From Fibrobacteria bacterium (GTDB lineage: Bacteria > Fibrobacterota > Chitinivibrionia > Chitinivibrionales > FEN-1185), in NCBI GenBank assembly GCA_037447435.1, contig JBBIGR010000014.1, positions 37,178-101,177 of the forward strand: 64,000 bases of DNA, read 5' to 3'. Shown here piece after piece: positions 1 to 64,000 of this stretch. The notes under the pieces are model-generated. The model saw only the letters and a list, made by a program, of their open reading frames with translations, searched no databases and was not told the DNA's origin. The translations under genes and the position numbers were made by a program. Numbering within the stretch: position 1 is the first letter of the stretch; every line of letters starts with the position of its first letter.

Positions 1-491
1 TCCTCGCAGCGCTTATATTGCTTAAAATCGTTGCTATACCAATGGCCGTTTCATGCAGCACGGTTGCAGCGCAATCCGCCGTTTATCGTGGTTTGGTATC
101 CGACAACAACCGGTACGGGGCAATTAAAGAGCAGTTAATTCTAAAAAAATCCGCTCTTGAGGATACGCGTGCCCGATTTGCCCTGGCGACTTTGCAGACG
201 GGCGATTTGTCGTCCATTTTGCAATTACTCATATCCCGCGCCAAAGAATCTGATATACGATTTGTAAAAATGCTGCCCGAAACCGATAGCAAAGCAAGTC
301 CAAATAGCTATCCCGTTGTTTTGGAAATGAACACATCGTATCATTCGCTTGGCCGTTTTATTGCGTCGCTTGAAAGTTTGCCGCATATTTTTTTGATACA
401 GCGGTTAGCCATTAATTCCGAAAAAAACGATATCAACGTCCGGATGCTCGTGAGTTGCGTTCTTGCACAACAGCCAAAGGACGTAAAATGA
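1..491 (+). CDS. PilO/GspM-like type IV pilus or T2SS assembly protein, probably 5'-truncated by the window edge
   Basis: Coiled coil followed by a ferredoxin-like PilO pattern (YPVVLEMNTSYHSLGRFIASLE); lies upstream of pilin genes. Confidence 0.65.
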   Translation, partial: LAALILLKIVAIPMAVSCSTVAAQSAVYRGLVSDNNRYGAIKEQLILKKSALEDTRARFALATLQTGDLSSILQLLISRAKESDIRFVKMLPETDSKASPNSYPVVLEMNTSYHSLGRFIASLESLPHIFLIQRLAINSEKNDINVRMLVSCVLAQQPKDVK

Positions 492-982
492 TCCGCCAAA
501 ATAAACTTCGCTTTGTCCTGATGGCCGCAGTTACCGTTTTTGCATGGATCTTCGCAATTCGCATTACCGGCAGCGTCCTCAGTTTTCATCGCCCGGCAAT
601 TTCGGCGGTAAAGCCCGAAAGCGAAAATGCCTTTTCAGCCTCTTTCGCCATTGTCAACAAAGCCCTCTTAATTCCTGAGTATAAAGCGTCTCACTATAAC
701 CCGACTTTCGAAACGCCGTTTAAAACGGTTTCCGAGTCCCGGGCACAAACCAATCCGACTTCGGTAAAAACGCGCGTATTGCCGGCTCCCCGGCCAAGGC
801 TTTCTTTGCAGGGAGTATTGTTCAAGTCCAGTCCGCTGTCTATTCTTGCGAACGAATCCGGCGCAACGTTTATTCTTGGTGTGGGAGACTCAATTTCAGG
901 TCAAAAAATCGTTTCCATTACTAAAACCACTGTTACGCTCAAAGACAAATTCGGGACCTATGAACTTTCGGTAAAAGAATAG
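488..982 (+). CDS. PilP/GspC-like membrane-anchored protein
   Basis: ATG 488 overlaps the upstream stop (ATGA); N-terminal TM; C-terminal LSLQGVL...GVGDSISGQKIVSI pattern typical of PilP/GspC. Confidence 0.55.
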   Translation: MIRQNKLRFVLMAAVTVFAWIFAIRITGSVLSFHRPAISAVKPESENAFSASFAIVNKALLIPEYKASHYNPTFETPFKTVSESRAQTNPTSVKTRVLPAPRPRLSLQGVLFKSSPLSILANESGATFILGVGDSISGQKIVSITKTTVTLKDKFGTYELSVKE

Positions 983-994
983 CGAAACACGGCA

Positions 995-2398
995 ATGGAC
1001 GTTCGCAATGAGCACGGATCAAGCCTTACCATAGTGCTTATCTTTTCGGTTTTCGCATTAATCACCACTTCCGTTTATATAATAAGTCAATGGACCATCG
1101 CCAAACCCGGGCTATTGGCCCCCTCGTCGTTTCAAGCGCTTTTAAACGCCCGATCGGGCATTTGGAAAGCAATGGAACTTATGAACGCCCCGCCGCCCGA
1201 TACTCTTGCCTCCATCAATACTCTTGGCACCAAATTCAACGACACCTTATTTGGTAAGCAAACGCAAAACATCGCAGACAGCTCGGCTTTGCCGCCGGAC
1301 GATACGACCGATGTCTCGATTTTCAGTTCCGATTCGTTCGGAAAATGCAAAGTAATTTTCACCTATATACCTTGCTTTAAAAATTTGGAATCCAACGGCA
1401 TATTTCGAATGCAATCAAAAACGGTTTCAGCCCGTTTGGGCGGCATTTTGCATACGTCGCCAGATACGGTTTGTTTTCTTGGTACTAAAATTCCACCACA
1501 AGGAGGCGGATTAATTGACGGTAAGGTCACCCAAATTCCCGATTCAACCTTAGGAGGACCCACTAAAAGTAAATTCATATCTGAGTTCAGAAAACAAGAT
1601 CTTGTCAAGGTTATTTCTTACTATAAAGCAAAATTTTCAAATACTAATGATTCTTTGTTTCAAAACTCGGTAATTACTATACAAGATAACGATAAAATCC
1701 CCACCATAAAAGATATTGTCAATGGTCCTTTACTCTTAGATGGATCTCATCATGATTTGTATTGGAAAGAAAAACGTAGAATCCTAGTACTCGGTGATCT
1801 GCAAATTACCGGAACGGTTACTGTTGAAAACATTGAATTTCTTGTTAGTGGAAATGTTAATCTTTTTGACAATTGCGTATTTAGAAATGTTTCCATATTT
1901 TGCAGTAAAACATTGACAATTACGGACAAAGCCGTTTTTTCAGGAAATGCCTTATCTCTTTATCAAATTAATGCTAGTAAACGAGGACGGATTGAGAATA
2001 ACAGCGTACTTGTGGCATATAATGAAAAAAAAGATACATCATCTTCCAGGATCAAAGTATTGTGCTCAATTTTTTTAACTCAAGAGGTACGATGCGATGG
2101 AACCGTCATTTCGTGTGGCAATCGGGCCGGGATAAAGACTGACAAAAATGTCATTATACATGGATCTCTTTGGTCCGATAGTGTTATTTGCCACGAAGGA
2201 ACCCTTTTGGGGTTTATGCGCTGTAAAGAATTGATCTCATCCGAAGAACTCGATTCCCGGCAAACAAGCACACCACCACCTATTTCCGGAAAAAACGTAA
2301 TGAAAGGTTCCGTTCGCAGGCTTGAAACAATCGCCGATTACCCATATCCGTTTTTTATGGGCAAACCGTCGATCGTGAGCTGGGAAGAGAGTATGTGA
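995..2398 (+). CDS. PilX/GspK-like minor pseudopilin with C-terminal beta-helix-like region
   Basis: Prepilin-like N-terminus (NEHG/SSLTIVLIF) lacking Glu5; QALLNARSGI motif of PilX N-termini. Confidence 0.6.
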   Translation: MDVRNEHGSSLTIVLIFSVFALITTSVYIISQWTIAKPGLLAPSSFQALLNARSGIWKAMELMNAPPPDTLASINTLGTKFNDTLFGKQTQNIADSSALPPDDTTDVSIFSSDSFGKCKVIFTYIPCFKNLESNGIFRMQSKTVSARLGGILHTSPDTVCFLGTKIPPQGGGLIDGKVTQIPDSTLGGPTKSKFISEFRKQDLVKVISYYKAKFSNTNDSLFQNSVITIQDNDKIPTIKDIVNGPLLLDGSHHDLYWKEKRRILVLGDLQITGTVTVENIEFLVSGNVNLFDNCVFRNVSIFCSKTLTITDKAVFSGNALSLYQINASKRGRIENNSVLVAYNEKKDTSSSRIKVLCSIFLTQEVRCDGTVISCGNRAGIKTDKNVIIHGSLWSDSVICHEGTLLGFMRCKELISSEELDSRQTSTPPPISGKNVMKGSVRRLETIADYPYPFFMGKPSIVSWEESM

Positions 2399-2805
2399 TG
2401 AAGCACGCACGATACCAGGATGGTATGACCATTCTTGAGGCGCTCATCGCGATTCTTATTCTCGGCATTACGACAACGGCCATAACGAGCCTGATCGTAA
2501 CCGGTGACAGGATTGCGGGCCGTCGCACAACGATATATACCGCAACGACCCTTGCGAAAAGCGAAATTGAACGTCTTCGTGCGTATGAGAAATCATTGGT
2601 GCTTCCGAAGGATACGCTATACGACGAGGTCGTCAACGGCGTGGAATACGAAGTCAAACGAAACTGGATACCCAATGATACGATTTCCATGAATTCCACG
2701 GTTTTACATAGGGAATATTCCGTTTCGGTAACCAGAAAAATCAATCAATCCGTATCGGTCTCATTCAGGACATTGCAAGGATATTATGGCGAACCGACTC
2801 AATAA
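2395..2805 (+). CDS. Type IV minor pilin (PilV/GspI-like)
   Basis: Prepilin cleavage/methylation motif DG/MTILEALIAILIL. Confidence 0.85.
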   Translation: MMKHARYQDGMTILEALIAILILGITTTAITSLIVTGDRIAGRRTTIYTATTLAKSEIERLRAYEKSLVLPKDTLYDEVVNGVEYEVKRNWIPNDTISMNSTVLHREYSVSVTRKINQSVSVSFRTLQGYYGEPTQ

Positions 2806-3340
2806 AGCACACGGAGTGACGCTTGTGGAGCTCATGATTGCGATTGCTATGTCGGGTATCGTCATTGGTCTTGCCATGTTTACCTGGACATATATTTCCC
2901 GGCACACGACGCTGCAAAAGCAAAAAAGTCTTTTTTATTCGCAAGCCGAGGCAATTGCAGCGGGAATTGCCAATACCGTACGAACGTCGCCGAACGTTAT
3001 TTCGTACTCCACAAATGCAATAACCTGCGTCGATAAAAATCATGGCGATACGGTCACGTATGAATTGTACGGGGACAGCTTGCGGAAAAATACCGTCGGT
3101 ATCCCTTGTGTGGCCGAAGGCGCCCGTTTTACAACCTTTGCAATCGAAGAAAAGGCCATTCCAATTCAGTTGCCTCCCGGCGCTGTTTACGACGAAAAAA
3201 AGCAAATAGATGTCTTATTGGTTCTTACTCTCGGCATGGAAAACGGTACCGGATTATCGTGTACCGTTCCCATGCAAATCAAGGTAAAGAAACCGCTCGA
3301 CAACACGGGAATATCCGCACGGGGACTTTGGAATTTCTGA
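2786..3340 (+). CDS. Type IV minor pilin (PilW/GspJ-like)
   Basis: Prepilin motif HG/VTLVELMIAIAM. Confidence 0.85.
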   Translation: MANRLNKAHGVTLVELMIAIAMSGIVIGLAMFTWTYISRHTTLQKQKSLFYSQAEAIAAGIANTVRTSPNVISYSTNAITCVDKNHGDTVTYELYGDSLRKNTVGIPCVAEGARFTTFAIEEKAIPIQLPPGAVYDEKKQIDVLLVLTLGMENGTGLSCTVPMQIKVKKPLDNTGISARGLWNF

Positions 3341-3352
3341 TATTACATTAAA

Positions 3353-3883
3353 TCAATCGCCATATTTTCCGTTATACGATTCCCAATGCACGATTTCGTC
3401 CAGTTTTTTACGTTTCTTCGTCACCGGGACGCTTGCCGGATAGCCAATCGGCGTAAACACGATCGGCTCGATCGTTTCCGGCAAAGTAAGAACTCTGCGG
3501 GCTTCTTCAAGATTGAAATTTGCGACCCAGCAGGTGCCCAGCCCCGCTTCGGTCGCAGCAAGCGTCAAATGATCCATTGCAATCGCGATGTCGATTTCAC
3601 CGTAATTTTTACCGTCTTTTCGTTGCCAGGATTGCGTGATATCGCAGCATAAGGCGATAATTGCCGGCGCTGCGCAGAACCAGGGGCGTTCATAGACTGC
3701 GGCAAGTTTTTTTTTCGTTTCGTCCTTACGGATAACAATGAAAACCCATGGTTGGTTATTACATGCCGACGGCGCCAAACTTGCCGTTTCCAGTATTTTG
3801 AGCAACAGGGTTTCCTCGATTTTTTTATCTTGATACGTACGTACCGAATAGCGTTTTTTTACGAGTTCTAAAAATGTCGACAT
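3353..3883 (-). CDS. Nitroreductase family protein
   Basis: RYSVRTY, APSACNNQPW, GLGTCWV motifs. Confidence 0.9.
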   Translation of the reverse strand: MSTFLELVKKRYSVRTYQDKKIEETLLLKILETASLAPSACNNQPWVFIVIRKDETKKKLAAVYERPWFCAAPAIIALCCDITQSWQRKDGKNYGEIDIAIAMDHLTLAATEAGLGTCWVANFNLEEARRVLTLPETIEPIVFTPIGYPASVPVTKKRKKLDEIVHWESYNGKYGD

Positions 3884-3911
3884 TCTTGCCTCCCCCTTTT
3901 GATCGATCCGC

Positions 3912-5402
3912 TTATTGCGGATTTATTTCGAGCGGTTTTATTTCCACATCAGAGTAATATGCTTTTAAAATTTCCCTGTATCCTGCGCCGCTTTTTGCAC
4001 GTCCCAAGGCGCCTCGTTGACACATTCCGACACCATGACCGTACCCTTTTCCCCGTAATACTACCGTATTTCCTTTTACAAACGCCTCTGTTAAACAACT
4101 GCTCTTAAGAATAGGATACCCCGAAACATTTCGCCGAAAAGCAAAGCGGATTTTATCGCCCCCATACACAAAATCGCCTTCCGTTGTCGAAAGCCTGCAT
4201 TCCTTTATTCTACCGCAATGGAAACGCGAACCAAGAGATATTGAAGTAATACGTCCATGAAAGGGATTTTGAGGAAACGCTTCTTTTGAATATTTATTGA
4301 CAATAAAGGTGAACTGGTCTTTTGTCCATAGTTCTTCCCAATCGATAGGCCCAGCTGTCGCGCAAAACGGTTCGGAACCGTCCCGAACGGAACGCAGATA
4401 CGGCAGAGACGATTTGTTCCACACGTCAGAAATATTGGCCGTGTTGCCGCCGCAGGTGGAATGGTAATATGCATAAATCAAGCTATCATGATAGACGATT
4501 ACTTCATCAGTCGTCGCACGAATCGCTTTATTGCATATTTCCGATTCGGCAGACACCCCGCCGTATACCTGGTCCGAAACCGTTGCAAGCATATCATATT
4601 GTCCGCCGCCGGCACTTTCCAACAGTTTCTTATAAGTATAGGTACGAGCCGCAACAGCCTGGGCTTTGACCGCTTCAATTACTTCGTCGCTTCCTTTTCC
4701 AACCTCAAGCGGTACTACCCCTCGTAAATAATCTTCTACGTTCAGCATATTTATGATAGAACACCCATTTGACCCCGGTACAAGCAAAATGGACCCGCGA
4801 TAGCTTTGCCCATCGACTCTTTCGACCGAAAATTCATTAACGCATATTAACGTACAGGGATATGCGACTTCGCTTTTCTCGCTTCCGTCGACCAGCACTT
4901 TGGCCCACTGCTGCTCCGAACGCTCGATCGTCAGTTTGCTGCAGACAGTCGGGTCCTTACGACCGTCGTGAATGCTCATAGTCATCGAGGCAACGATTTC
5001 AGCGGTTTTCTTATTCGCGCTAAGCAATATCCTTACAGTGTGATCGCTGCGCGAAGCCAGGCGGATACTTTGTTGTGTTGGTTTCCGCGGCGGCAACGAT
5101 TCTAAAGATTCTTTATGATTTTGCACGCCGACGGTTGTGTCTGCGTCCCACTGAATGGTTTCAGCCGCGTGTTGCGTATCGGGCTTCAATGCGGGCGCGG
5201 CATCTTCGGAAGCGGATTCAACAGGTTCGGCTTCCGGCTGTTTTTGTTGCTGCTTGACTTCTTGTTTTTTTCGGATATTTTTTTCTGTGTGATGCGAGGT
5301 CTGATTGGTGTTGAAAAAACGCGGATTGGGCGTACACCCGCCAATGGTTAGGAGAACGCAAAGAAACATCATCATAATGGCTTGGTTTTTATAGTCTAGC
5401 AT
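3912..5402 (-). CDS. SpoIID/LytB-domain lipoprotein (lytic transglycosylase-like)
   Basis: Lipobox IGGC; EDYLRGVVPLE, KAQAVAARTY, YHSTCGG, GYGHGVGMCQRGA. Confidence 0.9.
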   Translation of the reverse strand: MLDYKNQAIMMMFLCVLLTIGGCTPNPRFFNTNQTSHHTEKNIRKKQEVKQQQKQPEAEPVESASEDAAPALKPDTQHAAETIQWDADTTVGVQNHKESLESLPPRKPTQQSIRLASRSDHTVRILLSANKKTAEIVASMTMSIHDGRKDPTVCSKLTIERSEQQWAKVLVDGSEKSEVAYPCTLICVNEFSVERVDGQSYRGSILLVPGSNGCSIINMLNVEDYLRGVVPLEVGKGSDEVIEAVKAQAVAARTYTYKKLLESAGGGQYDMLATVSDQVYGGVSAESEICNKAIRATTDEVIVYHDSLIYAYYHSTCGGNTANISDVWNKSSLPYLRSVRDGSEPFCATAGPIDWEELWTKDQFTFIVNKYSKEAFPQNPFHGRITSISLGSRFHCGRIKECRLSTTEGDFVYGGDKIRFAFRRNVSGYPILKSSCLTEAFVKGNTVVLRGKGYGHGVGMCQRGALGRAKSGAGYREILKAYYSDVEIKPLEINPQ

Positions 5403-5422
5403 GGTAGTAATATATATATAAA

Positions 5423-5447
5423 TTATCTGCGCGGGACGCGCAGATAA
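5423..5447. repeat. Palindrome TTATCTGCGCG-gga-CGCGCAGATAA (second copy of the motif at 58364-58390)
   Basis: Perfect 11-bp inverted repeat read directly. Confidence 0.7.
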
Positions 5448-5534
5448 AATCTGTGTTAAAACTATCCAATAACGAAGAAGAAAGCAACGGATTAGTAAAA
5501 TACGTAGTAAGCCGCATCATTGTGCGGTTTTCTT

Positions 5535-6035
5535 TCAAGCGGTCGCGGCAAGTTTTTTAAGTTTTCCGCTGAGCAATTTTCTCTGTATAACCGAAATATG
5601 GTCTATTATAAGAATGCCGTTGAGATGATCTATTTCATGCTGTAATGCCCGTGCCAAAAGATCGTCTGCTTTATCGATGGTAAAGAATTCGCCTTTTTCG
5701 TTCTGGGCCTTTACAGATACAATGGTTGGCCGAGTAATATCGAGGTGAATGTCCGGAAAACTGAGGCATCCCTCTTCCCGTTGCACTTCTTCTTCGGACT
5801 TATAGGTGAACTCCGGGTTTATAATTACGAGCGGAGGATTTTCACCCTTGGTGGTATCGATAACCACCAATTGAATGGATTGGCCCACCTGCGGTGCGGC
5901 CAATCCTACGCCGTCGTATTCGACCATTGTTTCATTCATTTCATTTACCAATGCCTTTAAAGCATCATCGAAAACAAGAACCGGCTTGGCTTTTTTTCTT
6001 AAAATCGGATTTCCATAATAAACAACGTCGAACAT
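5535..6035 (-). CDS. def: Peptide deformylase
   Basis: GVGLAAPQVG, EGCLS, QHEIDHLNG motifs. Confidence 0.97.
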   Translation of the reverse strand: MFDVVYYGNPILRKKAKPVLVFDDALKALVNEMNETMVEYDGVGLAAPQVGQSIQLVVIDTTKGENPPLVIINPEFTYKSEEEVQREEGCLSFPDIHLDITRPTIVSVKAQNEKGEFFTIDKADDLLARALQHEIDHLNGILIIDHISVIQRKLLSGKLKKLAATA

Positions 6036-6043
6036 GATTTAAA

Positions 6044-6433
6044 CTATCCTTTTTTCTCTGCTTTTTCTGCATCCGCTTTTTCTTTTTCTTCATTGACAAT
6101 AGTTGCAATTGCAGATTTTTTAAACTCAACAACGGTGTTCTCGGCAATTTTAACCATAACCGTCGTATCTTTTACATTGCCGACAATTCCCAGAGCACCG
6201 CCAATGGTCAGAACTTTGTCCCCTTTTTTCATATTATTGAGCATGTTCTGAGTTTCCTTTTGCTTTTTACGCTGCGGTAAAATCATCAGGAAATAAATGA
6301 TCGCAAAAATGACAGCCATCATTATAAGAAACGTCATTGGGTCCTGACCGCCTGCTTTCGGTGCGGCTTTATCTTGAGCAAACAATGAAAATGCGCTTAT
6401 CGCTACAAGGGCAGAAGCAAATTTAGACTTCAT
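6044..6433 (-). CDS. yajC: Preprotein translocase subunit YajC
   Basis: YFLMILPQRKKQK...KGDKVLTIGG. Confidence 0.95.
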   Translation of the reverse strand: MKSKFASALVAISAFSLFAQDKAAPKAGGQDPMTFLIMMAVIFAIIYFLMILPQRKKQKETQNMLNNMKKGDKVLTIGGALGIVGNVKDTTVMVKIAENTVVEFKKSAIATIVNEEKEKADAEKAEKKG

Positions 6434-6735
6434 GAAGAATCCTTTCTTGTCCGGAAAACCGGACTATGATTAAATCCAATTATTGACTCTGAAAAACGAA
6501 ATTAACATACGTAATTTTTCGATTTCAGGCCAATAATATATGTTGCCCTTGATTAAAAAGTCAATGCTCACACACCCCGCACAATCCGACTCTCTAGACT
6601 TTAAAAAAATACAATACGAATTAATTAAGATTCCAAAACCAGGAAAATCAAAATAATTACCGTCGTTTCTATACTGTTTTCGCATATCCCGGATTTGATA
6701 TTGCATTTTTTATTTTCCATCGTCTTTAATTGAGT

Positions 6736-6763
6736 TAAAGTTTTTTTCGATCATACCCGATAT
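6736..6763 (+). promoter_or_regulatory. Sigma28 (FliA/SigD)-type promoter
   Basis: TAAA(GTTT)-N16-CCCGATAT versus consensus TAAA-N15/16-GCCGATA(A/T); 20 nt upstream of ATG 6784. Confidence 0.6.
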
Positions 6764-6783
6764 AGTTACTTGGGAGCAAACCT

Positions 6784-7071
6784 ATGCGAATTGAGCAATT
6801 AATAGGCAATTACACCAGCCTTTCCGGGCAAAAACGGCCCTGGAAGGATCCAACAGGTAGTTATCCTAAAAAATCTTTTTTAGGCCGGGCTTCAGTTTTG
6901 GATATCGTTTGCATTAATCCCGAAGAAACCGAAGATGACTTGGCCTGGCTTGAATCATACATACGACAACTTTCATGTGAAGCGGTGCTTGAAAAAATCG
7001 ATCAGCTTTTTTCATCTAACCAATCTCCTGATGAGCTGCTGATAGAAAAGCTTCTTTTCGAATTGCTTTAA
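6784..7071 (+). CDS. Small protein, putative FlgM-like anti-sigma28 factor
   Basis: 95 aa; MRIE start, DIVCIN resembling DxVxIS, C-terminal helix ...LIEKLL; sigma28-type promoter and GGGAG RBS. Confidence 0.4.
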   Translation: MRIEQLIGNYTSLSGQKRPWKDPTGSYPKKSFLGRASVLDIVCINPEETEDDLAWLESYIRQLSCEAVLEKIDQLFSSNQSPDELLIEKLLFELL

Positions 7072-7150
7072 CTAATAAATTCATCGGTTTTCAAACAAAA
7101 TAAAAACCTGCACCCCCAAGCAAGGTAATTGTAATTATTTTCTGCATACC

Positions 7151-8377
7151 ATGGCATATGTATACTTTGCAAAATGGATACTTTTACCCTCCTTTGAAGT
7201 GCTTCTTAACGGCGCCATAAGTGTTGAAAATGGAAGAATCAAGGACATTGGTTCTCGTAGCCAAGTTCATAAAAACACCTCGGACCATGTAATTAATTTA
7301 GGCGACATATTCCTTCTGCCCGGTCTTATTAATATTCATACTCATTTAGAGGAAAATGCGCTTCGCGATATGCCCCGGCAAGAATCCGACACCTTTGCCG
7401 CCTGGCTCGCAAAACGCAATTCCAAACTTAAACAAATACCGGCCCATGCCATTGAGAAATCAATAGCATTAGGCGCCCGCGAATTGCTGTCGCATGGCAT
7501 AACCGCAGTTGCCGACTTTTCTAAATTAGGCCTCGGCACAACTATTATTTCGCAAGAGGGAATTCGGGCATTTGTATTTCATGAAGCCCATCCGCAAAGC
7601 ACGGAGGAAGAAAAATCGATTGTGGATATGATATCCAAGCGCACCGGACCTCATTCTCACGATCGCTACACGGGAATTGGTCCCTATGCTTTATTTTCAC
7701 TTTCTCCCAAAAGCCATCGTACTATCGCTGCGCTGGCAAAAAACGAGGGTTTTTTATACGCACTTCACATTGCGGAAAGCAACGAGGAATTACAGGCATT
7801 TTCCGAGCAAAGCGGCGACCTTTACTTCCATATATCAAGAAAAAAGGGATGGCCGTACGGCGTCGTCCGTCGCGGCTCGATGGATTTTGCTCTACAAGAA
7901 AACTTGATACCGCAAAACGCAATCTGTTTACATTGCAATTATTTAAGCGGTGCCGAATTCGAAAAGCTTGCGGCAATTAACGCGTCGGTGGTTCTTTGTT
8001 TCCAATATTCAAAAGAAATGCTTCACAAGGAATTTCCGCTTGATGTCGCCATAAACCGCGGCCTTAACTTATGCGTCGGAACCGAAAGTATTTCCTGCGA
8101 AAGATCGTTCAATCTATTTGACGAACTGTATTGCGCACGGAAACAATTTCCCCATATTAGCGCCAAACAAATGCTGCGATGGGTCACAAGCAATCCCGCG
8201 GCAGCGCTTGGCGCAGCCGAGAACCTGGGCAGCCTGGACAAGGGCAAACTTGCGGATTTCATCGGCGTACGCTTTCACACCGACCCGGGCGAAAACATCC
8301 TCGAAGAGCTGATTGAAGGCGAGCCTGAAATTAGGCTTGTCATCATTAACGGCGAAGAAATAATCGCGGAATACTGA
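7151..8377 (+). CDS. Metal-dependent amidohydrolase (MTA/SAH or aminodeoxyfutalosine deaminase-like)
   Basis: PGLINIHTH, LHIAES, LHC, GSLDKGKLADF. Confidence 0.85.
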   Translation: MAYVYFAKWILLPSFEVLLNGAISVENGRIKDIGSRSQVHKNTSDHVINLGDIFLLPGLINIHTHLEENALRDMPRQESDTFAAWLAKRNSKLKQIPAHAIEKSIALGARELLSHGITAVADFSKLGLGTTIISQEGIRAFVFHEAHPQSTEEEKSIVDMISKRTGPHSHDRYTGIGPYALFSLSPKSHRTIAALAKNEGFLYALHIAESNEELQAFSEQSGDLYFHISRKKGWPYGVVRRGSMDFALQENLIPQNAICLHCNYLSGAEFEKLAAINASVVLCFQYSKEMLHKEFPLDVAINRGLNLCVGTESISCERSFNLFDELYCARKQFPHISAKQMLRWVTSNPAAALGAAENLGSLDKGKLADFIGVRFHTDPGENILEELIEGEPEIRLVIINGEEIIAEY

Positions 8378-8403
8378 ACACTATTTGAAAAGGCAATGGT
8401 TTT

Positions 8404-8871
8404 TTATCGGAATCTGTCCTTTCCGACTATTCTTTCAATTGTTTCAAAATCGACATTCTCCGCAATTTCTTTGGAAAACGATCGATCGAATACTATGCTT
8501 TTATCAAAAGGGTTGGTTGCATCAAGAATGTACACGGGTGTCGGATTATCCAGGTAGGCGAAAATCGTCGCATCTTCAAACGACATGCTTTTCGCAACCC
8601 TCGACTGTTTAACCGACGCTTTATCGATCCAGCCGATATTTCCCTTTAAATCGCTTACCTTGAGCATTTCACCTTTGGCATCCATTACAAGCAGCCAATC
8701 ATTCTCACTGACGGTAAAGACTGGTTCCTCTGCGGATATTTTGGGATTATTCAAAAAAGCCGGAACATTGTTTTGAATCGGAACGACATATTTACCCTGA
8801 TTAACAGCAGCGCTGAAAACAATGTTGAGACTTGCAAGAATTATTAAGGCGCTATAAATCGATATTCGCAT
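8404..8871 (-). CDS. Secreted SH3b-like domain protein
   Basis: Signal peptide from ATG 8871 (AGGAGG RBS); KVSDLKGNIGWI SH3b-like motif. Confidence 0.55.
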   Translation of the reverse strand: MRISIYSALIILASLNIVFSAAVNQGKYVVPIQNNVPAFLNNPKISAEEPVFTVSENDWLLVMDAKGEMLKVSDLKGNIGWIDKASVKQSRVAKSMSFEDATIFAYLDNPTPVYILDATNPFDKSIVFDRSFSKEIAENVDFETIERIVGKDRFR

Positions 8872-8994
8872 GATACATCCTCCTTTCCGCAAAATCCTAC
8901 GTCTTGTATTGGTTATTACGGAACCGGACCTGTTGATATTTCGTTTTCCGGGTTTGGGGATGGAAGGGCTCGAAGAGGAAACGACAAAGTTTTT

Positions 8995-9545
8995 TTAAAC
9001 GATCTCAATATTATATTTGAGCAACAAATTCATCACATCGGGTAATGAAAATTTTGCTCCTTTATTTTTTTTTTTTCAAGATCGACGAAATACCTCTTGG
9101 CAGTGGTGAAATCGGCTTTTTCGATATTCGACTTTTCAAAAAGCGTCTTATAAAGATCGCATTCCCGGAATACGACCGATTTTAGATTGGATTCTATAAA
9201 ACAGGCCTCTTTGACCGAACATTTTTCGAATTTCGTATTCAACAAATTGTTTTTTTCAAATATCGCATAATCAAGAATGCAGCTCAAAAACGATACCCCG
9301 AATGCGAGTTGATTTATCTTGCCGAAATTTACACCCGAAAGCTTGCAATTTTCAAACGAGACATTATCGAATGTCCAATCGTCGCTTTTCATAAGCGTGC
9401 AATTACAATTGTAAAACTCACAATCGTGGAACTCCAGAATTTCGGTTTGTTCCTTGGAAAAATCGCATCCTTCGAACCTTGTATTGTAGAATTCAGACTC
9501 CGACATGCAAGATTCGAGCGAAGTAAATACGGCTTCAACTTTCAT
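8995..9545 (-). pseudogene. Pentapeptide-repeat protein, frameshifted at or next to an A12 run (9065-9076)
   Basis: Frame 0 ends at 9033; the shifted frame supplies the family-like C-terminus KGAKFSLPDVMNLLLKYNIEIV* ending at 8995. Confidence 0.8.
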
Positions 9546-9774
9546 TAATCATCCTTTAATTCGATCTTCGTAAAATTTTCGCTATTTTTTTAAATATAAA
9601 TGATTCGTTTATAATTTTTTAGTATCGTAATGAACGTTTTTGAAATTGATTTATATATTAAAATCAATTCGCAAATTACTAATGATAAATATATTATATT
9701 AATCATTAGTTAGTTTACACAAGAAGACCCGACTTACGAGTCGATTTCTCTTTGATTGCCACAAAGGAGGAAAC

Positions 9775-10350
9775 ATGGATCATACGTGGTGGGGTTCCCT
9801 TAGTCCTGTGCAGCATTTATACTGGATAATCGCTATTCCAGCTACCGTAATACTTTTCGTACAGTTGATTTTAGCCTTCATTTCCGGATTTGAATTCCAT
9901 ATGGGCAGTGATTTGGGCGCTCATCATGCTGGCGATGTGGGCGCGCCTCATTTTCAACTTTTAACGCTTCGGAATGTGGTTGCTTTTTTTTCTGTTTTCG
10001 GATGGACCGGCTTGGCGTTAAAGCATGCAGGGGTATCAAACCTTTTTACGATTCTTATATCATTTAGTTCTGGTCTATTGATGATGATTATCATGACTTC
10101 CATGTTTGTCGGATTATCGAAGTTACAAAGTGACGGGACAATAATGATTTCAGGAGCGAAAGGCCTTTCTGCGCAAATATATCTCACAGTGCCCTCCAAT
10201 AGGACTGGATTTGGGAAAATAGAGGTCGTACTCCAGGGAAGGAAAATTGAATTGGATGCCTTAACAGATGATCTTGTAGATATTCCTACCGGTTCAAACG
10301 TGAAAATCTTAGATATAATTAATAATCAAGCAATTGTTGAAAGGATATAA
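9775..10350 (+). CDS. NfeD-like membrane protein with C-terminal OB-fold (flotillin partner)
   Basis: Three TM segments, VAFFSVFGWTG, C-terminal IPTGSNVKILD; directly upstream of flotillin. Confidence 0.8.
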   Translation: MDHTWWGSLSPVQHLYWIIAIPATVILFVQLILAFISGFEFHMGSDLGAHHAGDVGAPHFQLLTLRNVVAFFSVFGWTGLALKHAGVSNLFTILISFSSGLLMMIIMTSMFVGLSKLQSDGTIMISGAKGLSAQIYLTVPSNRTGFGKIEVVLQGRKIELDALTDDLVDIPTGSNVKILDIINNQAIVERI

Positions 10351-10354
10351 AACC

Positions 10355-11926
10355 ATGTATGTTTTAGCCGCCGTAGCCGTCGCTACTCTTGTAATCGTTA
10401 TCATGCTTATCAGCGTTCTGTCAAGATATAAACGATGTCCTTCGGACAAGGTACTGGTAATTTTTGGAAAAGTCGCAAAGGGTCAAACTGCGCGCTGTGT
10501 TCATGGTGGCGCGGCATTTGTTTGGCCGATCATCCAAGATTACAAGATGTTAAACCTTACTCCAATCCAAATCGATATTCCGCTCGATAATGCGCTCTCA
10601 CGACAAAACATTCGTGTTTCTGTTCCGGCAGTTTTTACAATCGGTGTATCCACAAAGCCTGAAATCATGATTTCGGCAGCCGAACGACTCTTGGGTTTAT
10701 TGCCCCAAGACATTTCCAAGCTTGCAGAAGAAATCATCATTGGACAAATGCGACTTGTTGTGGCGCAAATGGATATTGAAGAAATCAATTCCAATCGTGA
10801 TAAATTTCTAGATGGAATTTATAAAAACGTTGAAACAGAACTTGAAAAAGTAGGATTGCGTTTAATTAATGTTAATATAAAAGATATTAAAGATGCCTCC
10901 GGCTACCTTGAAGCATTAGGAAAAAACGCTGCTGCGGAAGCGTTAAACAATGCAAAGAAAGCAGTCGCAGAAAAGGACCGGGATGGCGCAATCGGCCAAG
11001 CTGATGCGGTAAAAGAACAAACGATTAAAGTGGCTGAAGCAACTGCTGCGGCCGAATCGGGCAAAGCCGATGCTGACCGCCTCATGCGCGTAAACATTGC
11101 TTCTGCAAATGCAACTGCCGTTGAAGGAGAAAATAAGGCAACCGTTACAATTGCCAATTCATCGGCTTCTGCGGAATCGGGTAAGGCAGATGCGCAACGA
11201 TTCATGCGAGTAAATATCGCCAATGCCAATGCCACTGCCGTACAGGGTGAAAACCTTGCTGCAGTGACTATTGCAAACTCAACTTCGGAAATGCGCCAGA
11301 AAAAAGCAGAAGCAGAAAGAGCTGCTCTTGCAGCGGAAAAAGTTCGATCTGCGCAAGCATTGGAAGAAGCCTATAAGGCGGAACAATTGGCTGAAACCGC
11401 CCGAGCAGAACGCGAACGAGCTACAAAAACCGCTAATGAAGTAGTCAATGCCGAAATCGAGCGTCAAAAGATTCTCATCGCAGCTGAGGCTGAGAAAGCG
11501 AAACTCATCAAAGAAGCTGAAGGAGAAGGAGAAGCAATTTTCGCCAAAATGAATGGCCAGGCACGCGGCATCATGGAAATACTCACAAAGCAAGCTGAGG
11601 GACTTGAAAAGATTGTAAAGGCGGCGGGTGGAAACCCCGACAAAGCTGCGACATTACTCATCATAGACAAACTGCCTGAATTGGTCAAGACACAGGTAGA
11701 GGCAATCAAGGGTATTAAAATTGACAAAGTTACTGTTTGGGATTCTGGATCCAAAGATGGAGGTCCAAATTCAACAGCAAGTTTTTTTCAAGGGTTAATG
11801 AAATCGGTTCCCCCTTTGAATGACATATTTCAACAAGCTGGCATGGTTTTGCCTGAAATTTTGGGAAAGCCTTCCAATTCCAAACCGAAACCTGAACCAA
11901 AGGAAACGGAACCGTCTGAACAATAA
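10355..11926 (+). CDS. Flotillin/SPFH family protein
   Basis: N-terminal TM, RYKRCPSDKVLVIFGK, GGAAFVWPIIQ, Ala/Glu-rich coiled coil, IKIDKVTVWD. Confidence 0.92.
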   Translation: MYVLAAVAVATLVIVIMLISVLSRYKRCPSDKVLVIFGKVAKGQTARCVHGGAAFVWPIIQDYKMLNLTPIQIDIPLDNALSRQNIRVSVPAVFTIGVSTKPEIMISAAERLLGLLPQDISKLAEEIIIGQMRLVVAQMDIEEINSNRDKFLDGIYKNVETELEKVGLRLINVNIKDIKDASGYLEALGKNAAAEALNNAKKAVAEKDRDGAIGQADAVKEQTIKVAEATAAAESGKADADRLMRVNIASANATAVEGENKATVTIANSSASAESGKADAQRFMRVNIANANATAVQGENLAAVTIANSTSEMRQKKAEAERAALAAEKVRSAQALEEAYKAEQLAETARAERERATKTANEVVNAEIERQKILIAAEAEKAKLIKEAEGEGEAIFAKMNGQARGIMEILTKQAEGLEKIVKAAGGNPDKAATLLIIDKLPELVKTQVEAIKGIKIDKVTVWDSGSKDGGPNSTASFFQGLMKSVPPLNDIFQQAGMVLPEILGKPSNSKPKPEPKETEPSEQ

Positions 11927-11959
11927 CTACGGTATAATTCTGGATAATAGGACAATGGC

Positions 11960-12679
11960 ATGATGAAAACTACTATGAATTCGTTTTCCGGATTTTCGAG
12001 AAAAACTCTTACGTTCCTTTCGCAAAACCATCGGAAAAACAGTAAATCCTGGTTTGAAGCTCATCGGGACGACTATCAAAACTTTGTTCTAACCCCATTT
12101 CGGGCTCTATCGGATTCGTTGGCAATGATCGTTGGCCAGATAGACGAGGAAATTGAAACCCGATCACAACGCACCGTGTCCCGGATTTACCGGGATACCC
12201 GTTTTTCTAAAGACAAATCGCTGTACAAAAAAGCTCTCTGGATAACATTTAAAAGATCAATAGACGATTGGCCGGATTTTCCGGCTTTCTTTTTTGAACT
12301 ATCGCCGACATCGTATTGTTTTGGAATGGGGTTTTACGCAGCCTCGCGAGACACAATGGATAAAATCCGCACCTTACTCGAAAAAAAGCCGAAAATCATT
12401 CTCACGCAATTATCGGCCTTGAAAAAACTTCATGGGTTCGAATTAGAGGGTGATGAATACAAACGGATAATAAACCCTGCAATACCCGGCGGCATCATGT
12501 CTTTATATCAAAAGAAAAACATTTATCTGATCAAAAACAGCACAATCAATGAAAACGTTTTTTCGGAATCGTTATTGTCAGAAATAGGTAACGGTTTCGG
12601 CGCATTAGGATCCTTATACCACCTATTTGCAGATCTTCATTCAAAAGACATCGATAAAATTATTATCGCCGACAGTTAA
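11960..12679 (+). CDS. DUF2461 family protein
   Basis: NSKSWFEAHRDDY and RIYRDTRFSKDKSLYK signature. Confidence 0.88.
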   Translation: MMKTTMNSFSGFSRKTLTFLSQNHRKNSKSWFEAHRDDYQNFVLTPFRALSDSLAMIVGQIDEEIETRSQRTVSRIYRDTRFSKDKSLYKKALWITFKRSIDDWPDFPAFFFELSPTSYCFGMGFYAASRDTMDKIRTLLEKKPKIILTQLSALKKLHGFELEGDEYKRIINPAIPGGIMSLYQKKNIYLIKNSTINENVFSESLLSEIGNGFGALGSLYHLFADLHSKDIDKIIIADS

Positions 12680-12703
12680 ACCAGGCTAACCGCCAAAAAA
12701 ACC

Positions 12704-12745
12704 AAAGTAAAGACGGGCATTTAAATAAACGCCCGTTTTTACTTT
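12704..12745. terminator. Bidirectional intrinsic terminator
   Basis: AAAGTAAAGACGGGC...GCCCGTTTTTACTTT between convergent genes. Confidence 0.75.
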
Positions 12746-12768
12746 TCAAGAACCAGTTGCGATACACA

Positions 12769-15609
12769 TCATTTCGAATTAACAAAAGATACTACCGCAT
12801 CGTCTTTTCCGCCGAATTTCACATACTTCTTGTAAAAATCTTTTGCCTTATCCTGATTCTTAAGATCGTAAAAGTAAATATCGCCGATGTCCTTATAGGC
12901 AATAAAGAATTTCTTTTCGTCGTCCCGACCCCGAACGGACTTTTTGTACGCATCGATGGCGTCTTCGAATTTGAGCACAAGCTTAAGTTCGCGGGCAAGC
13001 CCATACGCCAATGACGCGCTCTTCGGATACACTTCAAGTCCGCGTTTAAAAGCGGATATTGCCTGGTCATGAAGTTGCTGCATGCTCAATACCCTGCCTA
13101 AAAGTCCAAACACTTCGGGTTGGCGAGGTGCTTTGCGCGCAACTTCTGCGTATAATTCGAATGCTGCCTGGTATTGAGATATCCCTTCATACGCTTTGCC
13201 CATTCCAAGGATAAAATCGACATTATGGGGTGAAGAGCCAAGGGCACGGCCAAAACTTTCAATCGCCTTGTCATATTGCTTTTTTGAGAGATTTACTCTT
13301 CCTGCACCTGCATGGGCAAGCGAATTTTCGGGCATGAGCGTGGAGGCAACGGTAAACGAAATGATTGCTTCATCCTGCCGATCTTCCAGTTCCGCAATTT
13401 CACCGTTCATCAGGTGTGCCCATCCGCTCTTTTTGTTTGATGCATATTGAGAATACATGGTTTTTGCCTTATCCTTCATCCCCATGCGCAAGTACACGGA
13501 ACAAAGACGATATACCAATTCCTCGTTTTTGGAATTACCTGAAAAAACTTTTTCATAAATCATGGCGGCCCGTTCGTAATCGCCGAGCAAAAACAACGCT
13601 TTTCCCAAACCTATCGCGGCTGGCTCGCTAAACGTGCCGAAAGCAAGGGACTGATTGTAGAATTTAACGGCCAAATCATATTCTCCGTTGTCTAAATAAA
13701 TATCGGCAAGATATTTATAACAAGAAGCACAGGACTTGCTCTTGACAATTGCCTTCAGAAGCAAGTCTTTGGCGGTTTCAAAATCGCCCGCCTCTTTATA
13801 TAAAATCCCTGCCCATTGAATTATTTCGAACGACGAAGAATCGCGGGACAAAGCGCGCTTTATGTAATCGAATGCGACATCGCGTCGCCCAATGGAATTG
13901 GCCACCTGCGCAAATTGGACCAAAAAGACGGTATTAAAAGGATCAAGGCGCGCGGCGACTCCAAGATGTTCGTACGCGCTGTCTTTGTCTCCTATCGATA
14001 GCAGCAACTTGCCATATTCATATCTGCAATTTGCGTTTTGCGGATCAATGCCGATCGACTGAGACAAAAGCGGCTTTGCAGTTGCGATTTGCTTCTTCGC
14101 GGCATATAATTTTCCGAATTCATAGAGTATTTCCGCATTACCCGATTCCAGTGAATAGGCTTTTCGCAGCTGTAAAAACCGCCCGTTATCGTTCCCGTTC
14201 TTTTCGTAAGCCCTCGCAAGTAACAGATGCGACATCGCAACGGTGCTGTCGAGATTATTGACGTTTTCCAGCACGGCAATCGCGTCGCGCCATTTTTGAT
14301 CGGCCAGGTAAATTTGGGCTAAATCTATTTGCGCTTTGACATTTCTCGGATCCGCTATTGTCCATTCCTTGATAACGCTCAGCAGTTTCTTGCTGTCGTT
14401 TTCTATGCTGTAACATGACGCAAGCAATGAAAGAATACGAACATTTCCTTTCATTTGGGCACGGCATTTTTCCAACGATTCAATAGCCTCCTTTGGTTGA
14501 TTGTTTTTAATCAGGCATTCACCGAGCAATGAAAGGCATTCGAAATTTTTAGGCATCATTTCAATTGATTTCTGCAAAACGACGACAGCGTCATTAAAGT
14601 GCTCTTGGGAGTAATACACGCTACCCAATTCACACCACGCAGCGGAATCGGTCGGCATTTTCTCCAGATATTTTTTGTATTGGTTTACCGCGGCAACCCT
14701 GTTGGCCTGAGCGGCAAGGCATTGACCGAGCATTTTCGACATTATGGGTTTTGCATCGGGAAGCAAGAGAGCTTTATCGAGCAAAACTTCGGCCTTGTGC
14801 CAGTTGCGTTCTGCAATGTAAATACCGGCCAAACGTTCGAAATTCCGGATATCGTTCGGATAATCGCTGATGTTCTTTTCAAAAGCCCGTATCGCCTTTT
14901 GCGTTTGAGACGATAATTCGAAGAGTTTTGCATAATTATAGAGATACTCCTGCTTTTTCGCCGAGGTCGCCATAGTCATGAGCTTGTCATATGCGGCAAT
15001 CGCCTTTTTATAATCCCCCATTTTTTCACTTGCAAATGCAGCCAGTTCCAACGCTCTACGGTTTTTCGCGAACTTCGCATCCGAATAGAGCGCAAGAACT
15101 TCATCGTAAGCGCCAAGCGCATTTTGGGATTCCATCACCATGAGGGTCAATCCGTCCTGAGCAGCTAAAAGATTCGATATATTTTGAGCAAGTTCAGCCA
15201 CTTTGGCATGATTTTTTTTAGCGGAATAAGCAGCTATCATTTTTGCGATGATTTGCGGCGAGGGATGTTGCTTCGTGCAATAGAGCTCGAACGCTGCAAT
15301 GGCTTTGTCGGTACATACCGAGCGCATAAACCCTTCCCCGGCCTTAATAAGCCAATCCTTATTCGAATCATTATCCAATTCATATAATTTCATACATGTT
15401 TCAGCTGCGATGCTGTCTTGGCCGGCCTTGAACTGATCTTGTGCGGTGCGAATCATATCGGTACTTAATTTTGTAACCGTTGATTGCATTGTCGGATTTG
15501 CCGAAGCATTATCCTGGGTGTCAAACTTTATATGTGTTTTACCATAGCTGGGTATCGCAAACCCGATTGCAGCGCAGATGATGATGGTTTTCAGTTTTGT
15601 GTTTTTCAT
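12769..15609 (-). CDS. Large exported tetratricopeptide-repeat protein
   Basis: ATG 15609 with GAGGAGG RBS, signal peptide, many TPR units over the whole length. Confidence 0.88.
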   Translation of the reverse strand: MKNTKLKTIIICAAIGFAIPSYGKTHIKFDTQDNASANPTMQSTVTKLSTDMIRTAQDQFKAGQDSIAAETCMKLYELDNDSNKDWLIKAGEGFMRSVCTDKAIAAFELYCTKQHPSPQIIAKMIAAYSAKKNHAKVAELAQNISNLLAAQDGLTLMVMESQNALGAYDEVLALYSDAKFAKNRRALELAAFASEKMGDYKKAIAAYDKLMTMATSAKKQEYLYNYAKLFELSSQTQKAIRAFEKNISDYPNDIRNFERLAGIYIAERNWHKAEVLLDKALLLPDAKPIMSKMLGQCLAAQANRVAAVNQYKKYLEKMPTDSAAWCELGSVYYSQEHFNDAVVVLQKSIEMMPKNFECLSLLGECLIKNNQPKEAIESLEKCRAQMKGNVRILSLLASCYSIENDSKKLLSVIKEWTIADPRNVKAQIDLAQIYLADQKWRDAIAVLENVNNLDSTVAMSHLLLARAYEKNGNDNGRFLQLRKAYSLESGNAEILYEFGKLYAAKKQIATAKPLLSQSIGIDPQNANCRYEYGKLLLSIGDKDSAYEHLGVAARLDPFNTVFLVQFAQVANSIGRRDVAFDYIKRALSRDSSSFEIIQWAGILYKEAGDFETAKDLLLKAIVKSKSCASCYKYLADIYLDNGEYDLAVKFYNQSLAFGTFSEPAAIGLGKALFLLGDYERAAMIYEKVFSGNSKNEELVYRLCSVYLRMGMKDKAKTMYSQYASNKKSGWAHLMNGEIAELEDRQDEAIISFTVASTLMPENSLAHAGAGRVNLSKKQYDKAIESFGRALGSSPHNVDFILGMGKAYEGISQYQAAFELYAEVARKAPRQPEVFGLLGRVLSMQQLHDQAISAFKRGLEVYPKSASLAYGLARELKLVLKFEDAIDAYKKSVRGRDDEKKFFIAYKDIGDIYFYDLKNQDKAKDFYKKYVKFGGKDDAVVSFVNSK

Positions 15610-15844
15610 ACTTTCCTCCTCTTGCTTCGTCTGTATTTTTATTGCTACGTTTTTGTTAAGCGCGTAAATATTAGGGCACAACTCGCCCTTTGATTATTAA
15701 AATTGCTCCCTCATTTTATCTGTTCTTGCCCTCGGTAACCCAATAAAGCATTTTAAAGGCAAGACTATTTCCACCCTTATTATATCATCCACTTTTAAAG
15801 AGTACAATAGTTTTTTAATCTTTTTTTTAGGATTAGTAGAGGCG

Positions 15845-17611
15845 ATGAAAAATAGCGAATCTGTTAATTACTATAATACGGCACAAATACTTAAAAATAA
15901 TGGTGACTTTTCAAGTGCATTGGAAGCTTTGGAATCTGCATTAAGAATCAGCCCTGATTTTTTTGAAGCAAGGGTAAATTGTTCCGAAGCGAACAGAATT
16001 TTGGGAAATACCGCTCAAGCCATTGAAAATATGAACGTTGCGCTGACATTAAAACCAGATTTTTTTGAGGGCCACAATGCTATCGGGCTTTTATACCATA
16101 GTATTTCTTCATTCGACCATGCCATAGGCCACTTTAAAAAGGCCGTTTCTATTAATCCGGAATTTGCCGAGGCATTTTATAACTTGGGCAATTGCCATAG
16201 AGATACTGAAAATTTTGATGAATCCATAGCAGGTTTTAAAGCTGCAATTGCATTAAATCCGCATTTTTTCCAGGCGATCGCAAATTGCGGCGAGGCGATG
16301 CAAATTACGGGGATGATTGACCAAGCAGAGGAATATTTTAAAAAAGCGCTCGATATTAATCCGTCAAGCGACATCGTCATCAGCAATTTGTTGTTGACCC
16401 AGAACTATAATCCGGGCTATTCCCAACTTCAACTGTTTGAAAACCATAAAAAGTATGCAGCCTTGATTGCACACCGCAATGATAAATTTCCACCCATTTT
16501 AAAAAAAATGTGCACGGCGGATAAAAAATTACGTATCGGATATGTTTCCGGCGACTTTAGAAACCACCCGGCTTCATATTTTCTAACACCGTTATTTTCA
16601 TATTGTAATCATGAGGATTTCCGGATTTATTGCTATAGTAACACACAGGTTCCCGACGCCAAAACCGTTTTTTTCAGGGATCGTTCCGATTCATGGAACT
16701 CGATTCGCGACATGACGGATCGGGAAGCTGCGGAAAAAATCCGGAAAGACGGGATAGACATTCTCGTTGATTTATGCGGACATAGCGCCGACAACAGGCT
16801 GGGGATTTTCTGTTTTAAACCCAGCCCCGTCCAAGTTACCTACCTTGGATACCCGAATTCGACCGGTCTTACGGTTATGGATTATAGATTGACAGACAAC
16901 ATTTGCGATCCGGAGGGCCAGCAATCTTTTTATACAGAAGCCCTGCGGTATTTGCCGCACTGTTTTTGTAACTATGCGCCGCAGGAAAGGATACAAGCGT
17001 CCAGCGAACCGCCGGTAAAGAGAAACAATTTCATTACCTTTGGATCCACCCATACGCTGGCACGACTGAACAATCAGGTACTTGACCTTTGGGCAAATAT
17101 TTTGGAGCGTATCCCTTCTTCACGATTGCGTATTGTGCGCAATACTTTGAAAGGAAATGCGGCCAAACGCATTAGGGATCGCTTCATAGGTCAGGGAATA
17201 ACTGCGGATAGAATTTCCCTGGTGCACGACATACCTCCTAACGCTCACCTTGATATTTATACTGAAATCGATGTTTTATTGGATACGTTTCCCTGGAGCG
17301 GCCACACGTCGGCCTGCGAGGCGCTTTTTATGGGTGTTCCTGTAATTTCATTGCACGGCGAAAGGTATGCAGGAAACATGGTCAATAGCGTCCTATCGAA
17401 CATCGGCCTTCCGGAATATATCGCGCAGTCGAAGGAGGAATATATTCTCAAAGCCGAACGCGCAGCAACGGATAGTTCCTCGCTCATCGATCTGCGATCG
17501 ACATTGCGAAGAAAAATGCTCGAAAGCCCTTTATGCGATTCTAAAACCTTTGTAAAGAATATCGAATCCGCTTATCGAAGTATGTGGGAAGCCTACTGCA
17601 ATGCACTATAG
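15845..17611 (+). CDS. TPR + GT41 glycosyltransferase (OGT/SPINDLY-like)
   Basis: N-terminal TPRs; LRIGYVSGDFRNHP, DILVDLCGHS, PVQVTYLGYPNSTG, LLDTFPWSGHTSACEALFMGVPV. Confidence 0.92.
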   Translation: MKNSESVNYYNTAQILKNNGDFSSALEALESALRISPDFFEARVNCSEANRILGNTAQAIENMNVALTLKPDFFEGHNAIGLLYHSISSFDHAIGHFKKAVSINPEFAEAFYNLGNCHRDTENFDESIAGFKAAIALNPHFFQAIANCGEAMQITGMIDQAEEYFKKALDINPSSDIVISNLLLTQNYNPGYSQLQLFENHKKYAALIAHRNDKFPPILKKMCTADKKLRIGYVSGDFRNHPASYFLTPLFSYCNHEDFRIYCYSNTQVPDAKTVFFRDRSDSWNSIRDMTDREAAEKIRKDGIDILVDLCGHSADNRLGIFCFKPSPVQVTYLGYPNSTGLTVMDYRLTDNICDPEGQQSFYTEALRYLPHCFCNYAPQERIQASSEPPVKRNNFITFGSTHTLARLNNQVLDLWANILERIPSSRLRIVRNTLKGNAAKRIRDRFIGQGITADRISLVHDIPPNAHLDIYTEIDVLLDTFPWSGHTSACEALFMGVPVISLHGERYAGNMVNSVLSNIGLPEYIAQSKEEYILKAERAATDSSSLIDLRSTLRRKMLESPLCDSKTFVKNIESAYRSMWEAYCNAL

Positions 17612-17629
17612 GTTACGATTTTGCCAAGT

Positions 17630-18715
17630 TCAGTCACGCTTCGGGGCGAATTTTGAACCGCCATACATTCCCATATCGTTCCGTGAATTGTCTCCATTTT
17701 TAAATTCACCGCTCGGGTTTCCGGCGTGAATGCACGGAGAATATCGGGACAAAGTATAGCGATCGGACGTTTTTTTCCGTTTTTTTGACGCGGTTGAATC
17801 GGACAATTCCGTGTGAAGCGACTTGGCAAGCACCGTGTCTTTGATGCGCGATTTATCGGTGGGTAAAGAAACATCCCGTTCGACTGCCACAGAGTCGAAT
17901 TCCGAACCGGCAAAAATAGGGTTTTTAAATAAATTATTCTTGATATCCGTGGAGTCTTTCCGATCATTTTTCTTTTTAAGAATGCCCAGTTCGGGATCAC
18001 AATCCAGTAAATTGCCGTCGGAATTTCCATAAACGCAATTATACTCAAACGTTATAGCCGACGTACCGTCGCACCAGAGCCCATTGCTTTTATTAAAGGC
18101 AATAATATTGTTTTGAAATACCGGGTTTGATTGGGAGCTCTTAATACCGAACGTATAATTGGAGGCGATGACATTATTTATGGCAGTTATATTTCCCCGT
18201 TGCTGGCAAACAATACCAACATTATTATAATCGATTCGACAATGATGGACATTGGGACTGCAATTTAAAACGCTTATCGCATTATACGCGCCGCTAATAT
18301 CGGCATACCCGAATTCAACACCTTTTTCGGGTGCATTTTTAAAAACGATACCGTACCATCGCGGCCCGGCTCCCTTTGCTCCTTCCGGCATAAATGAAAT
18401 ACGTTTATCGGCAATCCCGACGCATTCGAATCCGCCCTGAACAACAATTGAAATCGTGCCGGAATCCAATGCGTCAAGCTGCGGTACCGCCTTGTTGCGC
18501 ACACGCTCCTTGCCGATGAGAATAGCGGTCCCCGGCCCGATTGCAAGATGCGCACTTTTACTCACCATAATATCCTGGGTAACCACATACGGTCCCTCTT
18601 CGGCAGTCCAGCGCGTATCTTTATTGATAATTCCGCCCACTACCGTTTCCGCATCGGTTGCTCCCGGAAAAACAAAAAGCCCCGTGAATAGCACTATAAA
18701 AAAGCGGTTCTTCAT
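17630..18715 (-). CDS. Secreted right-handed parallel beta-helix protein
   Basis: Signal peptide, PbH1-like repeats, C-terminal SPCIHAGNP...DMGMYG. Confidence 0.8.
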   Translation of the reverse strand: MKNRFFIVLFTGLFVFPGATDAETVVGGIINKDTRWTAEEGPYVVTQDIMVSKSAHLAIGPGTAILIGKERVRNKAVPQLDALDSGTISIVVQGGFECVGIADKRISFMPEGAKGAGPRWYGIVFKNAPEKGVEFGYADISGAYNAISVLNCSPNVHHCRIDYNNVGIVCQQRGNITAINNVIASNYTFGIKSSQSNPVFQNNIIAFNKSNGLWCDGTSAITFEYNCVYGNSDGNLLDCDPELGILKKKNDRKDSTDIKNNLFKNPIFAGSEFDSVAVERDVSLPTDKSRIKDTVLAKSLHTELSDSTASKKRKKTSDRYTLSRYSPCIHAGNPSGEFKNGDNSRNDMGMYGGSKFAPKRD

Positions 18716-19674
18716 TCTGTTTCCACCAAATCTTTGTAAGCGTAATACAGCAAATACTTTTCGTATGTCGGAACAGTAATAAAAAACTGATATCCTTCTA
18801 TCGGATGAGCATCCGGTTTTGCCGCTTGTACCTTTACATACGTTAAAATTTCGGAATCCTTGAATTCCGTCAGCACCCTGACATGATCGCGCTCGATTTT
18901 CGCCTGAGAACAGGCGGAAATCATGTCTGCATTCGATATTTCGCTCTTAATTTCGGTTCCGCCTTTTTGTAGTGCAACAAAATTCCCAAGCGAAAAGATA
19001 AGCGCAATTGCCTCGGAAGAAAATCCGGGGATTTTTTCATACGCTTTTTTAAAAACCATTCGTAAATAATCGCAGAAGCCCGACAGCTTGGTTCCGTCCA
19101 GTAGAATTATCCTTCCCTCTTTTACCTCTATGATGCCGTTTGTTTGCAACACATCGAGCAAATGCATAATGCAACGATTATTGACGGTCAAAAGTTGAGA
19201 CAATTCGCACGTCGTATGAGCGAGATCCAATTCTCTGAAAGAAGCGGTGCCCGTCGCCGAACCGTGACGCAGAAAATAATAGTGCAACGCTATAATTGTA
19301 TGTAAACAATGATTCTTGGTTTGAATGGATTCCAGCCGCGAATTCGCTTTTCGTATTTTTTCGCTGGTCGTTCTAATCATCGACATAAACCAGGCCGGGA
19401 CACCGCTTATTTTTTTAAGAAACGTGTCTGCGTCGATCACGATAACGGCTGTCTCTTTAATCGCAAGAGCCGAAGCACTACGCGGCTTACCGTCTATAAG
19501 CGCCATTTCGCCGAAAACCGAACCTTTTGCAAGTTTTGTAAGTTCGACATCTTTTGTACCGATTTTGCGATATATCTTTATCATACCGGATTGAACAATA
19601 TACAATTCCTGGGAATGGTCGTTCTCATGGAAAAGATGGGTTCCGGGTTTGAATGTCTTGGCAAAAGGTTGCAT
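18712..19674 (-). CDS. Crp/Fnr-like cyclic-nucleotide-binding protein
   Basis: FGEMALIDGKPRSASA cNMP-binding cassette and downstream HTH-like region. Confidence 0.85.
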   Translation of the reverse strand: MQPFAKTFKPGTHLFHENDHSQELYIVQSGMIKIYRKIGTKDVELTKLAKGSVFGEMALIDGKPRSASALAIKETAVIVIDADTFLKKISGVPAWFMSMIRTTSEKIRKANSRLESIQTKNHCLHTIIALHYYFLRHGSATGTASFRELDLAHTTCELSQLLTVNNRCIMHLLDVLQTNGIIEVKEGRIILLDGTKLSGFCDYLRMVFKKAYEKIPGFSSEAIALIFSLGNFVALQKGGTEIKSEISNADMISACSQAKIERDHVRVLTEFKDSEILTYVKVQAAKPDAHPIEGYQFFITVPTYEKYLLYYAYKDLVETE

Positions 19675-19758
19675 AGTTTTTTTAACGACAGGAATTATTT
19701 TAAAATTTCCCTTTTAATTGTACGTTTCACGCTTTGTAAAATCAAGGAGAATACTTCG

Positions 19759-20574
19759 TTGCGTCCCATTACGTTTTCAATTGTTTTCGCACTAATCATA
19801 ACACTATCGGGCGGATGCTCCCGGAATAAAGAAGTTGCATTGACCGTGGATTTTTCGGGGAAACGGCAATTCCGTTATTGTATTGATGCCGTTGTTCGCG
19901 GATCAATAGCCTCGATCGACACGCAGCGCTCTTTTCAAAGCGCCGCAATGTGTACGCTCATTTGCTCGGGAGACGGCAAAAACAGAACAATGTTTCATGC
20001 CACCGTGCCGTATGCAAAATTTAGCTCCACAATTCTCGGGGAAGACGAAATCAACAACCTGACGCAACAAGCGCGTGACGTAAAACTCACTTGCGCTTTG
20101 GACAATGCAACCATTGTTCCCGATGATTCCATGGATTTGCCGCTTATACGAATCGGCGAATGGGATGTCTTTACCGATCTTATAAAGGCGATTCCTGCTT
20201 TGCCTAAAACAAAAGTGAAAAAAGGCGCTTCGTGGGACAGAGAAAAAATCATCCCGCTTGACACTAAACAGGGAAAAGCAACGGGGCACTTATACCAATC
20301 CTTTAAACTCGATAGTATTTCATATCCGGCAAATAAATTCCTGATCGCCTATATTTCATGGAACTTCACCTATCAAATCGAACTTCACGAACGCGATTCC
20401 TTAAAAATCCTGGACCGGATGCCCTCTCGCGGTATCGGACAGGGGCAAGCCGCGGTGGATATAAGCAACAAAAGGCTTGAATATGCAAAAGCGAGTTTTT
20501 CGGTGCCTCAAGCGAGCGAAGGATTGTACAAAATATCCTGGAATGAATCTATTTCCCTGAAGTATGTCCCATGA
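19759..20574 (+). CDS. Hypothetical lipoprotein
   Basis: TTG 19759 after AAGGAG; signal peptide ending LSGG/C. The longer 19309 start overlaps the Crp gene. Confidence 0.65.
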   Translation: MRPITFSIVFALIITLSGGCSRNKEVALTVDFSGKRQFRYCIDAVVRGSIASIDTQRSFQSAAMCTLICSGDGKNRTMFHATVPYAKFSSTILGEDEINNLTQQARDVKLTCALDNATIVPDDSMDLPLIRIGEWDVFTDLIKAIPALPKTKVKKGASWDREKIIPLDTKQGKATGHLYQSFKLDSISYPANKFLIAYISWNFTYQIELHERDSLKILDRMPSRGIGQGQAAVDISNKRLEYAKASFSVPQASEGLYKISWNESISLKYVP

Positions 20575-21263
20575 AATTTTTACTTTTCTTTTTATCCATA
20601 GCGGCATTCTCAAACGTCGTACGTGCCCAAAACGATAAATTCGTCATTAATAAAGACACAATTCTTTCATCGAGTTTTGAAGTTCCCGACAGCATGACCT
20701 GTTCGATTTCGCCCGGAGTCACGATTAAATTCAATTGCTATGGAAAATTTATCGTGCGGGGCCTGCTCATTGCCCAAGGCACTTCACAAAAACCGATTAC
20801 CTTTACCTGTATCGACCGTGCGCATGGTGCGGAAAAACCTCCCTGTTGGTACGGTTTGTTCGTTATGGGAAAATCGTCCCATGCCGATATGCGTAATTGT
20901 CGATTCGAAGGAATGTATCGTGCGCTTATTTACGAGTCGCGCCCACTATTCGATTCTTGCGAATTTGCAGGGAATCATTGCGGACTCTATTGCACAAAAA
21001 AAGCCGCGCCACTCGTGCGTAATTGCCGGTTCTACAGAAATATATACGGCATTGTGTCCGACTTTTCGGCACCCTTGCTTGCCAACAATATCATTTCGGA
21101 AAACACCATCGGAATAGATTTACAAGTAGGTTCGATGCCCCTTGCGGGTCCAAATACAATTTTTGGAAACCAAACAAATATCAAGACGGAAGCCGCACTC
21201 AAAGGTGACAGTACTGCCTTGCCTGCTCGATATTTGTGGGAACTTATGAACGAATTATTTTAA
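20571..21263 (+). CDS. Secreted right-handed parallel beta-helix (NosD-like) protein
   Basis: Signal peptide; PbH1-like repeats; AQGTSQKPITFT motif. Confidence 0.8.
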   Translation: MKFLLFFLSIAAFSNVVRAQNDKFVINKDTILSSSFEVPDSMTCSISPGVTIKFNCYGKFIVRGLLIAQGTSQKPITFTCIDRAHGAEKPPCWYGLFVMGKSSHADMRNCRFEGMYRALIYESRPLFDSCEFAGNHCGLYCTKKAAPLVRNCRFYRNIYGIVSDFSAPLLANNIISENTIGIDLQVGSMPLAGPNTIFGNQTNIKTEAALKGDSTALPARYLWELMNELF

Positions 21264-21303
21264 TTGGGTTACGGCTTAATTCTCTTTTACAAGGAGGTTT
21301 CGC

Positions 21304-22038
21304 GTGCAAAACGAAGTGAGCAGACGCTCTTTCATGAAAACCGCAGCGGCAACAGGCGCCGCTTTGGGGCTGGGCTCGACTGCCGATACGATATTTGCCG
21401 ATGTCAAACCGGTACAATTGCCCCAGGTTCCCAAAGACGTTTCGATGATTCAACTTCCTTATGCGCAATCGGCGCTGAGCCCTTCCATTTCGGCAAGGAC
21501 CGTTGATTTACATTATCGAATGCATCATACCGGATATTATACAATGTTAAAGGGGTGGATCAATGTCCATCCGGAATATCAGAATCAAACATTGGTACAA
21601 TTGATTCAATCCAATAAAAACGGCATCAATATGGCGGAAACGGTTTTCCACTATTCGATTCTCCTTAACAACCACAACTGGTATTGGGCAAGCCTGACGC
21701 CGCACGGAGGCGGCTTGCCTAAAGGGAAAATATCAAAATTGATAAATGATTCTTACGGATCCTATGATGCATTCAGAAAATCATTTCTCGAAGAAGGTAT
21801 GCAGCTTGGAATCGGATGGGTTTGGACCGTCTTGGACAACAACAAACTCAAAGTGTATCTTTCGGAATACGGCGACACGCCCATTTTACGTGGATATCAA
21901 CCCCTCCTTGCAATCGATGTATGGGAGCATGCCTACTACATGGATTACCAAAACGAACGGCAGAAATATCTTGAAGCTGTTTTAGATAAGCTGCTCAATT
22001 GGGATTTTGCAGAAAGCAATTTACCTGCGGTAAAGTGA
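21304..22038 (+). CDS. Fe/Mn superoxide dismutase with Tat signal peptide
   Basis: SRRSFMK twin-arginine motif; HH, NH and DVWEHAYY metal ligands. Confidence 0.93.
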   Translation: MQNEVSRRSFMKTAAATGAALGLGSTADTIFADVKPVQLPQVPKDVSMIQLPYAQSALSPSISARTVDLHYRMHHTGYYTMLKGWINVHPEYQNQTLVQLIQSNKNGINMAETVFHYSILLNNHNWYWASLTPHGGGLPKGKISKLINDSYGSYDAFRKSFLEEGMQLGIGWVWTVLDNNKLKVYLSEYGDTPILRGYQPLLAIDVWEHAYYMDYQNERQKYLEAVLDKLLNWDFAESNLPAVK

Positions 22039-22066
22039 TTGCACCGAGGCGTCATTTATCGGCAAG

Positions 22067-22094
22067 GCCCCGGCAGAACGCCGGGGCTTTTTTT
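22067..22094 (+). terminator. Intrinsic terminator after SOD
   Basis: GCCCCGGC-agaac-GCCGGGGC-TTTTTTT. Confidence 0.85.
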
Positions 22095-22114
22095 GTCGAT
22101 AAAGCGGGGCATTT

Positions 22115-23368
22115 TTATTGATATTTTTTAAACAACAGACTTGCGTTTTGGCCTCCAAAGCCGAATGTATTGCTGAGTGCGGCCCGTATGTTCTTTTTGA
22201 CCGGTTTATGCAATGTCAAATCCACGCGTATATCGATTGCGGGGTCGAGCACTTCGGTATTGATGGTGGGCGGTATTTCGCCTTCTTTAACCGCAAGAAC
22301 GGTCGCAACTGCCTCGATGGCACCCGCAGCGCCGAGGAGATGTCCGGTCATGGATTTTGTACCGCTGACATGGAGCGTGCTCAGAGAAGCTTCGAACAAT
22401 TTCTGTACGGCCAGGAGCTCCGGAGGGTCACCCGCCGGTGTCGACGTCGCATGCAAATTGACATAATCGACATCCGGAGGCAATAATCCCGCTTCATCCA
22501 TCGCGCTTTTCATTGCCATGAATACGGATCTGCCTTCGGGTTGAGGCAGCGCATAATGATGAGCGTCGGCAGTCATACCGCCGCCAACTACCTCGGCCAG
22601 TATTCTTGCGTTGCGTTTCTCTGCGTGGGCAAGCGTTTCCAAAACCAAGGCACCCGCACCTTCGCCTAAAACAAAGCCATCGCGTTTTACATCAAACGGG
22701 CGTGAAGACTTTTGAGGCTCGTCGTTATTTTCGGACAGGGCATGCATCGCATTGAAGCCTCCTATAGCGGTCTCGTTGACCGACGCTTCGGAACCGCCGG
22801 CAAGCACGACATCGGCTTTTCCGAGTCTCAACACATTGAATGCATCGATTATCGCATGGGACGACGAGGCGCAGGCGCTGACCGTGCCATAATTGACACC
22901 TCGGAAATCGTACCGCATGGCGATAATGCCGGCCGCTATATTGGATATCATCTTGATGATCATATGAGGAGAGAATCTCGGGTTGGAGCCCTTTTGCGCG
23001 AATCGGATAATTTCGTCTTGCAACGAGGTAAGACCTCCGATTCCCGACGAAAAAATCACTCCATAGCGGAATTGGTCGGCCTCAAGTTTTTTAAGACCGG
23101 CATTGTCCATTGCCTGGCTGGCCGCTGCTATTGCAAATTGAGTAAAGAGGTCCATTGAACGGACTTCTTTGGAGTCGAGATATTGCAAAGCGTCGAACCC
23201 TTTTACTTCACAGGCAAATTTAGTCTTGAAATTAGAACTATCGAATCTTGTTATCGGTCCTGCACCGTTTTTGCCGTTTAGTAAGGCGGCCCAGTATTGA
23301 TCCACTGTATTGCCGATGGGCGTGACTGCGCCCAAGCCGGTTACAACAACCCTATTCAAAGACGTCAT
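22115..23368 (-). CDS. fabF: Beta-ketoacyl-ACP synthase II
   Basis: RVVVTGLG, SACASS (Cys), HATST and GHLLGAAG (His-His), NTFGFGG. Confidence 0.95.
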   Translation of the reverse strand: MTSLNRVVVTGLGAVTPIGNTVDQYWAALLNGKNGAGPITRFDSSNFKTKFACEVKGFDALQYLDSKEVRSMDLFTQFAIAAASQAMDNAGLKKLEADQFRYGVIFSSGIGGLTSLQDEIIRFAQKGSNPRFSPHMIIKMISNIAAGIIAMRYDFRGVNYGTVSACASSSHAIIDAFNVLRLGKADVVLAGGSEASVNETAIGGFNAMHALSENNDEPQKSSRPFDVKRDGFVLGEGAGALVLETLAHAEKRNARILAEVVGGGMTADAHHYALPQPEGRSVFMAMKSAMDEAGLLPPDVDYVNLHATSTPAGDPPELLAVQKLFEASLSTLHVSGTKSMTGHLLGAAGAIEAVATVLAVKEGEIPPTINTEVLDPAIDIRVDLTLHKPVKKNIRAALSNTFGFGGQNASLLFKKYQ

Positions 23369-23389
23369 CGGTATCCTCCTTATATGAAT

Positions 23390-23405
23390 TGTACCGTTTG
23401 GTATA
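23390..23405. promoter_or_regulatory. Putative TetR operator upstream of fabF
   Basis: TGTACCGTTTGGTATA imperfect palindrome, core 12/14 identical to the site at 24184. Confidence 0.65.
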
Positions 23406-23545
23406 TTTTATTAAGCTTTCTGCCGCGTATAGTTAAAACAACTGTCTATTAATACTATGCATCAAGTTTTACGGAAGATCATTCCGTACACTATTGACAA
23501 TTAATTATTTCGTTGCATCGCCCCGCGCTATCGCTTTGGAAAACA

Positions 23546-24136
23546 TCACGGCTTCATCTGATTGATCATTTCATCTATTTTGTCCAAAACCATGCCGAGA
23601 CTCGAACTTTCATTGTACGCTTTCGACATCATCGTGGCACCTTCAAGCAGCGCAATAAACAACGTCGCTATCATATGGGGGTTTGCATCCTGTTTGATCT
23701 CGCCGCATCGTATTCCTTTTGTAATGATTGATGAAAACAACCGACGCCATAATTCCAGAGCGCGTACCACTTTTTCCTGCAGAAGCGGATTGGTATCGTC
23801 GGCCTCTATGGATGTATTGAGAATCGGACAACCGCCCTTGATTGGCCAGAAATCGGGAAAAGTCCGGTACATATCGAAAATCGCTCTCAATTTTTCAATC
23901 GCATTACCTTTTTTAGCCGCTTCGCAATCCATCTTTTCATGGATAAGGTCTCTGGCATATTCAAAACATTCAACGGCGAGTTCTTCCTTGCTGTTGAAGA
24001 GTCCGTATATGCAACCTTTGGTAAGACCGGTCGCAGTTTCCAAATCCGAAAGGGATGTGCCGACAAAGCCCTTTTGATTGAAAACTGGGGCGCATCTGGC
24101 AAGAATGAATTCCCGGGTTTTTTCGGATTTCTTCAT
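23546..24136 (-). CDS. TetR/AcrR family regulator (LmrA/NemR-like)
   Basis: TetR HTH (GTSLSDLETATGLTKGCIYGLF), GGCPILN motif. Confidence 0.92.
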   Translation of the reverse strand: MKKSEKTREFILARCAPVFNQKGFVGTSLSDLETATGLTKGCIYGLFNSKEELAVECFEYARDLIHEKMDCEAAKKGNAIEKLRAIFDMYRTFPDFWPIKGGCPILNTSIEADDTNPLLQEKVVRALELWRRLFSSIITKGIRCGEIKQDANPHMIATLFIALLEGATMMSKAYNESSSLGMVLDKIDEMINQMKP

Positions 24137-24183
24137 TTGGAAACGACCAATGTCAATCTACAGCTTTTTCCCATATCTAAAAT

Positions 24184-24197
24184 ATACCATTTGGTAT
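24184..24197. promoter_or_regulatory. Putative TetR auto-operator
   Basis: ATACCA-TT-TGGTAT palindrome upstream of tetR. Confidence 0.65.
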
Positions 24198-24344
24198 TTT
24201 TTGATGCAATTGAATCGTTTTGACTCGAACCGGCCGCTACGATTTACCTGTAAAAAATGAGTTTGCTCCCGGGCCGTATGCTATTTTTTAGGCATTCCTT
24301 ATTTTGATTATTTTTTTATACCTTATATTGGACAGGAACTTTTC

Positions 24345-25439
24345 ATGGGACTTTCTGCAGGAATTGTCGGGCTGCCGAACGTGGGAAAATCCACGCTGTT
24401 TAATGCACTGACCAGCGCAAAAGCCGAGGTGCAAAACTATCCGTTTACCACTATCGATCCAAACAACGGTATCGTTGCAGTCCCGGACGAACGCCTCAAC
24501 CGCATCACGCAGCTTATTCCTACCGCAAAAGTCGTTCCTGCATTTTTGGAACTCGTGGACATTGCGGGCCTTGTCAAAGGAGCATCTAAGGGCGAAGGAT
24601 TGGGCAATCAGTTTTTGGGTCATATAAAAAATGTCGATGCTATTGTCCATGTTGTGCGGTGCTTCAAGGATCCCAACGTCATTCATGTTGAAGGCTCGGT
24701 TGACCCATTGCGAGACATCGGCCTCATTGATACCGAGCTTATGTTTGCAGACCTCGGCACTGCCGAACGCGGATTGCTTCGAGTTTCAAAAGCAGCCAAA
24801 TCGGGCGATAAGGAAGCCAAAGAACAATTGGTTGTTTTTGAAAAAGTGCAGGATTCCCTTTCCCGCGGTGTGCCGGTACGGCAAACCATTACCGAGCCTT
24901 CTCAATTGCAGATGCTCTCGCAACTTAATTTGCTGACCGCCAAACCGGTATTATACATTGCCAATGTCGACGAAGACAATATCCTGGCCGACAATGAAGC
25001 TGTCGCCGCAGTACGAAAGCATGCCGCCCTGACAAATTCGGAAGTTGTTCGCATAAGCGGTAAAATGGAATCCGAAATCGCAGCGCTTTCGCCTGAAGAG
25101 CGGCCTGAATTTTTAGCAAGTGTCGGACTTACCCAACCCGGATTGGCGCAGTTGGCGCAGGCTATTTATAAATTACTCGGGTTGGAAACATTTTTTACCG
25201 CAGGAGCGGAAGAGAATCGCGCCTGGACCATTAGAAAAGGAATTACGGCACCTAAAGCAGCCGGAACGATCCATACCGATTTTGAAAAAGGCTTCATAAA
25301 GGCGGACGTTTATACTCTTGGCGACCTCGAGCAATATAAATCCGAGGCAGCAATTCGTGCGGCAGGCAAGATTCGGTCGGAAGGCAAGGAATATATTGTC
25401 AAGGACGGAGATATTATGTTTTACAAATTTAATGTTTAA
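24345..25439 (+). CDS. ychF: Redox-regulated ATPase YchF
   Basis: GIVGLPNVGKSTLFNALT, NYPFTTIDPN, DIAGLVKGASKGEGLGNQFL, TGS domain. Confidence 0.98.
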   Translation: MGLSAGIVGLPNVGKSTLFNALTSAKAEVQNYPFTTIDPNNGIVAVPDERLNRITQLIPTAKVVPAFLELVDIAGLVKGASKGEGLGNQFLGHIKNVDAIVHVVRCFKDPNVIHVEGSVDPLRDIGLIDTELMFADLGTAERGLLRVSKAAKSGDKEAKEQLVVFEKVQDSLSRGVPVRQTITEPSQLQMLSQLNLLTAKPVLYIANVDEDNILADNEAVAAVRKHAALTNSEVVRISGKMESEIAALSPEERPEFLASVGLTQPGLAQLAQAIYKLLGLETFFTAGAEENRAWTIRKGITAPKAAGTIHTDFEKGFIKADVYTLGDLEQYKSEAAIRAAGKIRSEGKEYIVKDGDIMFYKFNV

Positions 25440-25454
25440 TAAATAACCCCAGTC

Positions 25455-26675
25455 ATGAATGACAGACTTTTATATTTGTACCGATGGACATTATGGAATG
25501 TTTTTTCCAGGATTTTTGTAAAATTCTGGCTTGGGCCCAGATATAATTTTTCCAAGTCACCCAATTCCGATTCGCTCCCGAAACCGCCGTTTATCGTCGT
25601 TGCCAATCACGGAACGTTTTTTGACCCCTGGATAATCGGTTATTACAGCCGATACCCCTTTACAATTATGTGCAACGACGATGCCTTCCGCGGTAATGCG
25701 GTATCGCGCTGGTACCTCAAAAACATCGGAGCATTTCCCAAGAAAAAAGGCGCTTCCGATTTCAAGGCCATGAAAACAACATTGGCCTCTTTGGCCGCAG
25801 GCTATCCGGTTTGCATTTTTCCGGAAGGCCAGACGACCTGGGACGGGGAAACGCAGCTTATTTACAAAGGTATAGAAAAAATCATTCGCCACAGCAAAGC
25901 AAGCTTGGTTATGGTGCGAAGTAACGGAAATTTCCTTACAAAACCGTGGTGGGCCGACCATATGCGGAAAGGCAAGATAGATTGTCTGTACAAAACCCTC
26001 ACGCCCGACCAGCTGCAAACCATGTCCGACGCCGATTTGTTTTTAACAATTAAGAATTTTATCGCGCACAACGACATCAAGGCGAATTCGGCATTGACAA
26101 CCGTATTTTCCGGGCATAATTGCGCCGACGGCTTGCAACGGTTCATGTGGATGTGCATGCATTGCGAAGGTGAAGATACGCTTACCATGAAGCACGACAC
26201 CATCAAATGCAAAGCCTGCGGATCTATGTGGACTATAAACGCGCTCGGCAAATTGACACCAAAGAAAACTCTTACAAAATCATTCTCCGATTTGCACGAT
26301 TGGTCGCAATGGCATAAAATCAAGGTTAAAAACCGATTGCGCTTTGCATCCGATACCGATACCCTCACGACAGGGCAAAACATCCATTTCCAGGAACTTC
26401 ACGACAACAATCAGTACTACGAATGCGGAGTCGGAACGCTGGTACTCACCAAAACGGCATTGTCGTTTTCAGCTCCAACTAAAAATATGACAATGGAATT
26501 TGCGATGGATAAAATCAACGATTACGTAATTCAAAAGAAAAACATTCTCGAAATCCGCTACGAAACATCGTATTTCCGTTTTGTCTTTCACAATACGAGC
26601 ACTATGAAATGGTTGTTTTATCTGCGATACATTAAAGGATATGAAAAATCCGAAAAACAGGGATTTATTTCCTGA
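25455..26675 (+). CDS. Lysophospholipid acyltransferase (PlsC-like) with C-terminal Cys-rich extension
   Basis: NHGTFFD (HX4D), IFPEG; CMHC...CKAC. Confidence 0.85.
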   Translation: MNDRLLYLYRWTLWNVFSRIFVKFWLGPRYNFSKSPNSDSLPKPPFIVVANHGTFFDPWIIGYYSRYPFTIMCNDDAFRGNAVSRWYLKNIGAFPKKKGASDFKAMKTTLASLAAGYPVCIFPEGQTTWDGETQLIYKGIEKIIRHSKASLVMVRSNGNFLTKPWWADHMRKGKIDCLYKTLTPDQLQTMSDADLFLTIKNFIAHNDIKANSALTTVFSGHNCADGLQRFMWMCMHCEGEDTLTMKHDTIKCKACGSMWTINALGKLTPKKTLTKSFSDLHDWSQWHKIKVKNRLRFASDTDTLTTGQNIHFQELHDNNQYYECGVGTLVLTKTALSFSAPTKNMTMEFAMDKINDYVIQKKNILEIRYETSYFRFVFHNTSTMKWLFYLRYIKGYEKSEKQGFIS

Positions 26676-26685
26676 TATGTATTAA

Positions 26686-26720
26686 AAAGGCACTTGCGGC
26701 GGCATAGCGCAAGTGCCTTT
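26686..26720. terminator. Bidirectional terminator
   Basis: AAAGGCACTTGCG...CGCAAGTGCCTTT between convergent genes. Confidence 0.8.
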
Positions 26721-26785
26721 ACAAAAAGCGTAGATTATCCTGCCAAGGTAACAGGTGCATATTTCAGATAGACATTAATCGAATA

Positions 26786-27811
26786 TTATTCCACGTTTAC
26801 CGGCAGCATCCACCCATGAGTATCGGGCTTGTCGCCGTATTGAATGCCGGTAATTTCATTGTACAACCGAGTCAATGTGGCGCCTGCTTCATTTTCTTTT
26901 CCAAAGGTATAAATCCGCTCACCGTGAAGAATCGACGAAACCGGCGTGATGACAACGGCCGTACCGCAGGCTCCCACTTCGGTGAAATCGGCAAGTTCGC
27001 TCACATGGATTTTCCGCTTTTCCACTTTTAGCCCGAAATCCTGAGCAATGACCTGCAAGCTTTTGTTGGTAACACTGCCTAAAATCGACTGCGAATCCGG
27101 GGTAACATAGCTTCCGGCTTTTGAAATGGCCAAAAAGTTTGATGTGCCGAATTCGTCGATATAGCTGTGCGTTTGCGCATCGAGATATAAACAAACAGGA
27201 AAGCCTTTTTTCTTGCCGTCCAGATCACCGGCCAACCCTGCCGCATAATTTCCGGCAGCCTTGACATTACCGACACCGAGAGGTGCGGCCCGGTCATATT
27301 GCTCCTGGATATACGCTTTCACCGGAAAAAATCCGTTCTTATAATACGGCCCCATGGGTGTCGCAAGCATGATAAAGACATATTCTTCGGAAGCGTGGAC
27401 GCCGATATGAGGGCTTGATCCGATAAGAAAAGGTCTGACATAGAGGCTTGCGCCGGTCCCATAAGGAGGCACATATTGCTTATTAAGAAGAACGAGCTTT
27501 TTTGCCATTTCCAAGAACAATTCCTGGGAAGGCGGCTCCATAACGAGGCGTGTTGCAGAGGTAATAAGCCGTTTGGCATTTTCGTCGGGCCTAAACAAAG
27601 CGATGGATTCATCTTTTCTGCCGAATGCTTTAAGGCCCTCGAATATCGCCTGTCCATAATGCAGACAGGTTGAGGCGATGTGAAGCGAAATATGGGGATC
27701 GGTGCAAATTTGGATATCTCCCCACGAACCGTTTTTATATTCGCATTTCACATAATACTCTGTTTGCATATATGAAAAGCCGAGATTTTTCCAATCGATA
27801 TTTTTAGCCAT
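26786..27811 (-). CDS. ilvE: Branched-chain amino acid aminotransferase
   Basis: LHYGQAIFEGLKA, KAAGNYA, GACGTAVVITP. Confidence 0.96.
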   Translation of the reverse strand: MAKNIDWKNLGFSYMQTEYYVKCEYKNGSWGDIQICTDPHISLHIASTCLHYGQAIFEGLKAFGRKDESIALFRPDENAKRLITSATRLVMEPPSQELFLEMAKKLVLLNKQYVPPYGTGASLYVRPFLIGSSPHIGVHASEEYVFIMLATPMGPYYKNGFFPVKAYIQEQYDRAAPLGVGNVKAAGNYAAGLAGDLDGKKKGFPVCLYLDAQTHSYIDEFGTSNFLAISKAGSYVTPDSQSILGSVTNKSLQVIAQDFGLKVEKRKIHVSELADFTEVGACGTAVVITPVSSILHGERIYTFGKENEAGATLTRLYNEITGIQYGDKPDTHGWMLPVNVE

Positions 27812-27841
27812 AGTCTACCTCTACTATTTGGTTTTCTATCC

Positions 27842-29434
27842 CTATTTCTTCGCAGTATGCTTTCGAGTATCCTTCATAAGTTTATATGTAAGACTATCGA
27901 TAAGCGCGAGCCATGCGGCTTCGATGACATTCGTCGAAACGCCGATAGTACCCCAGCGGTCTTTCCCGTCCGACGATTCGATGAGAACCCGAACCTTTGC
28001 GGCCGTACCGTCTCTGCCGTCGAGCACCCGGACTTTAAAGTCTTCAAGCTTTACTTCCGATAGATTGGGGTAAAACTTGCACAGCGCCTTCCGGAGAGCA
28101 TTGTCGAGCGCATTGACCGGCCCGTCCCCTTCGGCGGCAGTATGCTCGAAATCGCCATCTTTTTGTACTTTGATCGTAGCTTCGGAAAACACGTCTCCGC
28201 TTTCCCGTTTTTCTTCTATGACGCGGAATCCTTTGAATTCGAAGGTTTTTTTAAACAGCCCGAGCATTTCCTGGGCTAAAAGTTCAAACGATGCGTCTGC
28301 AGCCTCGAATTGATACCCATCGGACTCAAGCGATTTGATTTTCATCAAAAGTTTCTTGACCATAGGGTCCTGTTTGTCGAGATGCGGCATGAATCCGGCG
28401 AGTTTTTCAAGCATAGTGCTCGAACCGGCCTGTGCGGACACCACGAATTGCCGTTGATTGCCGACAAGTGCCGGCTTGACATGTTCAAACGACTCGCTTA
28501 CTTTGCGAACGCCGTCGGCATGAGCCCCGGCTTTATGGGAAAACGCGCATTCGCCGACATACGGCTGACGGATATTATGCGTAATGTTTGCTATTTCCGA
28601 AACGAATATCGATACTTCGGTCAGTTGTTTCAGAGAATCCTCATGCAAAACAGGAACGCCGCGCTTTAGCTGGATATTTGGAATTATGGTGCACAAATTT
28701 GCATTGCCGCAACGCTCTCCAAGCCCGTTTATGGTTCCCTGGACCTGGACGGCACCTTCGGCAACGGCAATCATGCTGTTTGCTTCTGCGCAGCCGGAAT
28801 CGTTATGCGTATGTATGCCGAGCGGGCAATCGATGCTTGACGCAATAGATCGCCAAACCGAGAGAAATTCATCCGGAAGCATACCGCCGTTTGTATCGCA
28901 TAAGACAATACAATCGGCCCCGGCTTCTTTTGCTGCAAACAATGTTTTCAAAGCATAATCCGGATTGTGCTTATACCCGTCGAAAAAATGTTCCGCGTCA
29001 TACACGACCTCGTCCATGTGCTTTTTAAGATAGGAAATCGTATCCCCGATGATATCGATATTTTCCTGCAAGGAAAAACGAAGCACATTTGTCACATGCA
29101 GATCCCATGATTTTCCGAAAATCGTCGCGACCGGCGCGCCCGATTTGACAAGCATTTGCAAAAACAGGTCTTCGCCGTACGGCGTGTGCGGCCTCTTGGT
29201 TGAGCCGAAAACCGCGAGTTTTGATTTCAGTTTAAGTTTTTTCGCTTCCTGAAAGAACTCGGTATCGATGGCATTCGTCGGGTTCGGCCACCCGCCTTCA
29301 ACATACTGGATTCCCAAATCGCTGAGCCGTTCGGCTATGCGCAATTTGTCGGAAAGAGACAAGCTTATGCCCAATGCCTGATTACCATCGCGAAGCGTGG
29401 TATCGTATATTGCTATTTTCTTCTGTAAATTCAT
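27842..29434 (-). CDS. cimA: Citramalate synthase
   Basis: YDTTLRDG, VEGGWP, IFGKSWDLHV, YDAEHFFDG, GDGPVNALD. Confidence 0.92.
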   Translation of the reverse strand: MNLQKKIAIYDTTLRDGNQALGISLSLSDKLRIAERLSDLGIQYVEGGWPNPTNAIDTEFFQEAKKLKLKSKLAVFGSTKRPHTPYGEDLFLQMLVKSGAPVATIFGKSWDLHVTNVLRFSLQENIDIIGDTISYLKKHMDEVVYDAEHFFDGYKHNPDYALKTLFAAKEAGADCIVLCDTNGGMLPDEFLSVWRSIASSIDCPLGIHTHNDSGCAEANSMIAVAEGAVQVQGTINGLGERCGNANLCTIIPNIQLKRGVPVLHEDSLKQLTEVSIFVSEIANITHNIRQPYVGECAFSHKAGAHADGVRKVSESFEHVKPALVGNQRQFVVSAQAGSSTMLEKLAGFMPHLDKQDPMVKKLLMKIKSLESDGYQFEAADASFELLAQEMLGLFKKTFEFKGFRVIEEKRESGDVFSEATIKVQKDGDFEHTAAEGDGPVNALDNALRKALCKFYPNLSEVKLEDFKVRVLDGRDGTAAKVRVLIESSDGKDRWGTIGVSTNVIEAAWLALIDSLTYKLMKDTRKHTAKK

Positions 29435-29456
29435 AATTTCTTTTCTATTGAAATGG

Positions 29457-29491
29457 CCTCACCTCTTTCCCCCGAGAGAGACGAGGTGAGG
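29457..29491. repeat. REP-like intergenic hairpin
   Basis: CCTCACCTC...GAGGTGAGG inverted repeat between leuB and cimA, no U-tract. Confidence 0.5.
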
Positions 29492-29505
29492 TTGTCAACC
29501 TTCAT

Positions 29506-30570
29506 TTATTTGACAAACGATGCGACAAAATCGCCAAGTTCACGGGTGCCCATGCCCATTTTACCTGCGGCAAGGCTCTTGATTTTGCCTGAAGCGAGCG
29601 CATCATGCACGGCGCGTTCGATTGCGCTTCCCGCAGCTTCTTCGCCAAGGGATTCGAGCATCATACCTGCAGCTGCGATTGCCGCAAGAGGATTGATCAC
29701 GTTTTTGCCCGTATACTTCGGCGCACTGCCGCCCATTGGCTCGAACATGGAAACACCTTGCGGATTGATATTTCCGCCTGCTGCGATACCAAGCCCGCCC
29801 TGGATGATTGCGGCAAGATCGGTGATGATGTCGCCGAAGAGATTTTCGGTCACGATGACATCATAGAATTCCGGACTCTTTACGAACCACATGGTGCACG
29901 CATCGACATGGTTGTAATCCTGCTTGATGTCCGGATACTCTGCATCACCCATTTCCTTATGGCTCCGTACCCACAAATCGCCGCAATGCGTGAGTACATT
30001 GCATTTATGAACGAGCGTGAGCTGTTTGCGTTTATTGCGTTTACGAGTGAATTCGTACGCATAGCGCATGCATCGGTCGACAATGGGCCGGCTGTATTGC
30101 ATGACCTGCGTCGCTATTTCATACTGAGTGCCTTTTTGCGTCGCACCACCGATACCGGTGTAGATACCGCCGGTATTTTCGCGGATCACGACAAAGTCTA
30201 TATGTTCGGGCCCTTTGTCTTTAAGCGGCGTTTCGACGTTCGGATAAAGCTTGACAGGCCGTAAATTGATGTATTGATCGAGTGCGAAACGCGCCTTGAG
30301 CAATATGCCGAGCTCCAGGATTCCGGGCTTGACATCGGGATGTCCGATAGCGCCAAGGAATATCGAATCGTGCTTGCGCAATTCTTCGATGGCACTGTCG
30401 GGAAGCGTTTCACCGGTTTTAAGATATCGCTCGCCGCCGAAATCATAATTTTCGTAATTGAGTTTGACATTATACTTTGCAGCCGCGACATTAAGAACCT
30501 TAAGACCTTCATTGACCACTTCCGGACCGGTTCCGTCTCCCGGAATCACCGCTATGTTATACGATTTCAT
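29506..30570 (-). CDS. leuB: 3-isopropylmalate dehydrogenase
   Basis: IPGDGTGPEV, NLRPVK, RENTGGIY, NLFGDIITD, MFEP.GGSAP; operon context. Start could be 30585. Confidence 0.93.
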   Translation of the reverse strand: MKSYNIAVIPGDGTGPEVVNEGLKVLNVAAAKYNVKLNYENYDFGGERYLKTGETLPDSAIEELRKHDSIFLGAIGHPDVKPGILELGILLKARFALDQYINLRPVKLYPNVETPLKDKGPEHIDFVVIRENTGGIYTGIGGATQKGTQYEIATQVMQYSRPIVDRCMRYAYEFTRKRNKRKQLTLVHKCNVLTHCGDLWVRSHKEMGDAEYPDIKQDYNHVDACTMWFVKSPEFYDVIVTENLFGDIITDLAAIIQGGLGIAAGGNINPQGVSMFEPMGGSAPKYTGKNVINPLAAIAAAGMMLESLGEEAAGSAIERAVHDALASGKIKSLAAGKMGMGTRELGDFVASFVK

Positions 30571-30608
30571 GAACACTTGCTCCATTCACGTTAAAAGAAA
30601 TATGACGA

Positions 30609-32159
30609 TTATAATTTGGGTAAAGGCAATTTTTTATTGAACTTTTTCATTCGCGCGATTTTATTGACGATATCCATATACGATAAGGCCGATGCCTCGA
30701 CGATATCGGTGCTGGTCCCAACACCGGTAAATACGCCTTCTTTACTTCTGGCAACGATCTTCACTTTTCCGAGCGCTTCCCTGCCTTCGGTCAGCGAGGT
30801 CAAGGTAAAATCGTCGATGCTGATTTTGAAACCGGTAATACGGTCTATCGCCTTTGTCGCCGCATCAACCGCCCCGTCCCCGCACGCCGCTTCGAATCGC
30901 ACTTTATCTTCTTTTGCGACACGGATACGGACCGTCGCCGTCGGCACAGTACCTTTGCCGCTTGACACGTTCAAATACTCAAGCACATAGGTGTCGGTCA
31001 TATCCCCGGCTGTTTTCGACTCCATAAGGGAAATCAAATCATCGTCGTAGACCGTGCCCTTTTTATCAGCAAGCTCGATGAACCGCGTATAAAACGCCGA
31101 CACATCGACTTCTTCTATATTATAGCCCAGCGCAACCAACCTCGAACGGACCATATGACTCCCCGAGCGACTCGTCAGGTTCATACGATTGTCCTTGAGC
31201 CCGATGGATTGCGGGGTCATGATTTCATATGTTTTCCGCGATTTGAGCACGCCGTCCTGATGAATACCCGACGAATGCGCAAATGCATTGCTTCCCACAA
31301 CCGCTTTGTTAGGCTGCACCGGCATATTGCAGATATCGGAAACAAGTTTACTGGTGCGCATTATCTCCCGAGTCTCGATGCCGACGTCGACCTTGAAAAT
31401 GTCTTTGCGAACATTAAGCATCATAACCACTTCCTCGAGCGCGGCGTTTCCCGCACGTTCACCCAAGCCGTTTATCGCGCATTCGATTTGACGCGCACCA
31501 TGCGAAACAGCGGTAATGGAATTCGCCGACGCCATGCCAAGATCGTTATGACAATGCACCGAAATGACGGCCTTGTCGATATTAGGCACACGGTTGAAAA
31601 GCGATTCGATTATCCACGCGAATTTCTCGGGGGACGTATAGCCCACGGTATCGGGAATATTGACCGTCGTCGCGCCGGTTTTTATCACGGTTTCGACGAT
31701 ACGGCACAGAAAATCGATATCCGAGCGCCCGGCATCTTCCGCCGAAAATTCGACGTCGCTGGTATATTTTTTACACAACTTTACCGCAGCGATTGCCATG
31801 GCAACGATTTCATCGTTGGTTTTGCGCATTTTCTTTTCCATATGCAGAGCCGACGTGCCGACAAACGTGTGTATACGCGGACGCTCGGCCGGTTTCAAGG
31901 CCTTTCCGCATGCAACAATATCTTTTTCGACAAGCCGCGCAAGCCCGCAGATGACGGGGCCCTTTACTTCGCGAGCAATTGTCGAGACAGACTCGAAATC
32001 ACCCGGCGACGAAATGGGAAAACCCGCTTCGATGATATCGACATTCAATTTTTGCAATTGCTTTGCAATACGTAATTTCTGGTGCACCGACAAGCTTGAC
32101 GGCAATGCCTGTTCACCATCTCTCAAAGTCGTATCGAATATGAATACTTTGTCTTTCAT
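30609..32159 (-). CDS. leuA: 2-isopropylmalate synthase
   Basis: FDTTLRDGEQ, HCHNDLG, GERAGNA, HSSGIHQDG, regulatory domain. Confidence 0.96.
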   Translation of the reverse strand: MKDKVFIFDTTLRDGEQALPSSLSVHQKLRIAKQLQKLNVDIIEAGFPISSPGDFESVSTIAREVKGPVICGLARLVEKDIVACGKALKPAERPRIHTFVGTSALHMEKKMRKTNDEIVAMAIAAVKLCKKYTSDVEFSAEDAGRSDIDFLCRIVETVIKTGATTVNIPDTVGYTSPEKFAWIIESLFNRVPNIDKAVISVHCHNDLGMASANSITAVSHGARQIECAINGLGERAGNAALEEVVMMLNVRKDIFKVDVGIETREIMRTSKLVSDICNMPVQPNKAVVGSNAFAHSSGIHQDGVLKSRKTYEIMTPQSIGLKDNRMNLTSRSGSHMVRSRLVALGYNIEEVDVSAFYTRFIELADKKGTVYDDDLISLMESKTAGDMTDTYVLEYLNVSSGKGTVPTATVRIRVAKEDKVRFEAACGDGAVDAATKAIDRITGFKISIDDFTLTSLTEGREALGKVKIVARSKEGVFTGVGTSTDIVEASALSYMDIVNKIARMKKFNKKLPLPKL

Positions 32160-32176
32160 GATTGTAACCGATCATT

Positions 32177-32203
32177 GCAGGGGCACGGCTACCGTGCCCC
32201 TAC
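32177..32203 (-). repeat. GTAG-family REP element
   Basis: Minus strand GTAGGGGCACGG-TAG-CCGTGCCCCTGC. Confidence 0.75.
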
Positions 32204-32219
32204 GTGCCAAATGTTTTAA

Positions 32220-33320
32220 TTAATTCTGTCCTCTTCCGCCGATGCCTTTGGTCTCCTTGGAAATGTCTTTAGCTTTTTCCTTGGGACGTAGAGCGCGAAC
32301 TGCGGCTCCCGCGCGCCACATTTCATTCTCATGAACTTCGGCAAGCTTCTTTTCCAGGAACTTCTTATAGTCTTTGCCGCCGCAATCACGGATAACCTCA
32401 CGGGTTTCCTGGCCGGTTTTAACCGATTTGTAAAGCTGTTCGAAAACCGGCAGATTCGCTTTGCGGAAAATGGGCCTCCATTTGAGCGCGCCGTGCTGAG
32501 CGGTCGCGGAACAGTTGGAATACATCCAGTCCATTCCATTTTCGTCAACAAGACGGATAAGACTTTGCGTAAGTTCTTCCGATGTTTCGTTGAACGCTTC
32601 CGACGGCGAATGGCCGTTTTTGCGAAGCACGTCGTATTGTGCCTGCATGATGCCGGCTAATGCGCCCATGAGAACGCCGCGTTCGCCGGTAAGATCGCTA
32701 TACACTTCTTTTTGAAATGTTGTCGGGAACAGATAGCCGCTGCCGATGCCGATACCAACGGCCAGGCAACGTTCTTCGGCTCTGCCGGTTGCATCTTGAA
32801 AAACCGCATAGCTGGAATTGATTCCAGCGCCCGACAAAAAGTTGCGGCGAACCGATGTGCCGCTGCCTTTGGGCGCAACCATGATAACGTCGACATTTTT
32901 TGGCGGAATCACTCCGGTCTGTTCCTTATACACGATAGAGAACCCGTGCGAAAAGTAAACCGCATCGCCTTTTTTGAGAAGCTTTGCTATGGTTGGCCAT
33001 ACTTTACGTTGTGCAGCATCGGAAACAAGGATTTGGATGATCGTTCCTTTTTGAACTGCCTCTTCGATCGGGAAAAGAGTTTTTCCGGGAACCCAACCGT
33101 CTTTCACCGCACGGTCCCAGTCTTTTTTAAATTCCTTGGACTGTCCGATGATGACGTTTATTCCGTTGTCTTTCATGTTAAGCGCCTGGGCAGGGCCCTG
33201 AACGCCGTAACCGATGATAGCGACGACTTCTTTTTTAAGAACCTTGCGGGCCTTAACAAGAGAAAATTCCTTACGGGTAACGACGGTTTCCTTCACTCCT
33301 CCGAAATCGATGACTGCCAT
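32220..33320 (-). CDS. ilvC: Ketol-acid reductoisomerase (Bacteroidota/fungal-like type)
   Basis: IIGYGVQG, FSHGF, VAPKGSG, SDLTGERGVLMG. Confidence 0.96.
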   Translation of the reverse strand: MAVIDFGGVKETVVTRKEFSLVKARKVLKKEVVAIIGYGVQGPAQALNMKDNGINVIIGQSKEFKKDWDRAVKDGWVPGKTLFPIEEAVQKGTIIQILVSDAAQRKVWPTIAKLLKKGDAVYFSHGFSIVYKEQTGVIPPKNVDVIMVAPKGSGTSVRRNFLSGAGINSSYAVFQDATGRAEERCLAVGIGIGSGYLFPTTFQKEVYSDLTGERGVLMGALAGIMQAQYDVLRKNGHSPSEAFNETSEELTQSLIRLVDENGMDWMYSNCSATAQHGALKWRPIFRKANLPVFEQLYKSVKTGQETREVIRDCGGKDYKKFLEKKLAEVHENEMWRAGAAVRALRPKEKAKDISKETKGIGGRGQN

Positions 33321-33386
33321 AGACTGTTCTCCTTTGATTGAAAGTGATGTATTAAAAAATGCGATAAATTCACTGTGACCCTCACC

Positions 33387-33869
33387 CTACTTCTTTGTTT
33401 GCGCCATTGCAACTTTACCAGTGCGAATAAGCTCCTTGACCCCGTACGGCTTTATCAGGTCGATGAAATCGCTGACCGTTTCGCACGGCGCCGACAATTC
33501 GAACGTAATCGAGGTCGCTCCGACATACGCGACTTTAGCGCCGAACAAGTCGGCAAGCTCTATGATTTCGTGGCGACTCGACTTCGTGGAATCGACCCGA
33601 ACGAGAATGAATTCACGTTCGATGATCGAACATCCCTCAAAATCGATTACCTTGATCACGTCGATAAGCTTGTTGAGTTGCTTGACAACTTGCTCGATAA
33701 TCGCGCTATCTCCCTCGACGACGATGGTCATCCTGGAAATAGACGGATCTTCGGTTTCCCCGACCGTAAGGCTTGCTATATTGTAACCGCGGCTTGCAAA
33801 AAGCCCTGAGATTCTCGACAATGTGCCGCTATGGTTTTCGACCAGCACCGAAATTGTTCGTGTGTTCAT
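33387..33869 (-). CDS. ilvN: Acetolactate synthase small subunit
   Basis: ACT domain ENHSGTLSRISGLFASRGYNI; RTG C-terminus. Confidence 0.95.
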   Translation of the reverse strand: MNTRTISVLVENHSGTLSRISGLFASRGYNIASLTVGETEDPSISRMTIVVEGDSAIIEQVVKQLNKLIDVIKVIDFEGCSIIEREFILVRVDSTKSSRHEIIELADLFGAKVAYVGATSITFELSAPCETVSDFIDLIKPYGVKELIRTGKVAMAQTKK

Positions 33870-35596
33870 GCTTCCTCCATTGCATCGTCAAGCGATTTTC
33901 CGGCCGGGACCATCGGATATACGTTTTCCTCGGTCGCGGTCATGAATTCCATAAGCGACGGGCCATCGACGGCCAGGCCTTTTTTCAGCACATCGACAAC
34001 TTCCGAAACCTTGCTGGTACGAAATCCCGGTATGGCATAGCTTTCGGCGAGCTTGACAAAATCGGGTACGTATCCTTTGCCGCAATTTTCGGGCGACGTG
34101 CAATCGCCGCACAGGTTACTGCCGCGTAAACACGTCGCGCTGTAGCGCCTGTTCCAGAACAATTCCTGCCACTGCCGCACCATTCCCAGATACTCGTTAT
34201 TGAGAATGAGCACCTTGACCGGGATACGGTTTATCGAAATGGTCGCAAGTTCCTGGATGTTCATTTGTATGGAACCATCACCTGCAATATTGACAACCGG
34301 TTTCCGCTTCATGCCCAGGCTTGCACCCATTGCAGCCGGAAGGCCGAACCCCATGGTTCCCAGGCCGCCCGACGACAAAAACATGCGCGGCCGCGCAAAC
34401 TTGTAATATTGCGCCGCAAACATCTGATGCTGCCCCACCTCGGTTGCGATGAGAATATCGGTATTCTTGGTGAGTTCATATAATTGCTCGATGACATATT
34501 GCGGTTTAATAACATCATTAGAACTTTTATAAGTAAACAACTTTCCGTTTTTCCACGAGTCGATTTGAGCGTTCCATTCATTGCGGCTCCGCGGCTCTAC
34601 GACCTTGTTCAGCGCCGTAAGAATATTTTTGGCATCGCCCACAACCGGCACATCGACACGGACAATTTTTGAAATCGCGGCCGGATCAATATCAAGATGG
34701 ATGATCTTGGCATTGGGCGCAAACGAGGCAACGTGTCCGGTCACACGGTCGTCGAAACGCGCGCCAACGGAAATTATCACATCGGCATTCTGAAACGCCG
34801 TGTTTGCCGTTTTAGAACCGTGCATACCGGGCATACCGATGAACAAATCATGCTCGCCGGGAAATGCGCCCAGCCCCATGAGAGTCAAGGTAACCGGCGC
34901 ATTCAGTTTTGTCGCCAATTCAAAAAGTTCGGCATGCGCTCCGGAAGAGATGACTCCGCCGCCGGCATATACCAATGGTTTTTTTGCCGATTTAATCAGC
35001 TCGGCCGCCTTCTCGATTTGACGCGGATGCCCCATAAGTGTCGGCTTATAGCTGCGCATCGAAATTTCGGCAGGATACTCATAATTATCAAGATACCCGC
35101 GCGAAATGTCGGACGGCAAATCGACGAGCACGGGCCCCGGCCGTCCTGAGCGGGCGATGTAAAACGCCTGCTTGAGAATTGCCGGAAGGTCTTTGATGTC
35201 TTTGACCAGAAAGTTATGCTTTGTTACCGGCCTGCTGATACCGACCATGTCGGCTTCCTGAAACGCGTCGGTGCCGAGATACGGGGTCGATACCTGGCCC
35301 GTTATCGCGACCATGGGAATCGAATCGAGATACGCGTCGGCAATACCGGTGATAAGATTTGTTGCGCCGGGACCCGAGGTCGCTATGCAAACCCCGACCT
35401 TCCCCGTTGCCCGTGCATATCCTTCGGCAGCGTGAGCCGCGCCCTGTTCATGACGAACAAGAACCGTATTGATATTCTTTGCATCGTATAATGCATCGAA
35501 AATCGGAATTGCCTGGCCGCCCGGATAGCCGAACAGCACATCGACGCCCTCTTTTGTCAGGGCATCAACAAGAATTTCGGCACCTTTCTTTTTCAA
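33866..35596 (-). CDS. ilvB: Acetolactate synthase large subunit (TTG start)
   Basis: FGYPGG, RHEQGA, TSGPGATN, GDGSIQMN, GMVRQWQ; GGAGGA RBS. Confidence 0.97.
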   Translation of the reverse strand: MKKKGAEILVDALTKEGVDVLFGYPGGQAIPIFDALYDAKNINTVLVRHEQGAAHAAEGYARATGKVGVCIATSGPGATNLITGIADAYLDSIPMVAITGQVSTPYLGTDAFQEADMVGISRPVTKHNFLVKDIKDLPAILKQAFYIARSGRPGPVLVDLPSDISRGYLDNYEYPAEISMRSYKPTLMGHPRQIEKAAELIKSAKKPLVYAGGGVISSGAHAELFELATKLNAPVTLTLMGLGAFPGEHDLFIGMPGMHGSKTANTAFQNADVIISVGARFDDRVTGHVASFAPNAKIIHLDIDPAAISKIVRVDVPVVGDAKNILTALNKVVEPRSRNEWNAQIDSWKNGKLFTYKSSNDVIKPQYVIEQLYELTKNTDILIATEVGQHQMFAAQYYKFARPRMFLSSGGLGTMGFGLPAAMGASLGMKRKPVVNIAGDGSIQMNIQELATISINRIPVKVLILNNEYLGMVRQWQELFWNRRYSATCLRGSNLCGDCTSPENCGKGYVPDFVKLAESYAIPGFRTSKVSEVVDVLKKGLAVDGPSLMEFMTATEENVYPMVPAGKSLDDAMEEA

Positions 35597-35794
35597 ACTG
35601 TCCTCCAGCTGTTAAATGTGCACTGTTGCCGTTACTTCGTCTTGTTCAGTGCCGCAAAAAAACAATCTCGTAAAATACCTTGTCCCCATGGGGTAATCAA
35701 GGGTACAAGGGCTTTTGTGGCACTTATATAATGAATTATAATAATCACGGTATTCATCTTGGCTTTCTAACCGACACATTCCGTCCAAGCAAGC

Positions 35795-35832
35795 AAAAAA
35801 AAAGGCCCGTCTTTTTTAAGAGACGGGCCTTT
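35795..35832 (-). terminator. Attenuator terminator of the ilv-leu operon
   Basis: AAAGGCCCGUCU-loop-AGACGGGCCUUU followed by U-tract (9 U in total). Confidence 0.92.
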
Positions 35833-35857
35833 GGATTTTTCATTACTTACTGTAATA

Positions 35858-35965
35858 TTATAAGCCCGTCTCCTGTTTTGGCAATACGACTACTACCCGT
35901 ACTACGGCTAGTAGAACGGTACTAATAATATTAATAATGCTGTCTGTATATGTTTTTGTAAACAT
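35858..35965 (-). CDS. ilv operon leader peptide MFTKTYTDSIINIISTVLLAVVRVVVVLPKQETGL (35 aa, absent from the ORF track)
   Basis: Translated by hand; 15 Ile/Leu/Val codons, tandem CTA CTA; overlaps antiterminator strand. Confidence 0.9.
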   Translation of the reverse strand: MFTKTYTDSIINIISTVLLAVVRVVVVLPKQETGL

Positions 35966-35974
35966 GATAAAATA

Positions 35975-36003
35975 AATATACCGTATATCGGAATTGGAGT
36001 CAA
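35975..36003 (-). promoter_or_regulatory. Sigma70-type promoter of ilv leader
   Basis: TTGACT-N17-TATATT, 9 nt before the leader ATG. Confidence 0.75.
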
Positions 36004-36012
36004 TATATTTTT

Positions 36013-39000
36013 TTATTCACTGCGTATGGCCGCAGGTTTTTCATACCCTAATACCGGATCCAGCCATTTTTCAACCTCCTCATTTTTCATGCCTTTTCTT
36101 CCCGCATACGATTCCACCTGATCGCGACCAATGGCCTGCAATCCAAAATACCGCGATTGCGGATGAGAGAAATAATAGCCGCAGACCGACGCGGCGGGAT
36201 ACATTGCCCCGCTCACGGTCAACGACATACCGATATTTTTACTTACATCGAGCAATTGAAATATCTGATTCTTTTCGCTATGATCCGGGCAAGCCGGATA
36301 CCCCGGTGCCGGACGAACCCCTTGGTATTTCACACGAAGCATTTCTTTTATTTGTAACGATTCGTGCGGGGCGTAAGCCCAATATTCTTTTCTGACCTTT
36401 TCGTGCAGCCATTCGGCGCATGCCTCCGCGAGCCTGTCGGCAAGGAGTTTTACCATGATTGCGGAATAATCGTCTTTGGCGTTTTCGTATTTAGCAACAA
36501 CGTCTTCAAGCCCGATCCCTGCGGTGCAGGCAAAAAGACCGACATAATCCTTTACGCCGCTTTCGATCGGCGCCACAAAATCGGACAGTGAGACGTACTC
36601 CGTTTTCTCATTTTTTCTCACTTGTTGGCGAAGGCAATGAATGGCGGAAAGCTTTGTTTCCCTGGTTTCGTCCGAGTACAAAATAATGTCCTCAAAATCC
36701 TTTGTTTGCGCCGGAAAGAAACCGACGACCGCTTTTGCAGCAAGCAAGTTATGCGCAACAATTTCATCGAGCAATGCCGCCGCGTCGTCGAACAATTTTT
36801 TCGCGGATGGTCCGACAATCGGGTCTTCCAGTAAATACGGGTACGCGCCTTTTAATCCCCATGCGGAGAAAACGAAATTCCAGTCTATATAGCCTCGCAA
36901 ATCCCCCAGCGATATAGTATCGAGGACAAAGACTCCGTCCTTTTGAGGCTTGGGAGGCTCATACCCATGCCATGAAATCGAGACCCGATTCGATTTCGCT
37001 TCAAGGTACGGGATAATTTCCATAGAGACATTCGCCTTTTCATGTTTTTCGCGCAAAAGCGTTTGCTTTGCGACAATCTCCTTGCCGAATAAAAACCTGT
37101 CTTTTGTATCCACAAGCCTTTGACATACCGGAACAGCAAGCGAAGCATCGGCGACATGCACGCAAATACCGCTGTATTGCGTTGCGATTTTAACCGCAGT
37201 GTGCATAGGTGAGGTCGTGGCCCCGCCGATTAAAAGCGGCATGGTTATTTTGCATCGCTCCATTTCCGAAGCAATATGGGCCATCTCCACAAGAGAGGGA
37301 GTTATAAGGCCGGAGACGCCGATAAAATCCGCTTTTTCCTTTATCGCTGTGTCAAGAATCGTTTCGCATGGAACCATGACGCCCAGGTCAATGACGCGGA
37401 AATTATTGCATTGCAGGACTACTTCGACGATTTTTTTACCGATATCATGAACGTCGCCTTTGACGGTTGCAAGAACAATCGTTGCCTGCGGCGTTTGGTT
37501 TCCGTCGGCGTCGCTTTCCATGAACGGCAGCAAAATGGCAACGGCCTTTTTCATCACCCGGGCGCTTTTAATCACCTGCGGCAAAAACATCTTTCCTTCT
37601 CCGAACAATTTCCCGACCTCGTTCATACCGGCCATGAGCGGCCCCTCGATGACTTTCAAAGGCGACCCTATGAGCGCATAGGCCTCTTTCGTGTCATCTT
37701 CGACAAACGCGTCGACCCCCTTGACCAACGCATAGGTCAAACGCGCGTTTACCTCCATACCGCGCCACGACAAGTCCTCTTTTTTCGCTTTCGATTGCGC
37801 GCCGACGGTTTGTGCGAGGTCAAGCAACCGCTCCGCCGCGTCTTCGCGCCTGTCAAATATGACGTCTTCGATGCGCTCGCGTAACCCCGCATCGATTGTT
37901 TCATACGGAACAAGTTGCCCGGCATTGACGATTCCCATGGTAAGTCCGGCTTTAATCGCATGGTATAAAAACGCCGCGTTGATTGCTTCCCGCAGTCCGT
38001 TGTTACCGCGAAAGGCAAACGACACGTTGCTGAGCCCCCCGCTTATGCCGCATTCGGGAAACAACTGCCTTATTCTTTTTACCGCATTGAGAAAATCGAT
38101 TCCGTATTTTCTATGTTCGGCAAGACCGGTCGCTATAGCAAAAACGTTTGGGTCAAAAACGATATCGTGGGGGGCAAATCCTAATTGTTCGACCAGCAAT
38201 TTATAGGCGCGCGAACAAATTTCAACTTTCCGGATTTCGGTGTCCGCCTGACCTTTTTCATCAAAAGCCATGACAACGACCGCGGCTCCGAATTTCGCTA
38301 TTTCTTTGGCCCTATTGCAAAAAACGTCTTCCCCTTCCTTGAGGGAAAGCGAATTGACAATACATTTTCCCTGTACGCATGCCAAGCCTGCAAGCAAAAC
38401 ATCCCACTGCGAGGAATCTATCATTATCGGAACATGTGCAATATCGGGCTCGGCTGCAACAAGGTTTAGAAACTCGACCATTGCAGCCTTGGCATCGAGC
38501 ATCGAATCGTCCATATTGATATCTATGACGCTAGCACCATTGTCGATTTGCTGTTTCGCAACCGACAATGCCGCGTCATAATCCTTTGCGCGTATCAGAG
38601 CGGCAAATTTTGCCGATCCCGTAACGTTCGTGCGCTCCCCTATATTTACAAATAATGATTCTGGCCCGACGACGCACGCCGCAAGCCCACTTAAGCAAAT
38701 ACCGGGCTTGCGATGGGGTATTTCGCGGATCTTCGCATCGATCAACGCCTCGCCGATCGCCCGTATATGAGCGGGTGTCGTACCGCAGCAGCCGCCGACG
38801 ATATTGACGATGCCGTCGCGTGCAAATCCGGCCAGCGTTTGCGCCATTGTTTGGGGCGTTTCGTCGTAGGTCCCATATGCATTCGGTAAACCGGCATTGG
38901 GATGAACGCTGATAAAATACGGCGCAATGCCGCTTAATTCCTGTACGTATTGCCGCAATTGCCCTGCACCGAGCGCGCAATTGAAGCCGATTGAAAACGG

Positions 39001-39741
39001 CTTTATATGTTCGACGGAATATAAAAACGCTTCGACCGTTTGCCCCGATAACGTCCGTCCGCTTGCATCCGTAATCGTGGAGGACACCATGACCGGCACC
39101 CGGCAATGCGTTTCTTCGAAAAGCCGCAATAGGCCGTGAATTGCCGCTTTACAATTAAGCGTATCGAAAACCGTTTCGATGATGAACAGGTCGACACCGC
39201 CGTCCAGGAGTCCTTTAGCAGCCTCTGTATATGCGCTGGCCAATTCATCGAATGCTATATTCCTATACCCGGGCCTGTTGACATCTGGAGAAATGCTCAA
39301 TGTTTTATTGGTCGGCCCCAAATCGCCTGCAACAAATCGCGGTTTGTGGGGCGTCGTATGTGTCGCGGCAAGCGCCGCCTGTTTTGCGATTCGCGCACCT
39401 TCGTAATTAAGCGTATAGACAATGCTTTCCAAACCATAATCAGCTTGCGACACCGCGGTCGAATTGAACGTATTGGTTTTAATGATGTCGGCCCCGGCGT
39501 TTAAATATTGAGAATGAATATCGACAACAACATTCGGCTGCGTCAGGTTCAAGACATCGTTATTCCCGCGCAAATCGCGCGTGTGCGAAGCGAATTCTTT
39601 TCCCCGGAAGTCTGCTTCCGATAATTCTTTCTGTTGAAGCATCGTGCCCATAGCACCGTCGAGTATCACGATACGCTTACATATAATATCCGAAAGTTGC
39701 CGTTCGCTTTTCGAAACGGCCGAAGAAATGGTTGATTGCAT
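36013..39741 (-). CDS. metH: Cobalamin-dependent methionine synthase
   Basis: [41 protein letters not shown]. Confidence 0.98.
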
Positions 39742-39838
39742 GATTTAACTTCTATTGATGATTTTTATACTATCTTATTGAATAATATAAATTTAAACAT
39801 ACACGGTATACCGTCTGAAACGCAAAAGAAGCAAAACC

Positions 39839-40663
39839 ATGCTCATCACCGATTATCTCCCTTTTGTCCCGGGGCATACTCCCGGCCATGGCCCGACCGC
39901 CACGGACCAATGGTTGTTATTTTCCGGTTCAAAATTATTATTCGGCAATAAAAACGATCTTCCGACCACTGCCGAAATTCCGTTTTTGCCGCAGCCGACC
40001 AATACCGCCTTATACCTCGGTAATTCGGGGCCGACACAATACTTCTGCGCAAATGTTCCAACGGAATCAAAGGCGCCTGCGTCTTTTGATTTTGTAGAAT
40101 TAAGAACCGCTCTGTTACGGGCAACACCCGATACGTTTATGATCATAAGCAGGGCCAGCAAACTCTTATCATGGGAAAAGCTCAATCGGTTTTGCGGACA
40201 ATGCGGCGGCCCAACCGTCGATAAAGCAACCGAGCACGCAAAGGAATGTACCGCTTGCAAAACAGTCGTGTATCCGCGAATATCGCCCGCCGTCATTGTT
40301 GCAATAGTAAACAACGGTAAACTGCTTCTGGCCAGAAAAAAAGACTGGCCGTACAAATTTCACAGCGTCATTGCGGGATTTGTCGAAGCCGGCGAATCGT
40401 TGGAGACTTGCGCCAAAAGGGAAGCGTTCGAAGAAGTCGGCATCAGGATAAAAAACATCCGGTATTTTGCCAGTCAACCGTGGCCGTTTCCCGACTCGCT
40501 CATGTGCGCCTTTACCTCCGAATACGACGGCGGGGAAATCGTCGTTGACAATGTCGAACTGGAAACGGCGGATTGGTATGGTCCCTCGGAACTTCCAGCA
40601 ATACCTGCGCCGGGCAGCGTTTCTCGGAAACTCATAGACTGGTTTGTGCAAACCTATTCCTGA
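39839..40663 (+). CDS. nudC: NAD(+) diphosphatase
   Basis: FCGQCG...CTAC zinc site, Nudix box, SQPWPFP. Confidence 0.95.
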   Translation: MLITDYLPFVPGHTPGHGPTATDQWLLFSGSKLLFGNKNDLPTTAEIPFLPQPTNTALYLGNSGPTQYFCANVPTESKAPASFDFVELRTALLRATPDTFMIISRASKLLSWEKLNRFCGQCGGPTVDKATEHAKECTACKTVVYPRISPAVIVAIVNNGKLLLARKKDWPYKFHSVIAGFVEAGESLETCAKREAFEEVGIRIKNIRYFASQPWPFPDSLMCAFTSEYDGGEIVVDNVELETADWYGPSELPAIPAPGSVSRKLIDWFVQTYS

Positions 40664-40684
40664 TTTTAACCGATCGGATTTCGC

Positions 40685-41203
40685 ATGATTGCTATTTTAC
40701 GAAAACGCCGCAGTATCAGAAAATATGCTGATAAGAAAATCGGCAAGGCGGCCATCGCCGTACTGAAAGAATCCCTGCTTCGGTCGCCTTCGTCGCGCGA
40801 TATAAAACCGTGGGAATTTGTTTTTGTTTCCGATCCCCAAACACTGCACAAGCTTTCGGCTGCAAAAGAACACGGCAGCGAATTTCTCAAGAATTCAGGT
40901 CTTGGTATAGTGGTCTGTGCAGACGAAACTAAATCGGACGTTTGGATCGAAGATTGTTCGATTGCATCGACGATTGCGCATTGTACCGCCCACACTTTAG
41001 GCTTGGGAAGTTGCTGGATTCAAATTCGCAACCGTAGACATTCTGAAAAAATCACGTCCGAAAAATTCATCAAAAAAATACTTGGTATTCCATCACATAT
41101 CCGTGTAGAAGCTATAATCAGCATTGGCATACCTGCGGAAAGTAAAAAACCGCTGGGTAAAAGAAAATTGCTCTATAGTAAAATTCATGAAAACACCTAT
41201 TAA
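40685..41203 (+). CDS. Nitroreductase family protein
   Basis: RRSIRKY, SPSSRDIKPW, GLGSCWIQ. Confidence 0.9.
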   Translation: MIAILRKRRSIRKYADKKIGKAAIAVLKESLLRSPSSRDIKPWEFVFVSDPQTLHKLSAAKEHGSEFLKNSGLGIVVCADETKSDVWIEDCSIASTIAHCTAHTLGLGSCWIQIRNRRHSEKITSEKFIKKILGIPSHIRVEAIISIGIPAESKKPLGKRKLLYSKIHENTY

Positions 41204-41261
41204 TAGTATTTGCAATAATTTGTTATTTTCTTTTTGATACGCTTCGCCGATAATTTATTTT

Positions 41262-41286
41262 ATAGTTTATAAATATTATAAACTAT
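41262..41286. promoter_or_regulatory. Putative Rrf2-type operator upstream of transsulfuration genes
   Basis: Perfect ATAGTTTATAA-ata-TTATAAACTAT (11-3-11). Confidence 0.6.
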
Positions 41287-41361
41287 TTATTGTTTGATAT
41301 TATATTAATGTTATTTGAATGCATATTAATTGTTTTATCAGTGAAAGTTAGATTATAGCTT

Positions 41362-42516
41362 ATGAATAAAAATCAAGGCAATATTGCAACTAAGCTTTGT
41401 CAGGTCGGTTTGTGCACAGACGAAAAAACCGGTGCTATCAGCACGCCCATTTACCAAACAGCGACGTTTAGGCATATTGGTCCCGGACAATCTACGGGAT
41501 ACGATTATTCACGCACCTTAAATCCCACTCGAGAAGTGCTTGAAAAAGAAATAGCAGGCCTGGAAAACGGCGATTGCGGTTTTGCTTTTTCATCGGGCAT
41601 GGCGGCAATCGCAGCAGTCGTCGGAATTTTTAAACCCGGCGATACCATCCTGGCTTCGGACGATTTATACGGCGGTACATACCGATTTTTCGAAACATTT
41701 GCCAGGCCTCACGGAATAAAAACGTTATATGTGGATACAACGAAAGACAAAGAAGTTGCCGCCCTTTTTTCAAAAGAGAAAATTGCCGGCATATTCATTG
41801 AAACACCCACAAACCCGATTATGAAAATTACCGATGTAAAAAAAATGGCTGCGCTCGCAAAAAACAACAATGCGATCGTCATTGTCGATAACACGTTCAT
41901 GACGCCGCTGTTGCAACAGCCTATCGGCCTCGGTGCGGATGTGGTGATTCATAGCGGAACAAAATTCCTTGCCGGCCACAACGACACCCTGTGCGGACTT
42001 GTGGTGACAAAATCGCAGAAACTTTCGGAACGGATCGGTTTCATTCAAAATGCTTCGGGCGGCATATTGTCGCCGTTCGATTCCTGGCTTGTTTTGCGCG
42101 GCATCAAAACGCTTTCCGTTCGCCTTGAACGTTCACAGAATAACGCGCAAAAAATCGCAACGTGGCTTTCCCGGCATCCTCATGTTGTCAACACCTACTA
42201 TCCGGGCCTTGTTTCGCATCCCGGAGCCGCGCTCCACAAAAAGCAAGCAAGCGGACCCGGGGCCATCATTTCATTTCGCGTTACCAATGCAAAACGGGCA
42301 CTCTCGATATTACGAAACGTCAAAGTCATATCGTTTGCCGAGAGTCTGGGCGGCGTTGAAACGCTTATAACCCATCCGTCGCGGCAAACGCACACCGACA
42401 TTCCTTTGACAACCCGACAATGCCTCGGCATTTCCGACGATTTGCTCCGGCTGTCGGTAGGCATAGAACACGTTGACGATCTTATCGCAGACCTTAAAAC
42501 CGCTTTGGAGAAATAA
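41362..42516 (+). CDS. Cystathionine gamma-synthase-like PLP enzyme (MetI/MetB type)
   Basis: YDYSRTLNPTR, DLYGGTYR, ETPTNP, HSGTKFLAGHND, FAESLGGVE. Confidence 0.85.
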   Translation: MNKNQGNIATKLCQVGLCTDEKTGAISTPIYQTATFRHIGPGQSTGYDYSRTLNPTREVLEKEIAGLENGDCGFAFSSGMAAIAAVVGIFKPGDTILASDDLYGGTYRFFETFARPHGIKTLYVDTTKDKEVAALFSKEKIAGIFIETPTNPIMKITDVKKMAALAKNNNAIVIVDNTFMTPLLQQPIGLGADVVIHSGTKFLAGHNDTLCGLVVTKSQKLSERIGFIQNASGGILSPFDSWLVLRGIKTLSVRLERSQNNAQKIATWLSRHPHVVNTYYPGLVSHPGAALHKKQASGPGAIISFRVTNAKRALSILRNVKVISFAESLGGVETLITHPSRQTHTDIPLTTRQCLGISDDLLRLSVGIEHVDDLIADLKTALEK

Positions 42517-42519
42517 TTT

Positions 42520-43680
42520 ATGGACATACATAACCCTGTCAATTACGATACGTCTATATTACACGGCGCTGCAGACCGGGACGAAGTAACGGGCGCGCTT
42601 TCCATTCCAATTTATAATGCCTCGACATTTCACCAAAAGGACATTTCCGTTCGTCAGGAATTCGATTACGGCCGTTCGGGAAACCCCACGCGCAAAGCAT
42701 TGGAAGAAACGCTTGCAGGACTTGAAAGCGGGCATAGCGCCTATGCGTTTTCTTCCGGCATGTCGGCCATACACGCCGCAATAACCGCATTTGTAAAGGC
42801 TGGAGACCACATCGTGGTTACCCGGGACATTTACGGAGGTTCGTACCGCTTTCTTACGGGATTTTTGTCCAAATTCGGCGTCACGCATACGTTTGTCGAC
42901 ACCACGGACCCGAAAAATGCTTTAGCAGCCATCCAGCCCAACACGAAAATCCTGTTCCTCGAAAGTCCGTCAAACCCTCTGTTGAAAATCACGGACATAG
43001 TCGCGCATGTAAAAATCGCAAAAGACCACGACCTTGTGTCTATGATAGATAATACTTTTCTGTCGCCGTATTTTTTGCGTCCTCTTGAACTCGGTATTGA
43101 CATAAGTATTCACAGTGCGACAAAATTTTTAGGCGGTCATAGCGATCTGATCGCCGGTGCCGTTATTGCAAAAACGAAAGATTTGGCAAGTTCTGTTCAC
43201 TATGTACAAAACACCTGCGGTGCGGTCCTTTCGCCACAGGATTCCTGGCTTCTTTTACGCGGCATCAAAACGCTTGCTGCCCGCATGACGCATCAGCAAA
43301 AAACAGCCCTTACCGTGGCGGCATGGCTGCAAAAACAGTCATGGGTAAAATCCGTTTTTTTCCCCGGCCTCCAAACCCATCCCGGCCATAATATCCTTAC
43401 CGGTCAAGCACACGGATTCGGCTGCGTACTATCATTTGAAACCGATACCACCGAACGGTTGAACACGCTTGTCAAAAACGTGAAAATCCTTACTGTCGCG
43501 GTCAGCCTGGGCGGGGTCGAAAGCATTTTATCGTTTCCGGCAAAAATGTCGCATGCCGCAATGCCGGCTTCGACCCGGGCCCAACTCGGCATTTCCGACA
43601 CTTTGCTCAGGTTGTCGATTGGCCTTGAAAACGCGGACGATATTATCGCGGATTTGGACAATAGCGCAAAGCCGTCGTAG
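42520..43680 (+). CDS. Cystathionine beta-lyase-like PLP enzyme (MetC type)
   Basis: YGRSGNPTR, ESPSNP, HSATKFLGGHSD, AVSLGGVES; tandem with MetI-like gene as in Bacillus metIC. Confidence 0.82.
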   Translation: MDIHNPVNYDTSILHGAADRDEVTGALSIPIYNASTFHQKDISVRQEFDYGRSGNPTRKALEETLAGLESGHSAYAFSSGMSAIHAAITAFVKAGDHIVVTRDIYGGSYRFLTGFLSKFGVTHTFVDTTDPKNALAAIQPNTKILFLESPSNPLLKITDIVAHVKIAKDHDLVSMIDNTFLSPYFLRPLELGIDISIHSATKFLGGHSDLIAGAVIAKTKDLASSVHYVQNTCGAVLSPQDSWLLLRGIKTLAARMTHQQKTALTVAAWLQKQSWVKSVFFPGLQTHPGHNILTGQAHGFGCVLSFETDTTERLNTLVKNVKILTVAVSLGGVESILSFPAKMSHAAMPASTRAQLGISDTLLRLSIGLENADDIIADLDNSAKPS

Positions 43681-43734
43681 GCGATGAACCGTTCAGGGAA
43701 ATCGGAACAGGCATCCACCTCCTACGAGACATCT

Positions 43735-46014
43735 TTACGGATACGCTGCGAGTCTTGCTATATTTGAATGGCCGTTGCCCGCCACTGCCGACGCCCCGAC
43801 GCCGTTGATGATATGGGTAATGATTCCCACATTACTGCTGAGCCCCACCGTGAGAAGATTATGCATTTTTATTCCCGGTGCGTTGGCTGGAACTTCGAAA
43901 GCATTGTCGACCACGACCCCGTTCGTGTGAATTGCCGCATATGCACCGCCTGCCCAGCATTCATGTGTCGTTACCGGATTACCGACCTTATATGATGCCC
44001 AACCGTTGCCTGATCCGTTTTTCCACGCGGCTTGGTTCGGCATATCGTAGGGAAACTCGCTTTGATATAGGTATGTTCGCCCTAAGTTGCCGTTCCAAAT
44101 TGTTTGATATTCCTGCATATGCTCTACAAACAAACCATAAATGGTTACGTCGTTGCCGTTTACTATGATTCCGTTTGCATTTTTATTTACGGTCCAACTT
44201 GCACCGGTCCCATGATCCGCACGCCATAGCCAAACATGGTCGACGATGACATCGCTGCTGTTTATCGTTACCATACACGACGTCATTCCGCTGAATTCTC
44301 CCCCTGCCCTGCAAAAGATATCCCATACGCAACTTGGGTCGAGGGAATGGCTGGCGGTGCAACCGGTTTCGCCGATAACCACAAGATTTGCCGAATTAAT
44401 TGTTGAAGCATCAACGATAAATCCACCTATTTTCAGACCGTCCACGTCGGCAGCCTCGAGAGCGGGCGTTCCTTTTACAGGACAAAGAGACGGCATACCA
44501 ATGCCGAGGACTATGGTTTGTGGCCTCGTTATCTTGATACTTGCGTCGAGATTGTAGATACCCGGAGTGAACAACAGGTTTTTTCCTTGGTCAAGAGCCG
44601 CGTTGATGGTTGTCGCATTGTCTGTTGATGCGTGTGCGATGTAAAACAAATCAATCGGAACGACCGAGCCCGTAATATTTCCATTTGTCCAGCTCATTCC
44701 CAGAGTACTGTCTTTTTTCAGATCCGGAACCATAACGCTGTAATTGCCGTTATTGTCGACAAATAAAAACGGTTTTTCGCGAATGATAGGCGTTTTGGGG
44801 ATTATGGTATACGGCGGATTGGGCCAAACCCCGGTTGGCGGATTGACATTTCCCACATAGACGAAGTTCCATCCTGTCGAGGACCATTTTCCATACTGGG
44901 AATTTCGTGAAAGCCACTGTTGCTGCCATTGGTTTATGGTACCGTCAATTTTTGAATCCGCAATAAACCCGCCGCTGCCCGAACCGCCTGAGGCCGAAAT
45001 GTCGAGGTTCCCCTTGACATGCATGCGGCGGTACGGTGCTGCCTGCGAAACGGCCCACCGTGTTGTTCCCGAAGCAGGAACAATGCACATTCCCGCTGCC
45101 GATCTCCAGAAATTGCATGTCCCGTTCCCACCCATCCAATCCGACTCTGCATGAACCGATCCGTTCACCACGACGCTGTCGGGAGATAATCCCAAACCAA
45201 GCACCTCCGTGTAGAATCCTACGTTGATATCCAAATTGCTATAAGTACCGGGTTTGAGAAGAATCGCGTAGCGGGCAGATCCGAATTGATTCGCCTCCTG
45301 CTGTGTAAATATCTTTGTTGCTTGGCTTTGCATAGTGGCTACCGGTGTCGCCGGATCGAATATGTACGTGTTAGGACCGAAATCGGGTGCAACCGGGCTT
45401 GACATAGTAATATTAATAACCCCGGTAGTCGAAGCCAGTCTTTCGACATGAGACGCATACCCCGGTTTTGCGGCCTGCAACCAGTCGGTCCCTGTCGTTT
45501 TCGCAAGTCCTTGGGTCTGAGTAGTTGATAATTCAGTAATACGGTAATTGCTGGATGCTAGCGGAAAAACCCGATATGCCGATGTTCGATCGCCGGTTTT
45601 CACGCTTAAAAGATACAAGGCTTTGCCATAATTATCGAGCCGGCAGGGCATCGAGGTGATGCCCGCATTCAACATACCGGTAAACAAGGTCGAAACGCAG
45701 CGCCCATCCGTCGTGAAAAGCTTTACCGAAGCATAATGCCTCGAAGCGGCTTTAAAAAAGAATTGATTGTTTTGAAATGAAATTCCGTTTAAACTTTTAC
45801 TCTCTTTGTTTGGTAAAACCGAACCGGTTCCAATTCCTGCAAGGGAATAAAGCCCATCATCTTTTGTAGTATCTTTTATCTGGGCAGCCATTAATTGGAC
45901 AATTACACCGGAAAGGGGTTGCCCGCTTGCGTTGGTTACTTTACCCGAAATTGAAACGGTTTGCGCGTTTCCGGATAATGCGCAAAGCATCATCATAATC
46001 AACGCCTTTTTCAT
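43735..46014 (-). CDS. Secreted GH55-like beta-1,3-glucanase with N-terminal accessory domains
   Basis: ATG 46014 (AAGGAG); PDFGPN, NFWRS, WAVSQAAPYRRMH, WLWRADH, YQSEFPYD motifs of actinobacterial-type GH55. Confidence 0.8.
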   Translation of the reverse strand: MKKALIMMMLCALSGNAQTVSISGKVTNASGQPLSGVIVQLMAAQIKDTTKDDGLYSLAGIGTGSVLPNKESKSLNGISFQNNQFFFKAASRHYASVKLFTTDGRCVSTLFTGMLNAGITSMPCRLDNYGKALYLLSVKTGDRTSAYRVFPLASSNYRITELSTTQTQGLAKTTGTDWLQAAKPGYASHVERLASTTGVINITMSSPVAPDFGPNTYIFDPATPVATMQSQATKIFTQQEANQFGSARYAILLKPGTYSNLDINVGFYTEVLGLGLSPDSVVVNGSVHAESDWMGGNGTCNFWRSAAGMCIVPASGTTRWAVSQAAPYRRMHVKGNLDISASGGSGSGGFIADSKIDGTINQWQQQWLSRNSQYGKWSSTGWNFVYVGNVNPPTGVWPNPPYTIIPKTPIIREKPFLFVDNNGNYSVMVPDLKKDSTLGMSWTNGNITGSVVPIDLFYIAHASTDNATTINAALDQGKNLLFTPGIYNLDASIKITRPQTIVLGIGMPSLCPVKGTPALEAADVDGLKIGGFIVDASTINSANLVVIGETGCTASHSLDPSCVWDIFCRAGGEFSGMTSCMVTINSSDVIVDHVWLWRADHGTGASWTVNKNANGIIVNGNDVTIYGLFVEHMQEYQTIWNGNLGRTYLYQSEFPYDMPNQAAWKNGSGNGWASYKVGNPVTTHECWAGGAYAAIHTNGVVVDNAFEVPANAPGIKMHNLLTVGLSSNVGIITHIINGVGASAVAGNGHSNIARLAAYP

Positions 46015-46120
46015 GGGCCGCTCCTTATTTATGTTAATCACTTGTAATTTTAACGATTAAGCAGGATGAAACCGACAGATCCATCTGTACCAATATATGG
46101 CTAATATATAGAATGGGCTA

Positions 46121-46149
46121 TTGACTCCACCATCTTTTTTATGTACAAT
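46121..46149 (+). promoter_or_regulatory. Sigma70-type promoter for thioredoxin
   Basis: TTGACT-N17-TACAAT. Confidence 0.6.
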
Positions 46150-46269
46150 ACACACAAGATACATACTCTGTACTTATTTTTTTCAGGCGAGGTACCGAAC
46201 TTTTTCGTTAAATTTTAATTGTCTTGCTTCGGCCCGATATTTGCGGTTTAATTTAACGGAGGTGTGAAA

Positions 46270-46578
46270 ATGGCAAATACTAAAAGTTTCCAGGAATTCA
46301 TAGAAACCCACGAGAAACCGATTCTTGCGGATTTTTGGGCCAGTTGGTGCGGCCCTTGTAAGATGATGGCGCCTATTCTTGCAACGCTTGCTAAAGAATG
46401 GAAGGAGCGTTTGACTATTATAAAAGTGGATACGGAAGCAAAACCCTTTCTTTCGCAGCAATATGCGATTGCTTCCATACCTACCATGATCCTTTTTAAA
46501 AACGGGAAAGAATTGCATAGGATAAGCGGGGCAATTCCTCTTGTTAACCTTAAGGCAATATTAAGCGAGTTTGTTTAG
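46270..46578 (+). CDS. trxA: Thioredoxin
   Basis: DFWASWCGPCK, SIPT; GGAGG RBS. Confidence 0.95.
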   Translation: MANTKSFQEFIETHEKPILADFWASWCGPCKMMAPILATLAKEWKERLTIIKVDTEAKPFLSQQYAIASIPTMILFKNGKELHRISGAIPLVNLKAILSEFV

Positions 46579-46608
46579 AATTTTTTGCCATGTTTATCGA
46601 CACTGGAA

Positions 46609-47331
46609 TCATTTTTTTTCGGGTGAACCACAATTGGTTTTAATGCCTCGGAGAACTGAGTTTTTTCCGCCAAATCCGGGCACGCGCTCGACCGTGAATC
46701 CCGCAGAAGAAAGTGCCCGCCTCACCGCTCCGGCAACGGTATACGTGGCACAAGTGCCGTGCAACACGGTCTTTTCTCCAATTGCGGATAAAAGTTCGGG
46801 GCTCCAAATTGTAGGATTTTTTTTAGGGCCATGACCATCGAGAAACCAGGCGTCACACGGTTTAGAGAGCGCATTAACCATTTCAAGCGCTTCACCGATC
46901 CAAAGATTGAGGGAAATAGTGCCAAAACCTCCTTCAAAATACAGCGCATGCCACCCTGGTTTTGAAATGTCAATGTGATCGTATGAATTTACAAGTAAGT
47001 TTATCAGCGGACCAACTCGAGGTTTGAAACTTTCGAGTATGGCAGCCATTCGTTCCGAAGTAATTGGATGTAATTCAACGGAATTATAACAAATGGTCTG
47101 CCCTATAATTTTGTTTTGCTCTAAAAAATCCATAAGAGAAATAAGCACTCGCCCGGCGCCAAAACCGGTTTCGCCGATCTTAAATTCGTTGTCCGATTTA
47201 GAAGCATTAGACAACGAATTGAGGATATTACATCCGTTGAAATAAATCTGCTTTGCTTCTTCCAATGCATTCACGACATCGAAATATCGATCGTCATAAA
47301 ACTCATTGACAAGATATGGGGGGATATTCAT
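46609..47331 (-). CDS. mnmD: Stand-alone MnmC methyltransferase domain (MnmD-like)
   Basis: ETGFGAG SAM motif, DAWFLDG..PKKNP.IWS, ATYTVAGAVRRAL. Confidence 0.85.
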   Translation of the reverse strand: MNIPPYLVNEFYDDRYFDVVNALEEAKQIYFNGCNILNSLSNASKSDNEFKIGETGFGAGRVLISLMDFLEQNKIIGQTICYNSVELHPITSERMAAILESFKPRVGPLINLLVNSYDHIDISKPGWHALYFEGGFGTISLNLWIGEALEMVNALSKPCDAWFLDGHGPKKNPTIWSPELLSAIGEKTVLHGTCATYTVAGAVRRALSSAGFTVERVPGFGGKNSVLRGIKTNCGSPEKK

Positions 47332-47368
47332 GAGTAATAATTTATATAAAGCTGCTTAATAATTCCAT

Positions 47369-47414
47369 TTGACTTTATTTCCAAGACCTGTTATATTTAT
47401 GAATAATGATTCAT
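47369..47414 (+). promoter_or_regulatory. Promoter plus TetR operator
   Basis: TTGACT-N17-TATATT with extended -10 TG, followed by ATGAAT-aatg-ATTCAT (47399-47414). Confidence 0.75.
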
Positions 47415-47435
47415 TAATAGCTTAAGGATAGAATC

Positions 47436-48026
47436 ATGCGTACTAAAGAAGGTAACAAAGAAAAGGCGATAATCGATGCGGCAATCAGCGTCTTTGCCGG
47501 TGTCGGGTATTTTGATGCAAAGATTCACCGAATCGCCGACAAAGCAGATGTGGCCACCGGAACCGTGTACCTCTATTTCGGTAATAAAGAGAAAATACTT
47601 TTAAAAATATTCGATTCGGTATGGAGTGAGTTATTCACTATTATGGAGCGAAATTACAAGCGTCACGATATAAATTCGGTTGAAAAATTCAATGGCGCCA
47701 TTGACGCGATTTTCGACTATTTCACCTCAAATCCGTCCTTGGCTCTGGTTTTTGTCAACGAACAAAACCATATTGCATCAAAAAGTCATCATTTTACATC
47801 GTATTATGAAAAAACACTGGCCATAATAGATTCGGTTTTTGAGGAAGGCGTCAAAACCGGGTTGTTCAATGAAAACGTCACCACCCCCATTTTCAGTTCG
47901 TTTTTCTTCGGCGGCATGCGGTTTCTTCTTCATCAATGGGCGTATCATAAAAACAAATTTGCACTGAGCGATATCCGGCAAAACGCAAAACTGATTATGC
48001 TCCACGGTGTTGCCAAAACGCGGTAA
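47436..48026 (+). CDS. TetR/AcrR family regulator
   Basis: IADKADVATGTVYLYFGNKEKIL HTH. Confidence 0.93.
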   Translation: MRTKEGNKEKAIIDAAISVFAGVGYFDAKIHRIADKADVATGTVYLYFGNKEKILLKIFDSVWSELFTIMERNYKRHDINSVEKFNGAIDAIFDYFTSNPSLALVFVNEQNHIASKSHHFTSYYEKTLAIIDSVFEEGVKTGLFNENVTTPIFSSFFFGGMRFLLHQWAYHKNKFALSDIRQNAKLIMLHGVAKTR

Positions 48027-48073
48027 TATGTGATTTAATTATTTGATGAAATGTAGGCCTTAAGGACATTTTT

Positions 48074-49600
48074 ATGAAACATGATTCATTTATTATTAAA
48101 GGGTTTCTTATGATAACTTCCCAATCGAAGTACAATGCGGCTCGAGCAATGTTTGCGGTTGTAATTTCAATTGTTTCCGATCTTTTAGCCCAGAATTTGT
48201 CTATTGACCAGGCAATCGATATCGCGATGAAAAACAACGACAAAATCCTGCAATATCAACAAAGAGACCTGCAACGCTCCTATGACACAAAAAACGCCCA
48301 GGGGTCTTTTTTCCCGTCTATTACGCTTTCCGGTTCCTATAATTATATGAATGATCCGCTCACTATGGACCTTGATCCTATTCGCGATGTGGTTTTGCAA
48401 ACTCAAACCCTAACACAAGTAAATTTCGCGAGTATTGCGTCTCAAATGAAAGGCGGAACCGCAATAGCCGATCCTGCATCGCCGGTCTATCAGGCCGTAT
48501 ACCAAAAGGCATATTCCGCTCTTGACAATCAAATTCCCCATTTCATAGACACGCTAAAAAAACAACAATATCCATCGGCTGCGATTACCGCCATAGTACC
48601 GGTGTTCACCGGCGGAAGAATAATTGCAGCATCACGAGCCGCACAGGCCGACAAAAAAGCAGCGGACTTTGAATTATGTAAAATCAAAAATGAAGTGCTG
48701 CAGGAAACGGTCAACAACTATCTGTCGGTAGCGCTTTTGAAAAAAGTCGTTACCGTGCGAGCCGAGGTTCTTGCCGGCATGGAACAGCATAAACGAAATG
48801 CGGAAAAACTCGCCGACCAAGGCATTATTGCCAAATATCACTTACTCCGTGCTCTGGTTGCCGTTTCCGATGCGCAAAGAAATATTGACGACGACAAATC
48901 CAAACTTTCCATGGCCTATCTTGCACTTAAAAAAAGCCTCAACATCCCGTTTACAAAAGACGTAGATGTCGCCGATACGCTCACCTATTTCCCTTTTAAC
49001 GATTCGCTCGAAAATTTTCTGCACTATGCGTCGTCGCATCAACCGGTTTTCTCCATGCTCAAGGAAAAGCGCCAAATGGCGCATCAAAAGGTTGTCGCGC
49101 AACGAGGCGCAATGCTGCCGCAGGTTGCGCTGTACGGCAAGGCGGAACTTTTCACCGAGTATCTTTCCGCTTTAGAACCGCCATGGATCGTCGGCGTCAG
49201 CGCGTCGCTGCCTATTTTTACAGGCGGTAAAAACGTGACTTCGTATCAAAGCGCAAAGCATCTCGAAACGGAAACCGCCATTATAGACAATGCCGTTCAC
49301 AACGACATCGAGCTCTGGATAAACAAAGCGTATCACGATTTGCGCACCGCTCAACTGCGTTATGCGAATTTAAACGCCGACCAAAACCTTGCAAATGAGA
49401 ACTTGCGACAGTGCCAAAGCCGGTTCGAAAACGGATACGGCACTTCGCTTGAAGTAATCGATGCGCAACTTGTGGTTGAAAAAAACCGTATCGACAGGCT
49501 CGTTTCACTCTACGATTATTGCAAGGCAATTAACGAATTATATACCGCTTCGGGCAAATCCGATGCGGTAGTCGCATTTTTGCATGGAAAAGGAGATTAG
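48074..49600 (+). CDS. TolC-family outer membrane efflux protein
   Basis: Two OEP repeats (FFPSITLSGSY / PVFTGG; MLPQVALYG / LPIFTGG), GTSLEVIDAQ. Confidence 0.9.
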   Translation: MKHDSFIIKGFLMITSQSKYNAARAMFAVVISIVSDLLAQNLSIDQAIDIAMKNNDKILQYQQRDLQRSYDTKNAQGSFFPSITLSGSYNYMNDPLTMDLDPIRDVVLQTQTLTQVNFASIASQMKGGTAIADPASPVYQAVYQKAYSALDNQIPHFIDTLKKQQYPSAAITAIVPVFTGGRIIAASRAAQADKKAADFELCKIKNEVLQETVNNYLSVALLKKVVTVRAEVLAGMEQHKRNAEKLADQGIIAKYHLLRALVAVSDAQRNIDDDKSKLSMAYLALKKSLNIPFTKDVDVADTLTYFPFNDSLENFLHYASSHQPVFSMLKEKRQMAHQKVVAQRGAMLPQVALYGKAELFTEYLSALEPPWIVGVSASLPIFTGGKNVTSYQSAKHLETETAIIDNAVHNDIELWINKAYHDLRTAQLRYANLNADQNLANENLRQCQSRFENGYGTSLEVIDAQLVVEKNRIDRLVSLYDYCKAINELYTASGKSDAVVAFLHGKGD

Positions 49601-49601
49601 C

Positions 49602-50582
49602 ATGAAGATTTCACCAATAGCAGCGATCATCGCCGCTCCGGTTCTCATTGCCGCCTGTGCCATAGGCTTTATTGTCGTACGGCATGCTTATCGCGACAAA
49701 CCGTTTGTCAGCGGGACCGTCGAGATAACCCATATCGACGTTGCTTCCAAAATCGCCGGACGAATCGATTCCCTGACCGTTCACGAAGGCGATTATGTTC
49801 GCAAAGGCCAACTGCTCGGCTCACTTGAAAGCAAAGAAATGAGCGCCAAAGTCGAACAGGCCCGGGGAGCGATGGACGCGGTTGGCGCAAAAATGACTAT
49901 GGCGAAAAACGGTCTGCGTCCACAGGAACGCGAAGCGGCATTGAACCAGTATATGCAAGCGAAAGCGCAATTCGATCTGTTGGAGAAAACCTTCAAGCGG
50001 ATACAAAAACTTCATTCCGACAGTGTGGTCTCGGCCCAGGAGCACGATCAGGTCGAAGCGCAATTTACTGCTGCGAAAGAACAAATGGAAGCGGCAAAGT
50101 CCAAATGGGAAATGGCCCAGGAGGGCACTCGTGCCGAAGACCGGCTTGCCGCTCAGTCGCTCTATTATCAAGCGCAAAGCGCCTTTCGCGAAGCTTTTGC
50201 ATATGCGCAAGAACTAAGTCTGAAGAGCCCGGTAACCGGGGAAATTGAAAAAGTAATATCACATCCCGGCGAAATCATTGCCGCCGGATATCCGATTGTA
50301 ACGGTCTTAGACACTTCGGATGTATGGGTCGTCCTGCAAATCAAAGAAAATTCGATGAAACAATTTCGGAAAGGGACCCTACTCGACGGTTTTGTTCCGG
50401 CATTGGGAAATGAAAAGCACAGTTTTATAATCACGTTTATTTCTCCAATGGCAGATTTCGCGACCTGGCGGCCGACGAATCAAAAAGGCGAATTCGACGT
50501 TCGCACGCTTGAAATTCATGCAAGACCGACGCAGCAAGTTCCGAATTTGCGCGCCGGTATGACCGTAAATTTTGCATTGTAA
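49602..50582 (+). CDS. HlyD-family membrane fusion protein (YbhG-like)
   Basis: VASKIAGRI..VHEGDYVRKGQ, coiled coil, ADFATWR, LRAGM. Confidence 0.92.
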   Translation: MKISPIAAIIAAPVLIAACAIGFIVVRHAYRDKPFVSGTVEITHIDVASKIAGRIDSLTVHEGDYVRKGQLLGSLESKEMSAKVEQARGAMDAVGAKMTMAKNGLRPQEREAALNQYMQAKAQFDLLEKTFKRIQKLHSDSVVSAQEHDQVEAQFTAAKEQMEAAKSKWEMAQEGTRAEDRLAAQSLYYQAQSAFREAFAYAQELSLKSPVTGEIEKVISHPGEIIAAGYPIVTVLDTSDVWVVLQIKENSMKQFRKGTLLDGFVPALGNEKHSFIITFISPMADFATWRPTNQKGEFDVRTLEIHARPTQQVPNLRAGMTVNFAL

Positions 50583-50606
50583 ATTTTATCGCAGGATTTT
50601 TATTAT

Positions 50607-51791
50607 ATGCAAACATCAAGTTTTTCTTCACTTTGGCGGGTTTTAATCCGCGAATACCGGCGTTTTAGCAAAGACCGCGTTTTGCTGATGCTCTTATTCG
50701 GTATTCCGGTCGTATTGTTCACGATGTTTTGCAGTATTTATAATAAAGGACTTGTCCGGGCGCTTCCGGTCGCAATCTGCGACTGCGACAACAGCGAAAC
50801 AAGCCGGCTGCTGGTTCGCGCAATTCAATCGTCGAGCACCATGCGCGTCACCGCATCGCTTGCAAATGGTGCCGAGCTCGAACGAGACATCAAGCAGGGA
50901 AAATTTGCCGGCGCTTTTTATTTTCCGTCGGGAATGGAGCAAGATCTTAAACGCGGCCATTCGGTTCATCCCGTTGTTTACAAAAACTCGCAAAACATCC
51001 TGATCGGTAATTACATCTACAAAGAAAGCCAATCAATTTTCCGCACGTTTAATGCCGGTGTTATTTTGAAGAAATTTAAAAAAGCCGGACTATCGACGCC
51101 GCAGGCTATTGCACTCGTAAATCCGGTCACAACCGACGTTTGCGTTCTGTACAATCCGAATTTCAATTACACGCAATACATGTGTCCGGGGCTTATTTTT
51201 GCCCAATTCCAAATCATTGTCATGCTCTGCGGGCTGCTCATCATAGCCCACGAACGGGAACAAAACACTTTACAATTAGCTCTTGACAATGCGGGAGGTC
51301 GGATAGGAATTCTTCTGTTGGGAAAGGCCCTACCGTACATTTCGGCATTTTGCGCCGTTTCGTTGGGCATTCTCGGCATACTGTTTCCGGTGTTCGACAT
51401 TAAAATTTCGGGAAGTTTCACTCAAACACTTGCGCTGGTTTTATTATTCGTATTTGCCTCGTTTGCTCCGGGCCTTATGCTCGGTTGTCTGGTGAAAGAC
51501 CCTATCGTGGGAACTCAAGTGGCCATTTTCATTAATTTTCCCGCATTCATTTTTAGCGGCTATACATTCCCCTCGGGGGCATTTCCCAACGCATTTGCGC
51601 TCATTGCGCAAGTAATGCCGTTCACTCATTTTTCCAATGCGTTTTTTAAAATTTCTCTGGCTCACGCTCCATTGCAATATGCGACCCATGAAATCGGCAC
51701 ATTGCTCGGTTTCGTTTTTATTTCCCTTATTCTTACGTGGCCGTTTATAGCGATGCAAACGACTCGAAGCAATGCAAAGGCCGCTGTATGA
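50607..51791 (+). CDS. ABC-2 type transporter permease
   Basis: LPVAICDCDNSETSR, YNPNFNY, ERE...GKALP, FSGYTFP. Confidence 0.9.
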   Translation: MQTSSFSSLWRVLIREYRRFSKDRVLLMLLFGIPVVLFTMFCSIYNKGLVRALPVAICDCDNSETSRLLVRAIQSSSTMRVTASLANGAELERDIKQGKFAGAFYFPSGMEQDLKRGHSVHPVVYKNSQNILIGNYIYKESQSIFRTFNAGVILKKFKKAGLSTPQAIALVNPVTTDVCVLYNPNFNYTQYMCPGLIFAQFQIIVMLCGLLIIAHEREQNTLQLALDNAGGRIGILLLGKALPYISAFCAVSLGILGILFPVFDIKISGSFTQTLALVLLFVFASFAPGLMLGCLVKDPIVGTQVAIFINFPAFIFSGYTFPSGAFPNAFALIAQVMPFTHFSNAFFKISLAHAPLQYATHEIGTLLGFVFISLILTWPFIAMQTTRSNAKAAV

Positions 51792-53023
51792 GAACCATCC
51801 GAGCGCGCGGCGCGGTAAAAAAACAGATCGATGTAATAAAGCGTCCCGAAAGCGTCGGAATATTGCCCATCGTACTGCGGGAACTCCGTACGCTCTATTC
51901 ACATTTTTATCTTATTCTCCTCGTTTTGGTCGCACCGCTGATGTATCCGTTTATTTACGGAACTGTCTATGTAAATAAAATGGAGCACGACGCGCCGATC
52001 ACCGTTGTCGATCTGGACAACAGCGAAGCATCGCGAAATCTTATTCGCGATCTTGACGCACATGAACTTATCGCCGTTACGGAAGTATGCCGCGATATAA
52101 ACATCGCTCGTCGAAGTCTAAACTCCTTAAAAACTTCCGCAATCGTGATTATTCCTTCCGGTTTTGAAGCGGAATTGAAAAAGAAAAAGCAAACGCGAAT
52201 CAGCATTTCGGTGAGTAATTTACGATTCATGGTTTCCGGCGACATAAACAAGGCACTGGGGGATGTTTTATCGGCCCGTTCGAAAAACGTCACCATTGCC
52301 GCCTTGGAAAGCGCCGGTTTCAGCGAAGAGCAGGCAATTGCCCAGGCAGAGCCGATTCGTCCGTTTGTCATCAATTGTTTCAACGTGACGGAAAGTTACG
52401 GTGACTTCATCATCATCGGCTTGCTCATTATCATTCTTCAGCAAACGTTGCTGATGGGCATGTCGGTTTCTATGTCTTTAGAACGGGAAAACAATTCCTT
52501 GAAAACGCTTTTCGGACTAGCCCAAAATTCCGTTGGAAAAATTATTGCGGGCAAATCGATATTCTATTTCGTTCTCTATGCGGCGCATGCGTTTCTCTAT
52601 TTTACGCTCTATTGCTGGATTTATCATATTCCGATGTCCGGATCGGTTTCTGCCGCCGGTATCTTGACCCTTATGCATCTTGTTTCGATTATTGTCTGGT
52701 CCTTATTGATTTCATCCTTTTTTAAAACGCGACTCATGTCCCTCTGTACGTTCGTTTTCACGTCTTATCCGCTATTTTTGTTATCGGGGTTTTCGTGGCC
52801 GTTAACCTTGCTTCCACGGTATTTATTTTACTTTTCGCAATGCCTTCCGCCTACGCCGTTTATCAATGCCTTTTGCACTATTACGCAAAAAAACGGATCA
52901 TGGGGCGATGTTTTGCCGCAAACCCTTCATATGGCGGTATTGCTATCCATTGGATTTGCCGGTTTATGGTTACGTTTGGCACTGATGAGGCGGACGATTG
53001 CATTATCGGAAAATCAAAAATAA
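51788..53023 (+). CDS. ABC-2 type transporter permease
   Basis: ATGA overlap; PITVVDLDNSEASR, LSGFSWP. Confidence 0.9.
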   Translation: MRTIRARGAVKKQIDVIKRPESVGILPIVLRELRTLYSHFYLILLVLVAPLMYPFIYGTVYVNKMEHDAPITVVDLDNSEASRNLIRDLDAHELIAVTEVCRDINIARRSLNSLKTSAIVIIPSGFEAELKKKKQTRISISVSNLRFMVSGDINKALGDVLSARSKNVTIAALESAGFSEEQAIAQAEPIRPFVINCFNVTESYGDFIIIGLLIIILQQTLLMGMSVSMSLERENNSLKTLFGLAQNSVGKIIAGKSIFYFVLYAAHAFLYFTLYCWIYHIPMSGSVSAAGILTLMHLVSIIVWSLLISSFFKTRLMSLCTFVFTSYPLFLLSGFSWPLTLLPRYLFYFSQCLPPTPFINAFCTITQKNGSWGDVLPQTLHMAVLLSIGFAGLWLRLALMRRTIALSENQK

Positions 53024-53124
53024 CAACAATAGTATAACTTTGCTGCGTTATATGCAATCCAGTGGAATTATTTTTCTTTTTCAAATTAGGTTTTGAAAAA
53101 CGTTTCACTTTCGAAAGAATTATT

Positions 53125-53631
53125 TTGAACAACAATAAAAACATCGTCCTCATCGGTATGCCGGGTTCAGGTAAAACAACAATCGGAAAAATGCTCGCGG
53201 TATCGCTCGACAAAGCCTTCCTCGATACGGATAATCTTATTGAAAAACAGTACGGCGCGACTTTGCAGACTATAATCAATCATTTCGACTATTTGACGTT
53301 GCGCCAGTACGAGGAAACGGTCATAACCGGCCTACAGGTTCAAAATTCGGTCATAGCGACCGGGGGTAGCGCCGTATATTCCGAAAAATCGATGGCTGTA
53401 TTGTCCAAAAACAGCAAAATCGTTTATTTACAATTACAAATACCCGACCTTCTCAAACGCATTAGGAACTTTCAAACAAGGGGAATTGCCAAGGCTGCCG
53501 ATCAAACCTTTGAAGATTTATTCAAAGAACGGGAATTACTGTATAAAAAATACGCCAACATTTCCATAAATTGCGAGGGCAAGGGCAAAACTCAGATTTT
53601 AAACGAACTATTGACTAAATTAACGTACTGA
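53125..53631 (+). CDS. aroK: Shikimate kinase (probable TTG start)
   Basis: LIGMPGSGKTT, DTD, IATGGS, RELLYKKYA. Confidence 0.92.
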   Translation: MNNNKNIVLIGMPGSGKTTIGKMLAVSLDKAFLDTDNLIEKQYGATLQTIINHFDYLTLRQYEETVITGLQVQNSVIATGGSAVYSEKSMAVLSKNSKIVYLQLQIPDLLKRIRNFQTRGIAKAADQTFEDLFKERELLYKKYANISINCEGKGKTQILNELLTKLTY

Positions 53632-53734
53632 TTTTTAATTCTCTTCAATAACCCTCCTAATTTTTCTGCAGATTCATTTAATTTTGGCCCGTTTTTCGCT
53701 AATTATAAACCTCCATATAAATTTTAATTTTTTA

Positions 53735-53792
53735 TTGACATGCTTTCTTTTTTTGGTTATATTTTTAAATGTTGATAAACATTGTCGACATT
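53735..53792 (+). promoter_or_regulatory. cysK promoter with downstream Rrf2-type operator
   Basis: TTGACA-N17-TATATT (53735-53763); AATGTTGATAA-aca-TTGTCGACATT (53768-53792). Confidence 0.75.
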
Positions 53793-53840
53793 AAATCGTA
53801 ATAATAGTATGAATCACTTTTATACCTTAGGGAGGTATCT

Positions 53841-54785
53841 ATGAAAATCGCAACAGACATTACCAAGCTTATCGGCAAGACTCCTTTGGTTAGGATTAAT
53901 CGTCTGAATCAGGGCAGTAAAGCTGAGGTCGCAGCTAAACTCGAATTTTTCAATCCATTGTCCAGCGTTAAAGACAGAATTGGCTTGGCAATGATCGAAG
54001 ATGCTGAAAAAAAAGGGCTGTTAAACAAAGACTCCGTAATAATTGAACCGACCAGCGGCAACACCGGTATAGCGCTTGCGTTCGTTGCAGCCGCAAAAGG
54101 ATATAAGCTTGTTCTTACTATGCCGGAAACCATGAGCGTTGAACGAAGAAAAATCCTCAAATCGCTGGGTGCAGAAATTGTCTTGACCGAGGGCCCAAAA
54201 GGAATGAAGGGGGCGGTTGCAAAAGCCGAAGAATTGGCTGCATCTACACCAAATTCGTTTTTACCGCAGCAATTCAACAATCCAGCGAACCCGGAGATTC
54301 ATAAGAAAACCACTGCCGAAGAAATTTGGGAAGATACAGATGGAAAGGTCGACATTTTTATTGCAGGCGTGGGCACAGGCGGAACGATTACCGGTGTCGG
54401 TGAGGTACTTAAAAATAAAAAACCCGGGGTACAGATAATTGCCGTAGAACCGGAAAAATCTCCCGTATTATCAGGCGGCGCAGCAGGACCCCATAAAATT
54501 CAGGGAATCGGAGCTGGATTTGTCCCCGGCGTATTCAAAAAAGATTTTATCAATGAAATCATCAAGGTAAAAGAAGAAGACGCAGGTGCCACAGCCCGGT
54601 CTCTTGCGAAAAAAGAGGGTGTTTTCGTTGGGATTTCCTCCGGTGCGGCATTATGGGCCGCGTTACAAGTGGCCAAAAGGGAAGAAAATGCCGGCAAGCT
54701 TATTGTCGTGGTATTGCCCGATACCGGCGAACGGTATTTGAGCACCTGGTTGTGGGACGAACCGGTAGAAACTCCCAGTGTTTAA
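53841..54785 (+). CDS. cysK: Cysteine synthase A
   Basis: SSVKDRIG (PLP Lys), [31 protein letters not shown]. Confidence 0.97.
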
Positions 54786-54829
54786 TTTGAAAATCAGGTA
54801 TTTTACATAAATAAAAAGAAAGGTATATA

Positions 54830-56119
54830 ATGAACGACAAAGCATATCATTTCGAAACTCTTGCACTCCATGCGGGCCAGACCGTTGATGAAACATTGGC
54901 CCGGGCCATTCCCATTCACCGAACGACCTCGTTCCTCTTTAAAAGCACGGAACATGCGTCGAACCTGTTTGCTTTAAAGGAATTGGGAAACATTTATACG
55001 CGCCTGGGAAACCCGACCAACGATTCGTTGGAACAACGTATTTCCCAACTCGAAGGCGGGGCGGCTTCCGTTGCCTTTGCAAGCGGTACTGCCGCGATTT
55101 TCAATACGGTCATTACCCTTGCGCAAGCAGGAGACGAAATCGTATCTGCAAACAATTTATACGGCGGCACATACACGCAATTCGATGCCATTCTTCCCAA
55201 GCTGGGCATCACGACACGGTTTGTCGAACCGCATGATATTGCCGGTTTCGAAAAAGCGATAACGCCCAAAACCCGGGCCATTTTCATTGAAACCATCGGC
55301 AACCCCAAACTCGATTTTACCGATGTTGCGGTAATCGCCGCAGTCGCACATAAAAACGGGCTGCCACTTATCGTGGACGGGACTTTCACCACGCCGTATT
55401 TGCTTCGCACCATCGAATATGGCGCCGACATCGTGATCAACTCGTTGACAAAATGGATTGGCGGCCACGGCACTGCGATCGGCGGCATCGTCACCGATGC
55501 GGGAAAATTCGATTGGAAAGCCGGGCGGCATTCCCTTTTCACCGAGCCGGATGAAAATTATCACGGCCTCCGCTGGGCAATTGATTTACCGGAACCTTTG
55601 GCGCCCATAGCGTTTGCACTACGCTTGCGAACCGTCCCATTGCGCAACCTCGGCGCTTGTCTCGCACCGGATAATGCCTGGGTGTTTTTGCAAGGACTGG
55701 AATCGTTACCGGTACGCATGACCCGTCATAGCGAAAACGCGCAGAAAATAGCGGAACATCTGGCGACGCATCCGAAGGTTTCCTGGGTCCGGTATCCGGG
55801 TCTTAAATCCGACCCTGCGCATGCGCTTGCAAGCAAATACCTTACAAACGGATTCGGCGGCATGGTCGTATTCGGCATCAAGGGCGGCTTCGACGCAGCT
55901 GTCAAGGCTATAGACAATATAAAACTTTTTTCGCATCTTGCCAATGTCGGCGATGCGAAAAGCCTGATATTGCATCCGGCCAGCACCTCGCATTCCCAAC
56001 TTACCGAGCAACAGCAGCGCGAGGGCGGCCTCACGCCGGACCTGATTCGTTTGTCTATTGGTCTGGAACATATCGACGATTTAATCGCGGCGCTTGACGA
56101 CGCGCTGGCATTAGCATGA
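54830..56119 (+). CDS. metY: O-acetylhomoserine/O-acetylserine sulfhydrylase
   Basis: GNIYTRLGNPT, SLTKWIGGHG, HLANVGDAKSL.LHPASTSH. Confidence 0.93.
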   Translation: MNDKAYHFETLALHAGQTVDETLARAIPIHRTTSFLFKSTEHASNLFALKELGNIYTRLGNPTNDSLEQRISQLEGGAASVAFASGTAAIFNTVITLAQAGDEIVSANNLYGGTYTQFDAILPKLGITTRFVEPHDIAGFEKAITPKTRAIFIETIGNPKLDFTDVAVIAAVAHKNGLPLIVDGTFTTPYLLRTIEYGADIVINSLTKWIGGHGTAIGGIVTDAGKFDWKAGRHSLFTEPDENYHGLRWAIDLPEPLAPIAFALRLRTVPLRNLGACLAPDNAWVFLQGLESLPVRMTRHSENAQKIAEHLATHPKVSWVRYPGLKSDPAHALASKYLTNGFGGMVVFGIKGGFDAAVKAIDNIKLFSHLANVGDAKSLILHPASTSHSQLTEQQQREGGLTPDLIRLSIGLEHIDDLIAALDDALALA

Positions 56120-56139
56120 TTTTGGGCTAAGCTCACGAC

Positions 56140-56175
56140 AAAACCTCCCTCTTTTGCAAAAAGAGGGAGGTTTTT
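56140..56175 (+). terminator. Perfect 16-bp hairpin / terminator inside the cysK operon
   Basis: AAAACCTCCCTCTTTT-gca-AAAAGAGGGAGGTTTT(T). Confidence 0.75.
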
Positions 56176-56181
56176 CCAGGA

Positions 56182-56457
56182 ATGCGTAACGGCATGATAA
56201 CAAAAAAACTTATTGTCAAGAACTCACACGGCATTCATGCCCGGGTCGCTTTAAAGGTTGCACAAACGTGCCAAAACAATTCTTCGGAAGTGACGGTTTG
56301 CAACGGTTGCAATAAGGCGAACGGGTGCTCGCTTTTGGAACTGTTGATGCTCGGTGTGGAGCAGGGCTCGGAAATCGAAATCATCGCGCGGGGCGGCGAA
56401 GAGGAAAAAAGCATAAAAGAACTTTCTTACATTTTTGATGGAGGGTCGGGAATATAG
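56182..56457 (+). CDS. HPr-family phosphocarrier paralogue, Cys-rich, with C-terminal GGSGI tail
   Basis: NSHGIHAR (His15), NGCSLLELLMLG (Ser46 region), GSEIEIIARG; start may be 56194. Confidence 0.9.
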   Translation: MRNGMITKKLIVKNSHGIHARVALKVAQTCQNNSSEVTVCNGCNKANGCSLLELLMLGVEQGSEIEIIARGGEEEKSIKELSYIFDGGSGI

Positions 56458-56892
56458 ATGAAATTGTCAACAAAATGCCGTTACGGCCTGCGTGCGATGC
56501 TTGAACTTGCCCGACATTACAATGACGGGCCGGTAAACAGGAAAACCATTACCGAAGCACAAAATATTTCCAAAGCGTATTTGGAAAACATTCTTACGAC
56601 GCTTCGCGAACAAAACCTCATTCGGACCACGCGCGGCGCCAACGGCGGTTTTGTCCTCCAAGTTGCACCAGAAAAGATAACCGTTTTCCAGATTGTTAAT
56701 GCACTTGAAGGTTCTATTGCGCCTGTGGATTGCGTGGAAACAGAATCGGCATGCGAAAATGCGGGACCTTGCGCGGCAAGGCAGGTTTGGAAAAAACTGT
56801 ATGACGCCCAAGTCGCCACATTGTCTGCCATTACACTTGCCGATGTCCTGGATATGGATATAGCGTCGCATGGCGCGAACTACGTTATTTAA
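56458..56892 (+). CDS. Rrf2-family regulator (IscR/CymR-like)
   Basis: STKCRYGLRAM, YLENIL, RGANGGF; C-X6-C-X5-C; C-terminal NYVI. Confidence 0.93.
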   Translation: MKLSTKCRYGLRAMLELARHYNDGPVNRKTITEAQNISKAYLENILTTLREQNLIRTTRGANGGFVLQVAPEKITVFQIVNALEGSIAPVDCVETESACENAGPCAARQVWKKLYDAQVATLSAITLADVLDMDIASHGANYVI

Positions 56893-56895
56893 CGT

Positions 56896-57654
56896 ATGAG
56901 AAGAATCTTATCCGAGGACCAGCTCACCCGTTATAATCGGCAAATCATTTTAAAAGAAATGGGACAAACCGGCCAGGACAAGCTCCTGTCGGGAAGCGTT
57001 CTGGTCATCGGAGCCGGAGGACTCGGCTCCCCCGCAGCGCTGTACCTCGCGGCCGCCGGAATCGGCACCATCGGTATTGCGGATTACGACAATGTCGATC
57101 CTTCTAATCTGCAAAGGCAAATCATCCATAACGAGTCGAGCGTCGGAACGCACAAATCGGAATCGGCGAAAAAATCGATACTCGCCATTAACTCGGATAT
57201 TTCCGTTAAAACCTATTTTGAAAAAACTACCGCCGACACCCTTGTGGACATTATCAATGGATTCGATTTTGTCATAGACGCGACGGACAATTTCGATTCG
57301 AAATTTTTCATTAACGATACCTGCGTCAAGATCGGCGTCCCGTTTTCCCATGCGGGCGTCTTGCAGTTTCACGGACAAACGACCACCGTTGTCCCCAAAA
57401 AGAGTGCGTGCTACCGATGCGTATTTTGTCGGCCGCCGCAAAACGCCCTAGAAACCTGTTCTGAAGCCGGAATCCTTGGTCCGGTTGCGGGGGTTATCGG
57501 CTCTATTCAGGCGACCGAGGCCATAAAATATCTCATCGGAGCGGGCGACTTGCTCGTTAATCAACTTCTTACATACGATGCATTATCCATGAATTTCAGG
57601 AAAATTGAAACCAGGAAAAACCCCGATTGTGCGGCCTGCAGAGGCAATGGCTAA
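56896..57654 (+). CDS. ThiF/MoeB/HesA-family adenylyltransferase
   Basis: RYNRQI, GAGGLG, SNLQRQ, DATDNF, CYRC, TCSEAG, CAAC. Confidence 0.93.
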   Translation: MRRILSEDQLTRYNRQIILKEMGQTGQDKLLSGSVLVIGAGGLGSPAALYLAAAGIGTIGIADYDNVDPSNLQRQIIHNESSVGTHKSESAKKSILAINSDISVKTYFEKTTADTLVDIINGFDFVIDATDNFDSKFFINDTCVKIGVPFSHAGVLQFHGQTTTVVPKKSACYRCVFCRPPQNALETCSEAGILGPVAGVIGSIQATEAIKYLIGAGDLLVNQLLTYDALSMNFRKIETRKNPDCAACRGNG

Positions 57655-57660
57655 AAAGCG

Positions 57661-57689
57661 TTGTTTTGTGTATCATCATGATATACATT
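57661..57689 (+). promoter_or_regulatory. brnTA promoter with operator palindrome
   Basis: TTGTTT-N17-TACATT overlapping TGTGTATCAT-c-ATGATATACA (57667-57687). Confidence 0.6.
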
Positions 57690-57695
57690 TAACGT

Positions 57696-58016
57696 ATGGA
57701 TTTAAATCGAATTGTTCGAGATTGCACTGGATTCGATTGGGATGAGTTCAATATCCACAAAAACTGGGATAAACATCAGGTTTCCTGGTGGGAGTGTGAA
57801 GAGGTCTTTCTCGGCGAACCCCTTCTTCTTGCGGAGGACATAAAGCATTCTCAAAAAGAAAAAAGATATTATTCATTAGGAATTTCGGATGAGGGCAGAA
57901 AATTGTTTATAAGCTTTACCATACGCGGACATAAAATACGACCGATTTCTGCTCGGGATATGAGTAAAAAAGAAAGAAAAATATATGCAGACTCAAAAAT
58001 TGAAACCGATTCCTAA
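57696..58016 (+). CDS. brnT: BrnT-family toxin
   Basis: FDWDE.N..KN..KH.V...E.EEVF, HSQKEKR, IRPISAR. Confidence 0.9.
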   Translation: MDLNRIVRDCTGFDWDEFNIHKNWDKHQVSWWECEEVFLGEPLLLAEDIKHSQKEKRYYSLGISDEGRKLFISFTIRGHKIRPISARDMSKKERKIYADSKIETDS

Positions 58017-58290
58017 ATTTAAAAAAGAAGATGAAGAACGTGAATTTTGGGCTACTCACGATTCCGCCGAACATTTGGATTGGTCAAAAGGCAGGAAAAT
58101 GCGTTTTTCCAAACTTCGACCTTCAGTAAAAAGCATCTCGTTGCGTTTGCCCGAAGCCTTGCTTGAGAGAATTAAAATTCTGGCAAATAAGCATGATATT
58201 CCCTATCAATCGCTTATGAAAGTTTATTTATCCGAACGTGTGGAAAAAGAAATTGTAGGTAGGCATATTGTTCCCGAGCAGAAGGCATAA
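57985..58290 (+). CDS. brnA: BrnA/CopG-like antitoxin
   Basis: PKFKKEDEEREFWATHD; RHH SISLRLP...IPYQSL; overlaps toxin gene. Confidence 0.88.
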   Translation: MQTQKLKPIPKFKKEDEEREFWATHDSAEHLDWSKGRKMRFSKLRPSVKSISLRLPEALLERIKILANKHDIPYQSLMKVYLSERVEKEIVGRHIVPEQKA

Positions 58291-58363
58291 TCTTTGTTTA
58301 GGCGATATGGCCTTTTGCATAAAATGAGGGGGTCATGTCGCAGGGGATAAGTTTATTTTATAG

Positions 58364-58390
58364 ATTATCTACGCAAAATGCGTAGATAAT
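58364..58390. repeat. Palindrome ATTATCTACGCA-aaa-TGCGTAGATAAT
   Basis: Perfect 12-bp inverted repeat, homologous to 5423-5447. Confidence 0.7.
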
Positions 58391-58509
58391 TCGTTTATAT
58401 AGGTACTAATCACATTAAAGGACTATTCACTGAAATTCACGCTCTGACAATAAGGCCGGTCGGTCTTTGGATGCAGGGCAAATACAATCATGGTTCCATG
58501 GAGGCATGT

Positions 58510-59232
58510 ATGATTCGCTTCATTTCCACGTTCTCTGTTTTCGCTTTTCTTTCTTTTCCCCTTTTTGCGGTTGCAGGTACCCCTAAAATAGAGTTTGACA
58601 AAACGAATTACGATTGCGGAACATTTGCCGACGGGAAACAGGACAAGCTCCAGGCATCGTTTACTATAAAGAATTCGGGTGACGCGCCGTTGATCCTATC
58701 GAGCGTACGGCCCGGCTGCGGTTGCACGGTTGTCAAATTCGATTCATTGATTCAGCCCGGAAAAAGTGGCATCATTTCCGCCACCGTCAATATTGCAAAT
58801 TATCATTTTGGCCCGATATCAAAAATGGTGACCGTCACGTCGAACGCCTCGAATGTGCCGACGCAACAATTGACAATCAGTGCATCCATTGTCGCCGTTG
58901 TGGATGTATCCGAATCGTATGTGAATCTCAATCCAAGCAATCTCACGGCACCTCATACCCTTGTTTTGGCAACACTTAAAAAAGATTTCAAAATATCGGC
59001 AGTTGAATTCAAACTTTCACAAGCATCCGACGACAAGTGGCAAAATAAAGTGCCGATTGCTATACCCTTCACATTTGTTGCTACCGATTCACTCAGGGCC
59101 GACAAATTTAAAGTTTACAAACTTAACCTTACAACGCCGAAAGTTGACCAGCAATATACCGGCAATTTCATCGTAAAAACAAATCACCCGGAAAAGACTG
59201 AAATTTCCATTGCAGGATCCATTAGTAAGTAA
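58510..59232 (+). CDS. Secreted DUF1573 (Ig-like) domain protein
   Basis: ATG 58510 after GGAGG; signal peptide; KNSGDAPL...PGCGCT...IQPGKSG. Confidence 0.85.
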   Translation: MIRFISTFSVFAFLSFPLFAVAGTPKIEFDKTNYDCGTFADGKQDKLQASFTIKNSGDAPLILSSVRPGCGCTVVKFDSLIQPGKSGIISATVNIANYHFGPISKMVTVTSNASNVPTQQLTISASIVAVVDVSESYVNLNPSNLTAPHTLVLATLKKDFKISAVEFKLSQASDDKWQNKVPIAIPFTFVATDSLRADKFKVYKLNLTTPKVDQQYTGNFIVKTNHPEKTEISIAGSISK

Positions 59233-59243
59233 AATTTTTACCT

Positions 59244-59280
59244 ACGGCGCATCAAACTCCAGTTGATGCGCCGTTTGTTC
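59244..59280 (+). terminator. Intrinsic terminator
   Basis: ACGGCGCATCAA...TTGATGCGCCGT-TTGTT. Confidence 0.75.
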
Positions 59281-59505
59281 TTCCCAGCCTATCTACCAAA
59301 GTTTCAAAGCGTTTTTCTTATAAAAACTAACCGTACAAAGCCTGAAAATATTATTCAATGTGCAATTAATAAATAATTGTCCTTTCGGGCTATTTATTTT
59401 TTCCTAATTTTTATATACAAAACACATTACTCTCATTACCATTTTTATAACGAAATTTTCCAATTTTAAACATTTATTTTTGGAAAAAGTATTATATTTG
59501 TATAA

Positions 59506-59519
59506 GTTGTATATACAAC
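59506..59519. promoter_or_regulatory. Putative GntR (HutC-subfamily) operator
   Basis: Perfect palindrome GTTGTATATACAAC next to a TATATT element. Confidence 0.45.
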
Positions 59520-59879
59520 AGAGGAACTTGGGGCTTCCTTTGTTGTTTAAGTGATTAACTAACAATTTTTTTTTAGCCGTTTTAAATGGCCCTTCCCAAA
59601 AACACTTTGCACTGTTTTTTTATATGATTTTCCTGGTACTTAATGGACATCGATAGGCATAATTGAGGATTGATATTTTTTATATATTTTATGCGATCAG
59701 CATTTTAAATTTAAGCATAATCGACTTTTCATAATATTTCAAAGGGGTATTCGATAAATATGTGAAATTTTTAGCCAATATTTATCAATAGTATGATTTA
59801 AAAAGTCGATATATTTGTAACGGGATTTTAGAAAAGTAATCTGGAAAATTTTTTAACCATTTTTAAAGAGGGGTCTAGT

Positions 59880-61658
59880 ATGATTCGCTTTTCGTTGATT
59901 TGGAAAGTTGTTACCTTCGCCCTGCTAGCAGGTCTCGCAGGAAATGCGGCAGCAGCAATTAACATCGTACCAAAACCTGTAACAATGACCGCAGGTGCAG
60001 GAACACTTACCTTTGCCGCAACAGATGTTGTCACGCTTTATGGGGATGGCCCATCCAGAGACTCAACCTTGCCGTGGATAGTAAAGCTTTTTACCAATGC
60101 CCATATTGCAACATCAATTGTTTCAGATGCGGGTTCAGCCAAAGTAGCAGTAACCATGGCCGCAAATTCGACTCTCGGGAGCGAAGGTTACACCATGAAC
60201 ATAACCGCTTCTCAAATTGCCATTTCAGCCCCAACCTTAACGGGGCAATTTTATGCAGTGCAATCCTTACGTCAGTTGTTTCCAGCGGGAGTTGAAGATT
60301 CTTCCGCAACTGGACCTGTTTCATTGCCTGTCGTGTCAATCACAGACTATCCTAAATTTCCGCATCGTGGTATTATGCTGGACCCTGTAAGACATTTTTG
60401 CCCGATCGATTATCTTTATCAAACGGTTGATCGTTTAGCATTGTATAAGGTTAATCGTATTCATCTTCTTATAAGCAATGACCAGGGTTATCGGCTTGAA
60501 AGCACGGTTTTCCCAAAACTTAATTCTATTGGATCACAAACCTGTTGCCAAACACCAGCCATCCATCCGCCGGCAGGTACAAATTGGTATTATCTGCAAT
60601 CTGAAATGAAGGCTTTATGTATATACGCGGCAAAAAGGAAAATTGAAATATATCCTGAAATTGATATGCCTGGACATTGTACGGCAATTTGCGCATCTTA
60701 CCCTTATATGGGGACGCCGAATAATGCTGTTCAAACTTCCGAAGACGTGGGATTAAGCATTATGAACTCTTCAGGCACCTATGCAGATAGTGTTATGAAA
60801 TTTATTGGTAAACTTTGGAGGGAAGTGTATCCATGCTTTCCATATGCAAAACGAGTTTGTATGGGTGGTGATGAATGCGGTCCCGGCGTTATTAGCGCAG
60901 GCAATTTAAAACTCATTGCTATGAAGGTTCAAGATACCTGCAAAGCTGTCGGTATTCCGATGGTCGTCGCATGGGATGAAATAGCAGCAGACAATGCTTT
61001 GGAAAGTGGAAACTGGTCTCAAGATTGGCATCCTAATCAAACTGGAGGTCAGGTAAAATCGGAATGCACAACATTGTATCTCGACCATGCAAATGAAAGC
61101 GGTGATAATGGAGCTATAAATTGGTGTCCTCCGCAATATAAACCACTTTCCCAAATTTATGCTGCTACAATGACAGCTTCTTATCAGGGATTAGAAGGTA
61201 CGCTTTTTTCCGAAAGATTATCAGTGTACCCGGCAAATTGGGATACGAGAATGTGGCCACGTATGGCTGCTGTCGCAGAAGTCGGTTGGAATCAGAACAC
61301 CTATAGCGATTTTGTAACCCGTATCGGACCGTTTGGTACCAGGTTATCTGCAATGGGAATCGGTTATTGGAAAAATTCTGGCGTTACTTGGGGAACCGGC
61401 ACGCAAAATTCTAAAATGACTAGTGTTTATAACAAATTTAATCCTGTACTAAGTATAACCTCGATATCTCGCCCGGTGTCGTATTCTACAAACCGGACTC
61501 CGAGATTTTTCAAAAGCGATGCTTATAAAATCTATGACCTGAGCGGTCGTGTAATCGCAATAAGCAATGGTCAGAAAATTACACAAGCGATTAAAGCAAT
61601 GCATGGCACATTTGTCGTACAAGACGATATAGGAAATACTAGGACATTTGTAAAATAA
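59880..61658 (+). CDS. Secreted GH20 beta-N-acetylhexosaminidase with T9SS-CTD-like tail
   Basis: DYPKFPHRGIMLD..RHF, PEIDMPGH, GGDE catalytic pair, WPRMAAVAEVGW; C-terminal IYDLSGR. Confidence 0.92.
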   Translation: MIRFSLIWKVVTFALLAGLAGNAAAAINIVPKPVTMTAGAGTLTFAATDVVTLYGDGPSRDSTLPWIVKLFTNAHIATSIVSDAGSAKVAVTMAANSTLGSEGYTMNITASQIAISAPTLTGQFYAVQSLRQLFPAGVEDSSATGPVSLPVVSITDYPKFPHRGIMLDPVRHFCPIDYLYQTVDRLALYKVNRIHLLISNDQGYRLESTVFPKLNSIGSQTCCQTPAIHPPAGTNWYYLQSEMKALCIYAAKRKIEIYPEIDMPGHCTAICASYPYMGTPNNAVQTSEDVGLSIMNSSGTYADSVMKFIGKLWREVYPCFPYAKRVCMGGDECGPGVISAGNLKLIAMKVQDTCKAVGIPMVVAWDEIAADNALESGNWSQDWHPNQTGGQVKSECTTLYLDHANESGDNGAINWCPPQYKPLSQIYAATMTASYQGLEGTLFSERLSVYPANWDTRMWPRMAAVAEVGWNQNTYSDFVTRIGPFGTRLSAMGIGYWKNSGVTWGTGTQNSKMTSVYNKFNPVLSITSISRPVSYSTNRTPRFFKSDAYKIYDLSGRVIAISNGQKITQAIKAMHGTFVVQDDIGNTRTFVK

Positions 61659-61688
61659 TTTTTTTTTGACCAGTTTGATTAGGCAATA

Positions 61689-61730
61689 AGAAACTTGCGG
61701 GACCTTAAATAATAGCTCCCGCAGGTTTCT
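61689..61730 (+). terminator. Hairpin/terminator after GH20
   Basis: AGAAACTTGCGGGA...TCCCGCAGGTTTCT. Confidence 0.6.
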
Positions 61731-61843
61731 GCTTATTAGGACCAAAATCCGGCGAACTCAGATGGATATATCCAATCAGTAAATAGTCGCCACTAATACA
61801 TAAAAACATATTTGTTTTCACTATTTGCATAAAGGAGGCTGCG

Positions 61844-63289
61844 TTGAAACCGTTTTTATTTTTTCAATTTCTAGCATGGGCCATTTTCTTTTGTGGACAG
61901 GCATTTGCAGATGATTCGCTCATATCATCTGTCGCTGAACCCAAGGAAAATTCAGATGTAGTCAAATCAATCCCGGAAAAAATTTCCATCACTCCCCATG
62001 GTTTCGCGGGAGTGCAAACATTCAGAATTATGGGGTATAAAAACTTAGATGTTGATTATGGACCTGAAAACTTTAATAATTCCGTACTCAATTTTACCTT
62101 TGATATCCATTTAGGGGAACGTTATACCATTAGCGCAGGTTTGGAAGGATATGTCTCATTCAGCACCGTGCCATACAATCAACTGGGAAGCGTTGGGAGA
62201 ACCGAACAGGCTAGCCCGTTGTGGTCCTGGTATATGGCAAACGCGGAAATGTCCTATACCTTCAAAGATTCGACGGACCCTTTTTTCGGCTACATCGGGG
62301 TCGGGCTATTTCCCTATAAATACAACGAAGAAGCCCGTAACCTTGGAGAGTACCTTTTTTCACGTACCGGCACCTACCCAGGTTGGATAACAACTACATT
62401 CGACTGGACCTCATCAAGACTTACAGGTTTATTGCTTAGCACCAACCTTTTTCATTCCTGGAAAAACGATTTCATGCTTACAACAGAAATGCAGTGGTTT
62501 CCCTTCTACGATTTATCCCTTTCCTGGGTCAGTAGCTTTCCAATAGGGAATTTTCTTGATCTTGGCGCAGGATTATCATTTTGCCGGTTCATTTCCGCGA
62601 ATAACAGTTATACAACTCCTGAAGTAAATGCATCTATGCCCTCAAAATATGTCCCGAATTTTTATATTAAAGAAAATGGTGACACAGCCTATTATACATT
62701 TGCGGGAACAAAAGCAATGGCCCGTGCAACATTTAATCTCAAAGGTCTTTTTCCAAACTTTCAACCAAGCACCAAATTAGGACGCCTGGCGGAAGAGGAT
62801 GGAAAAGTTTTTGGTGAGTTGGCAATCCTCGGATGGGAGAACCAGGGTACCGTGTATGATACACTCTGGCAGCGAATGCCGATTATGTTTGGAGTAAACA
62901 TTCCTACTTTCAATCTTTTGGATGTTCTTTCTATCCAAGGGGAATACTACGGGTCACCATATCCGAATGATTATACCAATCAAATAGAGTTTAACTCCAA
63001 AGGTGTCCCACAGCCTGCAAAAGGCAGCGGATACGGAACCGCAGCTAGCCCTTATACAGTAGCCGACTCAGCTACGGGACGCCCCAATTATTATGCCAAT
63101 CAATTTACACATTGGAAATGGTCAGTATATGCCAGAAGATGGTTTGGGCCTCATCTTGCCATTGTTGGTCAGATTGCGCGTGATCACTGGAGAACCAGTA
63201 CGCCATATGGAACTTATCAGGATTTTGAAGATGCATTGATATCCGACAAAGACTTTTACTGGGCGCTTAAGATTGTGTCGGTTTGGTAA
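61844..63289 (+). CDS. Hypothetical exported protein, probable outer-membrane beta-barrel
   Basis: TTG start after AAGGAGG; signal peptide; aromatic-rich alternating strands; C-terminal YWALKIVSVW. Confidence 0.65.
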   Translation: MKPFLFFQFLAWAIFFCGQAFADDSLISSVAEPKENSDVVKSIPEKISITPHGFAGVQTFRIMGYKNLDVDYGPENFNNSVLNFTFDIHLGERYTISAGLEGYVSFSTVPYNQLGSVGRTEQASPLWSWYMANAEMSYTFKDSTDPFFGYIGVGLFPYKYNEEARNLGEYLFSRTGTYPGWITTTFDWTSSRLTGLLLSTNLFHSWKNDFMLTTEMQWFPFYDLSLSWVSSFPIGNFLDLGAGLSFCRFISANNSYTTPEVNASMPSKYVPNFYIKENGDTAYYTFAGTKAMARATFNLKGLFPNFQPSTKLGRLAEEDGKVFGELAILGWENQGTVYDTLWQRMPIMFGVNIPTFNLLDVLSIQGEYYGSPYPNDYTNQIEFNSKGVPQPAKGSGYGTAASPYTVADSATGRPNYYANQFTHWKWSVYARRWFGPHLAIVGQIARDHWRTSTPYGTYQDFEDALISDKDFYWALKIVSVW

Positions 63290-63345
63290 TTTTTTAGTAG
63301 GTAGTGAAATTTAAATTATTATAAATAGATTTGTATTTCTATAAT

Positions 63346-63385
63346 AAAAGGAGTTATCGCTTGAAGCAATAACTCCTTTTATTTG
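63346..63385. terminator. Bidirectional terminator
   Basis: AAAAGGAGTTAT...ATAACTCCTTTT between convergent genes. Confidence 0.8.
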
Positions 63386-63661
63386 TTTTTTACTTTTGCA
63401 CATTGCATAGTATCATTTGTCATACTTGCAAACAAGATTGATATTTTTTGCAAGAAAAATCAAATTGAACAGTTCCGGCATCAGCAATACACATATACAC
63501 ATTTTTTCTTTTAAAATTATTTGATTACTATTTTTATCATTCTTGGGGCAAAAACATATTGTTTTAATTTTAAAAATAACATAATCAACATTGTCGTTCA
63601 ACTATCAACACAAAAAGTTTCAAAATCAGAATTGCCATGTTAAATACCTCTCACATTCATT

Positions 63662-64000
63662 TTAAGGCAATAACGATCTATACATTCCATTATTTTGAGT
63701 TCCATTAAACAAGTAATGTCCTCCAATAGCAATAGCCTTTGTATAGAAACCACCTAGGAAGTTTGTCGACATTGTCCATGATATTCCATTATTCCAAGAG
63801 ACAAAAATTCCATCTCCACCTGTTGAAGCTAAAACTGCATTTCCGGTCGTTACAATTGATGTGGGTTGTCGAAGCGTATAAGATGCCCATGAGTTAACCG
63901 CATTCCATGATCGCCCATTATCAATTGAGGAATACATTTCAACAGCATCAGCCGCTCCAGCATAAACAGTATTGCCATTTGTGCCAAGAGACATTATTGT
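63662..64000 (-). CDS. 3' end of BNR/Asp-box beta-propeller protein (partial)
   Basis: SIDNGRSW and SWNNGISW Asp-box repeats; frame open to the window edge. Confidence 0.75.
   Translation of the reverse strand, partial: TIMSLGTNGNTVYAGAADAVEMYSSIDNGRSWNAVNSWASYTLRQPTSIVTTGNAVLASTGGDGIFVSWNNGISWTMSTNFLGGFYTKAIAIGGHYLFNGTQNNGMYRSLLP

Follow-up and report, generated by a model that had tools for sequence, protein, structure and literature searches.

The locus analysed here raises a simple question: what is a protein with the fold of the phosphocarrier HPr doing among genes of sulfur metabolism? In the window (the whole stretch of 64,000 nucleotides of Fibrobacteria DNA that was analysed), five open reading frames are co-oriented on the plus strand, as a previous, sequence-only reading had described: cysK (53841-54785), encoding O-acetylserine sulfhydrylase A (TIGR01139, 478 bits against a cut-off of 351), metY (54830-56119), encoding an O-acetylhomoserine/O-acetylserine sulfhydrylase (TIGR01326, 596 bits against 495), the gene of the 87-residue HPr-fold protein (56194-56457; PF00381, and TIGR01003 above cut-off), an Rrf2-family regulator (56458-56892; PF02082) and moeB, encoding an E1-like adenylyltransferase of the ThiF/MoeB family (56896-57654; PF00899, and NF004281 above cut-off). 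The TAG-ATG junction between the HPr and Rrf2 genes and the 3-nt gap between Rrf2 and moeB are both present in the sequence, and so are the two C-termini to which that reading had drawn attention, FDGGSGI in the HPr-fold protein and GANYVI in Rrf2 (its N-Y-V-I tail). The former, whose codons and stop occupy positions 56434-56457 of the plus strand, is the proposed CysK-docking peptide. An additional in-frame ATG is found at 56182, and the second ATG is the start used in close homologues. CysK itself, the proposed docking hub, has its motifs SVKDR, TSGNT and HKIQGIG intact, scores under the cut-off of the cysM model in a profile comparison and finds its closest PDB match in the M. tuberculosis-type enzyme (3ZEI/2Q3B).

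The assignment of the small protein to the HPr fold is firm, since it reaches 70.8 bits with TIGR01003 (cut-off 47.9), and its AlphaFold2 model (pLDDT 93.9) matches the HPr structure 7FF5 in Foldseek with a TM of 0.91. It retains His15, Arg17 and Ser46, and has Val in place of Pro18 and Cys in place of Lys45, showing neither the canonical H-A-R-P motif nor the canonical lysine. This pattern is general among the 133 proteins sharing its C-terminal tail, where His15 is kept in 131, Arg17 in 127 and Ser46 in all, whereas Pro18 is found in 20 and Lys45 in 2, compared with 30/30 and 28/30 in canonical HPrs of the phylum (which were chosen by a motif that includes Pro18). A canonical HPr is encoded elsewhere in the same genome. 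When genome contigs were scanned with the single protein, two loci were found, both of canonical HPr. In the ESM Atlas nothing beyond generic HPr clusters came up (at 0.89), and cluster look-ups returned no informative names. The window protein is a member of an undescribed subfamily, which we call here tail-HPr.

The tail was surveyed in homologues 27-69% identical to the window protein. A C-terminus of the form [FL]-x-x-G-x-G-I occurs in 105 of the 224 HPr homologues collected (56/154 in a smaller set), position -7 being Phe or Leu in 105/105 and position -5 Asp or Asn in 75. In a tree built from the core columns only, all 105 tail proteins fall inside a clade of 120 (support 0.87), and in a larger set 131/133 fall inside a clade of 169 (support 0.84), so that monophyly is imperfect, with two tail proteins outside the best clade of this 76-column alignment. 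Additionally, a pair of HMMs restricted to the core, and thus blind to the tail, was tried on held-out sequences and placed 66/67 proteins with the tail and 70/75 without it in the right group. The modelled tail is short, free and unstructured (pLDDT <50 for residues 85-87 in the AlphaFold2 model), and it matches the YGDGI end of Salmonella CysE, a pentapeptide that binds StCysK with a KD of 11.8 uM (PMC9547175). Within a single genome such endings are not beyond chance (G-x-G-I ends 1 of 4209 open reading frames, with ~1.5 expected, and Y-x-I ends 7 of 4209, with ~10 expected), and the evidence is therefore their conservation across divergent homologues. The survey that the sequence-only reading had called for thus did not refute it, the terminal G-x-G-I being fixed in a separable subfamily that is syntenic with cysK, metY and Rrf2 in three phyla. 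This subfamily occurs in several groups of uncultured bacteria, and its distribution is patchy (4/251 and 3/351 genomes in two other phyla).

The genomic company of tail-HPr points to sulfur metabolism. Neighbouring genes were identified from BLAST matches with the five proteins of the window and from a partial Pfam scan, leaving out locus L104 (not a real member) and locus L100 (the same DNA as L095). A sulfur gene lies within 5 kb in 26 of 33 distinct tail-HPr loci, spread over three phyla; two of the seven loci without one in reach are at a contig edge. In the two other phyla, 8/8 genome loci adjoin metY, 4 of them cysK too, and in a tighter alignment (A3) six of seven related loci carry tail-HPr. 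Close paralogues without the tail are near cysK or metY in only 1 of 21 copies, a control that is not independent, as 19 of these copies belong to five genomes within a single genus. The locus had been described as a CysK-centred operon, and this stands only in part: synteny with cysK is real (16/33), but metY is the commoner (21/33) and usually closer neighbour, often adjoining tail-HPr within 30 nt, and Rrf2 is a neighbour in 17/33. In two loci (L069 and L082) tail-HPr adjoins cysK instead of metY. Co-presence with CysK is weak evidence, given that CysK scores above the TIGR01139 cut-off in 14/16 other tail-HPr genomes and is also common in control genomes (11/14).

The neighbouring Rrf2 carries the second conserved tail. 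Among 14 aligned homologues, its Tyr142 and Ile144 are kept in no fewer than 90%, and a [YF]-x-I tail ends 17 of 18 neighbouring Rrf2 matches (one gene being counted twice, in the overlapping loci L095 and L119). It scores 120.3 bits against the CymR equivalog NF047409, under the cut-off of 195, and does not reach the IscR equivalog cut-off either. Three linker cysteines (C92, C99 and C105) are invariant in the 14 aligned proteins, for which reason this Rrf2 is probably an Fe-S sensor as well; all three are absent from B. subtilis CymR (2Y75) in the alignment. Ile tails are also found on other proteins: in loci of this kind, two small proteins on scaffolds unrelated to HPr have the same tail as tail-HPr, namely a 74-residue orphan protein, which ends in G-x-G-I in 12/12 homologues, and one DUF2292 protein (a literature search for DUF2292 together with cysK found nothing relevant), and CysN has a Y-x-I tail that parallels that of Rrf2. 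The CysE of the same genome lacks a terminal Ile, as do the serine acetyltransferases (SATs) in 16 of the 17 tail-HPr-bearing relatives read. Across the order, SATs without terminal Ile account for 43 of the 49 read, genomes lacking tail-HPr included, so that there is no clean complement between the two; a strict complement was not found, many genomes having neither tail-HPr nor a tailed CysE.

Expression of the operon appears to be more elaborate than the single strong promoter that had been proposed. A sigma-70-type promoter matching the consensus at 11 of 12 positions (TTGACA-17-TATATT, 53735-53763, plus strand) does precede cysK, but a second promoter-like site (54802-54831, plus strand; 11/12, by consensus match only) overlaps the beginning of metY, and the interval between metY and the HPr gene holds a stable hairpin (56140-56175, plus strand; z -4.3 to -4.5) that carries a short U run. 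No promoter-like site was found between this hairpin and the HPr start. Hairpins of other sequence occupy the equivalent position in 3 of 5 relatives folded, and the structure may be a partial terminator or an mRNA-stabilising stem, which would reduce the output of the three genes 3' of it. Just 3' of the -10 element lies an operator-like site (53768-53792) that is conserved in relatives, where its spacing from the promoter is identical, and that is probably bound by the neighbouring Rrf2. With a matrix trained on the cysK upstream sites of 8 relatives only, this site ranks third among 46 genome matches, ranks 1 and 2 being likewise upstream of sulfur operons. Since column-shuffled matrices reach 17-26 bits and the top three sites 26-29 bits, the score by itself is not beyond chance, and support comes from the location of these three sites.

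Two further components of the original proposal had to be given up. Coupling through HprK found no basis in a genome that is 99.6% complete, where HprK was not found, and in the order as a whole HprK scores above cut-off in only 4/81 genomes; an HprK/Ser46-regulated, Crh-like HPr was rejected on the same ground, despite the universal Ser46 of the tail proteins. Four Enzyme I genes (all scoring above cut-off with TIGR01417 and retaining the active-site His) are present, together with several EIIA-Ntr-like genes. The E1 enzyme was likewise rejected as a core part, moeB being within 5 kb in only 4/33 tail-HPr loci, and it is better seen as a variable cluster member: it is plausibly a co-regulated passenger that would supply the E1 missing beside the thiS-thiG-thiH cluster.

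Taken together, we find it somewhat more probable than the contrary that the HPr paralogue acts as a regulator that docks on CysK rather than as a sugar-transport phosphocarrier. In this role it may tie sulfur metabolism to carbon or energy status. The proposed mechanism starts from the HPr fold with a conserved free C-terminus travelling with cysK, metY and Rrf2. The terminal Ile would then, quite likely, plug the CysK active site as the enterobacterial CysE tail does and inhibit the enzyme, with O-acetylserine displacing it. We see evenly balanced chances that the HPr and Rrf2 tails would compete for the pair of sites on the CysK dimer. Should Rrf2, like CymR, repress only together with CysK, the HPr paralogue would set the derepression threshold of the three operator-bearing sulfur operons. 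A CymR decapeptide binds CysK at 25 nM, whereas Gly-rich tails bind it weakly as free peptides (11.8 uM for YGDGI), so that HPr might lose to Rrf2 unless its body adds contacts. More tentatively, one of the four Enzyme I paralogues (rather than HprK) could phosphorylate His15 and so tune docking, which would let PEP/carbon or nitrogen status feed into cysteine and homocysteine synthesis. A wider and somewhat doubtful version of this scheme makes CysK a multi-client switchboard, into which the Fe-S-type Rrf2, CysN and several small proteins would plug by Y-x-I or G-x-G-I tails, HPr being the client gated by phosphorylation through a dedicated Enzyme I, and thereby a direct protein connection from the PTS (PEP or nitrogen status) to the synthesis of cysteine and homocysteine and to its regulon.

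The same contacts could be read in the opposite direction, with CysK docking altering how stable the HPr paralogue is or how well it reaches its Enzyme I and EIIA partners, so that sulfur status would control a regulatory PTS branch. In known complexes CysK does act on its partner, CdiA-CT being active only when bound (PMC5562914) and CymR being stabilised by CysK for DNA binding (bioRxiv 2024.09.19.614015). The retained His15 and Arg17, the several Enzyme I and EIIA-Ntr-like genes, and the hairpin 5' of the HPr gene, which suggests less HPr than CysK and thus too little to block the enzyme, all fit this reversal. We nevertheless regard it as unlikely, as the neighbours of tail-HPr in the loci listed included no recognised PTS gene, and the identical tail on scaffolds that are not phosphocarriers points to the plug as the function.

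The frequency of metY leaves room for a partner other than CysK. MetY could bind the tail directly, or the HPr paralogue could be a sulfur carrier that loses its Ile to a JAMM protease, is activated by the E1 and serves MetY as a thiocarboxylate donor, as happens in Wolinella, whose MetY uses a protein thiocarboxylate (PMC8191291). Besides the position of metY, a JAMM protease encoded in the genome and an E1 gene 3' here and in three more loci, with one more nearby (4/33 in all), speak for this reading, which is still improbable. To our knowledge, MetY has no Ile-tail ligand; the HPr gene adjoins cysK, not metY, in L069 and L082, and E1 is missing from 29/33 loci. The likelihood of an HcyS/CysO-type carrier is further lowered by the fold, which is that of HPr and not ThiS- or ubiquitin-like (AlphaFold2, Foldseek), and by the residues that trimming of the Ile would leave, G-G being exposed in only 31 of 105 tail proteins (A-G in 51, S-G in 17, including the window protein, and E-G in 4). 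Moreover, a ThiS-like carrier that ends in GGG-R is already encoded in the genome with its own E1 and JAMM, in a complete operon with sulfite reductase on contig C4. The tail might also be irrelevant to PLP enzymes, acting for example as a degradation or PDZ-type signal or as a structural cap, on a protein that would be a co-regulated phosphocarrier of a regulatory PTS. Proteases and PDZ domains commonly recognise hydrophobic C-termini, the presence of one tail on three small scaffolds would also be accounted for by a shared degron, and by chance each genome should contain one G-x-G-I end. This account strikes us as improbable too, for it leaves several observations to be explained one by one: the tail matches the end of CysE, it is confined to sulfur loci, Rrf2 and CysN have parallel Y-x-I tails, and copies without the tail have lost their synteny with sulfur genes.

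If the CysK-docking reading is right, the handful of known moonlighting partners of CysK would be joined by a dedicated small-protein regulator, tail-HPr, and, should His15 prove important, the PTS would have a direct path to sulfur assimilation. That reading also gives a candidate function to proteins annotated as HPr, to the 74-residue orphan family and to DUF2292, and suggests a way in which lineages with a tail-less CysE could still exploit the CysK sensor site. All the parts are small soluble proteins.

Several known systems share elements with this one. The Wolinella HcyS/HcyF/HcyD/MetY pathway also combines metY with an E1-like gene, and its carrier operon has a counterpart on contig C4, whereas the present protein does not belong to the ThiS-type carriers and the window E1 is a second copy with no adjoining carrier. 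Crh of B. subtilis and NPr of proteobacteria, like the HPr that acts on Rsd, glycogen phosphorylase or FruR, bind through the HPr body, and Crh lacks His15. The former two resemble the present protein as second HPrs beside a canonical one and the latter complexes (PDB 4XWJ, 9S8K, 7X7H, 1ZVV) as cases of an HPr fold regulating a non-PTS protein; a C-terminal docking peptide and any connection with sulfur genes are lacking in all of them, and a literature search for an HPr-CysK link found nothing relevant. In contrast to Crh, the window paralogue keeps His15, and HprK is mostly absent. The CymR-CysK pair of B. subtilis and S. aureus likewise has an Rrf2 protein carrying an aromatic-x-Ile tail (SaCymR ...YMFYI) and encoded with cysK, as well as a conserved operator ahead of sulfur operons; CymR is reported to be confined to Gram-positives, whereas the window Rrf2 lies outside them, under the equivalog cut-off, with three linker cysteines and a second tail protein encoded beside it. 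The CysE-CysK complex of E. coli, Salmonella and Haemophilus shares the free Ile-ended tail (also G-x-G-I in Salmonella) and the CysK-type enzyme, but here the tail sits on a non-catalytic HPr fold of 87 residues, and the organism's own CysE has no terminal Ile. Finally, in CdiA-CT(EC536)-CysK and EGL-9-CYSL-1 an unrelated protein docks into the active site of a CysK-family enzyme by its terminal Ile (PMC5562914), and the candidate docker here would differ from that toxin and that hydroxylase in being a conserved, co-encoded small protein of phosphocarrier fold.

Five co-oriented genes on the forward strand form the cluster in the window: cysK (53841-54785; TIGR-type cysK equivalog, 478 versus 351 bits, with the cysM model not passed in profile scoring), metY (54830-56119; passes TIGR01326), an HPr-like gene (56194-56457; passes TIGR01003), an Rrf2 gene (56458-56892; superfamily model only) and, last, a ThiF/MoeB-type gene (56896-57654). 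The sequence bears out the order and tight junctions described in the sequence-only reading, as well as the tails FDGGSGI, on the 87-aa HPr paralogue (hereafter tail-HPr), and GANYVI, on the Rrf2. A single strong promoter had also been proposed, and this stands only in part: an 11/12 consensus match lies upstream of cysK, but a second promoter-like sequence, also 11/12, runs into the start of metY, and the metY-HPr intergenic space contains a strong hairpin followed by five U. Three of five relatives folded have a hairpin of different sequence at the same position, and the metY-HPr gap is ≤30 nt in six other loci. We infer that metY and HPr are co-transcribed, with a step down in level at the hairpin. 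Outside the cluster, a shikimate kinase gene (53062-53631) lies upstream of the cysK promoter, with no co-travel seen, and immediately 3' of moeB (57696-58290) comes an ordinary type II toxin-antitoxin module, made up of a BrnT-family toxin and a CopG-type antitoxin.

The central idea of that reading, that the small proteins dock on CysK, survived the refutation check set for it, conservation of the terminal Ile in syntenic HPr homologues, once its HprK and E1 parts were removed. Within one genome the tail is not beyond chance (1 of 4209 ORFs in the source genome, against ~1.5 expected); across homologues it is. The end was found in 56 of 154 homologues in one search and 105 of 224 in another, with F or L at position -7 in all 105 tail proteins and D or N at position -5 in 75 of them. 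Since tail-bearing queries bias such searches toward tails, the tests that followed left the tail out. With 76 core columns, one clade of 120 (support 0.87) took in every one of the 105 tail proteins; in a tree of 304 sequences the best clade (169 members, support 0.84) held 131 of 133, and, because two tail proteins stray, the smallest split with all 133 has 205 members, among them none of the 30 canonical HPrs of the phylum. Core-only HMMs assigned held-out sequences correctly in 66 of 67 cases for proteins with the tail and in 70 of 75 for those lacking it. The subfamily, whose named members include Omnitrophota and Elusimicrobia, retains His15, Arg17 and Ser46 and has mostly lost Pro18 and Lys45. 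The AlphaFold2 model is a confident HPr fold (TM 0.91 versus 7FF5) with a helix at 70-81 and a disordered end. A canonical HPr is also encoded in the source genome. By fold, tail-HPr belongs to the HPr family, but it is not a canonical HPr.

Genomic context was read for 33 distinct tail-HPr loci (29 + 4 from two readings, the duplicate L100 left out). Within 5 kb, 26 have a sulfur gene or Rrf2 (metY in 21, Rrf2 in 17, cysK in 16); seven have no such neighbour, two of these ending at a contig edge. Outside the source genome's phylum all eight genome loci, of which five belong to the phylum represented by genome G201 and three to the one that includes the Treponema genome G202, adjoin metY, four of them also cysK, in several gene orders; tail-HPr is patchy in these two phyla (4/251 and 3/351 genomes). 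Among close tail-less paralogue copies, 19 of 21 from one genus and most with flanks of ~4 kb, one of 21 is near cysK/metY. A further copy, ending G-A-E-I, lies beside metY (L189). In one genus (L170-L186, L083; G085, G087, G111, G141, G163) the tail-less copies are expanded and scattered, with as many as 9 HPr-family matches in one genome; several of the copies lack His15.

The tail is a portable motif. A 74-aa protein without a Pfam match, present in G201-phylum loci and on metagenome contigs related to them (L101:373-597, L095:13527-13760, L099:4618-4848, L103:1885-2163), carries it in 12 of 12 homologues, often convergent with tail-HPr or downstream of an Rrf2, and a DUF2292 protein ending in G-x-G-I (L103:4426-4620) lies 1.2 kb upstream of cysK. 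Of the 18 Rrf2 matches in tail-HPr loci, 17 have a [YF]-x-I end, one gene being counted twice. The source genome's serine acetyltransferase (CysE, 298 aa) has no terminal Ile, as is true of 43 of 49 complete ones read in the order, among them those of 16 of 17 relatives with tail-HPr; this is permissive, not proof, because many genomes have neither. Elsewhere (L119:1857-6515, L098:2-2563), a very large protein with a Cys/Met-metabolism PLP domain (1552 aa in L119) is encoded next to tail proteins and to a CysK/CBS-like gene of 456 aa.

Rrf2 proteins fall into Fe-S and thiol sensors (PMC11672702). Three linker cysteines are invariant in 14 of 14 aligned Rrf2 proteins and, in the alignment, absent from B. 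subtilis CymR, so the window protein has the look of an Fe-S-type Rrf2 whose tail resembles that of CymR, and it should not be classed as CymR. An operator matrix trained only on the cysK upstream regions of eight relatives gave, across the 5-Mb genome, three top sites: one in front of the sulfate/thiocarboxylate operon on contig C4, window 41262 and window 53768. Column-shuffled matrices reach similar scores, and it is therefore the location of these sites that serves as evidence. The window Rrf2 is the putative protein that binds them. Two tandem Cys/Met PLP-enzyme genes (41362-43680), preceded by the site at 41262-41286, probably belong to the same regulon. The C4 sulfate-reduction operon (L117, 172615-181314), with two operator-like sites upstream, encodes a ThiS-like carrier ending GGG-R, an E1, a JAMM protease, DsrE2, a TusA-like protein, sulfite reductase, APS reductase, CysD and CysN. 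Its CysN (ending D-Y-A-I) and an 86-aa ORF (E-Y-T-I) share the D/E-Y-x-I end and are candidate further CysK clients; the ORF, which we take to be DUF2061-like, had zero matches in an NCBIfam search. In L068, L070 and L072 a different palindrome upstream of cysK precedes a divergent second Rrf2 type ending D-Y-T-I, and in some genomes a single cysK has a pair of tailed Rrf2 proteins around it.

The two other parts of the proposal fared worse. Coupling through HprK lost its basis: none was found in a search of the source genome, and among 81 genomes of the order 4 had a match over cut-off, which makes a structural role for the invariant Ser46 more likely. Gene content makes phosphorylation of His15 plausible: beside only two HPr-family genes there are four Enzyme I genes that score over cut-off and keep the active-site His, plus a degenerate fifth. 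Judged by its length and best-scoring model, one of the four is of the long GAF type. The five paralogues lie on contigs C50, C31, C43, C35 and C21 (L190-L194), two beside response-regulator-like genes. In E. coli HPr the C-terminus is close to His15; if this holds here, a phosphate on His15 would lie at a CysK interface. The E1, counted as a system member, is full-length within 5 kb in only 4 of the 33 loci and absent from 29, and in a same-genus genome moeB after Rrf2 is cut to a 64-aa fragment (L064:8857-9051), consistent with dispensability. Other E1 genes of the source genome lie beside the C4 carrier and a MoaD-like gene; thiS-thiG-thiH on C66 (thiG and thiH labelled from reading the sequences) has none adjoining, and the window E1 is probably a passenger under shared regulation, perhaps with a role in thiazole synthesis. 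That run is metA-cysE-thiS-thiG-thiH (L118, C66:5304-9335), and in G123 (L082) these genes form one uninterrupted stretch with Rrf2-metY-cysK and tail-HPr. Wolinella MetY draws on a protein thiocarboxylate (PMC8191291).

Docking of tail-HPr on CysK, with the reverse-signal rival counted in, appears likely to us; the fuller reading, a CysK-docking HPr-fold regulator competing with an Fe-S-type Rrf2, we favour only slightly. No HPr-CysK link was found in the literature searched, which took in main texts and few subscription journals. The proposed docking would work like that of known tails. The flexible tail of CysE enters the CysK active site in a manner that depends critically on the terminal Ile and is undone by O-acetylserine, and CdiA-CT and EGL-9 insert their tails likewise (PMC5562914); as a pentapeptide, the Salmonella sequence YGDGI has an affinity of 11.8 uM for StCysK and binds CysM ~400-fold more weakly (PMC9547175); and in S. 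aureus CymR uses its tail to bind CysK (25 nM), which it requires for DNA binding (bioRxiv 10.1101/2024.09.19.614015).
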